From: a bacterium
GTDB lineage: Bacteria > UBP6 > UBA1177 > JAKLFG01
Reading direction: 5' to 3'
NCBI GenBank assembly: GCA_022709425.1
Contig: JAKLIW010000001.1
Span: 17,552 to 81,551 of the forward strand
DNA length: 64,000 nt
The notes under the pieces were generated by a model. The model saw only the letters and a program-made list of their open reading frames with translations, ran no database searches and was not told the origin of the DNA. Shown here one piece after another: positions 1 through 64,000 of this stretch. The translations under genes were made by a program, and so were the position numbers. Every line of letters starts with the position of its first letter. Position 1 is the stretch's first letter.

Positions 1-260
1 GTCGGCTGATATTTCATCTCGATGAGACGCTTTTTTTCCTCGACCTTACGCTTAAGAAGCGACTGTATCTCCCGCTGATAGTCGCCAATGAGAGCCTCAT
101 AGCGCAATATTTGGCGCTCTATATAATCATTCTCAAAACGCTGTGCATCAACTACAATGGCCGCATCTTCGGCCGGTCTGGTTTTTGGGGGGGCATCCGC
201 ACCGACAAGCAATGCCGGAAGGATCGCGACCATGATCATGAGTACGGTCCGAACACTCAT
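1..260 (-). CDS. secreted coiled-coil protein, N-terminal part (gene continues beyond window start)
   Basis: Minus-strand ORF with ATG at 258-260 (MSVRTVLMIMVAILPALLVGADAPP... signal peptide), open to the window edge. Its start overlaps the stop of the downstream gene by 4 nt (ATGA coupling). Confidence 0.45.
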   Translation of the reverse strand, partial: MSVRTVLMIMVAILPALLVGADAPPKTRPAEDAAIVVDAQRFENDYIERQILRYEALIGDYQREIQSLLKRKVEEKKRLIEMKYQP

Positions 261-2578
261 TCAAGATTCTCCAGATTCAGGTAGAGCTCCTGTATCTCCA
301 GAGCCATGCGTGTCCGCATTTTATTCAGGGTCTGTGTCGCCTCTTCCTTTTTTTCCCACGCCACGTCGATTATCCCCAGATCCGCCTGCAGGATCAACTC
401 GTCAAAAGTGTTATGCACTTTTGTAATATTCGAGAGCATCGCCAATGATGCCGCCTCGTTCGTTTCTCGCTTCAGAAGAGCAAGCTGGCTTTTGTATTCT
501 TCTATTTTTATCTTTTCGCTCTCAAAAGAATCTCGTATGTTTTGTATGATGCCGCCGATTACCTCATTAAGTTTGGCATTGAATCCTTCGACCTTCCGCG
601 AGAGCTCCTCTATGCTCGCCGACGCCTGATCGAATTGTTCGCGCTGGAGTGATGACTGCATCGGTGCGACCTTCAAGAGCGCATCCTGTTCTGAAACGAT
701 TTTATTGTAAGAGTCGCGCGCTATGATCATTTGCGAGAACATATCGCCGCCCAGCAAAAGGTGATTCTTTTCCGATTCGGTCTCTTGCTTGAACTGTATT
801 ATCTGTTCCAAGAACTTCAGCACCCGACTTTTTTCTTGCTCGATCTTTTCGACGATACGCTGATCGGTGTTACCGGACTGCGTCGTGCTTCTCAAATAAT
901 AGGTCGCTATCGAATCAAGCTGGTCATGCAACGAACGCATCTGTAACGAAGCACGATGTATCTCCTCTTCCAACGCCAATATCTGTTCGGCGTACCGAGT
1001 GACCGTCGCCTCAAGTTCTTGGCTTGAGCGAGGCAGCAGTTCTTGCAGTTTTTTCTGTAATTCTTGTTTGCCCTTGTCGATTTCACGGTAGCGGTTCTTC
1101 TCTTTTTCCGGCAAGGCATTTAACGTGAGCTCGGCACGTATGGTCAGAAGATCATCGCGTAAACGAAGCAATCGATTTTGAAAAGAAAGGACCCTTTCGG
1201 TGCCCTCCTTAAGCGGAGGAAATATCGCTGCGGCATTTTTGTTGCCGATGATGGTATTCAGTTTGTTCTCTAGTTTCGCCACTTGTTCCAGTTCCAACTC
1301 TATCCCTTTTAGGTCATCCTGCAAGCGAACCGCATGGGAGAACTTCTTATTGTCTTTGAGGAGAGATCGAACTAATGGGGAATAAACGGAAAACTGGACG
1401 TTCTCGGCAGAATCCTCTCCGTCGAAAACCGTCCGTCCACTCTTTTCCAGAGTGCTCAGTTGTTCGCGAATATCGACATACTCCTTGACTATCTTATTGA
1501 AAAGGACCATCGCATCGCCGTACTTGCGCAACTTGACAAGAAGATTTCCCTCCAACAATTCAGCCTGTGGAACTACGATGGATCCGGGCGCGATGTATTT
1601 TATGAGGCGCAATGCCTCCAGCGCTTTTTCGAATTGTTCCCTCTTGATATAGGCCCAACAGAGTTCGAAATATGCCTCGGCAAAAAGATCTGAACTGCGA
1701 TCCAGCTTCAGGTAATAATCGGTTGCGCCGGTAAAATCACCTTTTTCAAACAGCAATCGGCCCAAGGCAAGGATCGATAGGTTTCGTACCGCCTGGTATT
1801 TAAAGTAGGACGTGCTCGAAGGCAGATCTATCACCTCTTTGAATAAGGGAATCGCCTTATCGATATCGGCAAGCTGTATGTTGATAACCCCGAGAAAGTA
1901 TAAACTCTGAGGATAGTATAACCCCTCTTTTTTGATCGTCTGAAATATCTCCCGAGCCTCGTCATACTGCCTATCGAAGAAAAGAGACTTCCCTAGGAAA
2001 TAGACGAGATCCTGATCACGGGTCATATCGTATCCAATACTCACAAACTCGGAATAATAGGTTTTTGCCTTCGAATACTCGCCGAGATAATAGGCCGCAG
2101 ATATGAGACGCTTCAACGCTTCTACCTGAAACCGGGAATAAGGCTTATCGGTGAGCAGTATCTCGTAGTAGCGCGCAGCAGAAATATAATTGTTGTTGAG
2201 GAAAAGAGATTCGGCAAGTTTGAATATCGCCTCTTCCCAAATAAAGTCTTTTTCTTTGCGCGTGCTGAATAAAGAATAATAGATACCGCCGGAGGAAATA
2301 TAGTCCTTGCGCTGAAAATAATAATCACCCTTCTCTAATTTCTTCGCCGGGGATTCAGTATACTCGCGATTCATAGTAAGCGGAGAAAGATAGCGACCTT
2401 CCGCCCCCATGAAGTCCTCTCGAAGGGAGGAGAGTTCGCGATTAATTGTCTCCATGCGTTTTTCGAAGGAAGAAACGCCTTGCGCGGTAGGTTGCTGCGC
2501 GTACAGCTCAGCAACGGTCAACACTATACACAACATCGTGGCGATTAGCCGCGCCGATATGTAGCGGTGTGCTGTCAC
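257..2578 (-). CDS. secreted TPR / coiled-coil protein (773 aa)
   Basis: N-terminal signal peptide (LIATMLCIVLTVAELYAQQ). TPR-like Y/A/L-rich repeats in the central part and a long coiled-coil C-terminal half. Start and stop both overlap neighbouring genes, consistent with an operon. Confidence 0.6.
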   Translation of the reverse strand: MTAHRYISARLIATMLCIVLTVAELYAQQPTAQGVSSFEKRMETINRELSSLREDFMGAEGRYLSPLTMNREYTESPAKKLEKGDYYFQRKDYISSGGIYYSLFSTRKEKDFIWEEAIFKLAESLFLNNNYISAARYYEILLTDKPYSRFQVEALKRLISAAYYLGEYSKAKTYYSEFVSIGYDMTRDQDLVYFLGKSLFFDRQYDEAREIFQTIKKEGLYYPQSLYFLGVINIQLADIDKAIPLFKEVIDLPSSTSYFKYQAVRNLSILALGRLLFEKGDFTGATDYYLKLDRSSDLFAEAYFELCWAYIKREQFEKALEALRLIKYIAPGSIVVPQAELLEGNLLVKLRKYGDAMVLFNKIVKEYVDIREQLSTLEKSGRTVFDGEDSAENVQFSVYSPLVRSLLKDNKKFSHAVRLQDDLKGIELELEQVAKLENKLNTIIGNKNAAAIFPPLKEGTERVLSFQNRLLRLRDDLLTIRAELTLNALPEKEKNRYREIDKGKQELQKKLQELLPRSSQELEATVTRYAEQILALEEEIHRASLQMRSLHDQLDSIATYYLRSTTQSGNTDQRIVEKIEQEKSRVLKFLEQIIQFKQETESEKNHLLLGGDMFSQMIIARDSYNKIVSEQDALLKVAPMQSSLQREQFDQASASIEELSRKVEGFNAKLNEVIGGIIQNIRDSFESEKIKIEEYKSQLALLKRETNEAASLAMLSNITKVHNTFDELILQADLGIIDVAWEKKEEATQTLNKMRTRMALEIQELYLNLENLE

Positions 2579-3315
2579 TTGGCAGTCGGTTGCTGTTTGT
2601 CGGAATCGTCCGCAACAGGCTTCTGCTCGTAAGCCTTTTTGTCGATATCAAAAGAAATATATAGCCGGTTATCGAGCTTCACCAATGATCCTCGATCCAT
2701 CGCAGTGGTCGACACCTCCACCAATTGCCCCTCTTCCACATTAAAAGAGTAGCCCGCTTTCAACTTGAAGGTGTATCCTTCCATGTAGGAAAAGACTCCG
2801 TAGCCCTTGCCGCGGAACACGAGATAGACCGATAGATGGTGCGGCCCCGGCACCACCGATCCGTCAAAAACGGACATTTCCGATTTGAGTTCGGCGACGC
2901 CCCCCTCGACCCATTTATAAATGGGTGCCTCGTCAAGGTAGTAGACCACCGAAATGAGATCAAAGGCATCGCCCACGTCATTGAGGTGAACAACAGATGC
3001 CCGAGCGCCGGCAAGCGCTCCTGAAAGAACGGTCTCCTGAAGTATCGCCAACCGCTGTTTCGCCCTGAATACCTTATCTTTTAGAGAATTTATTTTTTCT
3101 TCTAGGTTTCGCATCTTGAGGTTAAACTCCGAATCGGAACCGGTCTCTTTCTTCACCGCTGTCGAATCATCGTTCGTCACGACCGGCGGAGTTACCGTCT
3201 CTGGTTTGTCAGGTGTTTCTGCCTGTGGCATAGGCTCCTGCGCCATTATCAACGAAGGGAGAAGAAGGAATAATATCAGAAGTATCGGCATCGGAAATGT
3301 CTTGCTCATGAGCAA
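2575..3315 (-). CDS. secreted hypothetical protein (246 aa)
   Basis: Signal peptide (ILLILFLLLPSLIMAQEP), Pro/Thr-rich linker and a short coiled-coil. No recognisable catalytic motif. Confidence 0.45.
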   Translation of the reverse strand: MLMSKTFPMPILLILFLLLPSLIMAQEPMPQAETPDKPETVTPPVVTNDDSTAVKKETGSDSEFNLKMRNLEEKINSLKDKVFRAKQRLAILQETVLSGALAGARASVVHLNDVGDAFDLISVVYYLDEAPIYKWVEGGVAELKSEMSVFDGSVVPGPHHLSVYLVFRGKGYGVFSYMEGYTFKLKAGYSFNVEEGQLVEVSTTAMDRGSLVKLDNRLYISFDIDKKAYEQKPVADDSDKQQPTAK

Positions 3316-3368
3316 ACCTCGAAAAATCCGGCCTACTATATATTATGAGACAAATGAAATCAATTTTT

Positions 3369-4187
3369 TTACACGTGCTCTATGGCAACAAGCGGGCGCT
3401 CTAGAAACAACTCTCCGGTGCGCCGGAAGGTCTCTGCGGAATCGGTAACAAAAAAACGCTCTTCACCCGATTTGTGGGATTCGTTTGCCACATGCCGTTC
3501 CGACAATATCTTTTTTAATTCCCGAGCCGTGTAATACGCCGAATCCATAATGCGTACGCGATGACCAAAATAATAATCAATCGGGCGCAGCAGGAGAGGG
3601 TAATGGGTGCAACCAAGGATAAGGGTGTCAATCTCGGCCCGCTTTAATCCCGAAAGATAATAATCCACCGCCTGCATGGTCAAAGGATGATCCACGATTC
3701 CTTCCTCGACCAAGGGGACGAAAAGAGGACAATGCTGTGCGAAAACCTCCACCCGCATATGCTCCAAGATCGCCCGTTGATAGGCATTGCTGTGGATGGT
3801 GGTCGCGGTGCCGATTATGCCTACCTTTTTCACCTGATCAAGCTTGATAAGATTTTCGACGACCGGCTGTATTACTCCAAGGATCAAAAGATCAGGGAAA
3901 CACTCATGAAGGTATGCTATCGCCGCTGCCGAAGCGGTATTGCAAGCAACGACCACCACTTTGACGCCTTTTTCGATAAGAAATCGAACGTTTATCTCGG
4001 AATACTGCTTGATGACCTCCGGCGACTTGGTACCATAGGGAACCCGCGCCGTATCGCCAAGATAGATCAGATGTTCATGGGGCAGTACCTTGCGGATCTC
4101 CTTGAAGACGGTCAATCCGCCGATACCAGAATCAAAGATACCGATAGGGCGCTCATTGAAAACAACTTCTTTCTTCTGCTTGATCAT
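3369..4187 (-). CDS. murI: glutamate racemase
   Basis: Contains GIFDSGIGGLTV and the VVACNTASAAAI active-site Cys motif, then a second GCTHYPLL half-site. Length 272 aa, typical of MurI. Confidence 0.85.
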   Translation of the reverse strand: MIKQKKEVVFNERPIGIFDSGIGGLTVFKEIRKVLPHEHLIYLGDTARVPYGTKSPEVIKQYSEINVRFLIEKGVKVVVVACNTASAAAIAYLHECFPDLLILGVIQPVVENLIKLDQVKKVGIIGTATTIHSNAYQRAILEHMRVEVFAQHCPLFVPLVEEGIVDHPLTMQAVDYYLSGLKRAEIDTLILGCTHYPLLLRPIDYYFGHRVRIMDSAYYTARELKKILSERHVANESHKSGEERFFVTDSAETFRRTGELFLERPLVAIEHV

Positions 4188-4230
4188 ATCGTGCTGTTCT
4201 TCTTCAGAGAATAAACCGGCAAAAACAGGA

Positions 4231-4845
4231 TCAGATGCCGAAAGAGTACTTCATGTAGGGCATCACCGTGAGCCCCATGCCGTCGAAACTAAGAATATAA
4301 TCGAATTTGACGGTCATGCCGATCGAGAAGTGACGGGTGAAGGTGTAGTACTCGGCATCGATACCGGCGCCGATCATAATGAACATGTCCGTTTCCTTAC
4401 CGTCCACATCTTTCGCTTTCCCCATGAGGAGAAAGTCGGCGCCGACATCCAGACCGATCTCCCAGCGTTTGTTGATGCAGTAGGTCGGACTGATACTCAG
4501 GCCCGCAAGGACCGGGGCATAATCCTCGACCCACGGAGAAACCGACAGGGAGGAATCGGTGTTAAGTTGCAGGATACCGAATTTCCCATGTATCCCCAAC
4601 GAAAAAGCATCGACTATCTGGATGTCGTAGCCAAAAGCAAGATTCACAACCGATCCGATCGGGTCGGAATAGTCGGCGGCGTTCCCGAAAATGACGAACA
4701 TGCCGCCCGACATCGTCGAACTCAAGCCCTTAAGTACCGGCTCAAGGTCGTTGCCCGAAGCGTCTCCCACAGTCTCTTCTTCTGCTTCGGCCGCCCAAAG
4801 TACCGACGCCCCAAGAAGGAGCAGAATAACCAACAGTTTCTTCAT
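4231..4845 (-). CDS. small outer-membrane beta-barrel protein (GltH/NfsH-like, 204 aa)
   Basis: Signal peptide (LLLLGASVLWAAEA), alternating hydrophobic beta-strand pattern and an aromatic C-terminus (KYSFGI). Size and position after the AgmX-like gene match GltH/NfsH. Confidence 0.5.
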   Translation of the reverse strand: MKKLLVILLLLGASVLWAAEAEEETVGDASGNDLEPVLKGLSSTMSGGMFVIFGNAADYSDPIGSVVNLAFGYDIQIVDAFSLGIHGKFGILQLNTDSSLSVSPWVEDYAPVLAGLSISPTYCINKRWEIGLDVGADFLLMGKAKDVDGKETDMFIMIGAGIDAEYYTFTRHFSIGMTVKFDYILSFDGMGLTVMPYMKYSFGI

Positions 4846-4860
4846 GCCGATACTCCTCCC

Positions 4861-6276
4861 TTATCCTTCCGAGTGCTTGAAGACGAACGGATAGTTGACG
4901 ATAACGATACCGCCACCCTTTGGCGCTGGGAACCGGATCTTTTTGATCTGGTCCGCAACGCAACCCTCAACGTTCTCGTTCCCCATCGTGGAGCGCTGAA
5001 CCTTCGAACTGGAAACCTGCCCCGTCTTCGAGATGATGAAGTTGATGACTATCTTACCAAAAAGTTTTGGATCCTTGTTGAGTTCCTTTTCATAGCACCA
5101 ACGAATCTTGGCAAGGTTACGCTTGATATAGGCGTCGATGACCGCGCGATCGAGCGCGCCCATGATGACCGCCTGTCCGCCGCCTGCAGTAATAGCCGAG
5201 AGACCCTTACCGCCGATGCGGCCAGCCGCCATACCGTAGCCCATACCGCCCATACCGCCGCCGCCCCTCCCGCGGGTGCCCAAACCGCCGATACCGAGCG
5301 CATTTCCGCCGCCGCCGGTACCGAAACCTCTGGTCCCCAGACCACCGGAGCCGAACTGGTCGACGCCACTGATGCCGGTGACCGAGCCAAGAGTCTTATC
5401 CATGCCGGCACCCAGACCACCGCCGCCGAATATACGGTCAAAACTGGCCGCACCCGAAGAAAGAGCGCCCATGACGCCCGAACTCTGCGCGACCTTCTCA
5501 TCTAGGCCACGGCGGGCGGAACCCTGCGCATTGGCCACACGGCTCTTCTTGTCACCCACGCGCCCCTCTTCGCCAAGAGATTTTCTTTGCTGGGTGGCCT
5601 CGACCAATCCCTCTTTGGGCTTCTCGAGCTTGACCTTCTTTTCTTTCTCTAGATCCTCAACCTGAACATCATCCTGATTGCTTACGATCATGTTCGCAAA
5701 GCGGTTGTCGATCTCGAATATGTCGACCTCTATGGGCGGCGTTTCAACGATCATGTTCATGATGAAGAAACCGATGATAAAAGTGACCAACATTATGAGA
5801 ACCGAGGTCATCTCGCGATTCTCGATGAGCCCTGCCGGTTTCAGTTTTTCATGCGGGGTTTTCAATGCAACAACGGAAATATCACCAAACTCGAGAACGG
5901 CAAAATTATCAGCACCTATTTCGTAGCTTTTTTTCGCCAGAACCGTAGCAATATCCTTCTTTTCTTTTTTCTCTACGACATATCCCTTGAACCCCTCCTT
6001 GAGATTCAAGGTCATTTGATCGCCGACAACACTAATAAGTTCGAACGAATCCTCAGGGAAGGCACTCTCGTCGAACATAAGGTCGACCTTTTTTGGGTCG
6101 GTAGAAGAACCGACCACATACGCTTTCGTAACAACTCTACTCTCTCGCAAAGTGTTCGGCTTGAAGACGACCCTCACTTCCGGATCAAGCTTGCCGGAGA
6201 ACCCCTCGTTCACTGGGGGACGAGGAATCGGGGAGAGATCGTACAGCAGCCTTTTCTTCACATTCTCATTCGGCAT
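4861..6276 (-). CDS. AgmX/PglI (GltG/NfsG)-like TonB-family protein
   Basis: Single TM (VLIMLVTFIIGFFIMNMIV), a long Gly-rich segment (GGGGMGGMGYG...), and a C-terminus AVIDAYIKRNLAKIRWCYEKELNKDPKLFGKIVINF matching the AgmX/PglI C-terminal (TonB-C-like) signature. Confidence 0.7.
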   Translation of the reverse strand: MPNENVKKRLLYDLSPIPRPPVNEGFSGKLDPEVRVVFKPNTLRESRVVTKAYVVGSSTDPKKVDLMFDESAFPEDSFELISVVGDQMTLNLKEGFKGYVVEKKEKKDIATVLAKKSYEIGADNFAVLEFGDISVVALKTPHEKLKPAGLIENREMTSVLIMLVTFIIGFFIMNMIVETPPIEVDIFEIDNRFANMIVSNQDDVQVEDLEKEKKVKLEKPKEGLVEATQQRKSLGEEGRVGDKKSRVANAQGSARRGLDEKVAQSSGVMGALSSGAASFDRIFGGGGLGAGMDKTLGSVTGISGVDQFGSGGLGTRGFGTGGGGNALGIGGLGTRGRGGGGMGGMGYGMAAGRIGGKGLSAITAGGGQAVIMGALDRAVIDAYIKRNLAKIRWCYEKELNKDPKLFGKIVINFIISKTGQVSSSKVQRSTMGNENVEGCVADQIKKIRFPAPKGGGIVIVNYPFVFKHSEG

Positions 6277-6321
6277 AACACGGGCCCCATTTATGCGGTT
6301 GTTGATATACGACCATCATAG

Positions 6322-6615
6322 TTATTTAAGTACATCCACCGATTTTACCAGTTCCTTGTTGAAATCCTTTTTCAGGTTGATGAGTGAATTGAATTTTGTT
6401 TTGGTACGATCCATCAAGAAAGATCCGGAAGGCTTCTTTATCTGCCCTTCCAACATGACATCTTCGAAGTCAATGACCGTTTTTTGACGATAGACGACCT
6501 TTCTTCCCTCTGCGTCCATTTCTCCCGTGTCGGTTGCGGCGGCGGCGCCTTCTTCCTGAGCATAGGCCCCGAACGCCCCCAGCACGAGGACCAATACGAA
6601 GAAGAGTTTTCTCAT
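6322..6615 (-). CDS. small secreted protein (GltF/NfsF-like position)
   Basis: 97 aa with signal peptide MRKLFFVLVLVLGAFGAYAQ. Lies between the TPR and AgmX-like genes, as gltF/nfsF does. Confidence 0.45.
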   Translation of the reverse strand: MRKLFFVLVLVLGAFGAYAQEEGAAAATDTGEMDAEGRKVVYRQKTVIDFEDVMLEGQIKKPSGSFLMDRTKTKFNSLINLKKDFNKELVKSVDVLK

Positions 6616-6633
6616 GAGTTCCTCCTTTTGGGT

Positions 6634-7815
6634 TTAGTTCTGTGGTGCCTGTTCATCATCTGAAGGCCGAATCTTTACCTTGTCGGCGATATATTTATGA
6701 ACAATATGATCCTGTCCGATATCGCCGCCTATACTGAGATACTTTCTGAAAAGACTCTGCGCTTCCACCTTTTTGTTAAGATGGTCGTGATACAGTACGC
6801 CCAGATTAAAAACCGCAAGCGGGTTATTCGGATCCTTGTCAAGCACCTTCTTATATTCCGCTTCTGCTTCGGTAAAGTTGCCCATTCCACGATGAGCGAG
6901 CGCAAGACCGACGCGCGCATCCATATTGTCGGGATCCTGCGCAAGAACTATCGAAAAGTGTTGGAAAGCGCGTTCCGCATCGCCGTAAGACATGGCCATT
7001 GAGCCAACATTGAAGTTAGCCGCCTTATTGGCTTGGTCATTGTTGATCGCGCTGGTGTAGTAGAACATCGCGAGCGAATCGTCATTCTGATAGTGGAATA
7101 TTACTCCGCGGTTGTTCGAGATACCGGCATCGTTGGGATTCAGATTATAGGAGTTGGTCGTAACCATGTTCGCCAGACCGGTGTCTTTTTTGATCAGGTA
7201 GATCATGCCGAGGTTTTTGAGCGCGTCGACATTGGAAGGCTCCTGAATGAGTATCTTGCGGACCGACTCGATCGCCTTAAGAAAGTCGAGTTTCTTCAGA
7301 TAAAAACCGGCAACGGCTGAAAGAACCGCTTTATCCTTGGGGTTCTCCTCTAGGAATTTCTCACACACATCTATAGCGCGGTTGTATTCGAGTTTATTGG
7401 CGTAGATGGCCGCCTTGTTGATAACGGGACGCGCATAGGCCGGCTCTATCTGAAGTGCGGCGTTGTAGTTTTTCACCGCATTCTCGTCATCGCCCATCTG
7501 CTGATAAGCTAACCCCAGATTGAACCAAACGGTTGAAGACTTCGGATAGGCTTCCGCGGCAAAGGTAAAATGTCTTATGGCACCAGCGAAGTCAGCCTTG
7601 CCCTTTTTAACCTCAAGAGCATCTATCCCTTTTTGAGTGTGAAATTTCGCATATTCCTCGGGAGTGGTGGGGCGATCAGTAATCGAAAGACGCTTCTTTT
7701 CCGGTTCTTTTTTACCGGCATCCGCCTTTGCCTCTTGTGTCGATTTGCAAGACACCGCCAAAAAGAAAATCGCCAACACAATGGCTGCAAACAGGGTCGT
7801 TCTTTTCATCATCAT
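6634..7815 (-). CDS. TPR-repeat lipoprotein (GltE/NfsE-like)
   Basis: Lipobox (FFLAVSC) after MMMKRTTLF. Multiple TPR motifs (AYQQMGDDENAVKNYNAALQIEP, etc.). Confidence 0.6.
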   Translation of the reverse strand: MMMKRTTLFAAIVLAIFFLAVSCKSTQEAKADAGKKEPEKKRLSITDRPTTPEEYAKFHTQKGIDALEVKKGKADFAGAIRHFTFAAEAYPKSSTVWFNLGLAYQQMGDDENAVKNYNAALQIEPAYARPVINKAAIYANKLEYNRAIDVCEKFLEENPKDKAVLSAVAGFYLKKLDFLKAIESVRKILIQEPSNVDALKNLGMIYLIKKDTGLANMVTTNSYNLNPNDAGISNNRGVIFHYQNDDSLAMFYYTSAINNDQANKAANFNVGSMAMSYGDAERAFQHFSIVLAQDPDNMDARVGLALAHRGMGNFTEAEAEYKKVLDKDPNNPLAVFNLGVLYHDHLNKKVEAQSLFRKYLSIGGDIGQDHIVHKYIADKVKIRPSDDEQAPQN

Positions 7816-7828
7816 ATGCGCTCTCCCT

Positions 7829-10800
7829 TTAATTCGTCGCTGGGGTCGCCGATTGGGCCGCACCAGCAGGCGCGGCGGCGGGAGCGGTGTGTTCGCTACC
7901 CGACATCTTTCGCATGATATCTTTTTTCTCCTCGTCGGTTATTGCCGGGAACTTGATATCCATATCGACACGACCGATGAGAGAGGAGGTCTCTATCATG
8001 TTGGCACCGGGTACTATCTCGTTTTCATCGTAATATTTACCCGGACGAAGCTCTTGGAAGTTGCGCAATTCGTATTTTGCTTTCTTGACCCAGTCGTTAT
8101 ACACCGAGGTCTCATAACCCTTGAGCATCGCTTTTTCAAGAGCCTCGACCGCCTTCTGGCGCGCATTGAGCGCCTTTTCGTCGAGCATGTTCTTATAGAC
8201 GATCTTCTGGTTCTCATTGAGCCACGGCGGAAGCGGCGCGCTGAACATCTTGTCGGTCATATCGCGGTACATAGCGCCGATGTAGTACAAACTCGCCGGG
8301 GTAAGGCGGGGCGATTTGGTCTGCTCGATGATCTGCATGTAACGCTGTTCCAACTCGACAAGCATTTCTGCTTTCTTGGTCAGACGATCGGTAGTCTCCT
8401 TGTTGAAGGTGTCCATTTCCTTCTTGATGTTCTTGGGAACCGTCGATTCGTCGGCATAGTTTATCTCTTCAGGCTTGTATTTGATGGTCTTGTCGTACTT
8501 GACATTGAGATCTATCGCCATGAACTCCTTGAACTTCGCTTCGGTTTCGACCAACAATGCCTCCGCGATGGTATCCCGGGTCGATTCGGCAAAATCTTCT
8601 TTTTCTTTGAATTGACCATTTTTGTAAAGTTGAAGAATAGCGTCCATGTTCTTGTAATAGTCTTCGTTCTTTGCCTCCTCCTTAGCCATTTTAGCGAGAG
8701 AAGCATACAGCGCGAAGATGGTATTAAGGTCACCTTTGGACACATCAACCGACGAGGCATCTTCTTTGCCCGTCAGTTTTCCTGTCTTGTCGATATAGCG
8801 ATAATCCTTCAATCCTTTGATGGTTGTATAATCAGCAACGAAACGGTCGAAGCCTTTGCGCGCCTTATCATAGTAGGTTTTCCCTTTGCGCATCCAGATA
8901 TAGCCGAATTGAAGCGCGATCTTTGCCTTGTCCTTATCTTCCTTGGCGTGCTTGTCGATGTAGAGCTTATAATTATCAAGCGCCTTTTCTGTGTCGCCAA
9001 GCGCCTCATAAAGAACCGCCGCATTGTAGATGGCATCACCGGCGCTTTTGTGTTGCGCTGCCTTCGCGGCGAAATCGATATAGAGCTCGGCCGCCTTATC
9101 GTAGTAAGCGATCGCCTCGTAGTTCTTTGCAAGACCGAACATGATATCGTTGCGCAGTTTCGATTCCTTGTATAGTTTGCCCGTCTCACTCAAGAACCGC
9201 TCCTGTACACGGATGGACTTATAAAGATCCTCGCCCTTCGCGTAGTAGTAGATCGCGTTGTTGAGGGACACATCATTGAACTTTGAGGCCGGGAACTCGG
9301 TCACGAAAGCAATATAGCGTTCCGCCGAATCTATGGCCTTTCCGTTCTGGGCCGGGAGTTCCGCAGCGTAGAAGGAGGCCATCTCTTTGAACTTCTCAAG
9401 GTCGTCCTTAAGACGATTGCGCCCCGAGATAAGCGCTGAATTGCGGAGCATCTCGCGCGCCTTGTTGCTGATCGCTTCCCAATCCTCGGTGATGTTGAGT
9501 GAATCCATGATGAGATCGGCAGAAAATACGGCAAGCTCCTCACGGGGATACTTTTGAACTATCATTTCGAAAACCGGAACCGATTCCTGATAGTGATTGA
9601 AGGCATAGTAAGTAATAGCCTGCTTATAAATGATGTCAACAAGGTATTTGGAGCGCGGAATGTTCTTGATATAAGTCTCGCAGGCTTTGATAAATTTCTG
9701 CTCAAGTTCGGGTATCGGCTTGGGCTGATATTCAGGCGGGATGCCCTTTTTCTGAGTCACTCCTTTACCCTGGCCGGCAATGGTAACCCTGTTCTGATCG
9801 ATGGCGGTTTCGCCCGCCTTCTTCTTATCGGCCATGTTCTGTTTGATCTCAGCGTTACGCTTGTCCTGCGATTCTTTTAACAGCATACCGAACGCCGAAA
9901 CAGCACCATAGGATGCGTCCTCGAAGTGGGATCCTTTCGGATTAAGGTCGGCGACCACCTGATATTCGTCACCGGCTTGCGCATATTTTTTCTTTTCCCA
10001 GAGGAACTCGGCATAATTGAAGCGGATGTCGTAGGATGCCTCCGACTTGGGATAATATTTGAGATATTTAGGATAGAGCTCTTCGACCACCTTCCAAGTA
10101 TTCTCGGCCTGAGTCTTACGCGCCTCATTGTGATACTCGACCAACAGTATGCGAAGATTCGCCTCGGCGGTCTGCATGGCGCTTTCCACAGAAGTAGCGT
10201 CTTTTGCCGCATTCGCTTTGGCCCAGGAGGAATCCTTGTTACCGTACTTTTCGACGAGGACAAGGATCTCAAGGCGGACATTGTCCTTCATGTTGAGTTT
10301 CTTGTAGCACTCGACGATCTGTTTCTGCCACTGAGGACCTTCCGGGGCGTTCGGGACCTCACTAATGAGTTTGCGGTATATCTTGATCGCCTCTTCATTC
10401 TTATCCTGCTCGAAGTAAATGCCGGCAAGTTTGATAAGAACCATAATGAAGTATTTTTGTTCTTTGACGATGGTCTTAAAGTACTTTTCTGCGTCATCGA
10501 CATTTCCCGCTTCGGCATAGGGCGTAACCATGTCTTTGAGCGCTTCTTCCTTGATCTCGACCTTGTTGAACTTCATCGAGTACTCGACGACGCTATGAAA
10601 GACCTTGATCGATTCTTCATACTCGCCGACATTGTAAAGACACCAAGCATATTTATAAAGCGCATAACCGAAGAAGGGGTTGCTCGGATAGTTGTCAATG
10701 ATCGCCTTGTAGGCAGGCATCGCCTTGAACACGTTGTTGTTGTTGAAAAAATATTCGGCCATTTCATAAAAGGAGTCGGCCGCATACTTGGAGTTCTTAT

Positions 10801-11353
10801 ATTTCTCGGTGACAAGAGTGTAGTAACGAATCGCCGGGAGCGGTTTGCCCACCTCCATCAAGTTCGAGGCCATGAAGAAATAGACCTCGTCGATACCGGT
10901 GAAGTTGGGATATTTCTTAATAATAAAGTCACAGATGTCGGTAGCTTTTTCATTCCATTTCCACGCCTCTTTAAGATCAAGTTCCGGCATGGGAGCATTG
11001 GGATCGTTGAGTTCGTAGTACTTGTCGGTTTTCTTGTTATACTCCTCCATGACGACCGCTTTGATGCCACGGGCCTTTTCCCAGTAAAGTTCGGCGAGAC
11101 GGCGGTAGACTTCTGCTTTTTTCGGTCCTTCGGGGAAATCCTTGAGAAGCTCGAGGAGCTGCTCTATGGCTTTGTCGCGCTGCGCCATGGCTTTGGAATC
11201 GATCTGGACCTTGGTCGCCTCGACCTCCATTTTAGCGGGGCCCTTGACCGACCCACCCTCATCACCTTTTCTTTTTTCGCGCGCGGCAAGGAGCGTTCCC
11301 GCCATAAGCACGACGATTGCCGCGATCAGGAGCTTTTTGGTCATGCCGATCAT
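7829..11353 (-). CDS. large secreted TPR protein (1174 aa; GltD/AgmU / NfsD-like)
   Basis: Signal peptide, then TPR/Sel1-like repeats (W/Y-rich helices) throughout. Size and neighbourhood match AgmU/NfsD (~1200 aa). Confidence 0.65.
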   Translation of the reverse strand: MIGMTKKLLIAAIVVLMAGTLLAAREKRKGDEGGSVKGPAKMEVEATKVQIDSKAMAQRDKAIEQLLELLKDFPEGPKKAEVYRRLAELYWEKARGIKAVVMEEYNKKTDKYYELNDPNAPMPELDLKEAWKWNEKATDICDFIIKKYPNFTGIDEVYFFMASNLMEVGKPLPAIRYYTLVTEKYKNSKYAADSFYEMAEYFFNNNNVFKAMPAYKAIIDNYPSNPFFGYALYKYAWCLYNVGEYEESIKVFHSVVEYSMKFNKVEIKEEALKDMVTPYAEAGNVDDAEKYFKTIVKEQKYFIMVLIKLAGIYFEQDKNEEAIKIYRKLISEVPNAPEGPQWQKQIVECYKKLNMKDNVRLEILVLVEKYGNKDSSWAKANAAKDATSVESAMQTAEANLRILLVEYHNEARKTQAENTWKVVEELYPKYLKYYPKSEASYDIRFNYAEFLWEKKKYAQAGDEYQVVADLNPKGSHFEDASYGAVSAFGMLLKESQDKRNAEIKQNMADKKKAGETAIDQNRVTIAGQGKGVTQKKGIPPEYQPKPIPELEQKFIKACETYIKNIPRSKYLVDIIYKQAITYYAFNHYQESVPVFEMIVQKYPREELAVFSADLIMDSLNITEDWEAISNKAREMLRNSALISGRNRLKDDLEKFKEMASFYAAELPAQNGKAIDSAERYIAFVTEFPASKFNDVSLNNAIYYYAKGEDLYKSIRVQERFLSETGKLYKESKLRNDIMFGLAKNYEAIAYYDKAAELYIDFAAKAAQHKSAGDAIYNAAVLYEALGDTEKALDNYKLYIDKHAKEDKDKAKIALQFGYIWMRKGKTYYDKARKGFDRFVADYTTIKGLKDYRYIDKTGKLTGKEDASSVDVSKGDLNTIFALYASLAKMAKEEAKNEDYYKNMDAILQLYKNGQFKEKEDFAESTRDTIAEALLVETEAKFKEFMAIDLNVKYDKTIKYKPEEINYADESTVPKNIKKEMDTFNKETTDRLTKKAEMLVELEQRYMQIIEQTKSPRLTPASLYYIGAMYRDMTDKMFSAPLPPWLNENQKIVYKNMLDEKALNARQKAVEALEKAMLKGYETSVYNDWVKKAKYELRNFQELRPGKYYDENEIVPGANMIETSSLIGRVDMDIKFPAITDEEKKDIMRKMSGSEHTAPAAAPAGAAQSATPATN

Positions 11354-11378
11354 ATCGCTTCCCTTCCTTAGTTATCTG

Positions 11379-13007
11379 TTATTCATCAACACAAGCATTC
11401 TGGATATTGTAGAAATAGTAGCCAAGCTCATCTTCCCAGTATTCGCCGTCGAACGGCCAATAGTAAGCACGGTTCGGCACTGCCGGGGAATAAGACTCCT
11501 CCTCTTTGAGGGCACTCTCTTTAAGTTTCTTCCCATACAGCTCTTCCTTTTCAAGCGTCTCTTTAATCTTATCGGTCATCTCAAAGCGGATAGCCTTCAT
11601 ATCGGCAATGATCTGAGTGAGATCTTGCGCAACCTCCTGTAGTTTCTTAACCAACATTTTTCCGCTGTCATTGCGAAGAGTGGTAAGCTGATAGGTCATC
11701 TTCTTCGAGAGATCGTCGGCGATAACGCTTTTTTTGAAGGCCTCGGGGCTATTTTCTATGACCTCTATTTCGCGTTCTATTTCCTTGATGTGGATATAGT
11801 CGCGCTGGAATTTCTGATCGGTAAGAACACTGCGCAGGATCGCTTCGGGTAGCGGCGTCGGTTTGCCGGCCGCCGAATCGCGATACATGGAAAGAAGTTC
11901 TTTATAGATATCCAACCCGGTCTTGGTGGAGACATTCTCAAGCCATGACTGAAGACGCTGACGGTAATCGGGATACACCAAGAAGAATTTGTCGATGACC
12001 TCGTTGACCTCTTTGTAGCGACAGAGGTTATAGTAGGTAACAGCTTCGACAACATAAACATCGGGGAAATAAATGTCGGTGAAGAAAGGGCTACCAAGGG
12101 TCACAACGGTACCGAGGGTCGAATCGAAACGGCTAATCATAAGGGAGGCCCAAGTCCGCGCAAAGAGCGATTCGAACCACTGCGGGTTACGACGATCGAC
12201 ATTGGTAAAGTAATTAAGCGCAACGTTGAACATCGCAAGCTTGTTCTTGGTCTTCTCATCGAAACCGGCGGCATAGTAAAGTTCGCCAAGCGCCAGTTCC
12301 GCCATCCCCTTGAGCTGTTTGATGTCGGCGCCGACATACATATCGTCTGGCATTTCCATGATCTTCTGGAAACTCTTCATCGCCTCGGCATACATGCGCT
12401 GACGAACCTGGATAACGCCCATGAAATAAGTCGCGAGCGGATAGAACGAACTGTAGTCCTTCACCTGCGTAAAGAATTTCAGAGACTCCTCATCCTGCCC
12501 TTTGTAGAAGTTTATCTTGCCGAGGTAATACATGAGTTCGTTGGCAAACTTTTGGGGGAGCGAGGTGTAATTAACGTTTGAAAGAACCGCGAACAGAACG
12601 CGCTCATCCTTCGTCTCGTAGGTAACCGCAAGGAGTTTAAGGAGCGCTGATACGAAGTAATGACTATCGGGACCTTCAAACAGGATCTCAGCCAATTGAT
12701 ATTCGGCCGACTGATACAATCCCATACGGAACAATGCCTCAGCGTAGTAATAGCGGGCAGTTTCATGAAGGCGAGCCCATTCGCCGTTTTTCATAACGGC
12801 ATAAAATCCTATTGCGGCAGTATGGTAATCACCGCCGTTATAGGCGTCAACGACCTTTTTGATCGCGTCGGGCATACCCTGTACGACCACCGAGTCGATC
12901 TGTTCATATTTCTTCATTTCCTGTTCGCGGACCGTCAACTGTTCAGCACAGGAGACGAACATCCCGACGAGAAGAATGAAGATGACTGCGAGCGCGGTGT
13001 TTTTCAT
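11379..13007 (-). CDS. TPR-repeat lipoprotein (GltC/NfsC-like)
   Basis: Lipobox LLVGMFVSCAEQ, N-terminal TPR repeats and a C-terminal coiled coil. 542 aa. Confidence 0.6.
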   Translation of the reverse strand: MKNTALAVIFILLVGMFVSCAEQLTVREQEMKKYEQIDSVVVQGMPDAIKKVVDAYNGGDYHTAAIGFYAVMKNGEWARLHETARYYYAEALFRMGLYQSAEYQLAEILFEGPDSHYFVSALLKLLAVTYETKDERVLFAVLSNVNYTSLPQKFANELMYYLGKINFYKGQDEESLKFFTQVKDYSSFYPLATYFMGVIQVRQRMYAEAMKSFQKIMEMPDDMYVGADIKQLKGMAELALGELYYAAGFDEKTKNKLAMFNVALNYFTNVDRRNPQWFESLFARTWASLMISRFDSTLGTVVTLGSPFFTDIYFPDVYVVEAVTYYNLCRYKEVNEVIDKFFLVYPDYRQRLQSWLENVSTKTGLDIYKELLSMYRDSAAGKPTPLPEAILRSVLTDQKFQRDYIHIKEIEREIEVIENSPEAFKKSVIADDLSKKMTYQLTTLRNDSGKMLVKKLQEVAQDLTQIIADMKAIRFEMTDKIKETLEKEELYGKKLKESALKEEESYSPAVPNRAYYWPFDGEYWEDELGYYFYNIQNACVDE

Positions 13008-13022
13008 GCTTGGTTACCTCTC

Positions 13023-13907
13023 TCAGTCGGCGAACGGCAGGAACATGCCGAAGTTGATGGTGAAGAGCGTATCGGTCTTGAGATACGAGCTCTTCGCGTT
13101 AGTCGTTGCTCCGAGCTTGAAACGCTCGTCGCCCATCAGATACCAGTCGAGATTGAGCGACAGGAAGAAGTTGTTGGTGATGAAAAACCGACCGGCGAAC
13201 CCGGCATTCACCGCGAACCGATGACCGGTCTCTTCGCGGGCTCCTTTCTGCAAAAGAACCTGATAGTAGTTGCCGCCCAGCGAGACATTGAGATCGTATT
13301 TCGGTATGAAGTTGCCGAACAGACTGAGTTTGCCGTAGAACGGAGTGAACACGACCGAGAGACCGCCCGCCATAACGGCGTTACTCGAAGAAACCTCGGC
13401 GTTGAGTTCGTTGACCTGCTTACGCGTCTCGCGCTCCCAGTTTATGGGAGCATAAAAGAATCGTCCCTGAACGGCGAAGAGATCATTGATGTTGTAGGCG
13501 ATCTGAGCACCAACGGTCATCGAATCATCCCAGTCACCGACGATGAAACCAACGCCCACACCCATCTCAACGCGACCTTCCTTGTAGAACTCGCGTTTCT
13601 GAACGACTTTTATCTTTTTCTTTTTATCGACGGAGAGCTCGCGCATCTCCTTTTCGAGCTTGGGATCGGCCGCCGCCTGCGAAACGGCAAGATTGGCCGT
13701 CTGTGTTTCGGGAGTCGCCGCAGCTTCGCCCTCTGCGGGAACGCCGCCCTCAACCGGAGCTACCGCGCCATCGGCCGGCGCGCCATCGGTCGGGGCCCCC
13801 TCAGCGCCAGCACCACCTTCGAGGTCGAACAGGTCGGCCGCGCCCAAATTAAGAGAGAACACACTCGCGAGGAAAACCGTCAAAACCGCCAGTTTCATCT
13901 GTTTCAT
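13023..13907 (-). CDS. outer-membrane beta-barrel protein (GltA/B / NfsA/B-like)
   Basis: Start most likely MKQMKLAVLTVFLASVFSL (signal peptide). Ala/Gly/Pro-rich low-complexity N-terminal region, then an amphipathic beta-strand pattern and C-terminal ...FGMFLPFAD. Confidence 0.5.
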   Translation of the reverse strand: MKQMKLAVLTVFLASVFSLNLGAADLFDLEGGAGAEGAPTDGAPADGAVAPVEGGVPAEGEAAATPETQTANLAVSQAAADPKLEKEMRELSVDKKKKIKVVQKREFYKEGRVEMGVGVGFIVGDWDDSMTVGAQIAYNINDLFAVQGRFFYAPINWERETRKQVNELNAEVSSSNAVMAGGLSVVFTPFYGKLSLFGNFIPKYDLNVSLGGNYYQVLLQKGAREETGHRFAVNAGFAGRFFITNNFFLSLNLDWYLMGDERFKLGATTNAKSSYLKTDTLFTINFGMFLPFAD

Positions 13908-14117
13908 AGTCCGTCCCTGTAGATTGTTAACACACCTCAAAACTCGAGGTAGGCTATTTTTTTTCCCGGGGGATGTCAAGAAATTTTTTTTTCGCCTTTC
14001 AGAAAAGGCACTTCCTCGATTTTACTCGGATTAACGGACTCACAACTTCTTTTTTGCATCATCGTCCGCACCTCTTCTATTGTATTTATTTTTTCCCTCT
14101 GTCGGGATAGTCAAAAA

Positions 14118-14235
14118 AAAGAGGCGACGACCTACTTTTCCATGGGGGGACCCCACAGTATCATCGGCGCGGGAGCGTTTCACGACTGAGTTCGGGAAGG
14201 GATCAGGTGGTACCACTCCGCAATCGTCACCTCAA
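14118..14235 (-). rRNA. rrf: 5S ribosomal RNA
   Basis: The reverse complement contains CCTGATCCCTTCCCGAACTCAGTCGTGAAACGCTCCCGCGCCGATGATACTGTGGGG, the conserved 5S core. A T-tract (A8 on the plus strand at ~14111-14118) follows on the transcribed strand. Ends are approximate. Confidence 0.65.
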
Positions 14236-14289
14236 GGGTAGGGACTCACGGTCAAGTGAGATCCGGCACTGGTCTTGGAATTACATAAC

Positions 14290-17222
<2,933 letters not shown>

Positions 17223-17356
17223 ATGCCTGTTATGTGTTACCAAGACCAGAGCCGGTTTCACTCAACCGACTTCCCTTTATCACTTTGAAAAGAACACGGC
17301 AAAAGCCGTCAATCATGAACCCGTCGGATCCATCATTCACCGCTCTCGCGAAAACA

Positions 17357-17431
17357 TGGTGGAGGATAGGAGGCTCGAACTCCTGACCCCCTGCGTGCAA
17401 GGCAGGTGCTCTCCCACTGAGCTAATCCCCC
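17357..17431 (-). tRNA. tRNA-Ala (TGC)
   Basis: Reverse complement is GGGGGATTAGCTCAGTGGGAGAGCACCTGCCTTGCACGCAGGGGGTCAGGAGTTCGAGCCTCCTATCCTCCACCA. Clean cloverleaf with the G3:U70 alanine identity pair. Sits in the 16S-23S spacer. Confidence 0.85.
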
Positions 17432-17475
17432 GCACGTCTCGAATACCAAAGAACTCAACCTCAAACGCGAAACAT

Positions 17476-17552
<77 letters not shown>

Positions 17553-17602
17553 GAGTCTCATTCAAAACTGAGCAGCAACGAGAGACGCTTATTTTTCCGT
17601 GA

Positions 17603-19127
<1,525 letters not shown>

Positions 19128-19246
19128 ATCCTTACTTCTCAAGCGTTCACTCAAAAGAACCAGGGTTGGTTCCTTTTTATATCTCTCTTTGCTGCTGCTC
19201 AGTTTTCAATGAACTCGGATGCCCCGGTTTCCCAAAGCGCTCGACG

Positions 19247-19285
19247 AATATAGCAAAACGATTTTTTTTGTCAACTCTTTTTTTG
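19247..19285 (-). promoter_or_regulatory. rRNA operon sigma70 promoter (-35 TTGACA / 16 nt / -10 TATATT) with an upstream A-tract
   Basis: On the minus strand: GAGTTGACAAAAAAAATCGTTTTGCTATATTCG. The -35 is at 19269-19274 and the -10 at 19247-19252, about 115 nt upstream of the 16S 5' end. An AAAAAAA tract lies immediately upstream, in the position of an UP element. Confidence 0.55.
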
Positions 19286-19334
19286 AACATTTTTCTAAAC
19301 GATGGTTAACGTGCTGATTTCTATAGAATATATC

Positions 19335-19961
19335 TTATTTTTGAAGAGAGCGGGGGCTCAGAGTACCGACGATGCGCGCCGTCAGCGCCTCGACCAGTGC
19401 CGCGCTTCGCCGTATCCGCCCCTTGCAGAAATTGAAAAATATGATGGCGGGAATGGCGACGCCGAGGCCGACCGCCGTGGCGATGAGCGCCTCGGAGATA
19501 CCGCTCATAACGGCCTGCGGGCCGCCTTTAGTGGCTACCGCGAGATCAGCGAAGCTCTTCATTATGCCGAGCACCGTACCGAGCAATCCCACGAACGGCG
19601 CGTTGGAGCCGACGGTGCCGAGGAAGTCGGTGAATCGTTCCCACTGCTGGCGCGCCGTGATGAGGCGGGCGTTCACCAGTTCACGGAAGGCTTCGCCGGT
19701 ATCGGGCGCCTCGTTGAGAGCGTCAGCAACGATACGGGCCTCCTCACCGCGCACCGAGGCAAGGGCCGTCAGTATCGCGGCTCGATCTTTTGCCGCGGCA
19801 AGGGCGGCATGCAGTCTCCCCTCGTCGCGGACCAGCGTCCGGCGATAGTAGAAGAGCCGTTCGATGAAGAAGGCGACCGTGAAGAAAGAGATGATGAATA
19901 GAAGATACAGTATCGCGCGGGCCGCGTAGAAGGCGAAAAGCGATATCTGAGCGGTTATCAT
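19335..19961 (-). CDS. MotA/TolQ/ExbB-family proton channel protein
   Basis: Three predicted TM helices. Conserved C-terminal region GLLGTVLGIMKSFADLA, typical of ExbB/TolQ/MotA. No adjacent ExbD/TolR/MotB partner. Confidence 0.75.
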   Translation of the reverse strand: MITAQISLFAFYAARAILYLLFIISFFTVAFFIERLFYYRRTLVRDEGRLHAALAAAKDRAAILTALASVRGEEARIVADALNEAPDTGEAFRELVNARLITARQQWERFTDFLGTVGSNAPFVGLLGTVLGIMKSFADLAVATKGGPQAVMSGISEALIATAVGLGVAIPAIIFFNFCKGRIRRSAALVEALTARIVGTLSPRSLQK

Positions 19962-19988
19962 GACGATCCTCCGTGATCAATATCGATT

Positions 19989-20930
19989 TTATCTGGTAGC
20001 GTGGATTTCGGTTCCCTGCGGAACTGCAACACGCACCGTGGCGTGGGGTCCGATACGACACTCGGTACCGATGAGTGCCGTGGCGCAGAGGTACGCGCCG
20101 GGAGAGATAACCGTATCGCTTCCGACAACGGCGCCCCGTTCGACATAAACGGTATCGGGAAGCAGTATCGTGACACCGCTTTCCATAAGCGTGTTTTTGA
20201 TCCGTCCCTGCATCACGCGATCGGCCTCGGCAAGCTCCACACGCGAATTGATGCCGGAAAGCGAGCGAAAGTCCTCGTCGACACAGGCAACCACTTTCGC
20301 CTTTCGGGCAGCGGCGAAAGCAACGATATCGGTGAGGTAATATTCCCGCTTGGCGTTCGAATTGGTCAGCCGCGGCAACGCTTCGGCCAGCAGTTCACGC
20401 GACACCAGATAGACGCCGCTGTTTATCTCGGTTATACGCCGCTCGGTTTCGGTAGCGTCATTATACTCAACGATACCGGTAATGTTCCCTCGCGACCGCT
20501 GGATGCGACCGTAGCGGGCGGGGTCATCGAGGATGCAGGTGATGAGCGCCAGATCGGCCCGTTCCCGTTCGTAAGAGGCGATGAGCCGTTCGATCGTCTC
20601 CTTTTTCAAGAGCGGCGTATCGCCGGGCAGTATCAGAAAATGGGTGGCCTCGGGATCGGCGTCAGCGAAAGCATACCGCACTGCACCGCCAGTACCGTCC
20701 TGTTCTTGCTGAAATGAAAAGCGAACTCGCGGGTACTGCGCGCGCACAAAATCTTCAACCTGCTCGCGCAGGTGGCCAACGACCAACTGCACGCCGCCGA
20801 ATGAAGTCGCTGTATCGAGAATCCATCCGATGATGGGGTATCCCGAAACCGGATGCATGACCTTCGGCAACACCTCTGAACGCATCCGCGTCCCCTTTCC
20901 CGCCGCCAATATCAATGACACGATTTTCAT
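19989..20930 (-). CDS. sugar-phosphate nucleotidyltransferase with a short hexapeptide-repeat C-terminus (GlmU-like, shortened)
   Basis: N-terminal LILAAGKGTRMRS...LPKVMHPV nucleotidyltransferase signature. C-terminal left-handed beta-helix hexapeptides (VERGAVVGSDTVISPGAYL...). Only ~313 aa, against ~450 aa for bifunctional GlmU. Confidence 0.6.
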   Translation of the reverse strand: MKIVSLILAAGKGTRMRSEVLPKVMHPVSGYPIIGWILDTATSFGGVQLVVGHLREQVEDFVRAQYPRVRFSFQQEQDGTGGAVRYAFADADPEATHFLILPGDTPLLKKETIERLIASYERERADLALITCILDDPARYGRIQRSRGNITGIVEYNDATETERRITEINSGVYLVSRELLAEALPRLTNSNAKREYYLTDIVAFAAARKAKVVACVDEDFRSLSGINSRVELAEADRVMQGRIKNTLMESGVTILLPDTVYVERGAVVGSDTVISPGAYLCATALIGTECRIGPHATVRVAVPQGTEIHATR

Positions 20931-22150
20931 TATTTCCCCCTTTTCCGTTCTCGGTAAAGCGGTATGGTGCAAATGAATTCGACCACCTGTCGATCATCGT
21001 CCTTGTTCCGCATCATGATGTCCCCGCCCATGCCTTTCATTATCTGGCGGACGATGACCAAGCCCAAACCGGTCCCCTTTTCCTCGCTCTTGGTGGTGAA
21101 AAAAGGCTCGAAGATATTGTCGGCGATATGTTGGGGTATCTTGGGGCCGTTATTCGATATGGTCATAACAAGATGATCCTTGTTCTTCTCAAGGGTCATC
21201 TCGATACGTTTCGTCTTTACCGCCGAGCCCTCAAAAGCATCTATCGCATTGTTGACGATGTTCGTTACTGCTTGGATGAGCTCCTGTTTGTTGCCCCACA
21301 CCTCTAGCGCTTCTCGCGAACGGTTCGTGATGGTAAAGACAATGCTCTGCTTCCTGATGTTGTAAAGAGTAAGAGTACGCACATCCTCGATGATCGCCAT
21401 GATATCTATAGCGGTCAAGGTCTTTTCCTGTTTATAGAATCTGCGGAAAGATTTAAGAAGATCCTCGATCTGCCGCACCCCTTTGATCGAATCGTTCAGA
21501 CTCGGCACGATGGTCTTATCGATAAGGTGTCTGTTCTCGACATTGCCACACTCGGCGCGTATCTGTTTGAGCATAAGCAGGATCGTTTCTTGATTCGCCT
21601 TGATGAATGTAAGCGGCGAATTGACCTCATGAACTATCGAACTCACCATCGTGCCGATGGTCGCCAAGCGATCGGCATGGATAAGCATCTGCGTTCGTTC
21701 CTGTACTTTTTCCTCAAGATCGAATTGATACTCTATCAGCTTGAGGTGATTTTGTATCTTGATGGCCAATTCGTGCCACTTTACCGGTTTTTCAATGAAG
21801 TCGATACCGCCGCGGGACAATGCCTTCTCACGCATATTCTCATCGTCGATGAAGGCGGTGTCGCCCGTAATGAAAATGACACGCGCCCGTGGTGATATTC
21901 GCGCAATATCGTTAAAGAGATCGATACCGTTCTGCGCACCGAGCCTCACGTCTATTATATAGAGGATGCGCGGATTGGTCGACGCCATTTTCAGCGCATC
22001 GGACGGCTCGGAGGTGAAAGAGCCGGTCAATCCGGGAAGATAGTGGGAAAGCCGGGCGCGAGCGACCTCCAAAAACGCCGATTCGTCATCGATAACGCAA
22101 TAACGGCCGGCGACATCATGTTTAGATACCGTCGCCATGCTCCTCCGCAA
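20930..22150 (-). CDS. hybrid response-regulator receiver / histidine kinase
   Basis: N-terminal REC-like domain (CVIDDESAFLEV...ILYIIDVRLGAQNG...IFITGD). HisKA H-box (HEVNSPLTFIKAN). HATPase_c G-boxes (GTGLGLVIVRQIMKGMGGDI). Confidence 0.7.
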   Translation of the reverse strand: MRRSMATVSKHDVAGRYCVIDDESAFLEVARARLSHYLPGLTGSFTSEPSDALKMASTNPRILYIIDVRLGAQNGIDLFNDIARISPRARVIFITGDTAFIDDENMREKALSRGGIDFIEKPVKWHELAIKIQNHLKLIEYQFDLEEKVQERTQMLIHADRLATIGTMVSSIVHEVNSPLTFIKANQETILLMLKQIRAECGNVENRHLIDKTIVPSLNDSIKGVRQIEDLLKSFRRFYKQEKTLTAIDIMAIIEDVRTLTLYNIRKQSIVFTITNRSREALEVWGNKQELIQAVTNIVNNAIDAFEGSAVKTKRIEMTLEKNKDHLVMTISNNGPKIPQHIADNIFEPFFTTKSEEKGTGLGLVIVRQIMKGMGGDIMMRNKDDDRQVVEFICTIPLYRERKRGK

Positions 22151-22487
22151 TCATCATGATGCGACCGGCGAGACGTTCGCCGAATAACAGGCAAGCCGTC
22201 TGGGCAATGGTCCGGCGCAGATCGTCAGCCTGCACCCCTTCCCATCTCAGGCGGATACCGACCCCCTCTTTTCCTTCTTCGTTCACACCATGGTACACGA
22301 CGGTCCCCGGAATAGTGAATGAGCGGTCGATCGCTGCCGAGGTGATCACGAAGTTGAGATCGGCACCCAGCGGATAGCGATGTTTCATCTTCATGAATAT
22401 CCATCCGCGGCTGAGCGATCTGATATAATCGAAGAGGAACGTGTTGAATTTTTTATACTCGAGCCTCAAGGTCGTTTGATCGGTCAT
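22122..22487 (-). CDS. small PilZ-like domain protein (tentative)
   Basis: 121 aa with an RxxxR element (IRSLSRG) followed ~30 aa later by a D-x-S-containing stretch (AIDRSFTIPG). The match to the PilZ motifs is imperfect. Confidence 0.3.
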   Translation of the reverse strand: MTDQTTLRLEYKKFNTFLFDYIRSLSRGWIFMKMKHRYPLGADLNFVITSAAIDRSFTIPGTVVYHGVNEEGKEGVGIRLRWEGVQADDLRRTIAQTACLLFGERLAGRIMMIAEEHGDGI

Positions 22488-22576
22488 TGATCGGTCCCCG
22501 TACGCGCAGAGTAAATAGTCGCCGCGATTATATCGTCGCTCCGGCGAGAGTCAATTTTTCGGCATTCTGGCAAAGA

Positions 22577-23400
22577 TCAATAGAGATAGGCGGTTCCCGG
22601 AAGGTCAACACCGAGTGTTCTAGCCTCATCATCAAGCTGATAGGAGCTGTATCGGGAGATCCCGTACTTGACGATGACCCGACTCAGACGTTCGGTGTAA
22701 TCGGTTCCGATACGAGAGTAATTGATGAATCCGGCGGTCTGCCTCAATGGTTCGCCGGGATAAAGTTCTCGATAGATGCGATATCGTAGATAGGCCCGAT
22801 TTCTGTTCAAATTGAGCATGAAACGCTCGATCGAATCACTGATCGTCTCAAATCGCTTGATATTCCGTTCGGTCCCTTGCCAACTGAGCGGTTGTATCCC
22901 CTTCCACGCATGAATGGCGGTATGACCGAAAAGGTTATTCGCCTCCCCTACGAAGCGAGAAGTTCCCCATCCCGATTCAAGCGCCGCCAACGCGATCGCC
23001 AATGCCGGATCGACCGGGCGGATCTTTATGCGAAGTTCTTCCGACACCTCCCTGAGTTTCTCACCATGCAATGCCGCGTCGGACAATTCTTCATTTTCAA
23101 GGACGCGATACTTCCTTGCCGTTCGACGGATAAAGAGCAGATCATCAGGAGCAAGAACTTCTTTAGCCGACATCTTTTCCCATCGTCGCCATTCGGCGGC
23201 TATCCGTTCATTCTCGCGCAAGATGAGCGGCAACAACGTTCTGATGAACAGTCGTATCCGCGAAACGGGAGGAAGTCCCTCCAGTCCGTCAGGCATATAG
23301 GCATTGAATAGTGGCGGCACCAAAGGATCGTCAAGTTGATAATCCACCAGTTCAAAACAGTCGGAAAGCTGTCCGGCATCGCGCAGATAAAGATCGGCGG
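22577..23400 (-). CDS. Bax-type glucosaminidase-domain protein (start uncertain)
   Basis: Contains ALAIALAALESGWGTSRFVGEANNLFG, the canonical FlgJ/Bax glucosaminidase motif. The ATG-to-stop ORF in the track runs to 23506 across a tRNA gene, so the true start must lie below ~23440 (probably a GTG/TTG start). Confidence 0.55.
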
Positions 23401-23444
23401 CCGAAACATCAACGAAAAAAAAGAAAATAACCGAGAAAAAAAGA

Positions 23445-23521
23445 TGGTAGGCGGAGCGGGGATCGAACCCACGACCTTTGGCTTCGGAGGCCAACACTCT
23501 ATCCAACTGAGCTACCCGCCC
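23445..23521 (-). tRNA. tRNA-Arg (CCG)
   Basis: Reverse complement is GGGCGGGTAGCTCAGTTGGATAGAGTGTTGGCCTCCGAAGCCAAAGGTCGTGGGTTCGATCCCCGCTCCGCCTACCA. Cloverleaf with anticodon loop CTCCGAA, T-loop GGTTCGATCC and an encoded CCA. Confidence 0.8.
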
Positions 23522-23536
23522 ACTCGTCAGGTCCGA

Positions 23537-23833
23537 TCACCGACCGCGACGATCGACCTTCTTCTCCTTGGCCTTCTTAATCTGTTTTGATATTTTGTCA
23601 ACACAGAAGTCTATCGACCGATCGAATTCTTCGCTCGCGTCAATAGCAAAGTAGTCTTCCCCATTGTGGTTCAGCTTGATCTCGGTCTTCTTTTCATTTT
23701 TGTCCTTTACGAAGAATACCTCGACCTGAGTATTCTGCGTAATCAGCTTTTCCAGCTTGGTCAGTCTCTTTTCGGCGTACTCTTTAAGCCCCATGCTGTG
23801 ATCAAGACCGCGAAAAGAAAAATTGATGTTCAT
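23537..23833 (-). CDS. hpf: ribosome hibernation promoting factor / RaiA family
   Basis: 98 aa. MNINFSFRGLDHSMGLKEYAEKRLTKLEKL...VEVFFVKDKN is a typical short HPF/YfiA fold sequence. Confidence 0.8.
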   Translation of the reverse strand: MNINFSFRGLDHSMGLKEYAEKRLTKLEKLITQNTQVEVFFVKDKNEKKTEIKLNHNGEDYFAIDASEEFDRSIDFCVDKISKQIKKAKEKKVDRRGR

Positions 23834-23896
23834 CGAGTCCTCCTTTCAAAGAAGAAAGTGCTTTTTGATGGTAGCATGCCGGTCGGACTATGTCAA

Positions 23897-24718
23897 CTAA
23901 TCGCGACGACCGAAATGGAGTTTTCTCGCCAGCACATCGAAGAATGTCCGCCGCGAGCTGGGAACGAACTTAAGCATACGGGAAGATTCTTGCACCGACA
24001 AACGATCGCCCGCGATCAATGACGTTATCGACCGGCCGTCGATGGAAAGAACCCCGGAAGCCTCCTCTCCGAGGATGATCTCCAATTCGGAATTGCTGGG
24101 CAGGACCAGCGGACGATTCGTCAAGGCATGCGGGGCGACCGCATTCAGCACCATCGCGTGTTCGGTCGGAAAAAGTATCGGCCCATTGATGGACAGATTG
24201 TACGCGGTCGATCCGGTCGGTGTAGCCACAATAAGGCCATCTGCTTTGTAATGAGGAAGATTCATCCCCGCATAACGGAGGCCCAGATCCAACATGGGGG
24301 TGTCGTTGCATCGCATGATGAGCAATTCGTTGACCGCACTACCGTAGTGTAGCACACGGCCGTCCCGCGTCACCGAGACCGCAAGAACGATACGCTCCTG
24401 TACGCGCACGCGAGGTTCCATGATACGATGTATCTCATCGTGCTCATCGGGAGTTATCTCGGTTAAAAATCCGAGGCTTCCCGCATTCACGCCGGCCAAC
24501 GGCACATCGAGTTCAAGCGCCTCATAACTGGCATCCAGAAAGGTTCCATCGCCGCCGATAGCGATAATAAGACCGATGTCATAGGTCTTTTCGGGGTGGA
24601 TCAACACGGTAAGTCCTTTCTCTCGGGCCGCTGCACAGACCAGCGTCAATGCCCGTTCCACATCATCGGTTTTTCTTCCGTCCTTTCTGATATAAAGTAG
24701 AATGCCGGTTTTCATCAC
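23897..24718 (-). CDS. nadK: NAD(+) kinase
   Basis: GGDGTFL motif (IAIGGDGTFLDAS), the NE/D short motif and a conserved C-terminal DGLIVATPTGSTAYNLS. Confidence 0.8.
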   Translation of the reverse strand: MMKTGILLYIRKDGRKTDDVERALTLVCAAAREKGLTVLIHPEKTYDIGLIIAIGGDGTFLDASYEALELDVPLAGVNAGSLGFLTEITPDEHDEIHRIMEPRVRVQERIVLAVSVTRDGRVLHYGSAVNELLIMRCNDTPMLDLGLRYAGMNLPHYKADGLIVATPTGSTAYNLSINGPILFPTEHAMVLNAVAPHALTNRPLVLPSNSELEIILGEEASGVLSIDGRSITSLIAGDRLSVQESSRMLKFVPSSRRTFFDVLARKLHFGRRD

Positions 24719-26142
24719 TGCCTTGTTTTAAGTTTAACGAAAATTTTGTTGTCATTCGGATTCTCCGAGGGAACGAACGGCAACTCAGCCACCTTGTCCT
24801 CTTTGCGGAATTCAAAAACATAGGTACGTCCCTTGACCAGTTGCAATTCAACCGGCGTTCGGGCACCCGCATCGCGTCCATCAACAAAGATATCGGCCTC
24901 GGGAGGCATCGTAGCGATAAAAACCTGCACCGTATCTTTTTGGAAGGGGAAAAAGAGGTATACCCCCAGCGCCGCAAAGAACAAAACCAAGATCGCGACG
25001 GCGCCACCGATCGACCAGATCCAACTTCTCCTTTCGGCGCGACGCTCCTGCTGATCTTCCTCTTCCTCCTCCTTGCGTATGTGCTGGACGATCTCTTCTT
25101 GTTGAATACGTATTTTCTCGTTAAGATCGACTTCTTCTATCTCTCCGATGTCCTTGAATAATTCATCCATCAAGTAAGCCGCCTGCGCCTTCTCAAGGAT
25201 CCGATTCATCTTGATGAAGTGAGCGGCAAACTCTCGCTTGAGCACCGCCGTCAGCGATTCCACCTGCGGATTAAATTCACGCATGTTCTGGAATCGCTTG
25301 ATATCGTCCAACATCTCCGAAGCGCTGCCGTAGCGTCGTTCCCGATTTTTCTGGAGCGCCTTTTGCAGAATGAACCACAATTCGCGAGGAACCTGCGGAT
25401 TGATCGTGGTAATATCGGGTATCTCGTCATTGACAATGGCGTTAAGTATCGCGGCATCTGATTCCATTTGCTTGAAAAGCGACTTGCCTGCCAGCATCTC
25501 ATAAAGAATCACGGCGAAACTGAAAATGTCGCTACGACGATCAAGCGGCTTTTCCTGACACTGTTCGGGTGACAGATAGCCGTAGGTGCCCTGCACCGAT
25601 TGAAGATTGTTCTTGAGCACCTTGGTATAGGTGGCGTGCGCGATACCGAAGTCGACCAGCTTGATCTTGCCGTCATAGGATAAGAGTATGTTGTTGGGGT
25701 TCATGTCAAGATGAACGACGTTAAGGAACATCCCGTTGCGATCACGCGTATTGTGGGCATATTCAAGCCCGCTGAGAACGGCGGTGGCCACCTCAAGTAC
25801 ATTCTCCATGGGCAAGGTCTTTGCCTTTTGATCATATTTATTCAGAAGCTGTCCCAAGCTCTGCCCGAAAACATATTCCATGGCAATGTAGTAGGTCTCT
25901 TCGTTCTTACCGAAATCATATATCTTGACGATGTGCTCATGGGTGATGTTGCAGATGATCCGCGCTTCGGCAAGGAACATCTTGATGAATGCCTGATTGT
26001 TGTTGAACTGCTTAAGTATCCGCTTTATCGCGATCGGCATGCTGGTGACGGGTGAATTGGTGTGCTTGGCAAGGAATATTTCGGCCATACCGCCGGTCGC
26101 TATCTTGTGGATGAGTTGGTATTCGCCGAACCGTTCAAGCAT
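24715..26142 (-). CDS. serine/threonine protein kinase with a C-terminal TM segment and extracytoplasmic tail
   Basis: Hanks kinase motifs: VAIKRI (catalytic Lys region), HLDMNPNNILL, DFGIA, GTYGYLSPEQ. A TM segment (WIWSIGGAVAILVLFFAALGVYLFF) lies near the C-terminus. Confidence 0.8.
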   Translation of the reverse strand: MLERFGEYQLIHKIATGGMAEIFLAKHTNSPVTSMPIAIKRILKQFNNNQAFIKMFLAEARIICNITHEHIVKIYDFGKNEETYYIAMEYVFGQSLGQLLNKYDQKAKTLPMENVLEVATAVLSGLEYAHNTRDRNGMFLNVVHLDMNPNNILLSYDGKIKLVDFGIAHATYTKVLKNNLQSVQGTYGYLSPEQCQEKPLDRRSDIFSFAVILYEMLAGKSLFKQMESDAAILNAIVNDEIPDITTINPQVPRELWFILQKALQKNRERRYGSASEMLDDIKRFQNMREFNPQVESLTAVLKREFAAHFIKMNRILEKAQAAYLMDELFKDIGEIEEVDLNEKIRIQQEEIVQHIRKEEEEEDQQERRAERRSWIWSIGGAVAILVLFFAALGVYLFFPFQKDTVQVFIATMPPEADIFVDGRDAGARTPVELQLVKGRTYVFEFRKEDKVAELPFVPSENPNDNKIFVKLKTRQ

Positions 26143-26158
26143 GGTGACCGCCTCCCTT

Positions 26159-27763
26159 TTACTGTTTCGGCGCCGGTGCCGTTACCGGCTCGATAAGGCC
26201 GGACAGAAAATCGGCAATGACACGTTCAGTATTCTCTTCCGAGAGTCTCAAGGTCCGACAATAACTCCTGAGGAAACCTTTTAGATAGGTCGTCGCCGGT
26301 AGATTCCGGTGATCGTCGGTCTCGATCGATCGAAGCACCATTTGAGAGATGCGGGTCTTTTCGCATACCGACTTTAAACCGACACCCAATTCTTCGCGCA
26401 ACGCCTTAAGGTCAGAACCGGCAATGCGGCGATCAGCAAATTTTTCGAAAAGCATATTGGCGTCCTGTCCGTCAAACTTCTCGGGAGTCGTCTGCGACTC
26501 TTCCGCCTCGCGCCCGAAAACATCGCGCTTGACGAGTTTGGGGCCGCTTTTTTTCTGGCGATTGTATTTGCGTATCACCTCGCGCAGATCGAAACCTTCC
26601 GGCAACGATTGCTCGAGCATTTCGGGCGCCTGACCACCCCCCATATCATATTCACGTTTGACATCGGGATCCATGAGATTCTGGTAAACACTCTCGAAGA
26701 GCCGCGTATATATGAACAGGCTGTCAGGATCAAACATGTCTCGCATCAGAGGATTTTGCGAAAAATAGACCGCGCGGAGTTTTTCGTACTGGGCGCGGAT
26801 ATCCTGTGCGCTCGACCCCCGCTGAACACCCAACATCTCATAGTAGGTCAACGGCAAGAAGCGGTTCGTCGTGGGATGATCCCGTTTGGTGGCGAGAGTC
26901 AGAACCCGACCTGCAATAAGATCGAGCATCTCGATAAATTCACCTCCGCGCTCACTGGTAACGGTGGGCGCCATCGTCTGGGCCGATGCTTGGATGACCT
27001 CCGAAAAAAGAATATCGCCGAGGCCCCGGAGATCAAAACCATAGTAGTTGCGGATAACCAGCGGATATATATCTTTGAGCTCCGCTTCCGACGAAGTGCG
27101 CAACATATTAAAAACAACGCCGATACGCAGACGACCGACGATATCGGAGAAATGTCGACGCGCCTTGGGCAATTCCTCCGCCAAGGAGAGCAGGAGATTA
27201 CGCGCCGAATAGAGATGTTCAGTGCGATCGCGCTGGAGCTCCTGAAGCACCGATGCGATATCTAATTTCTGCACCATCGCATCGAGTTGCGTATGGAAGA
27301 AAGTGCGGAATAAATGGTTCGTCTTTTCGATACTGACCGGGTCGGGCGTGACGAAAAGAATGTTCATGTCGGCCAAATAGGCGGTCGCAACGAGGTCATG
27401 ATCGAGGTGAGAGCCCATGTCGATAAGCAGGAAATCGAACCCGCTCTTCTTGAGTTCCGCTTCCCACTTAACGAGATATTCGGCGACACAGGAACTCTTC
27501 TGGGGACACCTCAGCGATGAAAAAAACTTGAGATTGGGGTAATCGGTGTCGATGAGGGGCAGTACTGAAAAGAAATCGGGAACGGTCCGCGACAGCGCCC
27601 AGCTCGGTATATTGAGATATGCGTGCAATGTACCGCCGTTGGGCGCCGCATCGATAAGCAACACCTTTTTCCCCTTCTGGGCGAGATATATGGCAAGGTT
27701 CGCCGTCATTACGGAAGTGCCGGCACCGCCCTTGGCCGAGAAGGTGGATATGACCTTGGTCAT
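26159..27763 (-). CDS. ParA/MinD-type ATPase fused to a DnaJ (J) domain and a C-terminal HTH-like region
   Basis: N-terminal deviant Walker A (FSAKGGAGTSVMTANLAIYLAQKGKKVLLID). Central J-domain-like YYEMLGVQRGSSAQDIRAQYEKLRAVYFSQNP. C-terminal RISQMVLRSIETDDHRNL (RodZ/XRE-like helix). Confidence 0.55.
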   Translation of the reverse strand: MTKVISTFSAKGGAGTSVMTANLAIYLAQKGKKVLLIDAAPNGGTLHAYLNIPSWALSRTVPDFFSVLPLIDTDYPNLKFFSSLRCPQKSSCVAEYLVKWEAELKKSGFDFLLIDMGSHLDHDLVATAYLADMNILFVTPDPVSIEKTNHLFRTFFHTQLDAMVQKLDIASVLQELQRDRTEHLYSARNLLLSLAEELPKARRHFSDIVGRLRIGVVFNMLRTSSEAELKDIYPLVIRNYYGFDLRGLGDILFSEVIQASAQTMAPTVTSERGGEFIEMLDLIAGRVLTLATKRDHPTTNRFLPLTYYEMLGVQRGSSAQDIRAQYEKLRAVYFSQNPLMRDMFDPDSLFIYTRLFESVYQNLMDPDVKREYDMGGGQAPEMLEQSLPEGFDLREVIRKYNRQKKSGPKLVKRDVFGREAEESQTTPEKFDGQDANMLFEKFADRRIAGSDLKALREELGVGLKSVCEKTRISQMVLRSIETDDHRNLPATTYLKGFLRSYCRTLRLSEENTERVIADFLSGLIEPVTAPAPKQ

Positions 27764-30700
27764 GGCGCCGTACCTCGCAATTTGTTCTCTTGTTCTATGA
27801 CCGCCGCCGCCGCCGCGCGAAAGGCGGGATAGTCCTTGGAGGAGATCGCCGGCGCACGCAGTTCCAATGTCGCCCGGAGTGCGCCGCCATCATCCGGCGC
27901 AATGCGCCACACGAAAAATTCATTCTCCATCGTGACCGGAGCGGGCGGCACCGCGATACCGGACACCCGCGCATCCCACAGGGAAATCCGATCCGAAAGC
28001 TGAATATCGTATCTCCGCTCTTGGGCTTCGGCTAAACGCCCCAGAACGGTCGTTGCAAGCGCAGGGAAGAATGGTTGCGCGACGCAGGCCACGACGAGCG
28101 GTTCGGCATACTGATCGCCCGATAAAGCGCACTGCCCAACCGCAACGGGCGCCCCCGCCATCTTTGAGATCAGCGTGCTGAAATAAGCGAACGGGTCGCT
28201 GTCCGATGCAAAACGATAGCGTCCATTCGACGCCGCAGAACCCGTGAGCGACAGCTGTGCCGCGCCGTCTTCTTTTATGGTGAGAGAAACGGTGTTCTGT
28301 AGGCCAGAGGCGACCGTGACGAAGGCATGCCCTCCTTTCTGTTCCTCCACAACAAAAGCTGCGGTCTTCTCCAGTTCGGGATTGATCCCGCGATAGTGGT
28401 CGTAACTGGAGGTGGCGTCGACAAAATAACCGGCCGGAATGCCGGTCTGCGGCGGTATATAGACCAGCGCATGATCGAACTGCATCGAAGGAAGTTCTTG
28501 GATAACGGAGCCGAACCGCAGACTTTTCGCCAGCGCGTAACGCGACTCGATGCCGGCATATTCAAGCATGAGTTTAAGCAACAATGCCTTGTCTTTACAG
28601 TCACCCGCCTTTTCGGTGAAGGTTCGGCTCGTTCTTTCCGGCTTCACCTTATCGATACCGTTATCGTCCGAAAGGTAGCGCACCTGACGCGCCACCCAAT
28701 CGCGGATCACTTCGACCCGCTTCTCGGGATCGGCGATGCCTTGCGTGATATCCATAACACGCCGCTCGATATCGGGCGAGGGATCGGACTGTTGGCGGAT
28801 GAACAGCGCCTGCCAACGCCCCAGATCATCCCACGAACGGACCGTCGTGTAAGAGAACATCGGCAGTTCATCGACCATGGGCGGCATCTCTTCCTCGCGC
28901 GGCGCCTGATGCAACCCGAAGGATTCAAAACTGCGGATCACTCCGTCGGCGTCATCGGCCTTCGTCTCCGTTGCCGGTCCGCGTACATGGAAAAGCATCG
29001 GCATGTCCTTGGGCGACCGCAGTACTATGCGGCTGTGCAGATTGTAGACCCCTTCCGAAGCGAAGAACCAGCGGAAATCGGTACCGCCGAGCCACGAACG
29101 CGGCCCCTCCGACGATTCCATTACGAAATCGATAACGTCACCCGGCATCGTGTCGAGAAAATAAAGATTCGCCGCATCGGCGCGCCATCCCGGGATCGAA
29201 GTTCCATCGAGCTTGACCACCCGCGCCGACAAGACACGCCCGTAGTTGGCGACCGTGGAGAATTCGCGCACCCCCTCGTCGTTATTGAGAGCAATGGTCA
29301 TGCGGAATCGCGAACGAACGCTGCCGCTGTAGTGTATCTGCTGGATGCCTTCGTCGTAGATAATGGTGTACTTCTGAGGATATTTCGCGGCCTCTTTGCG
29401 GAATGCCGCGATCTTCTGATCGACCGCCGGATCGGCGAGAGCCTGCTTGATAAACAGGTCGGCCGCCGTCGCCGCGCCCACTGAATCAAGTCGATCCGCA
29501 TAGTCCTGCGATTCGGGAGACAGATCGTACGCTCGACGGAAGGCGATCGTTGCCGCAGGCTTATCGCCGTCAAGCAATAGCGCGTCCCCAAGACGCACCC
29601 AGAGATCGGCCGCCTCGGGATTGCGCTCCAATGCTCCGCGCAGGATGCGCGCCGCTTTGCCCCAGTTGGCATCGGAGATGTATGCCTCCGCGAGCATCCG
29701 TTGATGATCGATATTGTGCGGATCAAGTTCCACGAGCTGTTTGACCACCCGCATGATGCCCGACAGATCGCCCGACTCGCGGTAAAGTTCCGCAAGTCGC
29801 GACAGGGTCGGCTGATATCCGGGCATCAGGCGCACCGCCTTTTGTCGTATCCGCGCCGCCTTGCCGATATCGCCCATCGCATGCCACGAATCGGAGGAAT
29901 AATAATAGGCGACCGGATGATCCTCGTAGCGCTGGACCAACGTTTCGGCGTTCGCGATATCGGCGGCGTACCACTTCTTGGCGAAATAGAGATCGGCCAT
30001 CCGCAGGAGCCACGGCAACTCGGTCCGCTCGCGCCCCTCTTCCGATTCGACCACTCGACGCAGAGCGGCATCGTCGCCCATATCTTGATACACCTCTATC
30101 AGATCGCTCTTGATCAGTATCAGATCGGGACGTTCCCGAGCCACGAACGATAGGATCGACCCGGCACTCTGATCGTTACCAGCGCGCCGGTAATTCCGAG
30201 CGGTGTGAAACAGCGGTCCCGGCGACCGACTGCCGTTGACCGAGGCATAGAAACCCTCCCAATCGGCGATACCGGCATCGGCATACAGCAGTTCGCGGGC
30301 CAAGAGTCGCAGGTAGGCCGATAAACGGTCGTCGCCTTCGCGCGTCGCGGTGATATCGTCATCCCGAGAAGGTTGATCTTCCTCGCCGTCATTGAAGAAG
30401 AGGAGCGATGCATATCCGTCATCGGAAAGGTAAGGCGCCAACTTCAAGAGGATCGTATGCTTCCCCTTCGCCAAATCAATGCGGGCCACGCCGGAGATCA
30501 GTCCGACCGAGAGGCGGTCGGCATCGCGTTCAAGCACTACTTTTCCGTCGACATAAAGGCGGAAGGGTACGGTGATGTAGGGAAGTATCGTTACCGTCGC
30601 CTCTTCGGGGAGAGATATCTCGCCTGCGGCGAAAAACACGGCGTTGCGCACCGGGAAAAAATAGTTGCGCAGATCGAAGGCCGACAGCCCATCGGGCAGT

Positions 30701-31335
30701 TCGACGGCGCGAGCGTCGAGGGGGTTAAGCGGTGTCCCGGCGATATAGGCATTCTCTTCGGCCGATACCGCCGCCAGATCGCGAAAAGCCGAACTGTCGG
30801 CGGCGCGGAACAGGCGGAACGCCGACCAATGACGAAGTTGTTCCTCCTGACGACGCGCATCCCACGGCCGCTTAGTGGCACGCGCCCATTCGAGCGATTC
30901 AGAAGAGATAACGGCGCGGCAGAGCGCCGCGACGCAGGAGGGATCGACCCGGGAAAGCTCGATGGCGAGCGGCCGGCTGACGTACAGATCCCGGATGAGT
31001 TGCAGCGCCGCGAGCGCCGCCAAGGTATCGCGACCGCGCAAAGCGGCCAGCAGGTAGGGCGTCGCCGCTTCATGGTCTCCGGCCAAATAGAGCGACTCGC
31101 CTACGATGAACTGCGCGACATCGGCGCCTTCGGTTTCCCGTTCAAGTACGGCGCGAGCGCTCTTCACCGCCGCATCCCAATCGGAAAAATAGGCATCGCG
31201 CATCTGCTGTTCAAGAAGGCGCACCTCGGCCTGCGCCGTCTCGCGGGAGACCCCGCCGAAAAAGGCGCAACCGCTCAACTCAAGCGCGATCAGCAACAGC
31301 GTGACGGCGCGTAAAAGTCCTGATGTTCTCTTCAT
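27760..31335 (-). CDS. large lipoprotein with TPR repeats and a transglutaminase-like cysteine protease domain (1191 aa)
   Basis: Lipobox LELSGCAFF. Central TPR block (WGKAARILRGALERNPEAADLW...). C-terminal GDCKDKALLLKLMLEYAGIES...FDHALVYIP, resembling the Cys-His-Asp transglutaminase-like core with DUF3857-like flanks. Confidence 0.5.
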   Translation of the reverse strand: MKRTSGLLRAVTLLLIALELSGCAFFGGVSRETAQAEVRLLEQQMRDAYFSDWDAAVKSARAVLERETEGADVAQFIVGESLYLAGDHEAATPYLLAALRGRDTLAALAALQLIRDLYVSRPLAIELSRVDPSCVAALCRAVISSESLEWARATKRPWDARRQEEQLRHWSAFRLFRAADSSAFRDLAAVSAEENAYIAGTPLNPLDARAVELPDGLSAFDLRNYFFPVRNAVFFAAGEISLPEEATVTILPYITVPFRLYVDGKVVLERDADRLSVGLISGVARIDLAKGKHTILLKLAPYLSDDGYASLLFFNDGEEDQPSRDDDITATREGDDRLSAYLRLLARELLYADAGIADWEGFYASVNGSRSPGPLFHTARNYRRAGNDQSAGSILSFVARERPDLILIKSDLIEVYQDMGDDAALRRVVESEEGRERTELPWLLRMADLYFAKKWYAADIANAETLVQRYEDHPVAYYYSSDSWHAMGDIGKAARIRQKAVRLMPGYQPTLSRLAELYRESGDLSGIMRVVKQLVELDPHNIDHQRMLAEAYISDANWGKAARILRGALERNPEAADLWVRLGDALLLDGDKPAATIAFRRAYDLSPESQDYADRLDSVGAATAADLFIKQALADPAVDQKIAAFRKEAAKYPQKYTIIYDEGIQQIHYSGSVRSRFRMTIALNNDEGVREFSTVANYGRVLSARVVKLDGTSIPGWRADAANLYFLDTMPGDVIDFVMESSEGPRSWLGGTDFRWFFASEGVYNLHSRIVLRSPKDMPMLFHVRGPATETKADDADGVIRSFESFGLHQAPREEEMPPMVDELPMFSYTTVRSWDDLGRWQALFIRQQSDPSPDIERRVMDITQGIADPEKRVEVIRDWVARQVRYLSDDNGIDKVKPERTSRTFTEKAGDCKDKALLLKLMLEYAGIESRYALAKSLRFGSVIQELPSMQFDHALVYIPPQTGIPAGYFVDATSSYDHYRGINPELEKTAAFVVEEQKGGHAFVTVASGLQNTVSLTIKEDGAAQLSLTGSAASNGRYRFASDSDPFAYFSTLISKMAGAPVAVGQCALSGDQYAEPLVVACVAQPFFPALATTVLGRLAEAQERRYDIQLSDRISLWDARVSGIAVPPAPVTMENEFFVWRIAPDDGGALRATLELRAPAISSKDYPAFRAAAAAVIEQENKLRGTAP

Positions 31336-32368
31336 CTATGCTACCCTCAATGACCCCATGTTCGGTCACAACCGCCGTGACCAGCCGGTGCGGAACCACA
31401 TCGAACCCGAGATGCAGCCCGGAGCTCGCCGCCGGTGCGATGCGCCGCCCGTTGAACACGAGCAACTCATCGTCCGCCCGCTCCTCGATGACTATATGCG
31501 TCCCGTCCGCGATCGTCAGGTCGAAACTCTCCAGCGGCAGAACCGGCGCGAAGGGTATCCCGTGATACCCCGCCGCCACGGCAAGTCCGTAGGTCCCTAT
31601 CTTGTTGGCGTAGTCACCGTTCGCCGCCATCCGATCGACCCCGGTCAGCACCACATCGACCTGCCCCCGCGCCATGAGATAGGCGGCGGTCGAATCGGTG
31701 ATGACGGTGTGCGGTATCCCCTCCTCGGCGCATTCGAAAGCCGTTAGGCGCGCCCCCTGCAGATAGGGCCGCGTTTCGTCGACCCACACCTGTTCGAGCA
31801 GTCCCGCCGCATGAAGCGACCGTATCACCCCGAGCGCCGTTCCATGGCCGCAGGTCGCCAGCGCGCCGGTGTTGCAGTGGGTCAGCACCCGGAGCCGCTT
31901 GTCGGGTAGCAGGCGCCTCAGCCAATCAACACCATGTTGCGCCATGCGCCGGTTGCGGTCATGATCGCGCCAGTGTATCTCGAGCGACCGGCGCTGCATC
32001 AGGGCGAACTGTTCCGCCGCCGTAGCGCACCCGGCCACCTCTTCGTCGTAAAAGGAGCGCATCTCGTCCAGCACCGCCATGAGATTCACCGCCGTCGGCC
32101 GGGCCGACCCGAGCGATGCGCAGACCGACGCGAAGACCGCCGGTTCGACCGGTTCTTCGGCGCCGCGGAAGGCAAGCGCCGCACCGGCCGATGCCGCCGC
32201 CCCGATGAGCGGCGCGCCGCGCAGACGCATCATCACGATGGCCTCGCGCACCTCCGACGGACTTTTCAGGCGCAGATACCGTTTATGCGCCGGCAGTTCG
32301 AGCTGGTCAAGGACGACGTATTCGTCCCCCTCCCAGAATGTCGCAACAAGGTTACTGTCCCTGTCCAT
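31280..32368 (-). CDS. mtnA: S-methyl-5-thioribose-1-phosphate isomerase (eIF-2B alpha/beta/delta family)
   Basis: Probable start MDRDSNLVATFWEGDEYVVLDQ. LRGAPLIGAAASAGAALAF and ...THCNTGALAT... motifs typical of the MtnA/e2B2 family. Confidence 0.65.
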   Translation of the reverse strand: MDRDSNLVATFWEGDEYVVLDQLELPAHKRYLRLKSPSEVREAIVMMRLRGAPLIGAAASAGAALAFRGAEEPVEPAVFASVCASLGSARPTAVNLMAVLDEMRSFYDEEVAGCATAAEQFALMQRRSLEIHWRDHDRNRRMAQHGVDWLRRLLPDKRLRVLTHCNTGALATCGHGTALGVIRSLHAAGLLEQVWVDETRPYLQGARLTAFECAEEGIPHTVITDSTAAYLMARGQVDVVLTGVDRMAANGDYANKIGTYGLAVAAGYHGIPFAPVLPLESFDLTIADGTHIVIEERADDELLVFNGRRIAPAASSGLHLGFDVVPHRLVTAVVTEHGVIEGSIDEENIRTFTRRHAVADRA

Positions 32369-33293
32369 CGCCCGCCGTTTGCTCCATACCCGGAAGTATG
32401 CCGTTGAGATATCCGCCCTTGAACAGTATGACCACCGCAAGTATCAGGGCGATGATGACGACCAGAAGCAACAGCAGATTCCGGCGGCCGCGCTGTACGC
32501 GCCGCGTCTTCTCGACCTGCTTGGTCACTTCGGTCACCTCGTCCTCGTCACGCAGGGTCTTTATCTTTTTCCCTTCTATCTCTTCGCGCAACTTGCGGCG
32601 CCGCTCCTCTTCCGCCGCAACCAAGTATTCATAAGGGCTGTACTGGTTCCCCTTCTCAATGTAGTCGAACAGGAATTCGCCGATCTTCACCTCGTCGCCG
32701 TGTCGCAGATCGATCGACTGAACCTCCATACCGTTGACCACGAGCGGATAGTTCTTGTCTCGGGTGCCGCTGATGAGCAGATAAATGTTACCATCAAAGA
32801 TGATCTTCGCGTAGACGTCGGGAATATCGGGGTGGAACAGATACACATCGGCGCCGGCGTGCGATCCGATGACCGTTTCCGCCCCCTTCACGGCGAAGGC
32901 GCGGCCGCCGATGGCGCCGTTCTTCGCCAGAAGCACCTCGGTTTCTGCTACGCGGACCACATTCTCTATCTCGCGGGTCTTGGCCGGCCCCTCCTCCTCC
33001 TCGTCACGCTCGAGATAAATATTGTAGTCGCCGACCGTGATGATGTCGCCGACGAATATCTCGACCTTGCGTTGCAGTTCCTTCGCGTTGACATAGGTCG
33101 CATTGTAGGAACCGCGATCCTCCACGACGATACGGTCGTCGATGAGTTCGAGTTGGAAGTGATGCCGCGAGACATTCCGCTCGGGCAGGACCAGATCGTT
33201 ATCAGTCGCCCGGCCCACCGTGATCAGGTCGGTGGCAAAACCATGTACCGATAGTTCATTGCGATCATTCTCAACGACGAGTTTCAGACCCAT
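32352..33293 (-). CDS. tandem FHA-domain protein with a C-terminal TM anchor
   Basis: Two FHA cores (ITVGRATDNDLVLPERNVSRHHFQL; TVIGSHAGADVYLFHPDIPDVYAKI). C-terminal hydrophobic helix LLLLLVVIIALILAVVILF. Confidence 0.7.
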   Translation of the reverse strand: MGLKLVVENDRNELSVHGFATDLITVGRATDNDLVLPERNVSRHHFQLELIDDRIVVEDRGSYNATYVNAKELQRKVEIFVGDIITVGDYNIYLERDEEEEGPAKTREIENVVRVAETEVLLAKNGAIGGRAFAVKGAETVIGSHAGADVYLFHPDIPDVYAKIIFDGNIYLLISGTRDKNYPLVVNGMEVQSIDLRHGDEVKIGEFLFDYIEKGNQYSPYEYLVAAEEERRRKLREEIEGKKIKTLRDEDEVTEVTKQVEKTRRVQRGRRNLLLLLVVIIALILAVVILFKGGYLNGILPGMEQTAGDGQGQ

Positions 33294-33320
33294 GACGCCC
33301 CTTCTCCTGAATGCTAGCGG

Positions 33321-34388
33321 TTATCCCTTCGTCTCACACTGCTGTTCGAGCCGGTAGAGCATTTTCTTGAGCTCACGCTCATCCTTATCCACCAGCGACA
33401 TATACTTCGTGATCTTTTCCCTGAGCGTCGCGACCCCCTGCTCACCCGCCGTGGTGATGAGGGCATTGAGAAGCCGCTTCCACACCTCATCGATGTAGAG
33501 ATGATAGTGTTCGAAGCGGTACTGAAGGGGTATGTATTTGCGGTCGTCGAGGATGTCCATCCAATTGACCGACAGCGTATCCTGCGAGAACTGTACCTTG
33601 CGATAGAGCGGATCGTACTTCTCGCGCAACTGGTCGAACATCTCCTTGAGCAGTTTTTCCACCTGCTGCGGCGTCGCCTTGTCAAGGAGCATCTGCAGGA
33701 TAAAGTCGAAGATATCGAAATAACCGAGCAGGAGATTGACCACGATGTCCTTCTGCTGCGCCACGACGATGTCGTTGATGCCGTCGGCCGAACCCTTGCC
33801 GCGGAAATCGCGCGCCGTGAGGACCGGCGTCAGCTTCGGCAGCAACTCGACATAGCGGGCGAAGACCGACTGATCGTTCTCGTAGGCGTAGGACTTGGTA
33901 TCGGGGTGGTAGTAGAGGAAATAGCGGAAACGGCCGCGATCGAAAAAGGCCATGTTCCAGACCATCCCCTGCTGGAAGCCGGCCATACCGGAAAAACTCT
34001 CGTCAACGAAGGTGCCCATGAACTTCGAGACATCGGTGTAGGCAAGCGGCGCATGCAGGATGCAGGCCGAAGCAAAGAAACGATAGATGCTGTCGAGTAT
34101 CGTCGATTCCTCGACCACATTGGCGTAAACATCGATGTTGTCGTTCTCTATGAGGTGGCGGAACGATATCGGCTGGAGCATACCGCCGTTGCCCGGCACC
34201 TGGAACGCGAGCGCCCCCAGCATTTTGTTGTTCTTGAAGAACAGATACCCGACCGTTCCCTGACCCGCGCAGAACAGATAGCCCGAGAGGTCTTTCTCGT
34301 AACGGAACAGATCATTCAGGACCGAAAAGAGGTATCTTCCCGGAAGTTTCTGAATATACAGCACATTTCTATCGAATGGAATAAGCAT
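33321..34388 (-). CDS. hypothetical cytoplasmic protein (possibly DUF4388/roadblock-like regulator)
   Basis: 355 aa with no TM or catalytic motifs. The N-terminal GYLFCAGQGTVGYLFFKNNKMLGALAF pattern is reminiscent of DUF4388, and that resemblance is the only evidence. Confidence 0.3.
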   Translation of the reverse strand: MLIPFDRNVLYIQKLPGRYLFSVLNDLFRYEKDLSGYLFCAGQGTVGYLFFKNNKMLGALAFQVPGNGGMLQPISFRHLIENDNIDVYANVVEESTILDSIYRFFASACILHAPLAYTDVSKFMGTFVDESFSGMAGFQQGMVWNMAFFDRGRFRYFLYYHPDTKSYAYENDQSVFARYVELLPKLTPVLTARDFRGKGSADGINDIVVAQQKDIVVNLLLGYFDIFDFILQMLLDKATPQQVEKLLKEMFDQLREKYDPLYRKVQFSQDTLSVNWMDILDDRKYIPLQYRFEHYHLYIDEVWKRLLNALITTAGEQGVATLREKITKYMSLVDKDERELKKMLYRLEQQCETKG

Positions 34389-34455
34389 AACACCTCACAG
34401 CACAATATAGGCCCTCTTTTATACTAAATTCGTGCGCCTTTGTAAAATTAATTGT

Positions 34456-35796
34456 TCATGCGCGCGAGGGGAAATTGTCGCGCATCCATTTCTCGTCCTG
34501 AAGGTTCGCCACGGCATAGAGCGGCAGAACAATGATGCGATCATATTGCCCCGCCGGTTCACCGGCAACGCGGAATCCCCGCTGCAGGCCGCGTTCGTCA
34601 AGGAACCGGTAAAGGCTCTGCATCTTGCCGCGCGAACCGCTCTTGACCTCTATCGGCACGATCTGTCGCTCGTAAGTGGTCACATAGTCGAGTTCAGCAT
34701 TGCTCGCAGCCGCTTCCCGATGCCAATAATACAGATCCGACGGTCCCTCGGGCGGCGATGCCTTCATCAATTCGAGCCCCACGAACTGTTCGGCGAGGCT
34801 GCCGCGATTGACCAGCTCCTCGAAGGGCGTCGTCACGACCTCGGCGGTCTTCATGCCCAGTAGCCGCATCGTGAGTCCGGTATCGAAAACAATGACCTTG
34901 AAACGCCTCGGGCGGATCTGCGCGCCAAGCGGCACGCCACGCGCATCGCTATGGATCACGGGATAAGCGATCCCCGCCTTGATCAGCAACTCGAGCGAGT
35001 CTTTTATAAGCGTCGAACTTTCGTCGGATACGGCGCTGTATTTGAATTTCGAGCCCGACTGCATCGCGATGGAGCGGAACACTTCGGTGAGCCGACGGGT
35101 GGGAGCGCGTTTCCGGTATTTTGCGAAGTCGTTCGTCAGCGACAGAAGAAGAGCGTTCTGTACCCGAACCGCCGCCGCGACATCGTTGGTCCCGGCGAAG
35201 GTGGCGACAACCTCCGGCATTCCGCCGGTCATGATGAAATAGCGCATCAGCTCCATCAACTTGTCGTGGAACGGTCCGTCGAGCGGTTTGTCGGGGGTCA
35301 TCTCCTTGATGAGCGATACCAGCCTGCCGGCCTTGGTCGCCTCGAGAAATTCGAAGAACGAGAGCGGATACATGTACAGGAACTCGATCCGACCGACGCC
35401 GAACGACGACAATTCTTCCAGCGCGAACTCAAGCAACGACCCGGCGGCGATAACATGCAGGCCGGGCATCTCTTCGTAAAAATAGCGCAAGGAATGGAGG
35501 GCGTCGGGGCACGCCTGTATCTCGTCGAGAAAAAGAAGCGTCTCTCCCGGCGTGACGGACATGTTGAAATACGACGAAAGTTTTCTGACGAGTTCCTGCG
35601 GTTCCCTGTCCTCTTCAAAAAAGGTCCGCACCTTCGGCATCAGTTCGAAGTTGACCTCGATGTAAGAAGGGAACTGCTTGGCCAACTCCCGCACCGAATA
35701 GGTCTTGCCGACCTGCCGGGCGCCACGGAGCAACAGCGACTTTCGATATGGTTTGTTTTTCCATGCCGTAAGGCGTTCGTCGACGTGTCTTTTCAT
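34456..35796 (-). CDS. AAA-family ATPase (AAA_14 + DUF4143 architecture)
   Basis: Walker A LLLRGARQVGKTYSV and Walker B LLFLDEIQ. Size 446 aa and C-terminal region typical of DUF4143 ATPases. Confidence 0.7.
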   Translation of the reverse strand: MKRHVDERLTAWKNKPYRKSLLLRGARQVGKTYSVRELAKQFPSYIEVNFELMPKVRTFFEEDREPQELVRKLSSYFNMSVTPGETLLFLDEIQACPDALHSLRYFYEEMPGLHVIAAGSLLEFALEELSSFGVGRIEFLYMYPLSFFEFLEATKAGRLVSLIKEMTPDKPLDGPFHDKLMELMRYFIMTGGMPEVVATFAGTNDVAAAVRVQNALLLSLTNDFAKYRKRAPTRRLTEVFRSIAMQSGSKFKYSAVSDESSTLIKDSLELLIKAGIAYPVIHSDARGVPLGAQIRPRRFKVIVFDTGLTMRLLGMKTAEVVTTPFEELVNRGSLAEQFVGLELMKASPPEGPSDLYYWHREAAASNAELDYVTTYERQIVPIEVKSGSRGKMQSLYRFLDERGLQRGFRVAGEPAGQYDRIIVLPLYAVANLQDEKWMRDNFPSRA

Positions 35797-35844
35797 GGTT
35801 TTTCTAACCTCCTGTTCTCAAAGGCATTGTAAGACATTTTCTAT

Positions 35845-35930
35845 AAAAATCAAGGCTAACAATGACTATTTTTTGCGAAATATCAAGGCTAACAAGAGCC
35901 ATTTATCACGAAAAATAAAGGCTAACGACC
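35845..35930. repeat. three tandem ~33-bp imperfect direct repeats (core A(T/A)CAAGGCTAAC(A/G)A) in an AT-rich intergenic island
   Basis: aaaaatCAAGGCTAACAAtg... / aaatatCAAGGCTAACAAga... / aaaaataAAGGCTAACGAcc..., each unit ending in CG. The local AT content contrasts with the genome GC. Confidence 0.6.
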
Positions 35931-35954
35931 AAATTTCTATGCGCGAGGAACGGG

Positions 35955-36887
35955 TCAGAAGACCAGAGAACACCCGCAACCGCCGTCCTTCGGCTTCACC
36001 GTGTCGGCGTCGGACGTGACATTATCAATTAAAGAGTCATCGGTTATTGTTGAATCTTCGTCTGTCTCGGCGACCTCTTCGCATATGCCGGTATCCTCAT
36101 TGCATACGAAGCCGTCAGGACAGCCAAAAGCCACACAATCGTCCGAGAAAATCTCGCCACCACAATCCCTTTGTGAGGGCTCGTAGCATTCTGCCTTCGT
36201 CAGACAGACACCCTTATGCAGTCGGAGTGGAACGTTCCTGTTAGTACGATACCATGTATTTTCGTCGCTCCCCGCCTCTTTGATGATTGCCGAGTTGGAA
36301 ATGATGCGGTTCGCAGGGATGCCCTCTTTCGGTATCACCATGAAGCGGATCAGCAGACTATCCGCACAAAACCAAGTTGACTGATCACAGTATTCCATGT
36401 AATCGGCTACCTTATATCCTTCGCCCGCGAGAGGAAAAGTATAGTTCATCCCATCAGGTATCGGTTGCCATACACGATATACATTGACATTGTAGTTGTC
36501 TACATCGGTCGCTATCTCGGTCGTGCCGGGCACATACTCAAGGGCATCATCCAGTTCGTCAACAAGAGTAACATTGTATGCGATATCCCAACCCCAATTC
36601 TGGAGCTTAACAAGAAAATACATCGCTCGACCTTCGCACCATGCATCGGCAGGATCAGTGTTGGTTCGACAGGAACAGGATATTTTCTCGCGACCATCAG
36701 GCCAAGCGGTTGCGTTTTCGGGAATGTCGAAATTCACACCGAAGTCGACGATCATATCTTCGTCGTTCAGAAGCGCATCTTCGTCCGCCGCTCCGGCGAC
36801 CACCACCGGCAGGAGGACCGCCGCAAAAAGTACCGAGAACAACGCTTTGCCGGACATGCCCCACTCCCCTTTGAAAAGATAGCGCAT
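35955..36887 (-). CDS. secreted Cys-rich protein ending in C-terminal GCGCSLVF tag (310 aa)
   Basis: Signal peptide (ALFSVLFAAVLLPVVVAGAAD), 16 Cys, an acidic Asp/Thr linker, then ...TVKPKDGGCGCSLVF immediately followed by the stop codon. Confidence 0.6.
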   Translation of the reverse strand: MRYLFKGEWGMSGKALFSVLFAAVLLPVVVAGAADEDALLNDEDMIVDFGVNFDIPENATAWPDGREKISCSCRTNTDPADAWCEGRAMYFLVKLQNWGWDIAYNVTLVDELDDALEYVPGTTEIATDVDNYNVNVYRVWQPIPDGMNYTFPLAGEGYKVADYMEYCDQSTWFCADSLLIRFMVIPKEGIPANRIISNSAIIKEAGSDENTWYRTNRNVPLRLHKGVCLTKAECYEPSQRDCGGEIFSDDCVAFGCPDGFVCNEDTGICEEVAETDEDSTITDDSLIDNVTSDADTVKPKDGGCGCSLVF

Positions 36888-37012
36888 GATAGCACAACGG
36901 CTCCTCTTGTCAAAGGGAAAAATGCCCCTTTTCAGAAAAATTTGCGGCGGCCGATTCCTTTTGTTAGGATGCCCCCGTGGTCGATCACTAACAGTTCAGA
37001 TAGGAGTCACTC

Positions 37013-39070
37013 ATGATCAGTCGCCAGATGTTGGAACCCAAGAGCATCGTCGTCGTCGGCGCCTCGAACGAACTGGCCAAGCCGGGTGGCAAGGTGCTCA
37101 AGAACCTCAAGGACGCCGGGTTCAAAGGCCCGATCTACGCCGTGAACCCGAAAGAGAAGGAGATACAGGGGATCGCGTGCCACGCCACGGTCGCCGATCT
37201 GCCGCAGGTCGATATGGCCATCATCGCGGTCGCCGCGAAGTTCTGCCTCGAAACGGTCACCATCCTCGCCGACCAGAAAGGGACCAAGGCCTTCATCATC
37301 CTCTCGGCCGGATTTTCGGAAGAGAGCGAGGCGGGCCGCGAACTGGAAAAAGCGATCGTCAAGAAGATCGAGTCGGTCGGCGGGTCGCTGGTCGGCCCCA
37401 ACTGCATCGGCGCGCTGACCACCCACTACGCCGGCGTCTTCACCACCCCCATCCCGCGGCTCGACCCGTTCGGCTGCGACCTCATCTCCGGCTCGGGCGC
37501 GACGGCGGTCTTCATCATGGAAGCGTCCATGCCCAAGGGGCTGTCGTTCTCCAGCATCTGGTCGGTCGGCAATTCGGCGCAACTCGGCGTCGAAGAGGTG
37601 CTCGCCCACCTCGACGAATCGTTCGACCCGAAGACGAGTTCCCGCGTGAAACTCCTCTATATCGAGAATGTGAAGAAGCCCGATATGCTTCTCAAGCACG
37701 CCCAGAGCCTCATCCGCAAAGGGTGCCGCATCGCCGCGATAAAGTCGGGTTCGTCCGAGGCGGGCAGCCGCGCCGCATCGTCCCACACCGGCGCGCTGGC
37801 CTCCCCCGACGCCGCCGTCTCGGCGCTCTTCCGCAAGGCGGGGATCGTCCGTTGCGCGGGGCGCGAGGAGCTGGTCGCGGTCGCGTCGGTCTTCATGCAC
37901 AAGGAACTGCAGGGGAAAAACATCGCCATCATCACCCACGCCGGCGGCCCCGCGGTCATGCTCACCGATTCGCTTTCCAATAACGGGCTTGAGGTGCCGC
38001 ATCTGGAAGGCGACGCGGCCAAGGATCTGCTCGCGAAACTGTTCCCCGGTTCGTCGGTCGGCAACCCGATAGACTTCCTCGCCACCGGCAGCGCCCAGCA
38101 ACTGGGCGAGATCATCGACGCCTGCGAAACCAAATTCAGCAACATCGACGGCATGGTGGTCATATTCGGGTCGCCCGGTCTCTTCCCGGTCTATGACGCC
38201 TACCGCGTGCTCGACGAGAAGATGAAAACCTGCAAAAAGCCCATCTTCCCGGTCCTTCCCAGCATCATCAACGCCGCCGACGAGGTGAAGGAGTTCCTGT
38301 CGAAAGGGCGCATCAACTTCCCCGACGAGGTGGTGCTCGGCAACGCCATCGCCAAGACGCTCCACACCGCCAAGCCGGCCCCCGCGAAGATAGAACTGCC
38401 CAAGATAGACACCGCCAAGATACGCACCGTCATCGCCGAAGCGAAGGAGGGCTACCTCGAACCGGCCGCCGTCCAGACACTGCTTGACGCCGCCGGCATC
38501 CCGCGCGCCGGAGAGGCGGTGGTCGCCAAGAAGGCAGACGCCGTCGCCGCCGCGAAGAAATTGGGCTATCCCGTCGTCATGAAGGTGGTCGGGCCGGTCC
38601 ACAAATCGGATGTGGGCGGGGTCGTGCTCGGCGTGAAGGATGACGCAACGGTCGAGAAGGAATTCGACCGGATGATGAAGATAAAGGAGACCACCGCCAT
38701 CCTCCTCCAGCCGATGCTGTCGGGCATCGAACTGTTCGCCGGGGCGAAGTTCGAGGAGAAGTTCGGGCACATGGTGCTGTGCGGACTGGGCGGCATCTTC
38801 ATCGAGGTGCTGAAGGATGTCAATTCGGGACTCGCGCCACTCACCAAGGACGAATCGCTCGCGATGATCCGGTCGCTCAAGGGCTACAAGATACTGAAGG
38901 GTGCCCGCGGCCAGCAGGCGGTGAGTGAAGAAAAACTCGCCGATGTGGTCGTCCGCCTCTCGGCGCTCGTCACCGCCGCTCCTGAAATATTCGAGATGGA
39001 CCTCAACCCGCTGCTGGGCAAAGGCGATCAGGTCGTCGCGGTCGACGCCCGCATCAGGATCGTGAAATAG
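37013..39070 (+). CDS. acetate--CoA ligase (ADP-forming) / NDP-forming acyl-CoA synthetase, fused alpha-beta
   Basis: N-terminal CoA-binding Rossmann (KSIVVVGASNELAKPGG), ligase-CoA domain, and C-terminal ATP-grasp (GYPVVMKVVGPVHKSDVGGV). 685 aa, with a good RBS (AGGAGTCACTCATG). Confidence 0.8.
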   Translation: MISRQMLEPKSIVVVGASNELAKPGGKVLKNLKDAGFKGPIYAVNPKEKEIQGIACHATVADLPQVDMAIIAVAAKFCLETVTILADQKGTKAFIILSAGFSEESEAGRELEKAIVKKIESVGGSLVGPNCIGALTTHYAGVFTTPIPRLDPFGCDLISGSGATAVFIMEASMPKGLSFSSIWSVGNSAQLGVEEVLAHLDESFDPKTSSRVKLLYIENVKKPDMLLKHAQSLIRKGCRIAAIKSGSSEAGSRAASSHTGALASPDAAVSALFRKAGIVRCAGREELVAVASVFMHKELQGKNIAIITHAGGPAVMLTDSLSNNGLEVPHLEGDAAKDLLAKLFPGSSVGNPIDFLATGSAQQLGEIIDACETKFSNIDGMVVIFGSPGLFPVYDAYRVLDEKMKTCKKPIFPVLPSIINAADEVKEFLSKGRINFPDEVVLGNAIAKTLHTAKPAPAKIELPKIDTAKIRTVIAEAKEGYLEPAAVQTLLDAAGIPRAGEAVVAKKADAVAAAKKLGYPVVMKVVGPVHKSDVGGVVLGVKDDATVEKEFDRMMKIKETTAILLQPMLSGIELFAGAKFEEKFGHMVLCGLGGIFIEVLKDVNSGLAPLTKDESLAMIRSLKGYKILKGARGQQAVSEEKLADVVVRLSALVTAAPEIFEMDLNPLLGKGDQVVAVDARIRIVK

Positions 39071-39610
39071 TTATCGCCTCTTCGGCAGACTCATGGTGGG
39101 TATCGGATCACCCGCCAACACTTCGTCCACATCGGGCAGTTCGACATCAGGCACTGCGTCGCCGGTCAGTATATCATCGTAATCAGGAACAATGACCTCG
39201 TCGGGTATCGGCGCACCACCAAGCTGTTCATCATAGTCCGACATCAGCGTATCGTCGGGTAGCGGCACATCGGGTATCGGCTCGCCACCCAACTCATCGT
39301 CGGCATCGGGCACCGCCGCATCATCAATCGGGAAATCGGGATCGGTCACCCCCTGCAGATCGGAGTAGTCGGGCTGATTCGTGTCGGGCTGATCAGTTGT
39401 ATCGACCGCGATCGAATCATCATCGGCCACCTGCACGCCGGTCGTTTCCACTTTATTCGTACAGCCGAATCCGCTGAAGAAGAAGAGGAACCCCACCACG
39501 AGGAAAAGGAACTTCAGCGGCCGCGCCTCAAGCCGCCCCGGACGGCGCCGTCCCACCGGATAACCGGGGTCGTAGCCGGTCACTTTGCGCACTTGGAAGT
39601 TCGTGTTCAT
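39071..39610 (-). CDS. membrane-anchored acidic tandem-repeat protein (DYD/PIPD repeats)
   Basis: Basic N-terminus, then a TM/lipobox-like FLFLVVGFLFFFSGFGC. After that come repeats such as LGGEPIPDVPLPDD / LGGAPIPDEVIVPDYDD / LTGDAVPDVELPDVDE / LAGDPIP. Confidence 0.5.
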   Translation of the reverse strand: MNTNFQVRKVTGYDPGYPVGRRRPGRLEARPLKFLFLVVGFLFFFSGFGCTNKVETTGVQVADDDSIAVDTTDQPDTNQPDYSDLQGVTDPDFPIDDAAVPDADDELGGEPIPDVPLPDDTLMSDYDEQLGGAPIPDEVIVPDYDDILTGDAVPDVELPDVDEVLAGDPIPTMSLPKRR

Positions 39611-39619
39611 GGCCTCACC

Positions 39620-40750
39620 TCACACAATGTCTATCGGTTCTATTTCCTTCTTATAATGCTTCCGCATGAAGACCGGGTTCTTTTCGGCGATGAGTTCGCG
39701 CGCCAGCCGGTCGGCTATCGGGATGAGCATCGATTCGTTGGCGCACAGCACACCCGGCACGGTGGTCATCTCGCCGGTCGTGTCCCAGTTGAGGCACGGG
39801 CAGTAGGTGAAGCACCGGCCGTCGAGCGAACAGCCCTGACAGTTGGTGCGCGGCTTCAGGTTCTCGGCCGCGATCTCGTGGCATTTCTTCATGATGAAGC
39901 CGGTGTCGACATGGCCCATCACGAACCCCGCCGCCCGCTCCGGCTTCCCGGCGAACCGGACGCACGGGAATATCCGGCCATCCTCGGCCACCGCGAAGAT
40001 GTTGCGCCCCACATCGCAGAAATCGCCGGGGCGGAAGCCGCCTTTGATATGCGCCGCGATATGAGCGTCGAAGAGCGAGTAGTAGAACAGATCCTTTTTG
40101 CGGGTCCGCGACCGTTCCAGATACCACTCGGCCAGTTTCTCGTACTGTTCTTTTAAGGTATAGAGCCCCGCCTCGTCCCACTTCGCGGTGTAGTCGACCA
40201 CCGGGACGAAGTTGCGGATGCCGAGGTCGTCCATGACATGGAGCGTCGAATCGTAGAGCCGATGCGCCGTCGCGGGAGAGACGACCGCCACCGCGACGAG
40301 GTGTTTCGCTTTTTTGTAGAGCGTCGGCAGGTGTTTGACGACGGCAGCGTAACTGCCGTGTCCGTCGTTGAAGGGGCGGTTCGCGTCCTGTGCCGCCGGG
40401 ACGCCATCGAGCGACAGTTCGACCGTCAGTTTCTTCTTCGCGATCCAGTCGATGATCTCGGGGGTGATGAGGGTCCCGTTGGTGGCGACATGGAGTTTGA
40501 GCGCGACGCCGAGTTTCTTCGCCTTCTTTTCGGCGTAGTCGGTCACTTCGCGCATGACATCGAACCGCAAGAACGGTTCGCCGCCGAAGAAGCTGATGCG
40601 CGCTTTCTTCTCCTCCACCGACTTCTCCAGAACGAGGTCGGCCGCCTTGAGCGCAACTTCTATAGGCATATGAGACTTCTCATGTTTCTCGACATAGCAG
40701 TAGGAGCATTTCAGGGTGCATTGGCGGGTCAGGAACAGGATCGCATGCAT
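39620..40750 (-). CDS. radical SAM / SPASM-domain peptide-modifying enzyme
   Basis: CxxxCxxC (RQCTLKCSYCYV) and a glycine-rich SAM motif (FFGGEPF). C-terminal auxiliary-cluster Cys pattern CQGCSLDGRCFTYCPCLNW...GVLCA (SPASM/twitch). Confidence 0.8.
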   Translation of the reverse strand: MHAILFLTRQCTLKCSYCYVEKHEKSHMPIEVALKAADLVLEKSVEEKKARISFFGGEPFLRFDVMREVTDYAEKKAKKLGVALKLHVATNGTLITPEIIDWIAKKKLTVELSLDGVPAAQDANRPFNDGHGSYAAVVKHLPTLYKKAKHLVAVAVVSPATAHRLYDSTLHVMDDLGIRNFVPVVDYTAKWDEAGLYTLKEQYEKLAEWYLERSRTRKKDLFYYSLFDAHIAAHIKGGFRPGDFCDVGRNIFAVAEDGRIFPCVRFAGKPERAAGFVMGHVDTGFIMKKCHEIAAENLKPRTNCQGCSLDGRCFTYCPCLNWDTTGEMTTVPGVLCANESMLIPIADRLARELIAEKNPVFMRKHYKKEIEPIDIV

Positions 40751-40817
40751 GGCTCACTCCAGCAAAGACGCCCCTTTAGTATAAGGAAAGGAAACCTTTT
40801 ATCAAAGAAATTAAACC

Positions 40818-42089
40818 CTATTCCTGTGACGGGTCTTCGACCTTGCCCATGAACAGGATGGTGCCCGAACGGTCGTCGCGAATGACGAACACGAAGGGTT
40901 TGGTAGCGTAGAAACCTTCCGGCACCGATGTTTCGCCCACCTCGACCGATGTGACCGCCGCCGCCTCGGTCCCCTGCTCGTTGACCTCGATGTAGGTCTT
41001 GTGCTTCACCTCGGAGACATAAAGCCCTTCGCCCTGATCGGCCATGTTCAGAAGGCCGCCCGGCGCGAAAAGCTGTTCCATGCCGAGCGCCTGAAGTATC
41101 TCGTTGAGCGACTTCTCGTAGGCGAACTTGAAGCGCGGCAGAAGCACCGGCACCTCTTCGGTGGCGACGAGGTTGGTGAAGAACCCGTCGAGCCCTTCGT
41201 CGGCCATCCGCCCGATGAAGTCGTCCACCGTCCCGTCGTTCGGGATGAAGCCGTAGAAGGCGAACTTGTCGCGGCCGTAGGGAAGCCGCACCGCGCTGTA
41301 GCCGCCCGCGGCGCCGTAACCGCTGGAGAAGAATTTGAACTCCTGCGCCTCTTTGAAGGTCATCATCTTGACCGTCTTCTGCGTGCCGTCGGTCAGTTCG
41401 AACTGGCCGTCGTAGGTGCGATCCTCGTCGAAGGTGACGGTCCACGCCGCCTTGAAATAGAGGGCGTTGATGAGGAACATGACGGTGTCGTCGTTGATAT
41501 CGTCGATGATCTTCTCTATCTTGCCGTTGGTGTTGTCGCTCACCCACTGATTGATGAGGTCCACGGTAGCGGTGTCGGCCATGTCGACCGTGTAGGGTTC
41601 CGCCTCGAAAGAGGCAAGGAGCGCCTCCTTGAAGGCCGTCTTGACGCGCGGTTCGAACAGGTCGTCCATCCAGATCGAGTTGGCGATGGCGAGCACCATG
41701 TCCTTGTCGGCCGATTCAAGGCTCTTGATGAGGTGGAGGAACTGCGCGTCGATCGCGGCGAGCGTCAGGTCATCGAACCCGAGCACCGTCTGCATCTCGG
41801 TCAGATTGTCGCCCGAGGCACCGTTCATCGTCATCGCGAGCGCCAGCTCTATCGACAGCGGCGATATCATGAGGTTCTTCCCCTGTTCGGCGGTCGCCAT
41901 GACCTCGAAGATGCGCGCCGCGAAGTCGTTGTTGGCGGCGACCACAGCGGGACTCACCGCCGCCGCGTGTTCGTCGGCCGCCTGATATTTCACCGTGGTC
42001 GCGGGATCTTCCTTCTGGTCATCACCACCGCAGGAAACGAAAAGGCCAAGCATTCCGAATAATACCGTGAGAACGAGAAACCGTTTCAT
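40818..42089 (-). CDS. serpin-family serine protease inhibitor, lipoprotein
   Basis: Lipobox LGLFVSCGGDDQ. Serpin hinge/RCL and C-terminal signature (...EEGTEAAAVTSVEVGETSVPEG...FVFVIRDDRSGTILFMGKVEDP). Confidence 0.75.
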   Translation of the reverse strand: MKRFLVLTVLFGMLGLFVSCGGDDQKEDPATTVKYQAADEHAAAVSPAVVAANNDFAARIFEVMATAEQGKNLMISPLSIELALAMTMNGASGDNLTEMQTVLGFDDLTLAAIDAQFLHLIKSLESADKDMVLAIANSIWMDDLFEPRVKTAFKEALLASFEAEPYTVDMADTATVDLINQWVSDNTNGKIEKIIDDINDDTVMFLINALYFKAAWTVTFDEDRTYDGQFELTDGTQKTVKMMTFKEAQEFKFFSSGYGAAGGYSAVRLPYGRDKFAFYGFIPNDGTVDDFIGRMADEGLDGFFTNLVATEEVPVLLPRFKFAYEKSLNEILQALGMEQLFAPGGLLNMADQGEGLYVSEVKHKTYIEVNEQGTEAAAVTSVEVGETSVPEGFYATKPFVFVIRDDRSGTILFMGKVEDPSQE

Positions 42090-42153
42090 AGCATCCTCCA
42101 TCGAACAGGTCCGGCCCTTTAGTATAAGGAAAGGGACTCTTTTATTGAAAAAC

Positions 42154-43686
42154 TTATTCGGCGACCCGCTTCATGAGCAGGATATCGGCAGATTCATCAT
42201 AGTAGAGCGCCTTATCGGCCTGCGGGCTGGACTGTCCGGTAAGATAGAGTTCTCCCGCCGGTCCGGCGATCACTGCGCCGGCGGTCTCGCTACCCGCATC
42301 ACCGTACAGTTTACTCCACAATTCGACCCCTTCGGCGCTCCATGCCGAAAGAAAGATATCGGCGCCGCCCGCGTTGACCAGAGCATCCCAGACTCCGTAG
42401 GTATGACCCGTCACGAATATCGTTCCCGCATCGTCGATGGTCATGCCGAAGGCCTGTTCGTTGAGCGCGCTACCCCACTGCACCATCCATATCTCACTCC
42501 CGTCAGTGGGATCGATCTTGGAAAGGAACAGGTCGCTTCCCCCCTGAGAACTGCTTCTGTCGAGAGAACCGGAGGTCCCGGCGACATAGACATAACCATT
42601 CCGCGCTACGACCGCTGCCGTGGTCATCGCGCCGCCATCCGGGGTTATCCGCGTCGTCCATTGTTCGATACCGTCGGAGCTCAGCTTGGTAACGAAGGCG
42701 TCATATATCAAATCGCCGGTATTGAGCGGCATGTGCAGATCGATGTTGCCGGCGACATACACCGAACCCGCGTCATCGACCGTCACCGCACTACCGCTAT
42801 CGGCCGCGCCGGTCCCCCATTGCCGGGTCCAGAGTTTGGTCCCCGCCGCATCCCATTTGGTCAGGAAGATATCGCTGCACGGCGGCGCTCCGTAGCCCGA
42901 ATCGCACAGATCGTCCCGCTGGAGCGTGTTGCCGTCGAGCGAACCGTGGGTGTCCCCGGTGACATAGAGTGCGCCGGCACCGTCGATCGCTATGCTGCGG
43001 CCATAGTCCTCCGCAGTCTCCACACCCCACGACCGCATCCAAAGCGACGAACCGTCGGCCGCCCATGCACCAACAAAGATGTCGGGGCAGGGATACAGGT
43101 GACGACCATAGCCGCAGGTATGCAGAGGAGGCTCCGATCCATCGAGCGGCCCGGCGGCCCAACCGGCCACATAAATGGTCCCGTTACCGCCGACCGCCAC
43201 GGCGGCGGCGTTGTCATCATTCTGCGAACCGAACTGCCGGGCCCACACCGGTGTGCCGTCGGAACGCCAATGGGCGATGACCGCGTCGCTGAGACCGACA
43301 CGCGTATTGCCGTCGAGGGTGCTCCACGTCGCACCGGCGACATAGATATCCTCTGCGCCCTTCAGCGCCAATGCGTTACCCACATCGTACGAATCGCTCC
43401 CCCAGCGCACCGTCCACGATTCATCGGAGCCGAAGCCCTCGGCATCGGGAAGTTCACCCCCCTCGCTCAGCAAATCGTCACCCTCGTTTAACAGCGCATC
43501 GCCCTCGCTCAACAACTGATCGCTTTCGCCCGGGTCATCGCCCGACAACATGCTATCGGCATCCTCCGACGCCGCATCGGTATCGACGATAGCGGCATCA
43601 CTATCGGCGGCGTTTTGGGTGGTCGAATTATCACAAGAGATCAGGCCGCAGAGCACAACTACAAAAAGCATTAGGATCTTTTGCAT
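42154..43686 (-). CDS. beta-propeller repeat lipoprotein (SBBP/delta-60-like repeats)
   Basis: Lipobox VVVLCGLISCDNS and an acidic linker. About 8 repeats of the pattern G.iYVAG.t.GsLDG...Gg.DiFl.KwdadGt.lWt.qwG.. Confidence 0.55.
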   Translation of the reverse strand: MQKILMLFVVVLCGLISCDNSTTQNAADSDAAIVDTDAASEDADSMLSGDDPGESDQLLSEGDALLNEGDDLLSEGGELPDAEGFGSDESWTVRWGSDSYDVGNALALKGAEDIYVAGATWSTLDGNTRVGLSDAVIAHWRSDGTPVWARQFGSQNDDNAAAVAVGGNGTIYVAGWAAGPLDGSEPPLHTCGYGRHLYPCPDIFVGAWAADGSSLWMRSWGVETAEDYGRSIAIDGAGALYVTGDTHGSLDGNTLQRDDLCDSGYGAPPCSDIFLTKWDAAGTKLWTRQWGTGAADSGSAVTVDDAGSVYVAGNIDLHMPLNTGDLIYDAFVTKLSSDGIEQWTTRITPDGGAMTTAAVVARNGYVYVAGTSGSLDRSSSQGGSDLFLSKIDPTDGSEIWMVQWGSALNEQAFGMTIDDAGTIFVTGHTYGVWDALVNAGGADIFLSAWSAEGVELWSKLYGDAGSETAGAVIAGPAGELYLTGQSSPQADKALYYDESADILLMKRVAE

Positions 43687-43765
43687 GGCAGACTCCCCCA
43701 ACAGACAACAACAACTCATCGTAGCGGTATAGACCTTTTCGGTAGAGAAAAGGTTCTTTCTGAGG

Positions 43766-43830
43766 GTGAAAAAAACGGGGGGTCTTGCGACCCCCCGGAA
43801 CCTTCCGGTCCCTTGTCAAAGGGACCTTGA
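43766..43830 (-). terminator. tandem hairpins plus U-tract terminator downstream of gdhA
   Basis: On the minus strand: GGTCCCTTTGACAAGGGACC ... CGGGGGGTCGCAAGACCCCCCG TTTTTTTCACCC. Two GC hairpins, the second followed by a T7 tract. Confidence 0.55.
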
Positions 43831-43841
43831 CGGGATTTTAA

Positions 43842-45188
43842 TTACACGAGACCCTGATCGATCATCGCGTTGGCGACCTTCTTGAAGCCGGCGATGTTCG
43901 CGCCGACGACATAGTTGCCCTCAAAGCCGTATTCCTTCCCCGCATTGACGCAGGCGGCGTGGATGTTGATCATGATCTGGTGGAGTTTCTGGTCGACCTC
44001 TTCGCGGGTCCAGCCCAGACGCATCGAGTTCTGAGACATCTCAAGGCCGCTGGTCGCGACACCGCCGGCGTTGGAAGCCTTGCCGGGGGCGAAAAGTATC
44101 TTCTTCTCGGTGAAGAGTTTGACCGCCTCGAGCGTGGAGGACATATTGGAACCTTCGACCACGACCTTACAGCCGTTCTTTATGAGGGTCGCGGCATTCT
44201 TGTCGTCCAGTTCGTTCTGGATGGCGCACGGAAGAGCCACATCGACCGCCACTTCCCACGGCCGTTTCCCGGCGTGGAATTCGGCGCCTTTGAACTTCTT
44301 CGCGTAGTCCTCGACCTTGTCGCGGCCGCTGGCGCGCATCTCGAGCATATACTCTATCTTCTCGCCGCTCACGCCGTCCTTATCGTAGATATAGCCGTCG
44401 GGACCGGAGATGGTCACGACCTTGGCGCCCAGATCGTTCGCCTTGATGGCGGCGCCCCACGCGACATTGCCGAAGCCCGATATCGCGACCTTCTTGCCCT
44501 TCAGGCTGTCGCCCTTGGATTTATAGATCTCTTCCGCGAAGTAGACCACGCCGAAGCCGGTCGCTTCGGGACGAACGAGCGAGCCGCCCCAGTTGAGCCC
44601 CTTGCCGGTCAGCACGCCGGTGAACTCGTTGGCGAGCCGTTTGTACTGGCCGAACATATAGCCGACCTCGCGGCCGCCCACGCCGATATCGCCCGCCGGG
44701 ACATCGGTGTCGGGACCGATGTGGCGGAACAGTTCGGTCATGAACGACTGGCAGAAACGCATCACTTCACCGTCGGACTTGCCGTTCGGGTTGAAGTCGG
44801 AGCCGCCCTTGCCGCCGCCCATGGGGAGGCCGGTGAGGGAGTTCTTGAATATCTGTTCGAAACCGAGGAACTTGAGGGTGGAAAGGGTCACATTGGGGTG
44901 GAAGCGGATGCCGCCTTTGTAGGGGCCGATGGCGCTGTTGAACTGTACGCGATAGGCGCGGTTGACCTGAAACTCGCCCTTGTCGTCGATCCACGGGACG
45001 CGGAACATGATGGTGCGTTCCGGCTCCACGATGCGCTCAAGGATCTTGTGGGCTTTGTACTTCGGTTCGCGCTCGACGATCGGGGTAAGCGAATCGAGCA
45101 CCTCTTCAGCGGCCTGCAGGAACTCCTTCTCCCAGTGATACCGGGTCTTGAGGTCGTTGAGGACCGCGCTCACATAACTGTTCATCAT
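43842..45188 (-). CDS. gdhA: NADP-specific glutamate dehydrogenase
   Basis: GLPMGGGKGGSDFNPNGKSD (Lys active-site glycine-rich motif) and Rossmann GFGNVAWGAA. Probable start MMNSYVSAVLNDL with GGAGGA upstream. Confidence 0.85.
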   Translation of the reverse strand: MMNSYVSAVLNDLKTRYHWEKEFLQAAEEVLDSLTPIVEREPKYKAHKILERIVEPERTIMFRVPWIDDKGEFQVNRAYRVQFNSAIGPYKGGIRFHPNVTLSTLKFLGFEQIFKNSLTGLPMGGGKGGSDFNPNGKSDGEVMRFCQSFMTELFRHIGPDTDVPAGDIGVGGREVGYMFGQYKRLANEFTGVLTGKGLNWGGSLVRPEATGFGVVYFAEEIYKSKGDSLKGKKVAISGFGNVAWGAAIKANDLGAKVVTISGPDGYIYDKDGVSGEKIEYMLEMRASGRDKVEDYAKKFKGAEFHAGKRPWEVAVDVALPCAIQNELDDKNAATLIKNGCKVVVEGSNMSSTLEAVKLFTEKKILFAPGKASNAGGVATSGLEMSQNSMRLGWTREEVDQKLHQIMINIHAACVNAGKEYGFEGNYVVGANIAGFKKVANAMIDQGLV

Positions 45189-45399
45189 ATCCTCCAGAAA
45201 AAAAACAATTAAACATCCGCACACGCGGAAGCCGCTTCCACTTAACCCTCTTTTATATATATTGTCAAGCAAAATTTTAGGAAACTGTTAGTAAGTTTTT
45301 CCTTTGTGATTTCAATGGGTGTTGAAAAAATCGCGGTTTTTTTTGCTTGTTTCACAAAATACCTCAATAAATAGACGGAGAACGGTTCACTAAAGGAGC

Positions 45400-46011
45400 A
45401 TGAAGGCTGTGGCGCAGATCACACACCCGGTTCTTGGAGAAATGAAGGATGAGGCCCTGCTTGACTTGGCTCTGAACAAGAACCAAGGGGCATGGCGGGA
45501 GCTGGTACGGCGCTACCACGGCAAGGTGAGCGCGACGGTGTACCGGATCTACGGATCGAAACCGGAGGCGGAGGATATCGTGCAGGAGATTTTCATCGAA
45601 CTCGCTAAATCGGCGAAGAATTTCCGGCGCGACGCCTCTTTCTCGACCTTCCTGTACCGCATATCGGTCAATACCGCATACCGCTACATTAAGCGGCACA
45701 AGGACCCGAGCATCATTTCCCAACCGATAGAATTTTTCGCCAACCTCGCCTCCGGGCAGGAAAAAGAGAAAGAGGAGTCGCCCGCGGCGGCGCTTATGGC
45801 GACCGAAAGTCATGAACAGGTGCATGAGGCGCTCGGCAAGATATCGGCCGAGAAACGGATGGCGCTGGTGATGTTCGAGATCGAGGGATTGACCCTCAAA
45901 GAGATAGCGGAACTCCTGAAGGTACCGTTGCAGACGGTGTGGTCACGCGTCTACAACGGCCGGAAGGATATGGCACGATTACTAACTAAAGCATACGGCA
46001 CGGCGTCATGA
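45400..46011 (+). CDS. ECF-type RNA polymerase sigma factor (sigma-70 region 2/4)
   Basis: Region 2 (VQEIFIELAKSAKNFRRDASFSTFLYRISVNTAYR) and region 4 HTH (LTLKEIAELLKVPLQTVWSRVYNGRKDM). Confidence 0.8.
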   Translation: MKAVAQITHPVLGEMKDEALLDLALNKNQGAWRELVRRYHGKVSATVYRIYGSKPEAEDIVQEIFIELAKSAKNFRRDASFSTFLYRISVNTAYRYIKRHKDPSIISQPIEFFANLASGQEKEKEESPAAALMATESHEQVHEALGKISAEKRMALVMFEIEGLTLKEIAELLKVPLQTVWSRVYNGRKDMARLLTKAYGTAS

Positions 46012-47165
46012 ACGAAAAACATCTTTCCATCGCGGAGCTTACCGCTCTGACCGAACGGGGCGCGGAACTCACCCCGGAGATGGCGGAACATCTCGACCGG
46101 TGCGCCGAATGCGCCGATCTGCTGGAACGGCATCTCGCCGCCGAACCGCTATTGACCCTCGCGGCGGCCGACGACGCGGCGATAGACCGTATCGCGGCGC
46201 GGAGCTTCGGCTACCTTGCGGATGAGAAGCCCGGCTTCTTCGCGGCGCTCTTCACCCTGCCCCGCATCGCGCTCGGCGCGGCGGCGGCGCTCGTGATCGT
46301 CGCGGCCTACTTCGGGTTCGCCACCAGTACCACCACCGACGAGTCGAAGTTCGTCGATAACGATCCGGCCCCCAAGACCGCCCCGGCGCTCGACGCCACT
46401 CCGCGCGCTTTCGCCGACGGCGTCGCGATAGCCCACGGCCGCGCCGCCCTAACGGTCAAGGGAACCGCCACGCTTGCCGCCGACGGCGCCGAAACGCTGC
46501 GTCTCGCGAAAGGCACCGTCGAGGTATCCATAGAGAAAGGGAATGATTTCATCATCCATACCGCCGACCGCTATATGGTCCGCGTGCTCGGCACCCGCTT
46601 CACGCTCGACACCGACGGCGTGAAACTCACCGTGACGGTCACCGAAGGGCTGGTCGAGGTGATCGACGGCCGCTCCAACGACTCGGTCGCTCTCTCCGGC
46701 GGCATGTCGCGCACCTTCGCCGACGAACCGAAGGCGGTTGTAGCGATCCCGAAGGAACACCGCGCGATCAAGGCGACGGTTCCGGAACCGGTCGCCGTCG
46801 AGCCCGCCTCGTTCCTGAAAATGGGCCGCGGCGCGCTCAAGGCCAACGATGCGACCACGGCGATGGGCTGGTTCGAAAAGGAACTCGCCGAGGGCGCCGA
46901 GAAAGACAAGGCGCTCTTCGAGATCGTGCGGCTCCATGAGAAGGAGGGCCGTTTCGGCGACATCCTCGCGGTGCTCAAAGCGCACGGCGAGATCGTGGAC
47001 GGCGGTTCGGTATTTCGCGAAGAACTGCTCATCAAAGGGTGCAAGGCCGAGGTGAAGCAGAGCATCGGAACCCTTCCTTCGTGCAGAAAATACTTGCAGG
47101 TTTTCCCCGCCGGATATAAAAAGGACGAGATCCGCGACCTTCTGGAGAATGGTGATGCGCGCTGA
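46008..47165 (+). CDS. anti-sigma factor (zinc-finger N-terminus, single TM, periplasmic FecR domain + TPR-like tail)
   Basis: Start overlaps the sigma-factor stop (ATGA). HLDRCAECADL zinc-finger-like N-terminus, TM LPRIALGAAAALVIVAAYFGF, and FecR-like VRVLGTRFTLDTDGVKLTVTVTEGLVEVID. Confidence 0.65.
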   Translation: MNEKHLSIAELTALTERGAELTPEMAEHLDRCAECADLLERHLAAEPLLTLAAADDAAIDRIAARSFGYLADEKPGFFAALFTLPRIALGAAAALVIVAAYFGFATSTTTDESKFVDNDPAPKTAPALDATPRAFADGVAIAHGRAALTVKGTATLAADGAETLRLAKGTVEVSIEKGNDFIIHTADRYMVRVLGTRFTLDTDGVKLTVTVTEGLVEVIDGRSNDSVALSGGMSRTFADEPKAVVAIPKEHRAIKATVPEPVAVEPASFLKMGRGALKANDATTAMGWFEKELAEGAEKDKALFEIVRLHEKEGRFGDILAVLKAHGEIVDGGSVFREELLIKGCKAEVKQSIGTLPSCRKYLQVFPAGYKKDEIRDLLENGDAR

Positions 47166-47883
47166 CATCGCGATCATAGCGGCGCTTCTAGCGCTTTTAC
47201 TTGTCGCCTCGTGCGAACAGGTCATCGAACTCGACAAGAGTCTTTCCGGCGCAGAGGGAAGCAGCACCGATGATCAGAAAGACACCGCCGACGGCACCGG
47301 CGGCAACCCCGCCGAAGATATCGCCGAAGGGCCCGACTCTCCGGGCAACGGCGCCTATAACGACTCGGCGGCCAGCGCCGACACCGCCGCACCAGCGACC
47401 GATGACTACAACAATCAGGACGGCGCCGATGACGAGATGGCCGCCGACAACGCCACGATGCCCGACACCGCAGTTTCCGACGACGCCGAAGTAAGCGACG
47501 ACGACCCGACCTCGTCGTTCTCGGCCGCCGACTGTGCCTGCGGCGATGATCCGCTCTACGAACCGGTCTGCTGCGACGGCGTGACGACCGTTTTCAACAC
47601 CTGCTTCGCCAATTGCCTTAACTACCATACCGGACAGTGCGCCTCACAGCAGAACGGGACCTGCGCCACGCAAGGAGGCGAGAACGACGCCGACACCGAT
47701 ACGGCATCCTCCCCCGACGACGATGCCGTTGTCGAAACGCCCGACGACGATTCCATAACGGTCGGCGGCTGCGGCTGTGTGCCGACCGATATGAACGCGT
47801 GGTGCTGTGACGGCGGAACGCGCTATATCAGCGAGTGTACGGCGACCTGTGAATGCGAAGGGGCCGCCGCCCCCTGCGACTGA
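47149..47883 (+). CDS. secreted lipoprotein with two Kazal-like protease-inhibitor domains and an acidic linker
   Basis: Lipobox LLLVASCEQ. YEPVCCDGVTTVFNTCFANC and AWCCDGGTRYISECTATCEC fit the Kazal P-V-C-x-x-D-G-x-T-Y-x-N-x-C-x-x-x-C pattern. The internal motif GGCGCVP resembles the C-terminal tag found elsewhere in the window. Confidence 0.5.
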   Translation: MVMRADIAIIAALLALLLVASCEQVIELDKSLSGAEGSSTDDQKDTADGTGGNPAEDIAEGPDSPGNGAYNDSAASADTAAPATDDYNNQDGADDEMAADNATMPDTAVSDDAEVSDDDPTSSFSAADCACGDDPLYEPVCCDGVTTVFNTCFANCLNYHTGQCASQQNGTCATQGGENDADTDTASSPDDDAVVETPDDDSITVGGCGCVPTDMNAWCCDGGTRYISECTATCECEGAAAPCD

Positions 47884-47898
47884 TATCCGGGAGGATCT

Positions 47899-48379
47899 CA
47901 TGACGAAAGGTTTTTACAAACTCATGTGCTTCGCGACGGCCGCCGCGATGTCGATCATCGGTTGCGGCCCCGAGAACGATCCTCCGCTCGAGTACGGCCC
48001 CGGTCCGACCGATTACGATCAGTACCAGACCGACAACGACGAATACACCGACGCCACCAAATACGGTATCGCCGACACCGATTTCGCACCGGCCGACGCC
48101 GACGAACCGATCATCTCCGACGACCCAGCCATGGAATACGGCCCGGTACAGACCGACTACGATAATTTCCCCAGCGACTTCGACACCCTTTACGGCCCCC
48201 CCGACACCGATTACGCCGACGCCGACGAACCGATCATCTCCGACGACCCAGCCATGGAATACGGTCCGGTGCAGACCGACTATGACGAACTGGCGACCGA
48301 CGCCGACGCGATCATCGAACAGCCCGACGAAATGACCACCGACTACGGCCCGATATCGCGGCCCTTCGTCAAGAAATGA
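47899..48379 (+). CDS. acidic tandem-repeat lipoprotein (EYGPxxTDYD repeats)
   Basis: Lipobox MSIIGCGPEN. Repeats ...EYGPGPTDYDQYQTDNDEYTDA... plus two near-identical 123-nt units (48092-48214 / 48215-48337) encoding ADADEPIISDDPAMEYGPVQTDYD. The stop overlaps the next gene's start. Confidence 0.55.
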
Positions 48380-49464
48380 GCATCAAGCGCGTCGCCAAGC
48401 GGGCGCTGCTCCCCTTAAAACAGCACTACGAGCGGAAACTCCATGAATTGCGCTACATCTTCTTTGAGTTGACCCACCGCTGCAATATCGCCTGCATCCA
48501 CTGCGGTAGCGACTGCCAGAAGAACGACACCCTGCCCGACCTCCCCGCCGACAAGATACTCGAGACGCTCGACGGCATCAAGACGAAGTACGATTCCCAC
48601 AAGGTGATGATCGTCCTCTCGGGCGGCGAACCGACGATATATCCCGGCGTCTGGGACCTCGGCAAGGAGATCATCAAGCGCGAATTCCCGTGGGGGATGG
48701 TCACCAACGGCTACGCGTGGGACACCGAGATGATCAAGAAGGCCAAAGAGGCGCGGATGCATTCGGTCACCGTATCGCTCGACGGCCTTGAAGAGACCCA
48801 CAACTGGCTGCGCGGCGACAAAAAATCGTTCCGCAAAGCGGTGAACGCCATAGAACTGCTCCTCAAGAACCCCTTCTACCGCGTGATGGATGTCATCACC
48901 TGCGTCAACAAGCGCAACATCGGCGAACTCGATAAGATATACGACCTCGTGAAATCGATGGGGCTCAAACGGTGGCGCTTCTTCACCATCTCCCCCATTG
49001 GCCGCGCGGTGCAGACCCCGGATCTGTTCCTCGGCAAAGAGGATTTTCATTATCTCATGCAGAAGATAATCGCCTACCGCAAAAAGCCGGGGATGAAGGT
49101 CACCTACTCCGAATCGGGCTATCTCGGCTGTTACGAACACCGCGTCCGCGGCCACGACTGGTTCTGCCGCGCCGGGGTCAATGTCGCGGGGATCATGGTC
49201 AACGGCGATATACTCGCCTGCCCCAATATCGACCGCCGCTTCAAGCAGGGCAATGTCTTCGAACAGCCATTCATCGATGTCTGGGAGCACGGCTACAAGG
49301 AATTCCGCGACCGCAAATGGATGCGGACCGGCGACTGCGTGAAGTGTCCCGAATGGCGGCTGTGTCAGGGAAATCCGATGCACCTGTGGGACCTCGACAC
49401 CAACCGAACGAAGCTCTGCCATCTGAAGCAGTTCGAACTCGACCGGCCGATCGTCGGCACATGA
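48376..49464 (+). CDS. radical SAM / SPASM-domain peptide-modifying enzyme (second copy, different subfamily)
   Basis: CxxxCxxC (HRCNIACIHCGSDC), SAM glycine motif (LSGGEPT), and C-terminal SPASM Cys cluster (CRAGVNVAGIMVNGDILACPNI...GDCVKCPEWRLCQGNPMH). Confidence 0.8.
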   Translation: MSIKRVAKRALLPLKQHYERKLHELRYIFFELTHRCNIACIHCGSDCQKNDTLPDLPADKILETLDGIKTKYDSHKVMIVLSGGEPTIYPGVWDLGKEIIKREFPWGMVTNGYAWDTEMIKKAKEARMHSVTVSLDGLEETHNWLRGDKKSFRKAVNAIELLLKNPFYRVMDVITCVNKRNIGELDKIYDLVKSMGLKRWRFFTISPIGRAVQTPDLFLGKEDFHYLMQKIIAYRKKPGMKVTYSESGYLGCYEHRVRGHDWFCRAGVNVAGIMVNGDILACPNIDRRFKQGNVFEQPFIDVWEHGYKEFRDRKWMRTGDCVKCPEWRLCQGNPMHLWDLDTNRTKLCHLKQFELDRPIVGT

Positions 49465-49543
49465 CAAAAAACTGAAAAAAATCTGGTTTTTTTTGTCCGA
49501 AAAGGCATTATGCGTCGATTGTTTTTTTGAGCACCGTCGCCCT

Positions 49544-49618
49544 ATGAAGAATCGCCTGCTCGCGCTGGTCAAACGGACCGTCACCAGCAACGGCTGCGGC
49601 TGTTCGGTGTTGTTCTAG
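49544..49618 (+). CDS. 24-aa peptide MKNRLLALVKRTVTSNGCGCSVLF (candidate RiPP precursor / tag-only ORF)
   Basis: ATG 80 nt downstream of the SPASM gene stop. Ends in the same GCGCS-hydrophobic-F C-terminus as the 310-aa and 968-aa proteins. The first 12 codons and the upstream leader are duplicated at 53258-53374. Confidence 0.4.
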   Translation: MKNRLLALVKRTVTSNGCGCSVLF

Positions 49619-49702
49619 GGCGCAATTCTCTTCGGAAAATCACCTCCGTCTTGACATCATATCGTCCGTTGGTACAATGGGCCGGAACCGGGAGAGGGAC
49701 CG

Positions 49703-50014
49703 ATGAAACTCGCCGACATCTTGGACGCCATTGCCAAAGAACATTACCGGGTCACCGAACACGCCGATGACGAGGCGCAGAACGACCGGCTTTTGTACGA
49801 GGACATCTTCGAGTCGGTCCTGCACGGCGAGATCATCGAGGAATACCCGAAAGACAAGCCCTGTCCGAGCATCCTCATAGCGGGAAAGAACTACCGCGAA
49901 GAGCCGATACATTCGGTGTGGGGATACAACGAAGAGAACGGGTACGCGATACTCATAACGGTGTATCGTCCCGATCCGAAGCGGTGGATAGAGAACAAGA
50001 AGCGGAGGAAATAG
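49703..50014 (+). CDS. DUF4258-family toxin-like protein
   Basis: 103 aa with ...HADDEA...EEYPKDKPCPSILIAGKNYREEPIHSVWGYNEENGYAILITVYRPDPKRW, matching the DUF4258 consensus (HVV...VITVY.PD..W). Followed 2 nt later by a YgiT zinc-finger gene. Confidence 0.6.
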   Translation: MKLADILDAIAKEHYRVTEHADDEAQNDRLLYEDIFESVLHGEIIEEYPKDKPCPSILIAGKNYREEPIHSVWGYNEENGYAILITVYRPDPKRWIENKKRRK

Positions 50015-50016
50015 CC

Positions 50017-50259
50017 ATGCTTCCTTTCAAAAAATGTCCGACCTGCGGCGGCGCCGTGGTGAAGAAAGAGGTCGAGAAGATCGTCAAGGGCGGTAACGAC
50101 ACCGCCGTGCTCAAGGTGGTCGCCGAGGTCTGCGAGAAATGCGGTGAGCGACTTTACACACCGGCGCAGGTGAAACGGTTCGAAGCGTTCCGCAAGATGC
50201 TGTTCCAGAAAAAGCCGGTCGGGCTTAAAGCGGTCGGCCGCTCCTATGTCACGGCATAA
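50017..50259 (+). CDS. YgiT-type zinc-finger protein (MqsA-family antitoxin-like)
   Basis: MLPFKKCPTCGGAVVKK...VVAEVCEKCGERLYTP: a CxxC...CxxC zinc ribbon typical of the YgiT/MqsA N-terminal domain. 80 aa. Confidence 0.6.
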   Translation: MLPFKKCPTCGGAVVKKEVEKIVKGGNDTAVLKVVAEVCEKCGERLYTPAQVKRFEAFRKMLFQKKPVGLKAVGRSYVTA

Positions 50260-50324
50260 TCGACTTCATCTTTCAATTTGACAATCTTTCCGATTTCTGA
50301 TTAAATCCAGCAGAATATCTTTCA

Positions 50325-53231
50325 TTGAACCGGGGGCGGGCCGTGCGGAACATACTTCTTGCGATGATCGGGCTGATGCTTGTCGCGTGCGGCGGCGAGA
50401 TGCCGTCGGCCGACGGGCCAGCCACCGCCAACCTCACCCCGCCCGAATTCGCATGGGAAGAAGAAGCGCCGGTAGGTGGTTTCGACAGTCCATCCGCCCG
50501 CTACGCCGTTCCCGGCGATGAGCGGTGGGTGTCGATGAATCCGGAAATACCGGGGACGGATGGTACGATATACGCTATGGCGCGGCATGGCGATTATCTC
50601 TACATCGGTGGCTCTTTTACTATCGTGAAGGATATTGTGGCGAACCGGATAGCACGACTCACGATCTCAACCGGTCAGTGGAGCGCACTCGGAAGCGGGA
50701 TGGATGGTACTGTATATTCTCTTGTGGTGGATGGCACGGGCAATCTCTATGCCGGCGGGTACTTTGCCACTGCGGACGGAATAATAGTGAACCGCGTCGC
50801 GAAATGGGATGGCACAGCATGGAGCGCGCTGGGGACCGGGATGGATAGCGCGGTGTATGCCCTTGCGGTGGATGGCGATGGTACCCTCTATGCCGGTGGT
50901 GATTTCACGACGGCGGGCGGGGTGTCGGCGAACCGTATTGCAAAATGGAATGGCACCCAGTGGGGTACCATCAATAATGGGATGAATGGTGGTGTTTATT
51001 CTCTAGTATTGGATGGGAATGGTAATCTCTATGTTGGAGGATACTTCACCACGGCGGATGGTGTGGCGACAAATCGCATCGCAAAATGGGACGGTGCTGC
51101 ATGGAGCGCACTCGGGAGCGGTATGAGCGACTCCGTCCGCGCCCTTGCGATAGATGGCGAGGGCACCCTTTACGCTGGCGGAAAATTCAAGACGGCGGGA
51201 GGGGTGTCGGCCAATAGGATCGCGAAATGGGACGGCACCTTATGGAGCGCACTCGGGATCGGGATAACCGATATTGGTGTTGACCCGTGTGTGTATACCA
51301 TTACGGTGGCCGGTGACGGGACCCTCTATGCTGGCGGTGATTTCACGACGGCAGATGGAATGACGGCGAAATATATCGCGAAATGGGATGGTACGATTTG
51401 GAGTGCAGTTGATAGTGGGATGAATGACCATGTCAAAATCCTTGTGATTGCCGGTGATGGCACCCTCTACGCCGCCGGCTCTTTCACGACGGCAGGTGGA
51501 GTGACAGCGAATCGTATAGCTCAGTGGGATGGCTCTTCTTGGTTTTCTCCTGGGTATGGTGTGAGCAACCCTGTCCATGCTCTTACATTTGATGATGTGA
51601 GCAACCTCTTTCTTGGCGGATACTTTACCCACGCGGGTGGGGTGGCCGCGAACCGCATCGCCAAGTGGGACGGCGCGACTTGGAGTCCTCTTGGGGGGGG
51701 AATGGATAAATTTGTCGAATCTCTTGCGTTAGATGCAGGTGGCAATCTCTACGCTGGAGGGAAGTTTGACACCGCAGGTGGGGTGTTGGTAAATCGTATC
51801 GCGAAATGGGACGGTGCCGAATGGATAGCCCTCGATAGTGGGATGACGGGAGAAGACCCGGGAGTCTTTGCCCTCGCGTTAGATGATACGGATAATCTTT
51901 ACGCCGGAGGAGGATTTATCACTGCGGGCGGGGTGGCGGCGAAACACATTGCAAAATGGGACGGCACGGTGTGGAGCAACCTCGGGAACGGGATGGATGC
52001 TTATGTTTATGCCCTTGTAATGGATGATGCGGGAAATCTTTACGCCGGAGGAAGCTTCACCACTGCGGGCGGAGTGGCGGCGAAATACATCGCGAAATGG
52101 GACGGGACCTCGTGGAGTGCCCTTGGAAGCGGGATGGATAAGTATGTCAATACCCTTGTATTCGATGATGCTGGGAATCTCTATGCCGGCGGAGGTTTTA
52201 CCACCGCAGGCGGGGTGACGGCGAACCGCATTGCCAAATGGGATGGAGTCGAATGGAGCGCATTGGGAACAGGGGTAAATAACTATGTCCGCATATTGAC
52301 AGTTGATGGAACAGGCAATCTCTACGCCGGAGGAGGTTTCACTATAGCGGGCGGTGTAACGGCAAATTACATTGCAAAGTGGAATGGTATCGCATGGAGT
52401 GCCCTCGGTGGTGGGATGAATAATAGTGTTGAAAGCCTTGCGATTGACGGGAATGGTGATCTATATGCCTGTGGATTCTTTACGACGGCTGGCAACAAAT
52501 TAAGTCCTTATATCGCCAAGTACATACTCTCCGACGAAGACCCCGTCACTCCCGACGATGATGTCCTCCTCTCCGAAAGCGATGCTGTCACCTCTGACGA
52601 TGACGCTCTCCTCGCCGAAAGCGAATCTCTGTTGACGGAGGACGACACGGTCATCATCATAACTGACACCGTGATCGAGCCCGACGATGCGGTCATTCTC
52701 CCCGACGAGGACTCTGTGATCGAACCCGATGACGAAGATGCTTACCCCGAGGTTTACCACCCCGACACTTTCTACGAGATCGACCCGGTCGACGAAATAT
52801 CAGTGCCCGATGAAGTAGTGGACGACATCCAGCCGGACGAACCCGTCGCCGATGATGTGGTCGACGAGACGGTCGATGCCACGCCGGACGATTACTACGA
52901 GATAGACGCTGTTGACGAGATATCGGTCCCCGACGACACCGTTGACGATACCCCCGATGAAGACACGACGGTCAGCGCCGACACGAACGATGCCGCAACG
53001 GACGAAGATACTGCGCAACCGGATGAAACAACGGACCAAACGAGCGACACTGCCACCGACACCTTCCAACCTGACGAAACGGTTGATGAATCCGTTGATG
53101 CGACGACCGACGAAAGCATCGACGGCACCATCGATGACGATTCTCCGCTCACGACTCACGATTCACTGATCACCGACACCGACACCACCAAGCCTACCGG
53201 CAACGGCTGTGGATGTTCCCTCGCCTTCTAG
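50325..53231 (+). CDS. large beta-propeller repeat lipoprotein (968 aa) with acidic C-terminal repeats ending in the GCGCSLAF tag
   Basis: Lipobox LMLVACGGEM. About 17 repeats of LYAGG.FTTAGGV.ANRIAKWDGT.WSALGSGM (delta-60/SBBP-like). C-terminal acidic YEIDxVDEISVPD repeats, then ...DTDTTKPTGNGCGCSLAF followed by the stop codon. Confidence 0.65.
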   Translation: MNRGRAVRNILLAMIGLMLVACGGEMPSADGPATANLTPPEFAWEEEAPVGGFDSPSARYAVPGDERWVSMNPEIPGTDGTIYAMARHGDYLYIGGSFTIVKDIVANRIARLTISTGQWSALGSGMDGTVYSLVVDGTGNLYAGGYFATADGIIVNRVAKWDGTAWSALGTGMDSAVYALAVDGDGTLYAGGDFTTAGGVSANRIAKWNGTQWGTINNGMNGGVYSLVLDGNGNLYVGGYFTTADGVATNRIAKWDGAAWSALGSGMSDSVRALAIDGEGTLYAGGKFKTAGGVSANRIAKWDGTLWSALGIGITDIGVDPCVYTITVAGDGTLYAGGDFTTADGMTAKYIAKWDGTIWSAVDSGMNDHVKILVIAGDGTLYAAGSFTTAGGVTANRIAQWDGSSWFSPGYGVSNPVHALTFDDVSNLFLGGYFTHAGGVAANRIAKWDGATWSPLGGGMDKFVESLALDAGGNLYAGGKFDTAGGVLVNRIAKWDGAEWIALDSGMTGEDPGVFALALDDTDNLYAGGGFITAGGVAAKHIAKWDGTVWSNLGNGMDAYVYALVMDDAGNLYAGGSFTTAGGVAAKYIAKWDGTSWSALGSGMDKYVNTLVFDDAGNLYAGGGFTTAGGVTANRIAKWDGVEWSALGTGVNNYVRILTVDGTGNLYAGGGFTIAGGVTANYIAKWNGIAWSALGGGMNNSVESLAIDGNGDLYACGFFTTAGNKLSPYIAKYILSDEDPVTPDDDVLLSESDAVTSDDDALLAESESLLTEDDTVIIITDTVIEPDDAVILPDEDSVIEPDDEDAYPEVYHPDTFYEIDPVDEISVPDEVVDDIQPDEPVADDVVDETVDATPDDYYEIDAVDEISVPDDTVDDTPDEDTTVSADTNDAATDEDTAQPDETTDQTSDTATDTFQPDETVDESVDATTDESIDGTIDDDSPLTTHDSLITDTDTTKPTGNGCGCSLAF

Positions 53232-53257
53232 GATGCTGACAAGCCGCTGACCGCAAA

Positions 53258-53374
53258 ATGACGAAAACTGAAAAAAATCTGGATTTTTTTGTCCGAAAAG
53301 GCATTATGCGTCGATTGTTTTTTTGAGCACCGTCGTCCTATGAAGAATCGCCTGCTCGCGCTGGTCAAACGGAC
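53258..53374 (+). repeat. 117-118-nt direct repeat (second copy; first copy 49461-49578): shared leader + start + first 12 codons (MKNRLLALVKRT)
   Basis: ATGAC(A/G)AAAACTGAAAAAAATCTGG(A)TTTTTTTGTCCGAAAAGGCATTATGCGTCGATTGTTTTTTTGAGCACCGTCG(C/T)CCTATGAAGAATCGCCTGCTCGCGCTGGTCAAACGGAC. About 98% identical. The copies diverge immediately after GGAC. Confidence 0.7.
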
Positions 53375-55223
53375 ACCATTGTCATTCGTCATCGTTTTTG
53401 CACTTTTCTTCTTTGACTACGCCTCGTTCCTGACACGCGCCGGGGTCATCCATCCGACCTTCGCCCTTTTCGACATCGTCGTCATCCTCGGCAGTCTGTG
53501 CGGCGCGCTTCTTCTCTGGTTCATCATCGGAACACTCCTTTCCATCGGACCGCGCTCCTATCTGGTTCTTTTTTCCATCTATATTTTCTTTTATCATCTG
53601 TTCGGCACTTACCGTTTCCGCTCGAAGATACCCTTCGACGTCTCGGTCATGATGGATAACTCCGGCGAGGCATGGAACTCTGAGTCGCTCATCGTGATAC
53701 TCGACAGCCTCAGTCTTCATGTCCTCCTCATCGGGATCGCCCCACTGCTCGCGGTCCTCTTCATCCCGCCGTTACGAAGACTGGTGATGCGGGAACGGCA
53801 GTACGGAGCTCGCCGCTATATCGCGGCCGCCGCGGCCATCCCGCTCTATGGGTGGCTTATGCTCAGCCCCTTTGCGCTCCACGACGATCTGGGCGCGGTG
53901 CTCCGTTCGGTCCACGACTATGTTCGGCGCGACAGCCTCTATCAGACCGACAAGAACACCGATCCCGACACCTATCCCTTTATCACCAACGAGAACATGG
54001 CCTTGTCGCCCGGAAATACCGGAAAGAGATCACACATCTTCATCGTCGAGATAGAATCCTTCTCCAAAGCGGTTGTCGAGACCACCACTCCCGACGGACG
54101 TCCCTATACGCCGTATCTGAACGAAAAGATCAAAGAAGGTCTCTATTTTGAACGGTTCTATGCCAATTCCATCCAATCGGCAAAAGGACAGTTCGCGACG
54201 CTCTTCTCGATCATCCCGAGTTTCAAGCAAAAGGTTTTCACCAGTTTCCGGCATGTCCAGTTCCAGTCGCTACCGCAGGTCCTGCGGGATAACGGCTACT
54301 CCACCTTCTTCTTCAAGGCATACCGCGACATCAACTTCGACAACACCGGCCGGTTCGTCACGAAGAACGGCGTCGAGACCGCGCTGTCCATCGTCCCCTT
54401 CTTGACGCCGGAAGACAAACAGCGGATGTGGGGTTGGGGTATCGAGGACGAGATATTCTTCAAACGGTTCTTCGAGTATCTCGACACCCGTGAAGAGGTC
54501 GTGTCGGGACAGAAGCCGGTATTCGCCCTGCTCCACACCGTCATGAACCATATGCGGTTCAACGAGGTGCCGGTCGAAAAACGCCGTCTCTATCCCGACG
54601 CCAAGAATCTGCCCGAACACTATGCCAACAGCATCCGCCTGACCGACGAACAGCTCCACTTCTTCTTCGATGAACTGGCGAAGCGGCCGTATCTGAAGGA
54701 TGCCATCGTCATCGTCACCGGCGATCACAGCTATCCGCTCAACGAACACGGCTACCAACATAACGAAACGGCATGGTATGAGGAATTCTTCCGCACCCCG
54801 TTCCTTCTCATCGCGCCGGGCCGATTCAAGCCGGGTCGCATCACCGACAAAGCCTATCAGCAGATAGATATCGCGCCGACCCTCTTGGAGCTGGTCGGCA
54901 TCAAACCGAAACGTCACCACTTCCGCGGCGTTTCGATGTTCGCCGCCAAACCGCAGCAACCGATATATCTCGTTCAGCCCTACAACGGCATTTATCTCGG
55001 GGTGATCGAAGGCGGACGCTATAAATATGTTACTCACCTGCGCAGCAAGCGTGAGTTCCTCTACGATCTGAAGGTCGATCCCAAAGAAGAGAAGAATCTC
55101 GCCGGCGAGGCCGGACCGGCGTTCAAAAATCACCTGAACGGACTCTTGCAGACGATCTACCTGAACCAGAAACTCATCGAGAGCGACCGGGTCTGGAAAC
55201 CGCTCGACAGCGGCAAGAAATGA
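53339..55223 (+). CDS. LtaS/MdoB-like sulfatase-family (alkaline phosphatase superfamily) membrane protein
   Basis: N-terminal 4-5 TM segments, then an extracytoplasmic sulfatase-fold domain (...SIQSAKGQFATLFS..., VIVTGDHSYPLNEHGYQHNE). Start MKNRLLALVKRT lies within the duplicated leader. Confidence 0.65.
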
Positions 55224-56323
55224 TGCCCAAGGAACTGAAGCCGAAAAAAGGTGCGGCCAACTGGAAAGCGCTTTTCTTCATCGCCTTCGGCGCCCTGATC
55301 GCGGTGTCGGCGCTGTCGCTCTTCTGCCGCCCCGGCGCTTCCGATTCTCCCTCCACAACCCCGCAGATCGCCCCTGAGCCGCCAACCGCCGGACCAGCCT
55401 CCGCGCCATCTATAGCGGCCCCGCAACCGATCCCGGCCACCCCGCAGACCGCCACGCCGCCGACGCCCGAGAAGAAGAACGACACCTACGCGCTGACGGT
55501 GAAGATATCGGCTTCGTTCTACAACACCTTCGCCGACGATCCCGAGATAGCGCGCATCGCCGCCGAAACGGGGAAAAAGCGGCTTGCCGAACTGCTGTCG
55601 GCCCATGTGTCGCGCAACCTCATCTGGAGCCTCGACATGCGCCGCGAGGTCTATCCGGGCGACGAGATGAAACTGCTCTTCCGCGTCATATCGCCCGAAG
55701 AACAGGCCAAACGGGCCGACACGCCCGACGAGATCGAACTGCTCGCGATGCAGTACCGGTCGATACGGCTCGGCAAGGAGATCCGTTTCTATCAGTTCAA
55801 GTCATCCGACCGGAAATTCCCCGCCTTCTACCACGCCGACGGCACGGCGGTCGAAAAGACGCTTAAAAAATCACCGCTGAAAGAGTGGATACAGATCACC
55901 TCACTCCTCAAGGATCGCCGCCCGCGCCACGACGGACTCGATTTCAAGGCGCCGGTCGGCACGCCGATATACGCCCCATGGAGCGGCACGGTCGAAAAGA
56001 CCAACTGGAAGACCCGCTACAACGGCTATTCGCTCCTCGCGCGGGTCGACAGCCAGCCGGCGGTGCAGATGCTCCTGCTCCATCTCGACAAGGTCCACCT
56101 GAAGCCGGGGCAACGCTTCGCGGCGGGCGACCATATCGCCGACGTGGGCAATACCGGCCGCTCGTTCGCCCCTCACCTGCACTATCAGTTGCAGCACGAG
56201 GCGAAAAAGATCATCGACCCGATCAAATTCCACGGCACCGTGGCCGCAAAACTTCCGGCGGCCGACGCCGATGCCTTCCAGAAGGTCGTTCAGCGTTTCG
56301 ACGCACTGATGGGAAACAAATAA
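55220..56323 (+). CDS. M23-family metallopeptidase (LytM-like) with N-terminal TM and Pro/Ala-rich linker
   Basis: HDGLDFKAPVGTPIYAPWSGTV ... GNTGRSFAPHLHYQL (HxxxD and HxH Zn motifs of M23). Start overlaps the upstream gene's stop (ATGA). Confidence 0.75.
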   Translation: MMPKELKPKKGAANWKALFFIAFGALIAVSALSLFCRPGASDSPSTTPQIAPEPPTAGPASAPSIAAPQPIPATPQTATPPTPEKKNDTYALTVKISASFYNTFADDPEIARIAAETGKKRLAELLSAHVSRNLIWSLDMRREVYPGDEMKLLFRVISPEEQAKRADTPDEIELLAMQYRSIRLGKEIRFYQFKSSDRKFPAFYHADGTAVEKTLKKSPLKEWIQITSLLKDRRPRHDGLDFKAPVGTPIYAPWSGTVEKTNWKTRYNGYSLLARVDSQPAVQMLLLHLDKVHLKPGQRFAAGDHIADVGNTGRSFAPHLHYQLQHEAKKIIDPIKFHGTVAAKLPAADADAFQKVVQRFDALMGNK

Positions 56324-56335
56324 GAGAACAGCCGG

Positions 56336-56542
56336 CTAGCCGCCGCTCATCAGGTGGATGACCTTGACGTCGGCCCCTTCCGGGACCGTCGCAGTAGGCC
56401 AATCGTCGCGTTTTATGTTCTTCCCGTTTATCTGGATGACGAGCAGTTTGAAGGTGTAGTTCATCACTGTGAGCACGTCGGAAACGGTCATGCCCGCGCG
56501 CCAGTCGATGACCTGATCGTTGACGATGATCTTTCCTTTCAT
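56336..56542 (-). CDS. moaD: MoaD/ThiS-family sulfur-carrier protein
   Basis: 68 aa beta-grasp-sized protein ending in ...VKVIHLMSGG (C-terminal Gly-Gly). Sits 8 nt downstream of the AOR gene in the cofactor cluster. Confidence 0.6.
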   Translation of the reverse strand: MKGKIIVNDQVIDWRAGMTVSDVLTVMNYTFKLLVIQINGKNIKRDDWPTATVPEGADVKVIHLMSGG

Positions 56543-56549
56543 GGCGGCC

Positions 56550-58757
56550 TTACTGCAGCGGTTTAACGACCTCGATTACCTCAGGCAGGTCCATCCCTAT
56601 CTCCTTGAGCCACGCGATGGTCGGGACGCCGTTGCGGGTCCAACCGCGCCGTTTGTAGACGGCGTCGAGCAGTTTCTCGTAGCGGTCGGTGCGGTATTTC
56701 CGATGGGCCGCGATCTTCTCCTCGACGGTCATCTTCGCAACCGCCTCGGGGGTCATCCCCATCCAGTCGACGAGCTGTTTGTCGTAGCGTTCCTGCCGCG
56801 ACTCGTATTCGCGCTTGGTGACCGGGCCGCAGGCGCGGTAGGGCTGGGCGTCGTGCTGCCGCAGACCGTAGCCGCGACGGATGTTGAAGATGCGCTGGAA
56901 GTTGTAGACGCGGGCCGACTGAAGGATGAGTTCATCCTTGTCGATGTCGCGGCCGGTGACCGCCTTGAAGACCGTCAGGTAGTTGTCGACATGCTCGGGA
57001 ACCTTGGCCGCCTCTTTGGGCGGATACTTCTCGCGGTTGTTCTCCGGCTCGACATCGTTCCACGGCAGTTTGCAGAAGCCGCACAGACCGAACCACGTGC
57101 GGAACATCGGGAAATAGTAGAGCGCCTCGGCCTTGTCCTCGAACGACGGTATCTGGTTGTTGACCATGTCCATGAAGATGAGCCACGCCTCGTCGTGTTG
57201 CGGCCCCTTGTTGGTCATGGCGTAGCCGCCCTGCTGGGCCAGCGATTCCTTGGACATGTACTGCGAGTATTCGAGCCCCTTGTTGACCATCGCGATGTCG
57301 CTCAGGAACTGGCGGTCGCCCCACCCCTGATCGGCGAAGTAGTGTTTCATGTATTCGGCGCCGCGGCCGGCGATCGCGCCGAAACCTTTCCCCGTCGCCA
57401 TCTGGTGGATGAGTTCGAGCGCCGCGAGCGAGTTGCCAAACTTGAGTTCCAGTCCGCCGGTCCGCTCTTTATTGAGTATCCCCGCCTCGTAGCACTCCAT
57501 CACGAAGGCCGTTATCGTGCCGACCGTGATGGTGCAGATGCCGTAGGTGTCGCAGTAGAAGTTCGCTTCGATGATGTGCAGCGGGTCGAAGATGCCGCAG
57601 TTGGAACCGAGCCCCGCCGCCGTCTCGTACTCGGGACCGTCGACGGTGACCTTGTCGCCCTTGTAGGGGCCGGTCTTCAGTTCGAAGCCGTCGACCGACT
57701 TGCAGCACGACATCGCGCAGCCGAACCAGCAGCCGTCCAGATCGCGCCATTTGAGGTTGAACAGGCTCTTGAGCACGTTGGAGTGTATCTTGTTGATGTC
57801 CTCGCCGATGTCGGCCGCCTTGCCGAAGCGGAAATTGGTGGTCGGCAGGAGATCGTAGGCGTCCATGATCTCCATGAGGTGCGCCGTACCCTTGTCGCGC
57901 ATCTCGCACTGTTTGTCGTCGAGTTCCTTTATCTCCTTCTGGAACCGCTGGCCGCGCTCGATGATCTTGTTCAGGTCCACGACGTTGTTCCAGTTGGGCT
58001 TGATACCGGTGGTCTTGCAGACGAGCGCCTTGATCCGCTTGTCGCGGAACACCGTGCCGATGCCGCCGCGGCCCGCCTGTTTGAGGCGCGCCACCTTGCG
58101 GCGCGGGTCCCAGAAACTGAAGTTGAGCATCCCAATGAGCGAATGGTCGGCGGCGGTCCCGGCCGAGACGACCGCGACATTGATCTTGTCCTTCTCGTCC
58201 TTCGCGTACATCTCGGTCAACTGTTCGGCGAGCACATGGGAATCTATCGCCTCCTTGGGCGCCGTCTCGATGGTGACCGAATGGTCGGTGCCGTCGATGA
58301 CGATGATGACATCCTCATTCGCCTTGCCCTGCAGTTCGATCGCGTCGAACCCGGCGAACTTCATGTAGGGGCCGAAGTAGCCGCCCACATTGCTGTCCAT
58401 GATGCGGCCGCTCTGCGACGATATCGAGACGACCAGCGATTTGCCGGCGCCCGCGTACTGGGTGATGCCGGCGCAGGGGCCGGGGCTGATGATGATCTCG
58501 TTCTCGGGGTCGTTCCACTGGGTGGTCGGCTTGGTCGCGTGCCACAGCAGGTAGAGCCCGAACCCCTTGCCGCCGATGAATTTGTCCTTCATCAGAGGGG
58601 TCACCGGTTTTTCCGTGACGGTGCTGGTCGAAAGGTCGACATGGAGGGTGCGGTCGTTGTAGCCTTTCTCGATGCGGCCGGGCTGATACTCCCAGCGCGT
58701 GATCCGTTTGTGGGCCGCTTTCATCTCGCCGATGTTCATGCCGTGCTCCGTTATCAT
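56550..58757 (-). CDS. aldehyde:ferredoxin oxidoreductase family (tungsten/molybdopterin) enzyme, long form
   Basis: AOR N-terminal domain pattern (RTLHVDLSTSTV...GGKGFGLYLL...GFDAIELQGKANEDVIIVIDG). C-terminal Cys-containing cofactor-binding region. Adjacent to moaD, moaA, moeA and mobB. Confidence 0.65.
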   Translation of the reverse strand: MITEHGMNIGEMKAAHKRITRWEYQPGRIEKGYNDRTLHVDLSTSTVTEKPVTPLMKDKFIGGKGFGLYLLWHATKPTTQWNDPENEIIISPGPCAGITQYAGAGKSLVVSISSQSGRIMDSNVGGYFGPYMKFAGFDAIELQGKANEDVIIVIDGTDHSVTIETAPKEAIDSHVLAEQLTEMYAKDEKDKINVAVVSAGTAADHSLIGMLNFSFWDPRRKVARLKQAGRGGIGTVFRDKRIKALVCKTTGIKPNWNNVVDLNKIIERGQRFQKEIKELDDKQCEMRDKGTAHLMEIMDAYDLLPTTNFRFGKAADIGEDINKIHSNVLKSLFNLKWRDLDGCWFGCAMSCCKSVDGFELKTGPYKGDKVTVDGPEYETAAGLGSNCGIFDPLHIIEANFYCDTYGICTITVGTITAFVMECYEAGILNKERTGGLELKFGNSLAALELIHQMATGKGFGAIAGRGAEYMKHYFADQGWGDRQFLSDIAMVNKGLEYSQYMSKESLAQQGGYAMTNKGPQHDEAWLIFMDMVNNQIPSFEDKAEALYYFPMFRTWFGLCGFCKLPWNDVEPENNREKYPPKEAAKVPEHVDNYLTVFKAVTGRDIDKDELILQSARVYNFQRIFNIRRGYGLRQHDAQPYRACGPVTKREYESRQERYDKQLVDWMGMTPEAVAKMTVEEKIAAHRKYRTDRYEKLLDAVYKRRGWTRNGVPTIAWLKEIGMDLPEVIEVVKPLQ

Positions 58758-58924
58758 GACGCGTTACTGCTATCGTCCGTTCCGAAACAGGGAGACCAGC
58801 CCTTTTCAGGGATGGCCCTACCGGTCCCTCGCCGTGGCCGTGAGGCGGTAGGCGCGGGGACTGCGGACACCGGAGGAGTATAATCGGGCAAACGGGCTTT
58901 TTCAAGGATTTTGTGAGAAGAGCC
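58758..58924 (-). promoter_or_regulatory. structured 167-nt leader between moaA and the AOR gene (candidate Moco/Tuco-type riboswitch)
   Basis: Transcribed-strand sequence contains nested helices (GCCUACCG...CCUC-ACGGCCACGGC-GAGG...CGGUAGG) and a GNRA hairpin CCCUGAAAAGGG. Position is upstream of a W/Mo-cofactor enzyme inside a cofactor biosynthesis operon. The riboswitch class assignment has not been verified. Confidence 0.25.
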
Positions 58925-59722
58925 TTACCCGCCGATATTGTAAAAGCCGCCGTTGGTGTTGCAGGTCCCCTTTTCAGGCTTTGCCGCGATCGCCCGCCGT
59001 ATCGCCTCTTCCGCGCCAAGTTCGCGGACGCTGAAGCCGAGGTCGGAAAAAAGACAGGGCTTGACCTTTCCGTCGGCAAGCAGGCGTATCCGGTTGCAGT
59101 GCGCACAGTCACCCCCCGTCCCACCGATAACCCCGTAGAACTGGCCGTGAGCGAGGTCCATCTGGCGGATGAAGCGTATCGGCAGACCTTCGGCCGCCGC
59201 CCAGACGGCGACCGCCGCCGCGTCGGGCTCTTCGGGCGACCGTTCGATGACGGTATTTATCTTGACGGGGAAGCCCACGCGGCGCGCTTCCGCTATCCCC
59301 GCAAGCACCGCCTCGAGTTCGTCGCGTCGGGTGATCTCCCGGAAACGGTCACGGTCAACGGTATCGAGGCTGACATTGATTCGCATGAGCCCCGCCTCAC
59401 GCAAAGAGGCGGCATATTCGGCGAGCAGGAGCCCGTTGGTCGTCATGGCGAGATCACTGATGCCCTCGATGAGGGCCAGTTGCGCGACGAGCGACACAAC
59501 GCCGCGGCGGACCAGCGGTTCGCCCCCCGTGAGGCGCACCTTGGTGATACCTATCCCGACGGCGATCCGCGTGAAGGCGGCGATCTCCTCGAACGACAGG
59601 ATATCGTCGTGCGACATCGGGCGCACCCCCTCTTCCGGCATGCAGTAGCGGCACCGCAGATTACAGCGGTCGGTGACCGAGATGCGCAGGTAATCTATCT
59701 TGCGGCTAAAAGGATCGAACAT
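58925..59722 (-). CDS. moaA: GTP 3',8-cyclase (molybdenum cofactor biosynthesis protein A), short form
   Basis: LRISVTDRCNLRCRYCMPEEG (radical SAM CxxxCxxC) and a C-terminal second cluster (...CAHCNRIRLLADGKVKPCLF). 265 aa, shorter than E. coli MoaA. Confidence 0.75.
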   Translation of the reverse strand: MFDPFSRKIDYLRISVTDRCNLRCRYCMPEEGVRPMSHDDILSFEEIAAFTRIAVGIGITKVRLTGGEPLVRRGVVSLVAQLALIEGISDLAMTTNGLLLAEYAASLREAGLMRINVSLDTVDRDRFREITRRDELEAVLAGIAEARRVGFPVKINTVIERSPEEPDAAAVAVWAAAEGLPIRFIRQMDLAHGQFYGVIGGTGGDCAHCNRIRLLADGKVKPCLFSDLGFSVRELGAEEAIRRAIAAKPEKGTCNTNGGFYNIGG

Positions 59723-60893
59723 CGACCAGCGTCCCCTTGACCAGTTGCGGCGACCCCGCCGGCAGACGGATCATGCCGTCGGCGACGGCGAGCGTGGTGT
59801 AATCGCCCGACCCGTTGTTCGGCAACGGGAAGACCCGCCCCTCCGCAAGGCGCACCAGTACCATCGTATCGCGCTCCGCGTCGGCCCTTCTGGTCTCCTC
59901 TCCGAGCGGCAGCGGCAGGATGCGCGGCGTGAACGGAGAGCCCAAAAGCGCGGAGAGGAACGGGCGCACCAGCAGTTCAAAGGTAATGAATACCGATACG
60001 GGATTGCCCGGCAAACCGAACAGCGCCCGTTCGCCGGCGACGGCGAAGGTGGTCGGCTTCCCCGGCTTGATGGCGACCCGGTCGAAACGGGTCACATACC
60101 CGTTCGCCGCAAAGGCCTGCGGGACAAAGTCGAAATCGCCCGCCGAAACGCCGCCCGAAAGGATGATGAGGTCGCAGGCATCGCGCGCTTCGCCGATGGC
60201 GCGGACGAGACCTTCCCGGTCATCCTTCACGATACCGAAATAGCGGGACAGGACCCCGCAGTCGCGCAGTTGCGCCGCCGTCTGGTAGGCATTCGCGTTC
60301 ACTATCTGGTGCGGTAGCGGCTCGATGCCCGGTTCGACCAGTTCGTCGCCGGTCGCGAGTATCCCCACCAGCGGGCGGGTCATCACCGGGACCCGCGCCG
60401 CACCCAGCGAAGCCAATATCGTGAGGTGCCGCGTCTCTATCCGCGTCCCTTTCTGCAGAACGACAGCGCCCTTTTTCCGGTCCTCTCCCCGGGCGGCATA
60501 ATTGCCGCGCCGCGCGGCCCGTTCATCGCCCGTGAACCTGACCCGGCGGCCGTCGGGCGTTTCCCGCGCATCCTCGACCATGAAGACCCGGTCGGCCCCC
60601 GCGGGGAGGATCGCTCCGGTCATCACCTTGATGCACTTCCCGGCGCTCACCGATCCGACCGGTTCGTGACCGGCGGGAAGGACACCGATGATCTCGAGTT
60701 CGCCGCCGATATCTTGGCCGCGGCAGGCATAACCGTCCACGGCGACGCGGTCGAAGGGGGGAATATCGCGCGGCGCGGCGACATCTTCGGCAAGCACCCG
60801 ACCGCAGGCATCGGTCAGCGCGCAGGTCTCGGTCGCAGAAATCCGCCGCGCCTGTTCAAGGACGATGGAAAGCGCCTTTTCATACGATATCAT
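59706..60893 (-). CDS. moeA: molybdopterin molybdenum/tungsten transferase
   Basis: MISYEKALSIVLEQ... N-terminal MoeA domain, central MoCF-binding domain (LILSGGVSAGDFDFV) and a C-terminal beta-barrel. 395 aa. Confidence 0.8.
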   Translation of the reverse strand: MISYEKALSIVLEQARRISATETCALTDACGRVLAEDVAAPRDIPPFDRVAVDGYACRGQDIGGELEIIGVLPAGHEPVGSVSAGKCIKVMTGAILPAGADRVFMVEDARETPDGRRVRFTGDERAARRGNYAARGEDRKKGAVVLQKGTRIETRHLTILASLGAARVPVMTRPLVGILATGDELVEPGIEPLPHQIVNANAYQTAAQLRDCGVLSRYFGIVKDDREGLVRAIGEARDACDLIILSGGVSAGDFDFVPQAFAANGYVTRFDRVAIKPGKPTTFAVAGERALFGLPGNPVSVFITFELLVRPFLSALLGSPFTPRILPLPLGEETRRADAERDTMVLVRLAEGRVFPLPNNGSGDYTTLAVADGMIRLPAGSPQLVKGTLVDVRSF

Positions 60894-61456
60894 TCAACGC
60901 TCCGTGGAAGATGGCAGACCCATGCACCGTTATCGAGGGAAAGGGCCGTTTCGATGTCGGGGGAGAAACGGGGACCGTCGGCCGTCTCGCGGCACACGAT
61001 CCGGTGATCGACCAACGTCAGCAGGGCGGCGGCGCTTTTTTTGAGTTCCCCCTCCCCTTCGCGGCTCACCATGAGGAAGAGATCGGGTATCAGATAGTTG
61101 CGCACCGAGTTCGATTCGCAGACGATCAGCGTACCGGCGGGAATGCGCAGAAATAGGTCGTCGAGCGCCTGTCCCACGGTTGTCTCATCGCACCGGACCC
61201 AGAAGACCTTGCGGGCGCCGGCGATCAGCATCCGGCCGGTATCGTGCCTGCCGTCGCACCGGGTCTCTTCGGTGACCGAATAGCGGATCTCGGAGCGTTC
61301 GCCGTGGACGATCGTCACTTTGACGCCGTAAAGGTCGGAACGCTTCGAGAAACGGGCGATCAGCCGTTCGCAGAGGGTCGTTTTCCCCGAATCCTTGGCG
61401 GTCGCGCCGATGAGCAGAAGACCGCGATGACGCTTCATGATGAAAGCCTCCTTCAC
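60890..61456 (-). CDS. mobB: MobB-like P-loop protein (molybdopterin-guanine dinucleotide biosynthesis adaptor)
   Basis: LLLIGATAKDSGKTTLCERLI Walker A. Size (~188 aa) and neighbourhood consistent with MobB. Confidence 0.6.
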   Translation of the reverse strand: MKEAFIMKRHRGLLLIGATAKDSGKTTLCERLIARFSKRSDLYGVKVTIVHGERSEIRYSVTEETRCDGRHDTGRMLIAGARKVFWVRCDETTVGQALDDLFLRIPAGTLIVCESNSVRNYLIPDLFLMVSREGEGELKKSAAALLTLVDHRIVCRETADGPRFSPDIETALSLDNGAWVCHLPRSVE

Positions 61457-61562
61457 CGTCGGGATACCGTACCGGATTCACTTTTCTTGTCAATGTTATA
61501 TCGCCCCTTGCAAAACGAACAAGGGTGTGGTAAGAAGCCCCCGTCGTTCTTTAACATCAACG

Positions 61563-61658
61563 CTCCGAGCCCGGATTCCTGCAGCCGCTTGATCGGTATG
61601 GATACCGGGACGACAAGGTATGGGGCGAAAGGCCCATGCCTCCCTTTTGGAAAGGAGG
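61563..61658 (+). promoter_or_regulatory. conserved structured 5' leader element, copy 1 (upstream of pruA); copy 2 at 63356-63448
   Basis: Shared blocks in both copies: CTCCGAGCCCGGA, CCTG(C/A)AGCCG, AAGGTATGGGG, CGAAAGGCCC, and CCTCCCTTTTGGAAAGGAG (an SD-containing inverted repeat). Each copy has a different internal hairpin insertion. The element ends at the RBS/ATG. Confidence 0.4.
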
Positions 61659-61663
61659 AATTC

Positions 61664-63295
61664 ATGACCAATGCCATCTTCAATCTGCCCGAATCCTACA
61701 ACGAACCGACCTTGAGCTATGCCCCCGGCAGCCGCGAAAAGGCGCTGCTCAAGGCCGAACTCAAAAGGCAGTTCGACCAGCGGATCGAGATACCGCTCAT
61801 CATCGGCGGTAAGGAGATCCGCACCGGCAAGACCCGCACGGCGGTCTGCCCCCACGACCATCGCCATGTCCTCGCCGTCTGCCACGAGGCGGGCGAGAAC
61901 GAGGTGAAAATGGCCATCGAGTCGGCGCTCGCCGCGAAAAAACAGTGGGAGAACCTGCCGTGGGAGGACCGCGCCGCGGTATTTCACCGCGCCGCGAGCC
62001 TCATCTCGACGAAGTACCGCTACATCCTCAACGCGGCGACCATGCTCGGCCAGTCGAAGAGCTGTTATCAGGCCGAGATAGACTCCACCTGCGAAACGGC
62101 CGATTTCTACCGCTACAATGTCAAGTTCATGGAACAGATCTACCGCAACCAGCCGATCTCCGATCACCATGTCTGGAACCGCGTCCATTACCGCGCGCTG
62201 GAAGGATTCGTTTATGCGGTGACGCCATTCAACTTCACCGCCATCGGCGCGAATCTCCCGTCGGCCCCCGCGATCATGGGCAACACCGTCGTCTGGAAAC
62301 CGGCATCGACATCGCTCCTGTCGAACTACTACCTGATGCAGCTCTACAAAGAAGCGGGGCTCCCCGACGGCGTGATCAACTTCGTCCCCGGCGGCGGCTC
62401 GATGATATCGAATATCGTGCTGCACGACGCCGACATGGCGGGGATCCACTTCACCGGCTCGACCGCCGTGTTCAACTCGATGTGGCGGACGGTCGGCTCC
62501 AATCTCGACAAGTACCGCATCTATCCGCGGCTCGTCGGCGAGACGGGCGGCAAGGATTTCATCTTCATGCATAATTCGGCCGATGTCGACGCGGTGGCGA
62601 GCGCCGTGGTCCGCGCCGGGTTCGAGTATCAGGGACAGAAATGTTCCGCCTGTTCACGGGTCTATGCGCCGCGGTCGCGGTGGGGCGAACTCAAGGAGAA
62701 ACTGCTTGCGATGGTCTCGTCGATCAAGGTCGGCGATGTGCGCGATTTCCGTAATTTCATGAACGCGGTCATCGACGAGGCGAGCTTTGACAACACCATG
62801 CGCTATATCGACATCGCCCGGAAGTCGCCCGACGCCGAGATACTGACCGGCGGAACCGGCGACAAGTCGAAGGGGTACTTCATCCAGCCGACCATCATCG
62901 AGGCGAAGAACCCCCGATTCGTCACGATGGAGGAGGAGATATTCGCGCCGGTGGTCACCATCTTCGTCTATGACGACAACAGCCTTGACGATACGCTGAA
63001 ACTGGTCGATACGACCTCTCCCTACGCGCTGACCGGCGCGGTGTTCGCAAATGACCGCCACCTGATAAACAAGCTGAGCGACGCGCTCGCCAACGCGGCA
63101 GGCAACTTCTACATCAACAACAAGCCGACCGGCGCGATGGTCGGCCATCAGCCCTTCGGCGGTGCGCGCGCCTCGGGGACCAACGACAAGGCGGGCAGTT
63201 TCCTCAACCTCATCCGGTGGACCAGCCCGCGCACCATCAAGGAGTGTTTCACCCCGCCGACCGTCTACGACTACCCGTTCCTCGGCGAAGAGTGA
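61664..63295 (+). CDS. pruA: L-glutamate gamma-semialdehyde (1-pyrroline-5-carboxylate) dehydrogenase
   Basis: Aldehyde dehydrogenase fold with catalytic FEYQGQKCSACSRVY and ...VGETGGKDF... motifs. 543 aa. N-terminus similar to RocA/PruA group. Confidence 0.75.
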   Translation: MTNAIFNLPESYNEPTLSYAPGSREKALLKAELKRQFDQRIEIPLIIGGKEIRTGKTRTAVCPHDHRHVLAVCHEAGENEVKMAIESALAAKKQWENLPWEDRAAVFHRAASLISTKYRYILNAATMLGQSKSCYQAEIDSTCETADFYRYNVKFMEQIYRNQPISDHHVWNRVHYRALEGFVYAVTPFNFTAIGANLPSAPAIMGNTVVWKPASTSLLSNYYLMQLYKEAGLPDGVINFVPGGGSMISNIVLHDADMAGIHFTGSTAVFNSMWRTVGSNLDKYRIYPRLVGETGGKDFIFMHNSADVDAVASAVVRAGFEYQGQKCSACSRVYAPRSRWGELKEKLLAMVSSIKVGDVRDFRNFMNAVIDEASFDNTMRYIDIARKSPDAEILTGGTGDKSKGYFIQPTIIEAKNPRFVTMEEEIFAPVVTIFVYDDNSLDDTLKLVDTTSPYALTGAVFANDRHLINKLSDALANAAGNFYINNKPTGAMVGHQPFGGARASGTNDKAGSFLNLIRWTSPRTIKECFTPPTVYDYPFLGEE

Positions 63296-63355
63296 TATCG
63301 GCAAAACCGTCCGTAAAAACTTGCCTATTCCCGATATTCTGGTAGATTAGCCCGA

Positions 63356-63448
63356 CTCCGAGCCCGGAACCCCTGAAGCCGAAAAGGTATGGGGACGGGC
63401 CGACAGGGCGCGGTGCCGAAAGGCCCGCACCTCCCTTTTGGAAAGGAG
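63356..63448 (+). promoter_or_regulatory. conserved structured 5' leader element, copy 2 (upstream of uORF + LTD lipoprotein gene)
   Basis: Same conserved blocks as 61563-61658. Followed by ATG at 63454 opening a 15-codon uORF (MRFCTYPLNNELWGG) whose TAA stop is embedded in the main gene's GGAGGATAAGATCATG RBS. Confidence 0.4.
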
Positions 63449-63505
63449 CGGTTATGCGTTTCTGTACATATCCTTTGAACAACGAACTTTGGGGAGGATA
63501 AGATC

Positions 63506-64000
63506 ATGTGGAGAACTTTTGTTTTTTTTGCGCTTCTGTCGCTTCTGTTCGCGCTGGCGGGCTGCGATTCGTCGTCCAACGACAAGAAGGACGGCGACAT
63601 CATCACGACCGACACCGAACAGGATAACGACCTGATCACCGACGATCTCATTCCCGATGAAGCGACCGACGAGGTCGAGCCGGGCGACGGCGACACGCTC
63701 AAACCCGACGACAAGGACATTGCCACGGATGACGGCACGGTCGTCATCGACGAAGATGGCACCGACGAGACGGTCATAGATGAGGACGCGGTGGTCGCCG
63801 ACGAGGATGCCGTCGCCGACGAGGATGCCGTCGCCGCCGATGAGGACGACGTCCTTACCGATGGCCTGACCGACGAAGGAACGGACGACGATGCCGTTAC
63901 GACAGAAGGCGGCCTCATCATCAGCGAATATATACTCGGCAGCGCCAACGGCGAGAAGGCGCTTGAGATATACAACGCCTCGAGCGCCGCCATAGCGCTC
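63506..64000 (+). CDS. lipoprotein with acidic Asp-rich region and a lamin-tail-domain (LTD)-like segment, partial (3' end beyond window)
   Basis: MWRTFVFFALLSLLFALAGCDSS lipobox. D/E/T-rich repeats (VADEDAVADEDAVAADEDD). ...GGLIISEYILGSANGEKALEIYN resembles the LTD start (I.E......G.......E.iEL.N). Confidence 0.5.
   Translation, partial: MWRTFVFFALLSLLFALAGCDSSSNDKKDGDIITTDTEQDNDLITDDLIPDEATDEVEPGDGDTLKPDDKDIATDDGTVVIDEDGTDETVIDEDAVVADEDAVADEDAVAADEDDVLTDGLTDEGTDDDAVTTEGGLIISEYILGSANGEKALEIYNASSAAIAL

Follow-up and report, generated by a model that had tools for sequence, protein, structure and literature searches.

The window (the whole stretch of 64,000 nt of bacterial DNA that was analysed) carries three copies of one structured leader. 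Copy 1 (61551..61672, + strand) precedes pruA (61664..63295, + strand; ATG 61664), which encodes an L-glutamate gamma-semialdehyde (P5C) dehydrogenase of 543 aa (TIGR01236 equivalog, 777.1 bits against a cutoff of 613.6; Pfam Aldedh matched too). Copy 2 (63344..63464, + strand) leads an operon that comprises a short upstream ORF (uORF), a lipoprotein gene of which the 5' part lies in the window (63506..64000, + strand; 738 aa in full, as read from the source contig, L081/L167) and, beyond the window on the 3' side, the genes of a Cys-rich lipoprotein (p227) and of a 782-aa TonB-dependent receptor (TBDT). Copy 3 (58760..58879, - strand) precedes a gene for a tungstoenzyme of the aldehyde:ferredoxin oxidoreductase (AOR) family (56550..58739, - strand), which matches Pfam AFOR_N and AFOR_C, has AOR and WOR5 as PDB relatives and is followed by a ThiS/MoaD-like gene (56339-56542). 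The likely start of the AOR gene is ATG 58739 (729 aa) and not 58757, as judged from the NCBI gene call of 729 aa and from orthologous starts in L095/L098. Cofactor biosynthesis genes identified with NCBIfam and Pfam (58925..61438, - strand) diverge from copy 1, namely a mobB-like gene (60890-61438), moeA (59706-60893) and moaA (58925-59722).

Copies 1 and 2 are members of the known Moco/Tuco riboswitch family (Rfam RF01055), an established class and not a new kind of RNA. With membership judged by the curated gathering score of Rfam (36 bits), the covariance-model scan reported full-length matches covering model positions 1-135 for all three copies (copy 1: 55.1 bits, E = 1.9e-10; copy 2: 47.9 bits, E = 2.4e-08; copy 3: 44.3 bits, E = 2.7e-07), and no other Rfam family, including any curated RNA thermometer family, gave a match to the leaders at E <= 1. 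The sole other Rfam match in 58600-64000 lies outside the leaders, at 60159-60198 (E = 0.082, below gathering). An earlier note on this DNA had described two repeated, structured leaders within the coordinates of the matches to copies 1 and 2. The repetition is real: the window contains the 19-mer CCTCCCTTTTGGAAAGGAG at exactly two places (61639-61657 and 63430-63448), against 0.01 chance matches expected even with up to 3 mismatches, and the 19-mer ends a 32-nt direct repeat (61626-61657 / 63417-63448) that is 91% identical. The note had found the class not assignable, which the Rfam scan corrects, and had missed the third, more diverged copy on the minus strand.

In the RF01055 alignments the copies exhibit the multistem junction of P1, P2, P4 and P5 together with the conserved core CCGAGC, CCUCCC (61639-61644 in copy 1, 63430-63435 in copy 2) and GGAAAGGAG; the columns of P3 appear as deletions in each of them. 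P4 is capped by a GAAA tetraloop in every copy (61627-61630 in copy 1, 63418-63421 in copy 2), and the bulge of P2 holds a tetraloop receptor, UAUGG (61597-61601 and 63388-63392) opposite CCUG(C/A)AG in copies 1 and 2 and the variant CACGG / CCUAC in copy 3; these sequence elements predict a tertiary contact between the tetraloop and its receptor. The conserved blocks noticed earlier thus correspond to the P1/junction core, the GAAA tetraloop, the UAUGG receptor and the CCUCCC core of the family. The internal hairpins proposed in the note fared unevenly: GGTGC...GCACC of copy 2 does form a helix (P4), but the other two had been mis-parsed, since CGGTATGGATACCG of copy 1 is not a hairpin insertion but the 3' side of P2 that holds the tetraloop receptor, and the partner of CGGGCC in copy 2 is the 5' GCCCGG (P2) and not GGCCCG.

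The minimum free energy (MFE) fold of copy 1 yields the family fold with P1, P2, P4 and P5 unaided. The P1 helix of copies 1 and 2 comprises no more than 4 bp and does not appear in the centroid fold, and the MFE fold of copy 2 places a local hairpin of the Shine-Dalgarno (SD) sequence and the early uORF where P1 would be. In an alignment of 18 aptamers drawn from this locus and related ones, which was fitted to the RF01055 model and hence somewhat favours the structure, 88.7% of cells were paired against 36-55% in slid registers, and 21/27 base pairs showed double (compensatory) changes; the observed values were reached by 0/500 shuffles. Together with the family matches and the orthologous leaders described below, this covariation bears out the view of the earlier note that the leaders are structured, SD-occluding cis-regulatory RNAs of riboswitch type.

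The SD sequence GGAG of copies 1 and 2 itself forms the 3' strand of P1 (copy 1: CUCC 61563-61566 with GGAG 61654-61657, the latter being part of the SD AGGAGG; copy 2: CUCC 63356-63359 with GGAG 63445-63448), with the ATG 6-7 nt further downstream. The sequestering helix is P1 and not the adjacent CCTCCC/GGAGG inverted repeat, as had been proposed; CCUCCC and GGAG are core nucleotides throughout the family, present also where the SD lies elsewhere. In copy 3, P1 (UGUCCG 58869-58864 with CGGACG 58779-58774, - strand) is not the SD of the AOR gene (GGAG 58749-58746, - strand); CUCCG 58875-58871 is able to pair with CGGAG 58750-58746. A terminator scan of the + strand found no intrinsic terminator after copy 1 or copy 2. 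The location of the SD inside P1, as in Escherichia coli moaA, leads to the prediction that translation is repressed upon cofactor binding.

Upstream of copy 2 we found promoter-like hexamers (63320..63348, + strand; CTTGCC/TTGCCT, a spacer of 16-17 nt and TAGATT) whose counterparts in the aligned leaders of relatives are CTTGCA...TATAAA/TATAAG, and from this conservation we infer a transcription start just 5' of P1; a scan for the sigma-70 consensus around both leaders gave no match. The uORF (63454..63501, + strand; ATG 63454, stop 63499-63501) is as the earlier note had it: 15 codons (MRFCTYPLNNELWGG), starting 6 nt past the P1/SD, whose last codons form the SD2 (GGAGGA) of the lipoprotein gene (ATG 63506). 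The position of its ATG is kept in the related genomes L086 (16 codons) and L089 (7 codons); the frame, length and peptide are not. A hairpin predicted by the MFE fold (63469..63500, + strand; UAUCCUUU 63469-63476 with GGAGGAUA 63493-63500) would sequester SD2. The same AUCCU/AGGAU pairing is found in L086, with the inner CAA/UUG replaced by CAC/GUG, and is not clear in L089, and the folding of the uORF spacer in the three lineages was not significant (z-scores -0.36, -0.07 and +0.79). A relay through this hairpin has support in two lineages only and is put forward as probable.

The lipoprotein has a signal peptide with the lipobox LAGC, acidic linkers, an LTD domain (Pfam, 34.8 bits), an Ig-like choice-of-anchor-D domain and a C-terminal domain; its gene is present at the loci of some relatives and absent from those of others, so that the operon under the orthologous leader consists of an optional lipoprotein, p227 and the TBDT. 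The C-terminal domain of p227 contains 12 invariant or nearly invariant cysteines; an alignment search with p227 returned 33 clusters, all hypothetical proteins, and Foldseek found no match in the PDB. The TBDT consists of an N-terminal Plug (Pfam, 85.8 bits) and a large beta-barrel. Its full-length matches to the TonB-hemin and siderophore subfamilies of NCBIfam are weak and all below cutoffs, and since similarity to solved receptors is confined to the plug, assignment to a characterised subfamily is not possible. Homologues of the receptor that share 42-45% identity carry the label Spirochaetota. A p243 protein and an exporter-fold ABC protein are often found near the receptor family, and at this locus the TBDT and ABC genes are separated by lineage-specific insertions of YhcG-nuclease and HNH genes.

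Analysis of the genomic neighborhood revealed the riboswitch at 20/50 loci of the TBDT family (those with enough upstream DNA). The remaining loci adjoin TupA-like proteins, HTH_17+PBP_like regulators and molybdopterin-domain proteins, and at 11 loci of riboswitch-less paralogues no other riboswitch class (cobalamin etc.) was found upstream. The earlier note had called for leaders in related genomes, and orthologous ones do precede the receptor operon in L084, L086, L089, L164 and L166. At this locus pruA is missing from all five, and the combination of copy 1 and pruA from every relative examined. Core identity of copy 2 is 94% with the leader of L086 and 91% with that of L089, and copy 3 is 93% identical to the AOR leader of L086. 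By comparison, the cores of copies 1 and 2 share 72% identity (mean column identity in their alignment 81%), which contradicts a recent duplication.

The explanation that we consider best, and as a whole very probable, is that the leaders are Moco/Tuco aptamers with translational OFF control through the P1-SD helix, that copy 2 is the ortholog of the single leader in related genomes and the ancestral leader of the receptor operon, and that copy 1 is a diverged paralogue by which pruA was brought into the cofactor regulon in this lineage only. Once the cofactor is bound, P1 of copies 1 and 2 would be held closed and the 30S subunit kept from binding, which would turn translation off as in E. 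coli moaA. Copy 1 would act on pruA directly, and copy 2 on the uORF, whose translation would probably open the SD2 hairpin and thereby relay control to the lipoprotein-p227-TBDT operon. On the gene of a tungsten-using enzyme such as AOR an OFF switch would be counter-intuitive, which counts against the model where copy 3 is concerned.

It is the targets and not the riboswitch class that are unusual here: an outer-membrane uptake operon that is conserved and, exclusively in this lineage, pruA, which is not known to be connected with Mo or W cofactors. We give real, if minor, weight to the possibility that copy 1 is a functional aptamer without adaptive logic, pruA having been inserted in a rearrangement-prone intergenic region together with a copy of the leader already present there, with its control as a neutral by-product. 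This is consistent with the lack of pruA at this position in four related lineages (L084, L086, L164 and L166) and with the further lineage-specific insertions at the same locus (YhcG-nuclease, HNH and lipoprotein genes). It is also consistent with a survey of pruA homologues of other species at GTDB loci (PruA identity 56-76%; this organism itself not included, and closer relatives perhaps missing among the matches listed), in which 0/80 had a riboswitch within 4 kb, 17 loci having been scanned with Rfam and all 80 with model R1, which was built from two sequences. The base composition of pruA shows no foreign sign (GC about 0.60, like the neighbour genes). Against a neutral by-product, copy 1 has the best score of the three aptamers and an optimal AGGAGG-7 nt-ATG spacing, and its core blocks are kept despite 72% identity to copy 2, which suggests purifying selection; moreover, the arrangement of three riboswitches is identical in independent assemblies of the same organism (L081, L082 and L083).

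As for the ligand, we know of no member of RF01055 for which binding has been biochemically demonstrated. The Moco RNA motif of RF01055 (Weinberg 2007), or Moco riboswitch, has the E. coli moaA RNA as its representative, for which the evidence reported is genetic and not direct binding (Regulski 2008, PMC2408646). P3-less RNAs were tied in the same study, by correlation (Table 1), to organisms and genes of Tuco. The best explanation takes copies 1-3, on sequence features, as most probably the P3-less form attributed to Tuco sensing, an assignment that depends on the correlation of P3 absence with Tuco and on gene context: all copies lack P3, AOR is adjacent, moaA, moeA, the mobB-like and the ThiS/MoaD-like gene are further neighbours, and TupA/TupB-like proteins occur in related loci. 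Typical targets of the family are genes of cofactor synthesis, of Mo/W transport or of enzymes that use the cofactor. Downstream of the copies lie the cofactor-using AOR (copy 3), a transporter operon in a W/Mo-linked neighbourhood (copy 2) and pruA (copy 1). That the aptamers instead sense Moco or a shared precursor, e.g. metal-free molybdopterin, and are not specific for Tuco appears rather unlikely to us. In its favour, the family was defined on the Moco-responsive moaA of E. coli, deletion of P3 from that RNA did not switch specificity (PMC2408646), and moaA, moeA and mobB-like genes serve both cofactors. However, P3 is absent from all three copies, the only cofactor-using enzyme nearby belongs to the AOR family, the solved relatives of which are tungsten enzymes, related loci carry genes of TupA/TupB-like tungstate transporters, and molybdoenzyme genes were not seen in the vicinity of any of the copies.

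The earlier note had suggested proline, glutamate or P5C as ligands, and a new riboswitch of this kind, or an RNA thermometer on the CCUCCC...GGAGG inverted repeat, could draw on the position of one copy 5' of pruA and on the ability of a local inverted repeat to occlude the SD in principle. We consider either highly improbable: the model of a known family matches the RNA over its full length, the two arms of the repeat are family-wide nucleotides, and the same aptamer stands 5' of the AOR tungstoenzyme and transporter genes, while none of the 80 pruA homologues of other species among the matches listed has it nearby. A selfish repeat or MITE, as two same-orientation copies 1.8 kb apart might suggest, can practically be dismissed, because the 64 kb contain only three copies, all of them sense-oriented leaders directly 5' of genes and none intragenic or at a 3' end, because the base pairs covary, and because riboswitch positions are orthologous across genomes whose receptors are only 27-91% identical.

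Among known systems, the E. coli moaA riboswitch shares with the present leaders the P1-P2-P4-P5 junction, the GAAA tetraloop with its P2 receptor, the CCUCCC / GGAAAGGAG core and a ribosome-binding site within P1 that predicts ligand-dependent translational repression, but the copies described here lack P3, have targets other than moa or mod and presumably respond to the tungsten form. Another parallel is found in Eubacterium limosum, where P3-less RF01055 RNAs precede WOR1, tupABC, fetABC1/2 and focA, including importers of the Fe type (PMC11725836). There too, several copies per genome precede an AOR-family tungstoenzyme and uptake systems with an iron- or siderophore-type annotation, and some sequester the translation start directly. 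The uptake system of E. limosum is an ABC importer, whereas here it is an outer-membrane TBDT with surface lipoproteins, which implies a cell with an outer membrane; pruA as an extra target and the probable uORF relay are also particular to the present locus. TPP riboswitches control a thiamine TonB-dependent receptor in Bacteroides and Caldithrix (PMC5317091), and a cobalamin riboswitch controls btuB. Only the logic is alike, in that a cofactor riboswitch represses the outer-membrane importer of the cofactor or its precursor. The cobalamin riboswitch also controls metE, and in that way may repress a cofactor-independent enzyme while the cofactor-dependent one works. These riboswitches are of a different aptamer class, and the replacement of isozymes between pruA and AOR is an idea put forward here by analogy.

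The receptor operon may import tungsten. We tentatively propose, though with less than even confidence, that copy 2 controls a new TonB-dependent system of tungsten acquisition and that pruA would be made only when AOR cannot work. The system may consist of p227 as a surface lipoprotein and a dedicated receptor family, often with the p243 protein and the exporter-fold ABC protein, and may be regulated by Tuco riboswitch feedback in some lineages and by HTH_17+PBP_like regulators in others; candidates for the imported substrate are tungstate, its thio- or chelated derivatives and a pterin precursor. The literature that was searched yielded nothing relevant on a TonB-dependent receptor under a Moco/Tuco riboswitch, W/Mo uptake or TunR, and no account of tungsten crossing the outer membrane. 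Riboswitches are reliable pointers to gene function, and the receptor family is thus a testable candidate for that step. If the proposal is true, an NAD-dependent P5C dehydrogenase would stand in for a tungsten-dependent aldehyde oxidoreductase that cannot work, in parallel to the cobalamin riboswitch on metE. The recruitment of pruA via a copied leader would exemplify the growth of a regulon by riboswitch duplication, and it may be a case of cofactor-dependent isozyme switching.

Both plus-strand leaders, copy 1 upstream of pruA and copy 2 upstream of the uORF and lipoprotein gene, are RF01055 aptamers, i.e. members of the molybdenum/tungsten cofactor (Moco/Tuco) riboswitch class. An Rfam scan had been proposed in the earlier note for the two copies; searching the entire window with Rfam 15 (RF01055 gathering score 36) identified copy 1 (61551-61672, + strand; 55.1 bits), copy 2 (63344-63464, + strand; 47.9 bits) and a third element missed in that note's count of two, copy 3 (58760-58879, minus strand; 44.3 bits), between moaA and an aldehyde:ferredoxin oxidoreductase (AOR) gene. 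The ligands proposed there (proline, glutamate, P5C) are wrong. The class is already known; the target set is unusual.

The two leaders as such had been described correctly. Within the 64 kb of the window, the 19-mer CCTCCCTTTTGGAAAGGAG is found at exactly two places (61639-61657 and 63430-63448; 0.01 chance matches expected with at most 3 mismatches), a 32-nt direct repeat common to both copies is 91% identical, and the aligned leaders show 81% column identity. The five conserved blocks are real and all map onto the RF01055 anatomy, but their helices had been assigned wrongly: CUCCGAGCC spans the 5' strand of stem P1, the junction and the first part of P2; the tetraloop receptor within P2 is GGUAUGG; CGAAAGG is the GAAA tetraloop of P4; and CCUCCC-UUUU-GGAAAGGAG runs from the end of P4 through P5 and the A-rich junction into the 3' strand of P1. 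Folded without constraints, copy 1 adopts precisely the RF01055 structure at minimum free energy. With a covariance model built from the window copies, 18 aptamers from the window and related loci were aligned: 88.7% of cells hold standard pairs (36-55% when the partners are slid), 21 of 27 pairs have changed on both sides, and these values were never reached in 500 shuffles. The claim of a structured leader holds. The P3 stem is missing from all three window copies; the P3-less variant segregates with tungsten-cofactor metabolism (Regulski et al. 2008, PMC2408646).

On the minus strand the gene order is mobB-like, moeA, moaA, riboswitch 3, AOR-family tungstoenzyme and ThiS/MoaD-like; on the plus strand it is riboswitch 1, pruA (a genuine TIGR01236 enzyme, 777 bits vs the cutoff of 613.6), riboswitch 2, uORF and lipoprotein gene. 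Two ATGs in frame with the AOR ORF lie within 58737-58757; the 735-aa start is probably wrong, because the second ATG (58739) has a GGAG Shine-Dalgarno sequence (SD) and agrees with the 729-aa NCBI gene call and with the orthologue starts at two related loci (L095, L098). MoaA (58925-59722, minus strand) is short (265 aa, a length kept in relatives), scores just below the TIGR02666 cutoff (276.9 vs 284) and has only a partial C-terminal Mob_synth_C domain. Elsewhere on the minus strand the window holds a complete rRNA operon (16S, two tRNAs, 23S, 5S; 14119-19126) and a separate tRNA (23448-23521).

The window ends within the lipoprotein gene, and the continuation was taken from the source contig (L081/L167). 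The operon after the uORF starts with this 738-aa LTD/Ig-like lipoprotein, followed just past the window end by p227, a 227-aa Cys-rich lipoprotein (L081 14083-14766 = L167 10001-10684), and by a 782-aa TonB-dependent receptor with a Plug domain. For the N-terminal region of the large lipoprotein (63560-63930), imperfect tandem units with many GAC/GAT/GAA/GAG codons encode acidic D/E/T/V linkers, similar to those in p227. p227 itself has a lipobox and an acidic linker, and its C-terminal domain of ~110 residues contains 12 fully or almost fully conserved cysteines (CCxExVKEWxRC...). AlphaFold predicts this domain to be all-helical (pLDDT 85-98), a Foldseek search of the PDB gave no fold match, and all 33 clusters of this small family are annotated as hypothetical.

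The SDs of copy 1 (AGGAGG, 61653-61658) and copy 2 (AGGAG, 63444-63448) form the P1 3' strand, with the start codon 6-7 nt downstream; a search for plus-strand terminators after both copies found none. The E. coli moaA leader likewise holds its SD within P1, and ligand binding is expected to repress its translation (PMC2408646); by analogy, copies 1 and 2 would be translational OFF switches. The start codon regulated by copy 2 is that of the uORF, which had been reported correctly (ATG 63454, stop 63499-63501) and ends in the GGAGGA (SD2) serving the lipoprotein ATG at 63506. An ATG at the uORF position is kept in L086 and L089, the two other lineages with a large lipoprotein gene. Since peptide, frame and length (15 codons in the window, 16 in L086, 7 in L089) are not kept, the relay signal is likely the act of uORF translation and not the peptide. 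Folding of the window and L086 sequences predicts that SD2 pairs with an AUCCU element of the uORF to form a hairpin, in which an inner pair has changed in a compensatory way between the two; folding z-scores for the region are not significant. Given this hairpin in two lineages, uORF translation may unmask SD2. In copy 3 the SD lies outside P1; a CUCCG further upstream is predicted to be able to pair with the AOR CGGAG.

In the related genomes L084, L164, L086 and L166 (receptor identity 91%, 89%, 80% and 71%), one homologous leader separates the receptor operon from the mobB-like gene (or AOR), and pruA is absent from all four loci. The core of copy 2 is 94% identical to the leader of L086 and 91% to that of L089; its identity to copy 1, whose closest leader is that of L084 (82%), is only 72%. 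In the leader alignment, the promoter-like hexamers of relatives, CTTGC(A/C)...TA(T/G)A(A/T)(A/G/T), are kept upstream of copy 2 and not of copy 1. Judged by these comparisons, copy 2 is the ortholog of the relatives' single leader, and copy 1 with pruA was added specifically in this lineage, though not by a fresh tandem duplication. The leader of L084, the closest relative (9199-9321), looks mosaic, with P2 like copy 1 and P4 like copy 2, as if two leader copies had once recombined or undergone gene conversion. YhcG-type PD-(D/E)XK nuclease and HNH-repeat genes between the receptor and ABC genes (L081 17228-19294) are another lineage-specific insertion, confined to the window's organism.

No riboswitch was found within 4 kb in the best 80 matching loci with PruA relatives of other species (56-76% identity). 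Upstream of pruA in an Acidobacteriota MAG (L010 3613-3788), both strands carry a match to the Acido-Lenti-1 sRNA (RF01687), two in total. AOR-family enzymes oxidize aldehydes with ferredoxin, and the cobalamin-metE logic is a model for cofactor-dependent repression of an alternative enzyme. If the AOR of the window handles glutamate semialdehyde, copy 1 would analogously repress the NAD-dependent PruA under ample cofactor supply. The cofactor control of pruA could also be neutral, a side effect of the gene's insertion into a variable locus. The copy 1 aptamer is intact and the best-scoring of the three, and its arrangement is stable across three assemblies, which makes us lean slightly towards function.

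Among receptor homologues gathered from metagenomes and scanned for RF01055, 20 of the 50 loci whose upstream DNA extends to 1 kb or more (several being redundant assemblies) carry a same-strand element 0.3-3.4 kb upstream. Receptor identity in these 20 ranges from 27% to 100%, and all seven loci at or above 71% are included; 11 riboswitch-less loci contained no Rfam families at all. In L094, L095 and L098, riboswitch, AOR (74% identical), MoaD, riboswitch, p227 and receptor follow each other on one strand. Recurring neighbours across the family include TupA/TupB-like tungstate transporter proteins, a protein with a molybdopterin-binding domain and HTH_17+PBP_like regulators. The NCBIfam model PRK14498 ("molybdopterin biosynthesis protein") is matched at its C-terminal domain by the PBP-like domain of these regulators and at its N-terminal region by MoeA. 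In many loci the receptor is also accompanied by a p243 protein and an exporter-fold ABC protein of 568 aa; these two have a separate RF01055 riboswitch in L164 (13774-13901, minus strand), lie inside the receptor operon in L091 (6315-8134) and L092 (3383-4105), and are convergent and without a riboswitch in the window's organism. In a more distant receptor clade (L122 7372-10062; L136 8269-10967; L110-L112, L118, L138, L141) a conserved trio comes after the receptor, a 358-aa protein weakly similar to a molybdopterin-binding-domain protein and then CcsA-like and ResB-like proteins, often with an HTH_17+PBP_like regulator nearby.

As to the substrate, we favour tungsten-related uptake by the receptor operon, because an OFF-type leader suits feedback control of acquisition, as it likewise does for tupABC and the moa genes. 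Such a leader is less suited to induction of iron supply. The authors of the E. limosum precedent (PMC11725836) interpreted their case as iron uptake. The unusual target set of these RF01055 leaders provides a testable lead on tungsten uptake.
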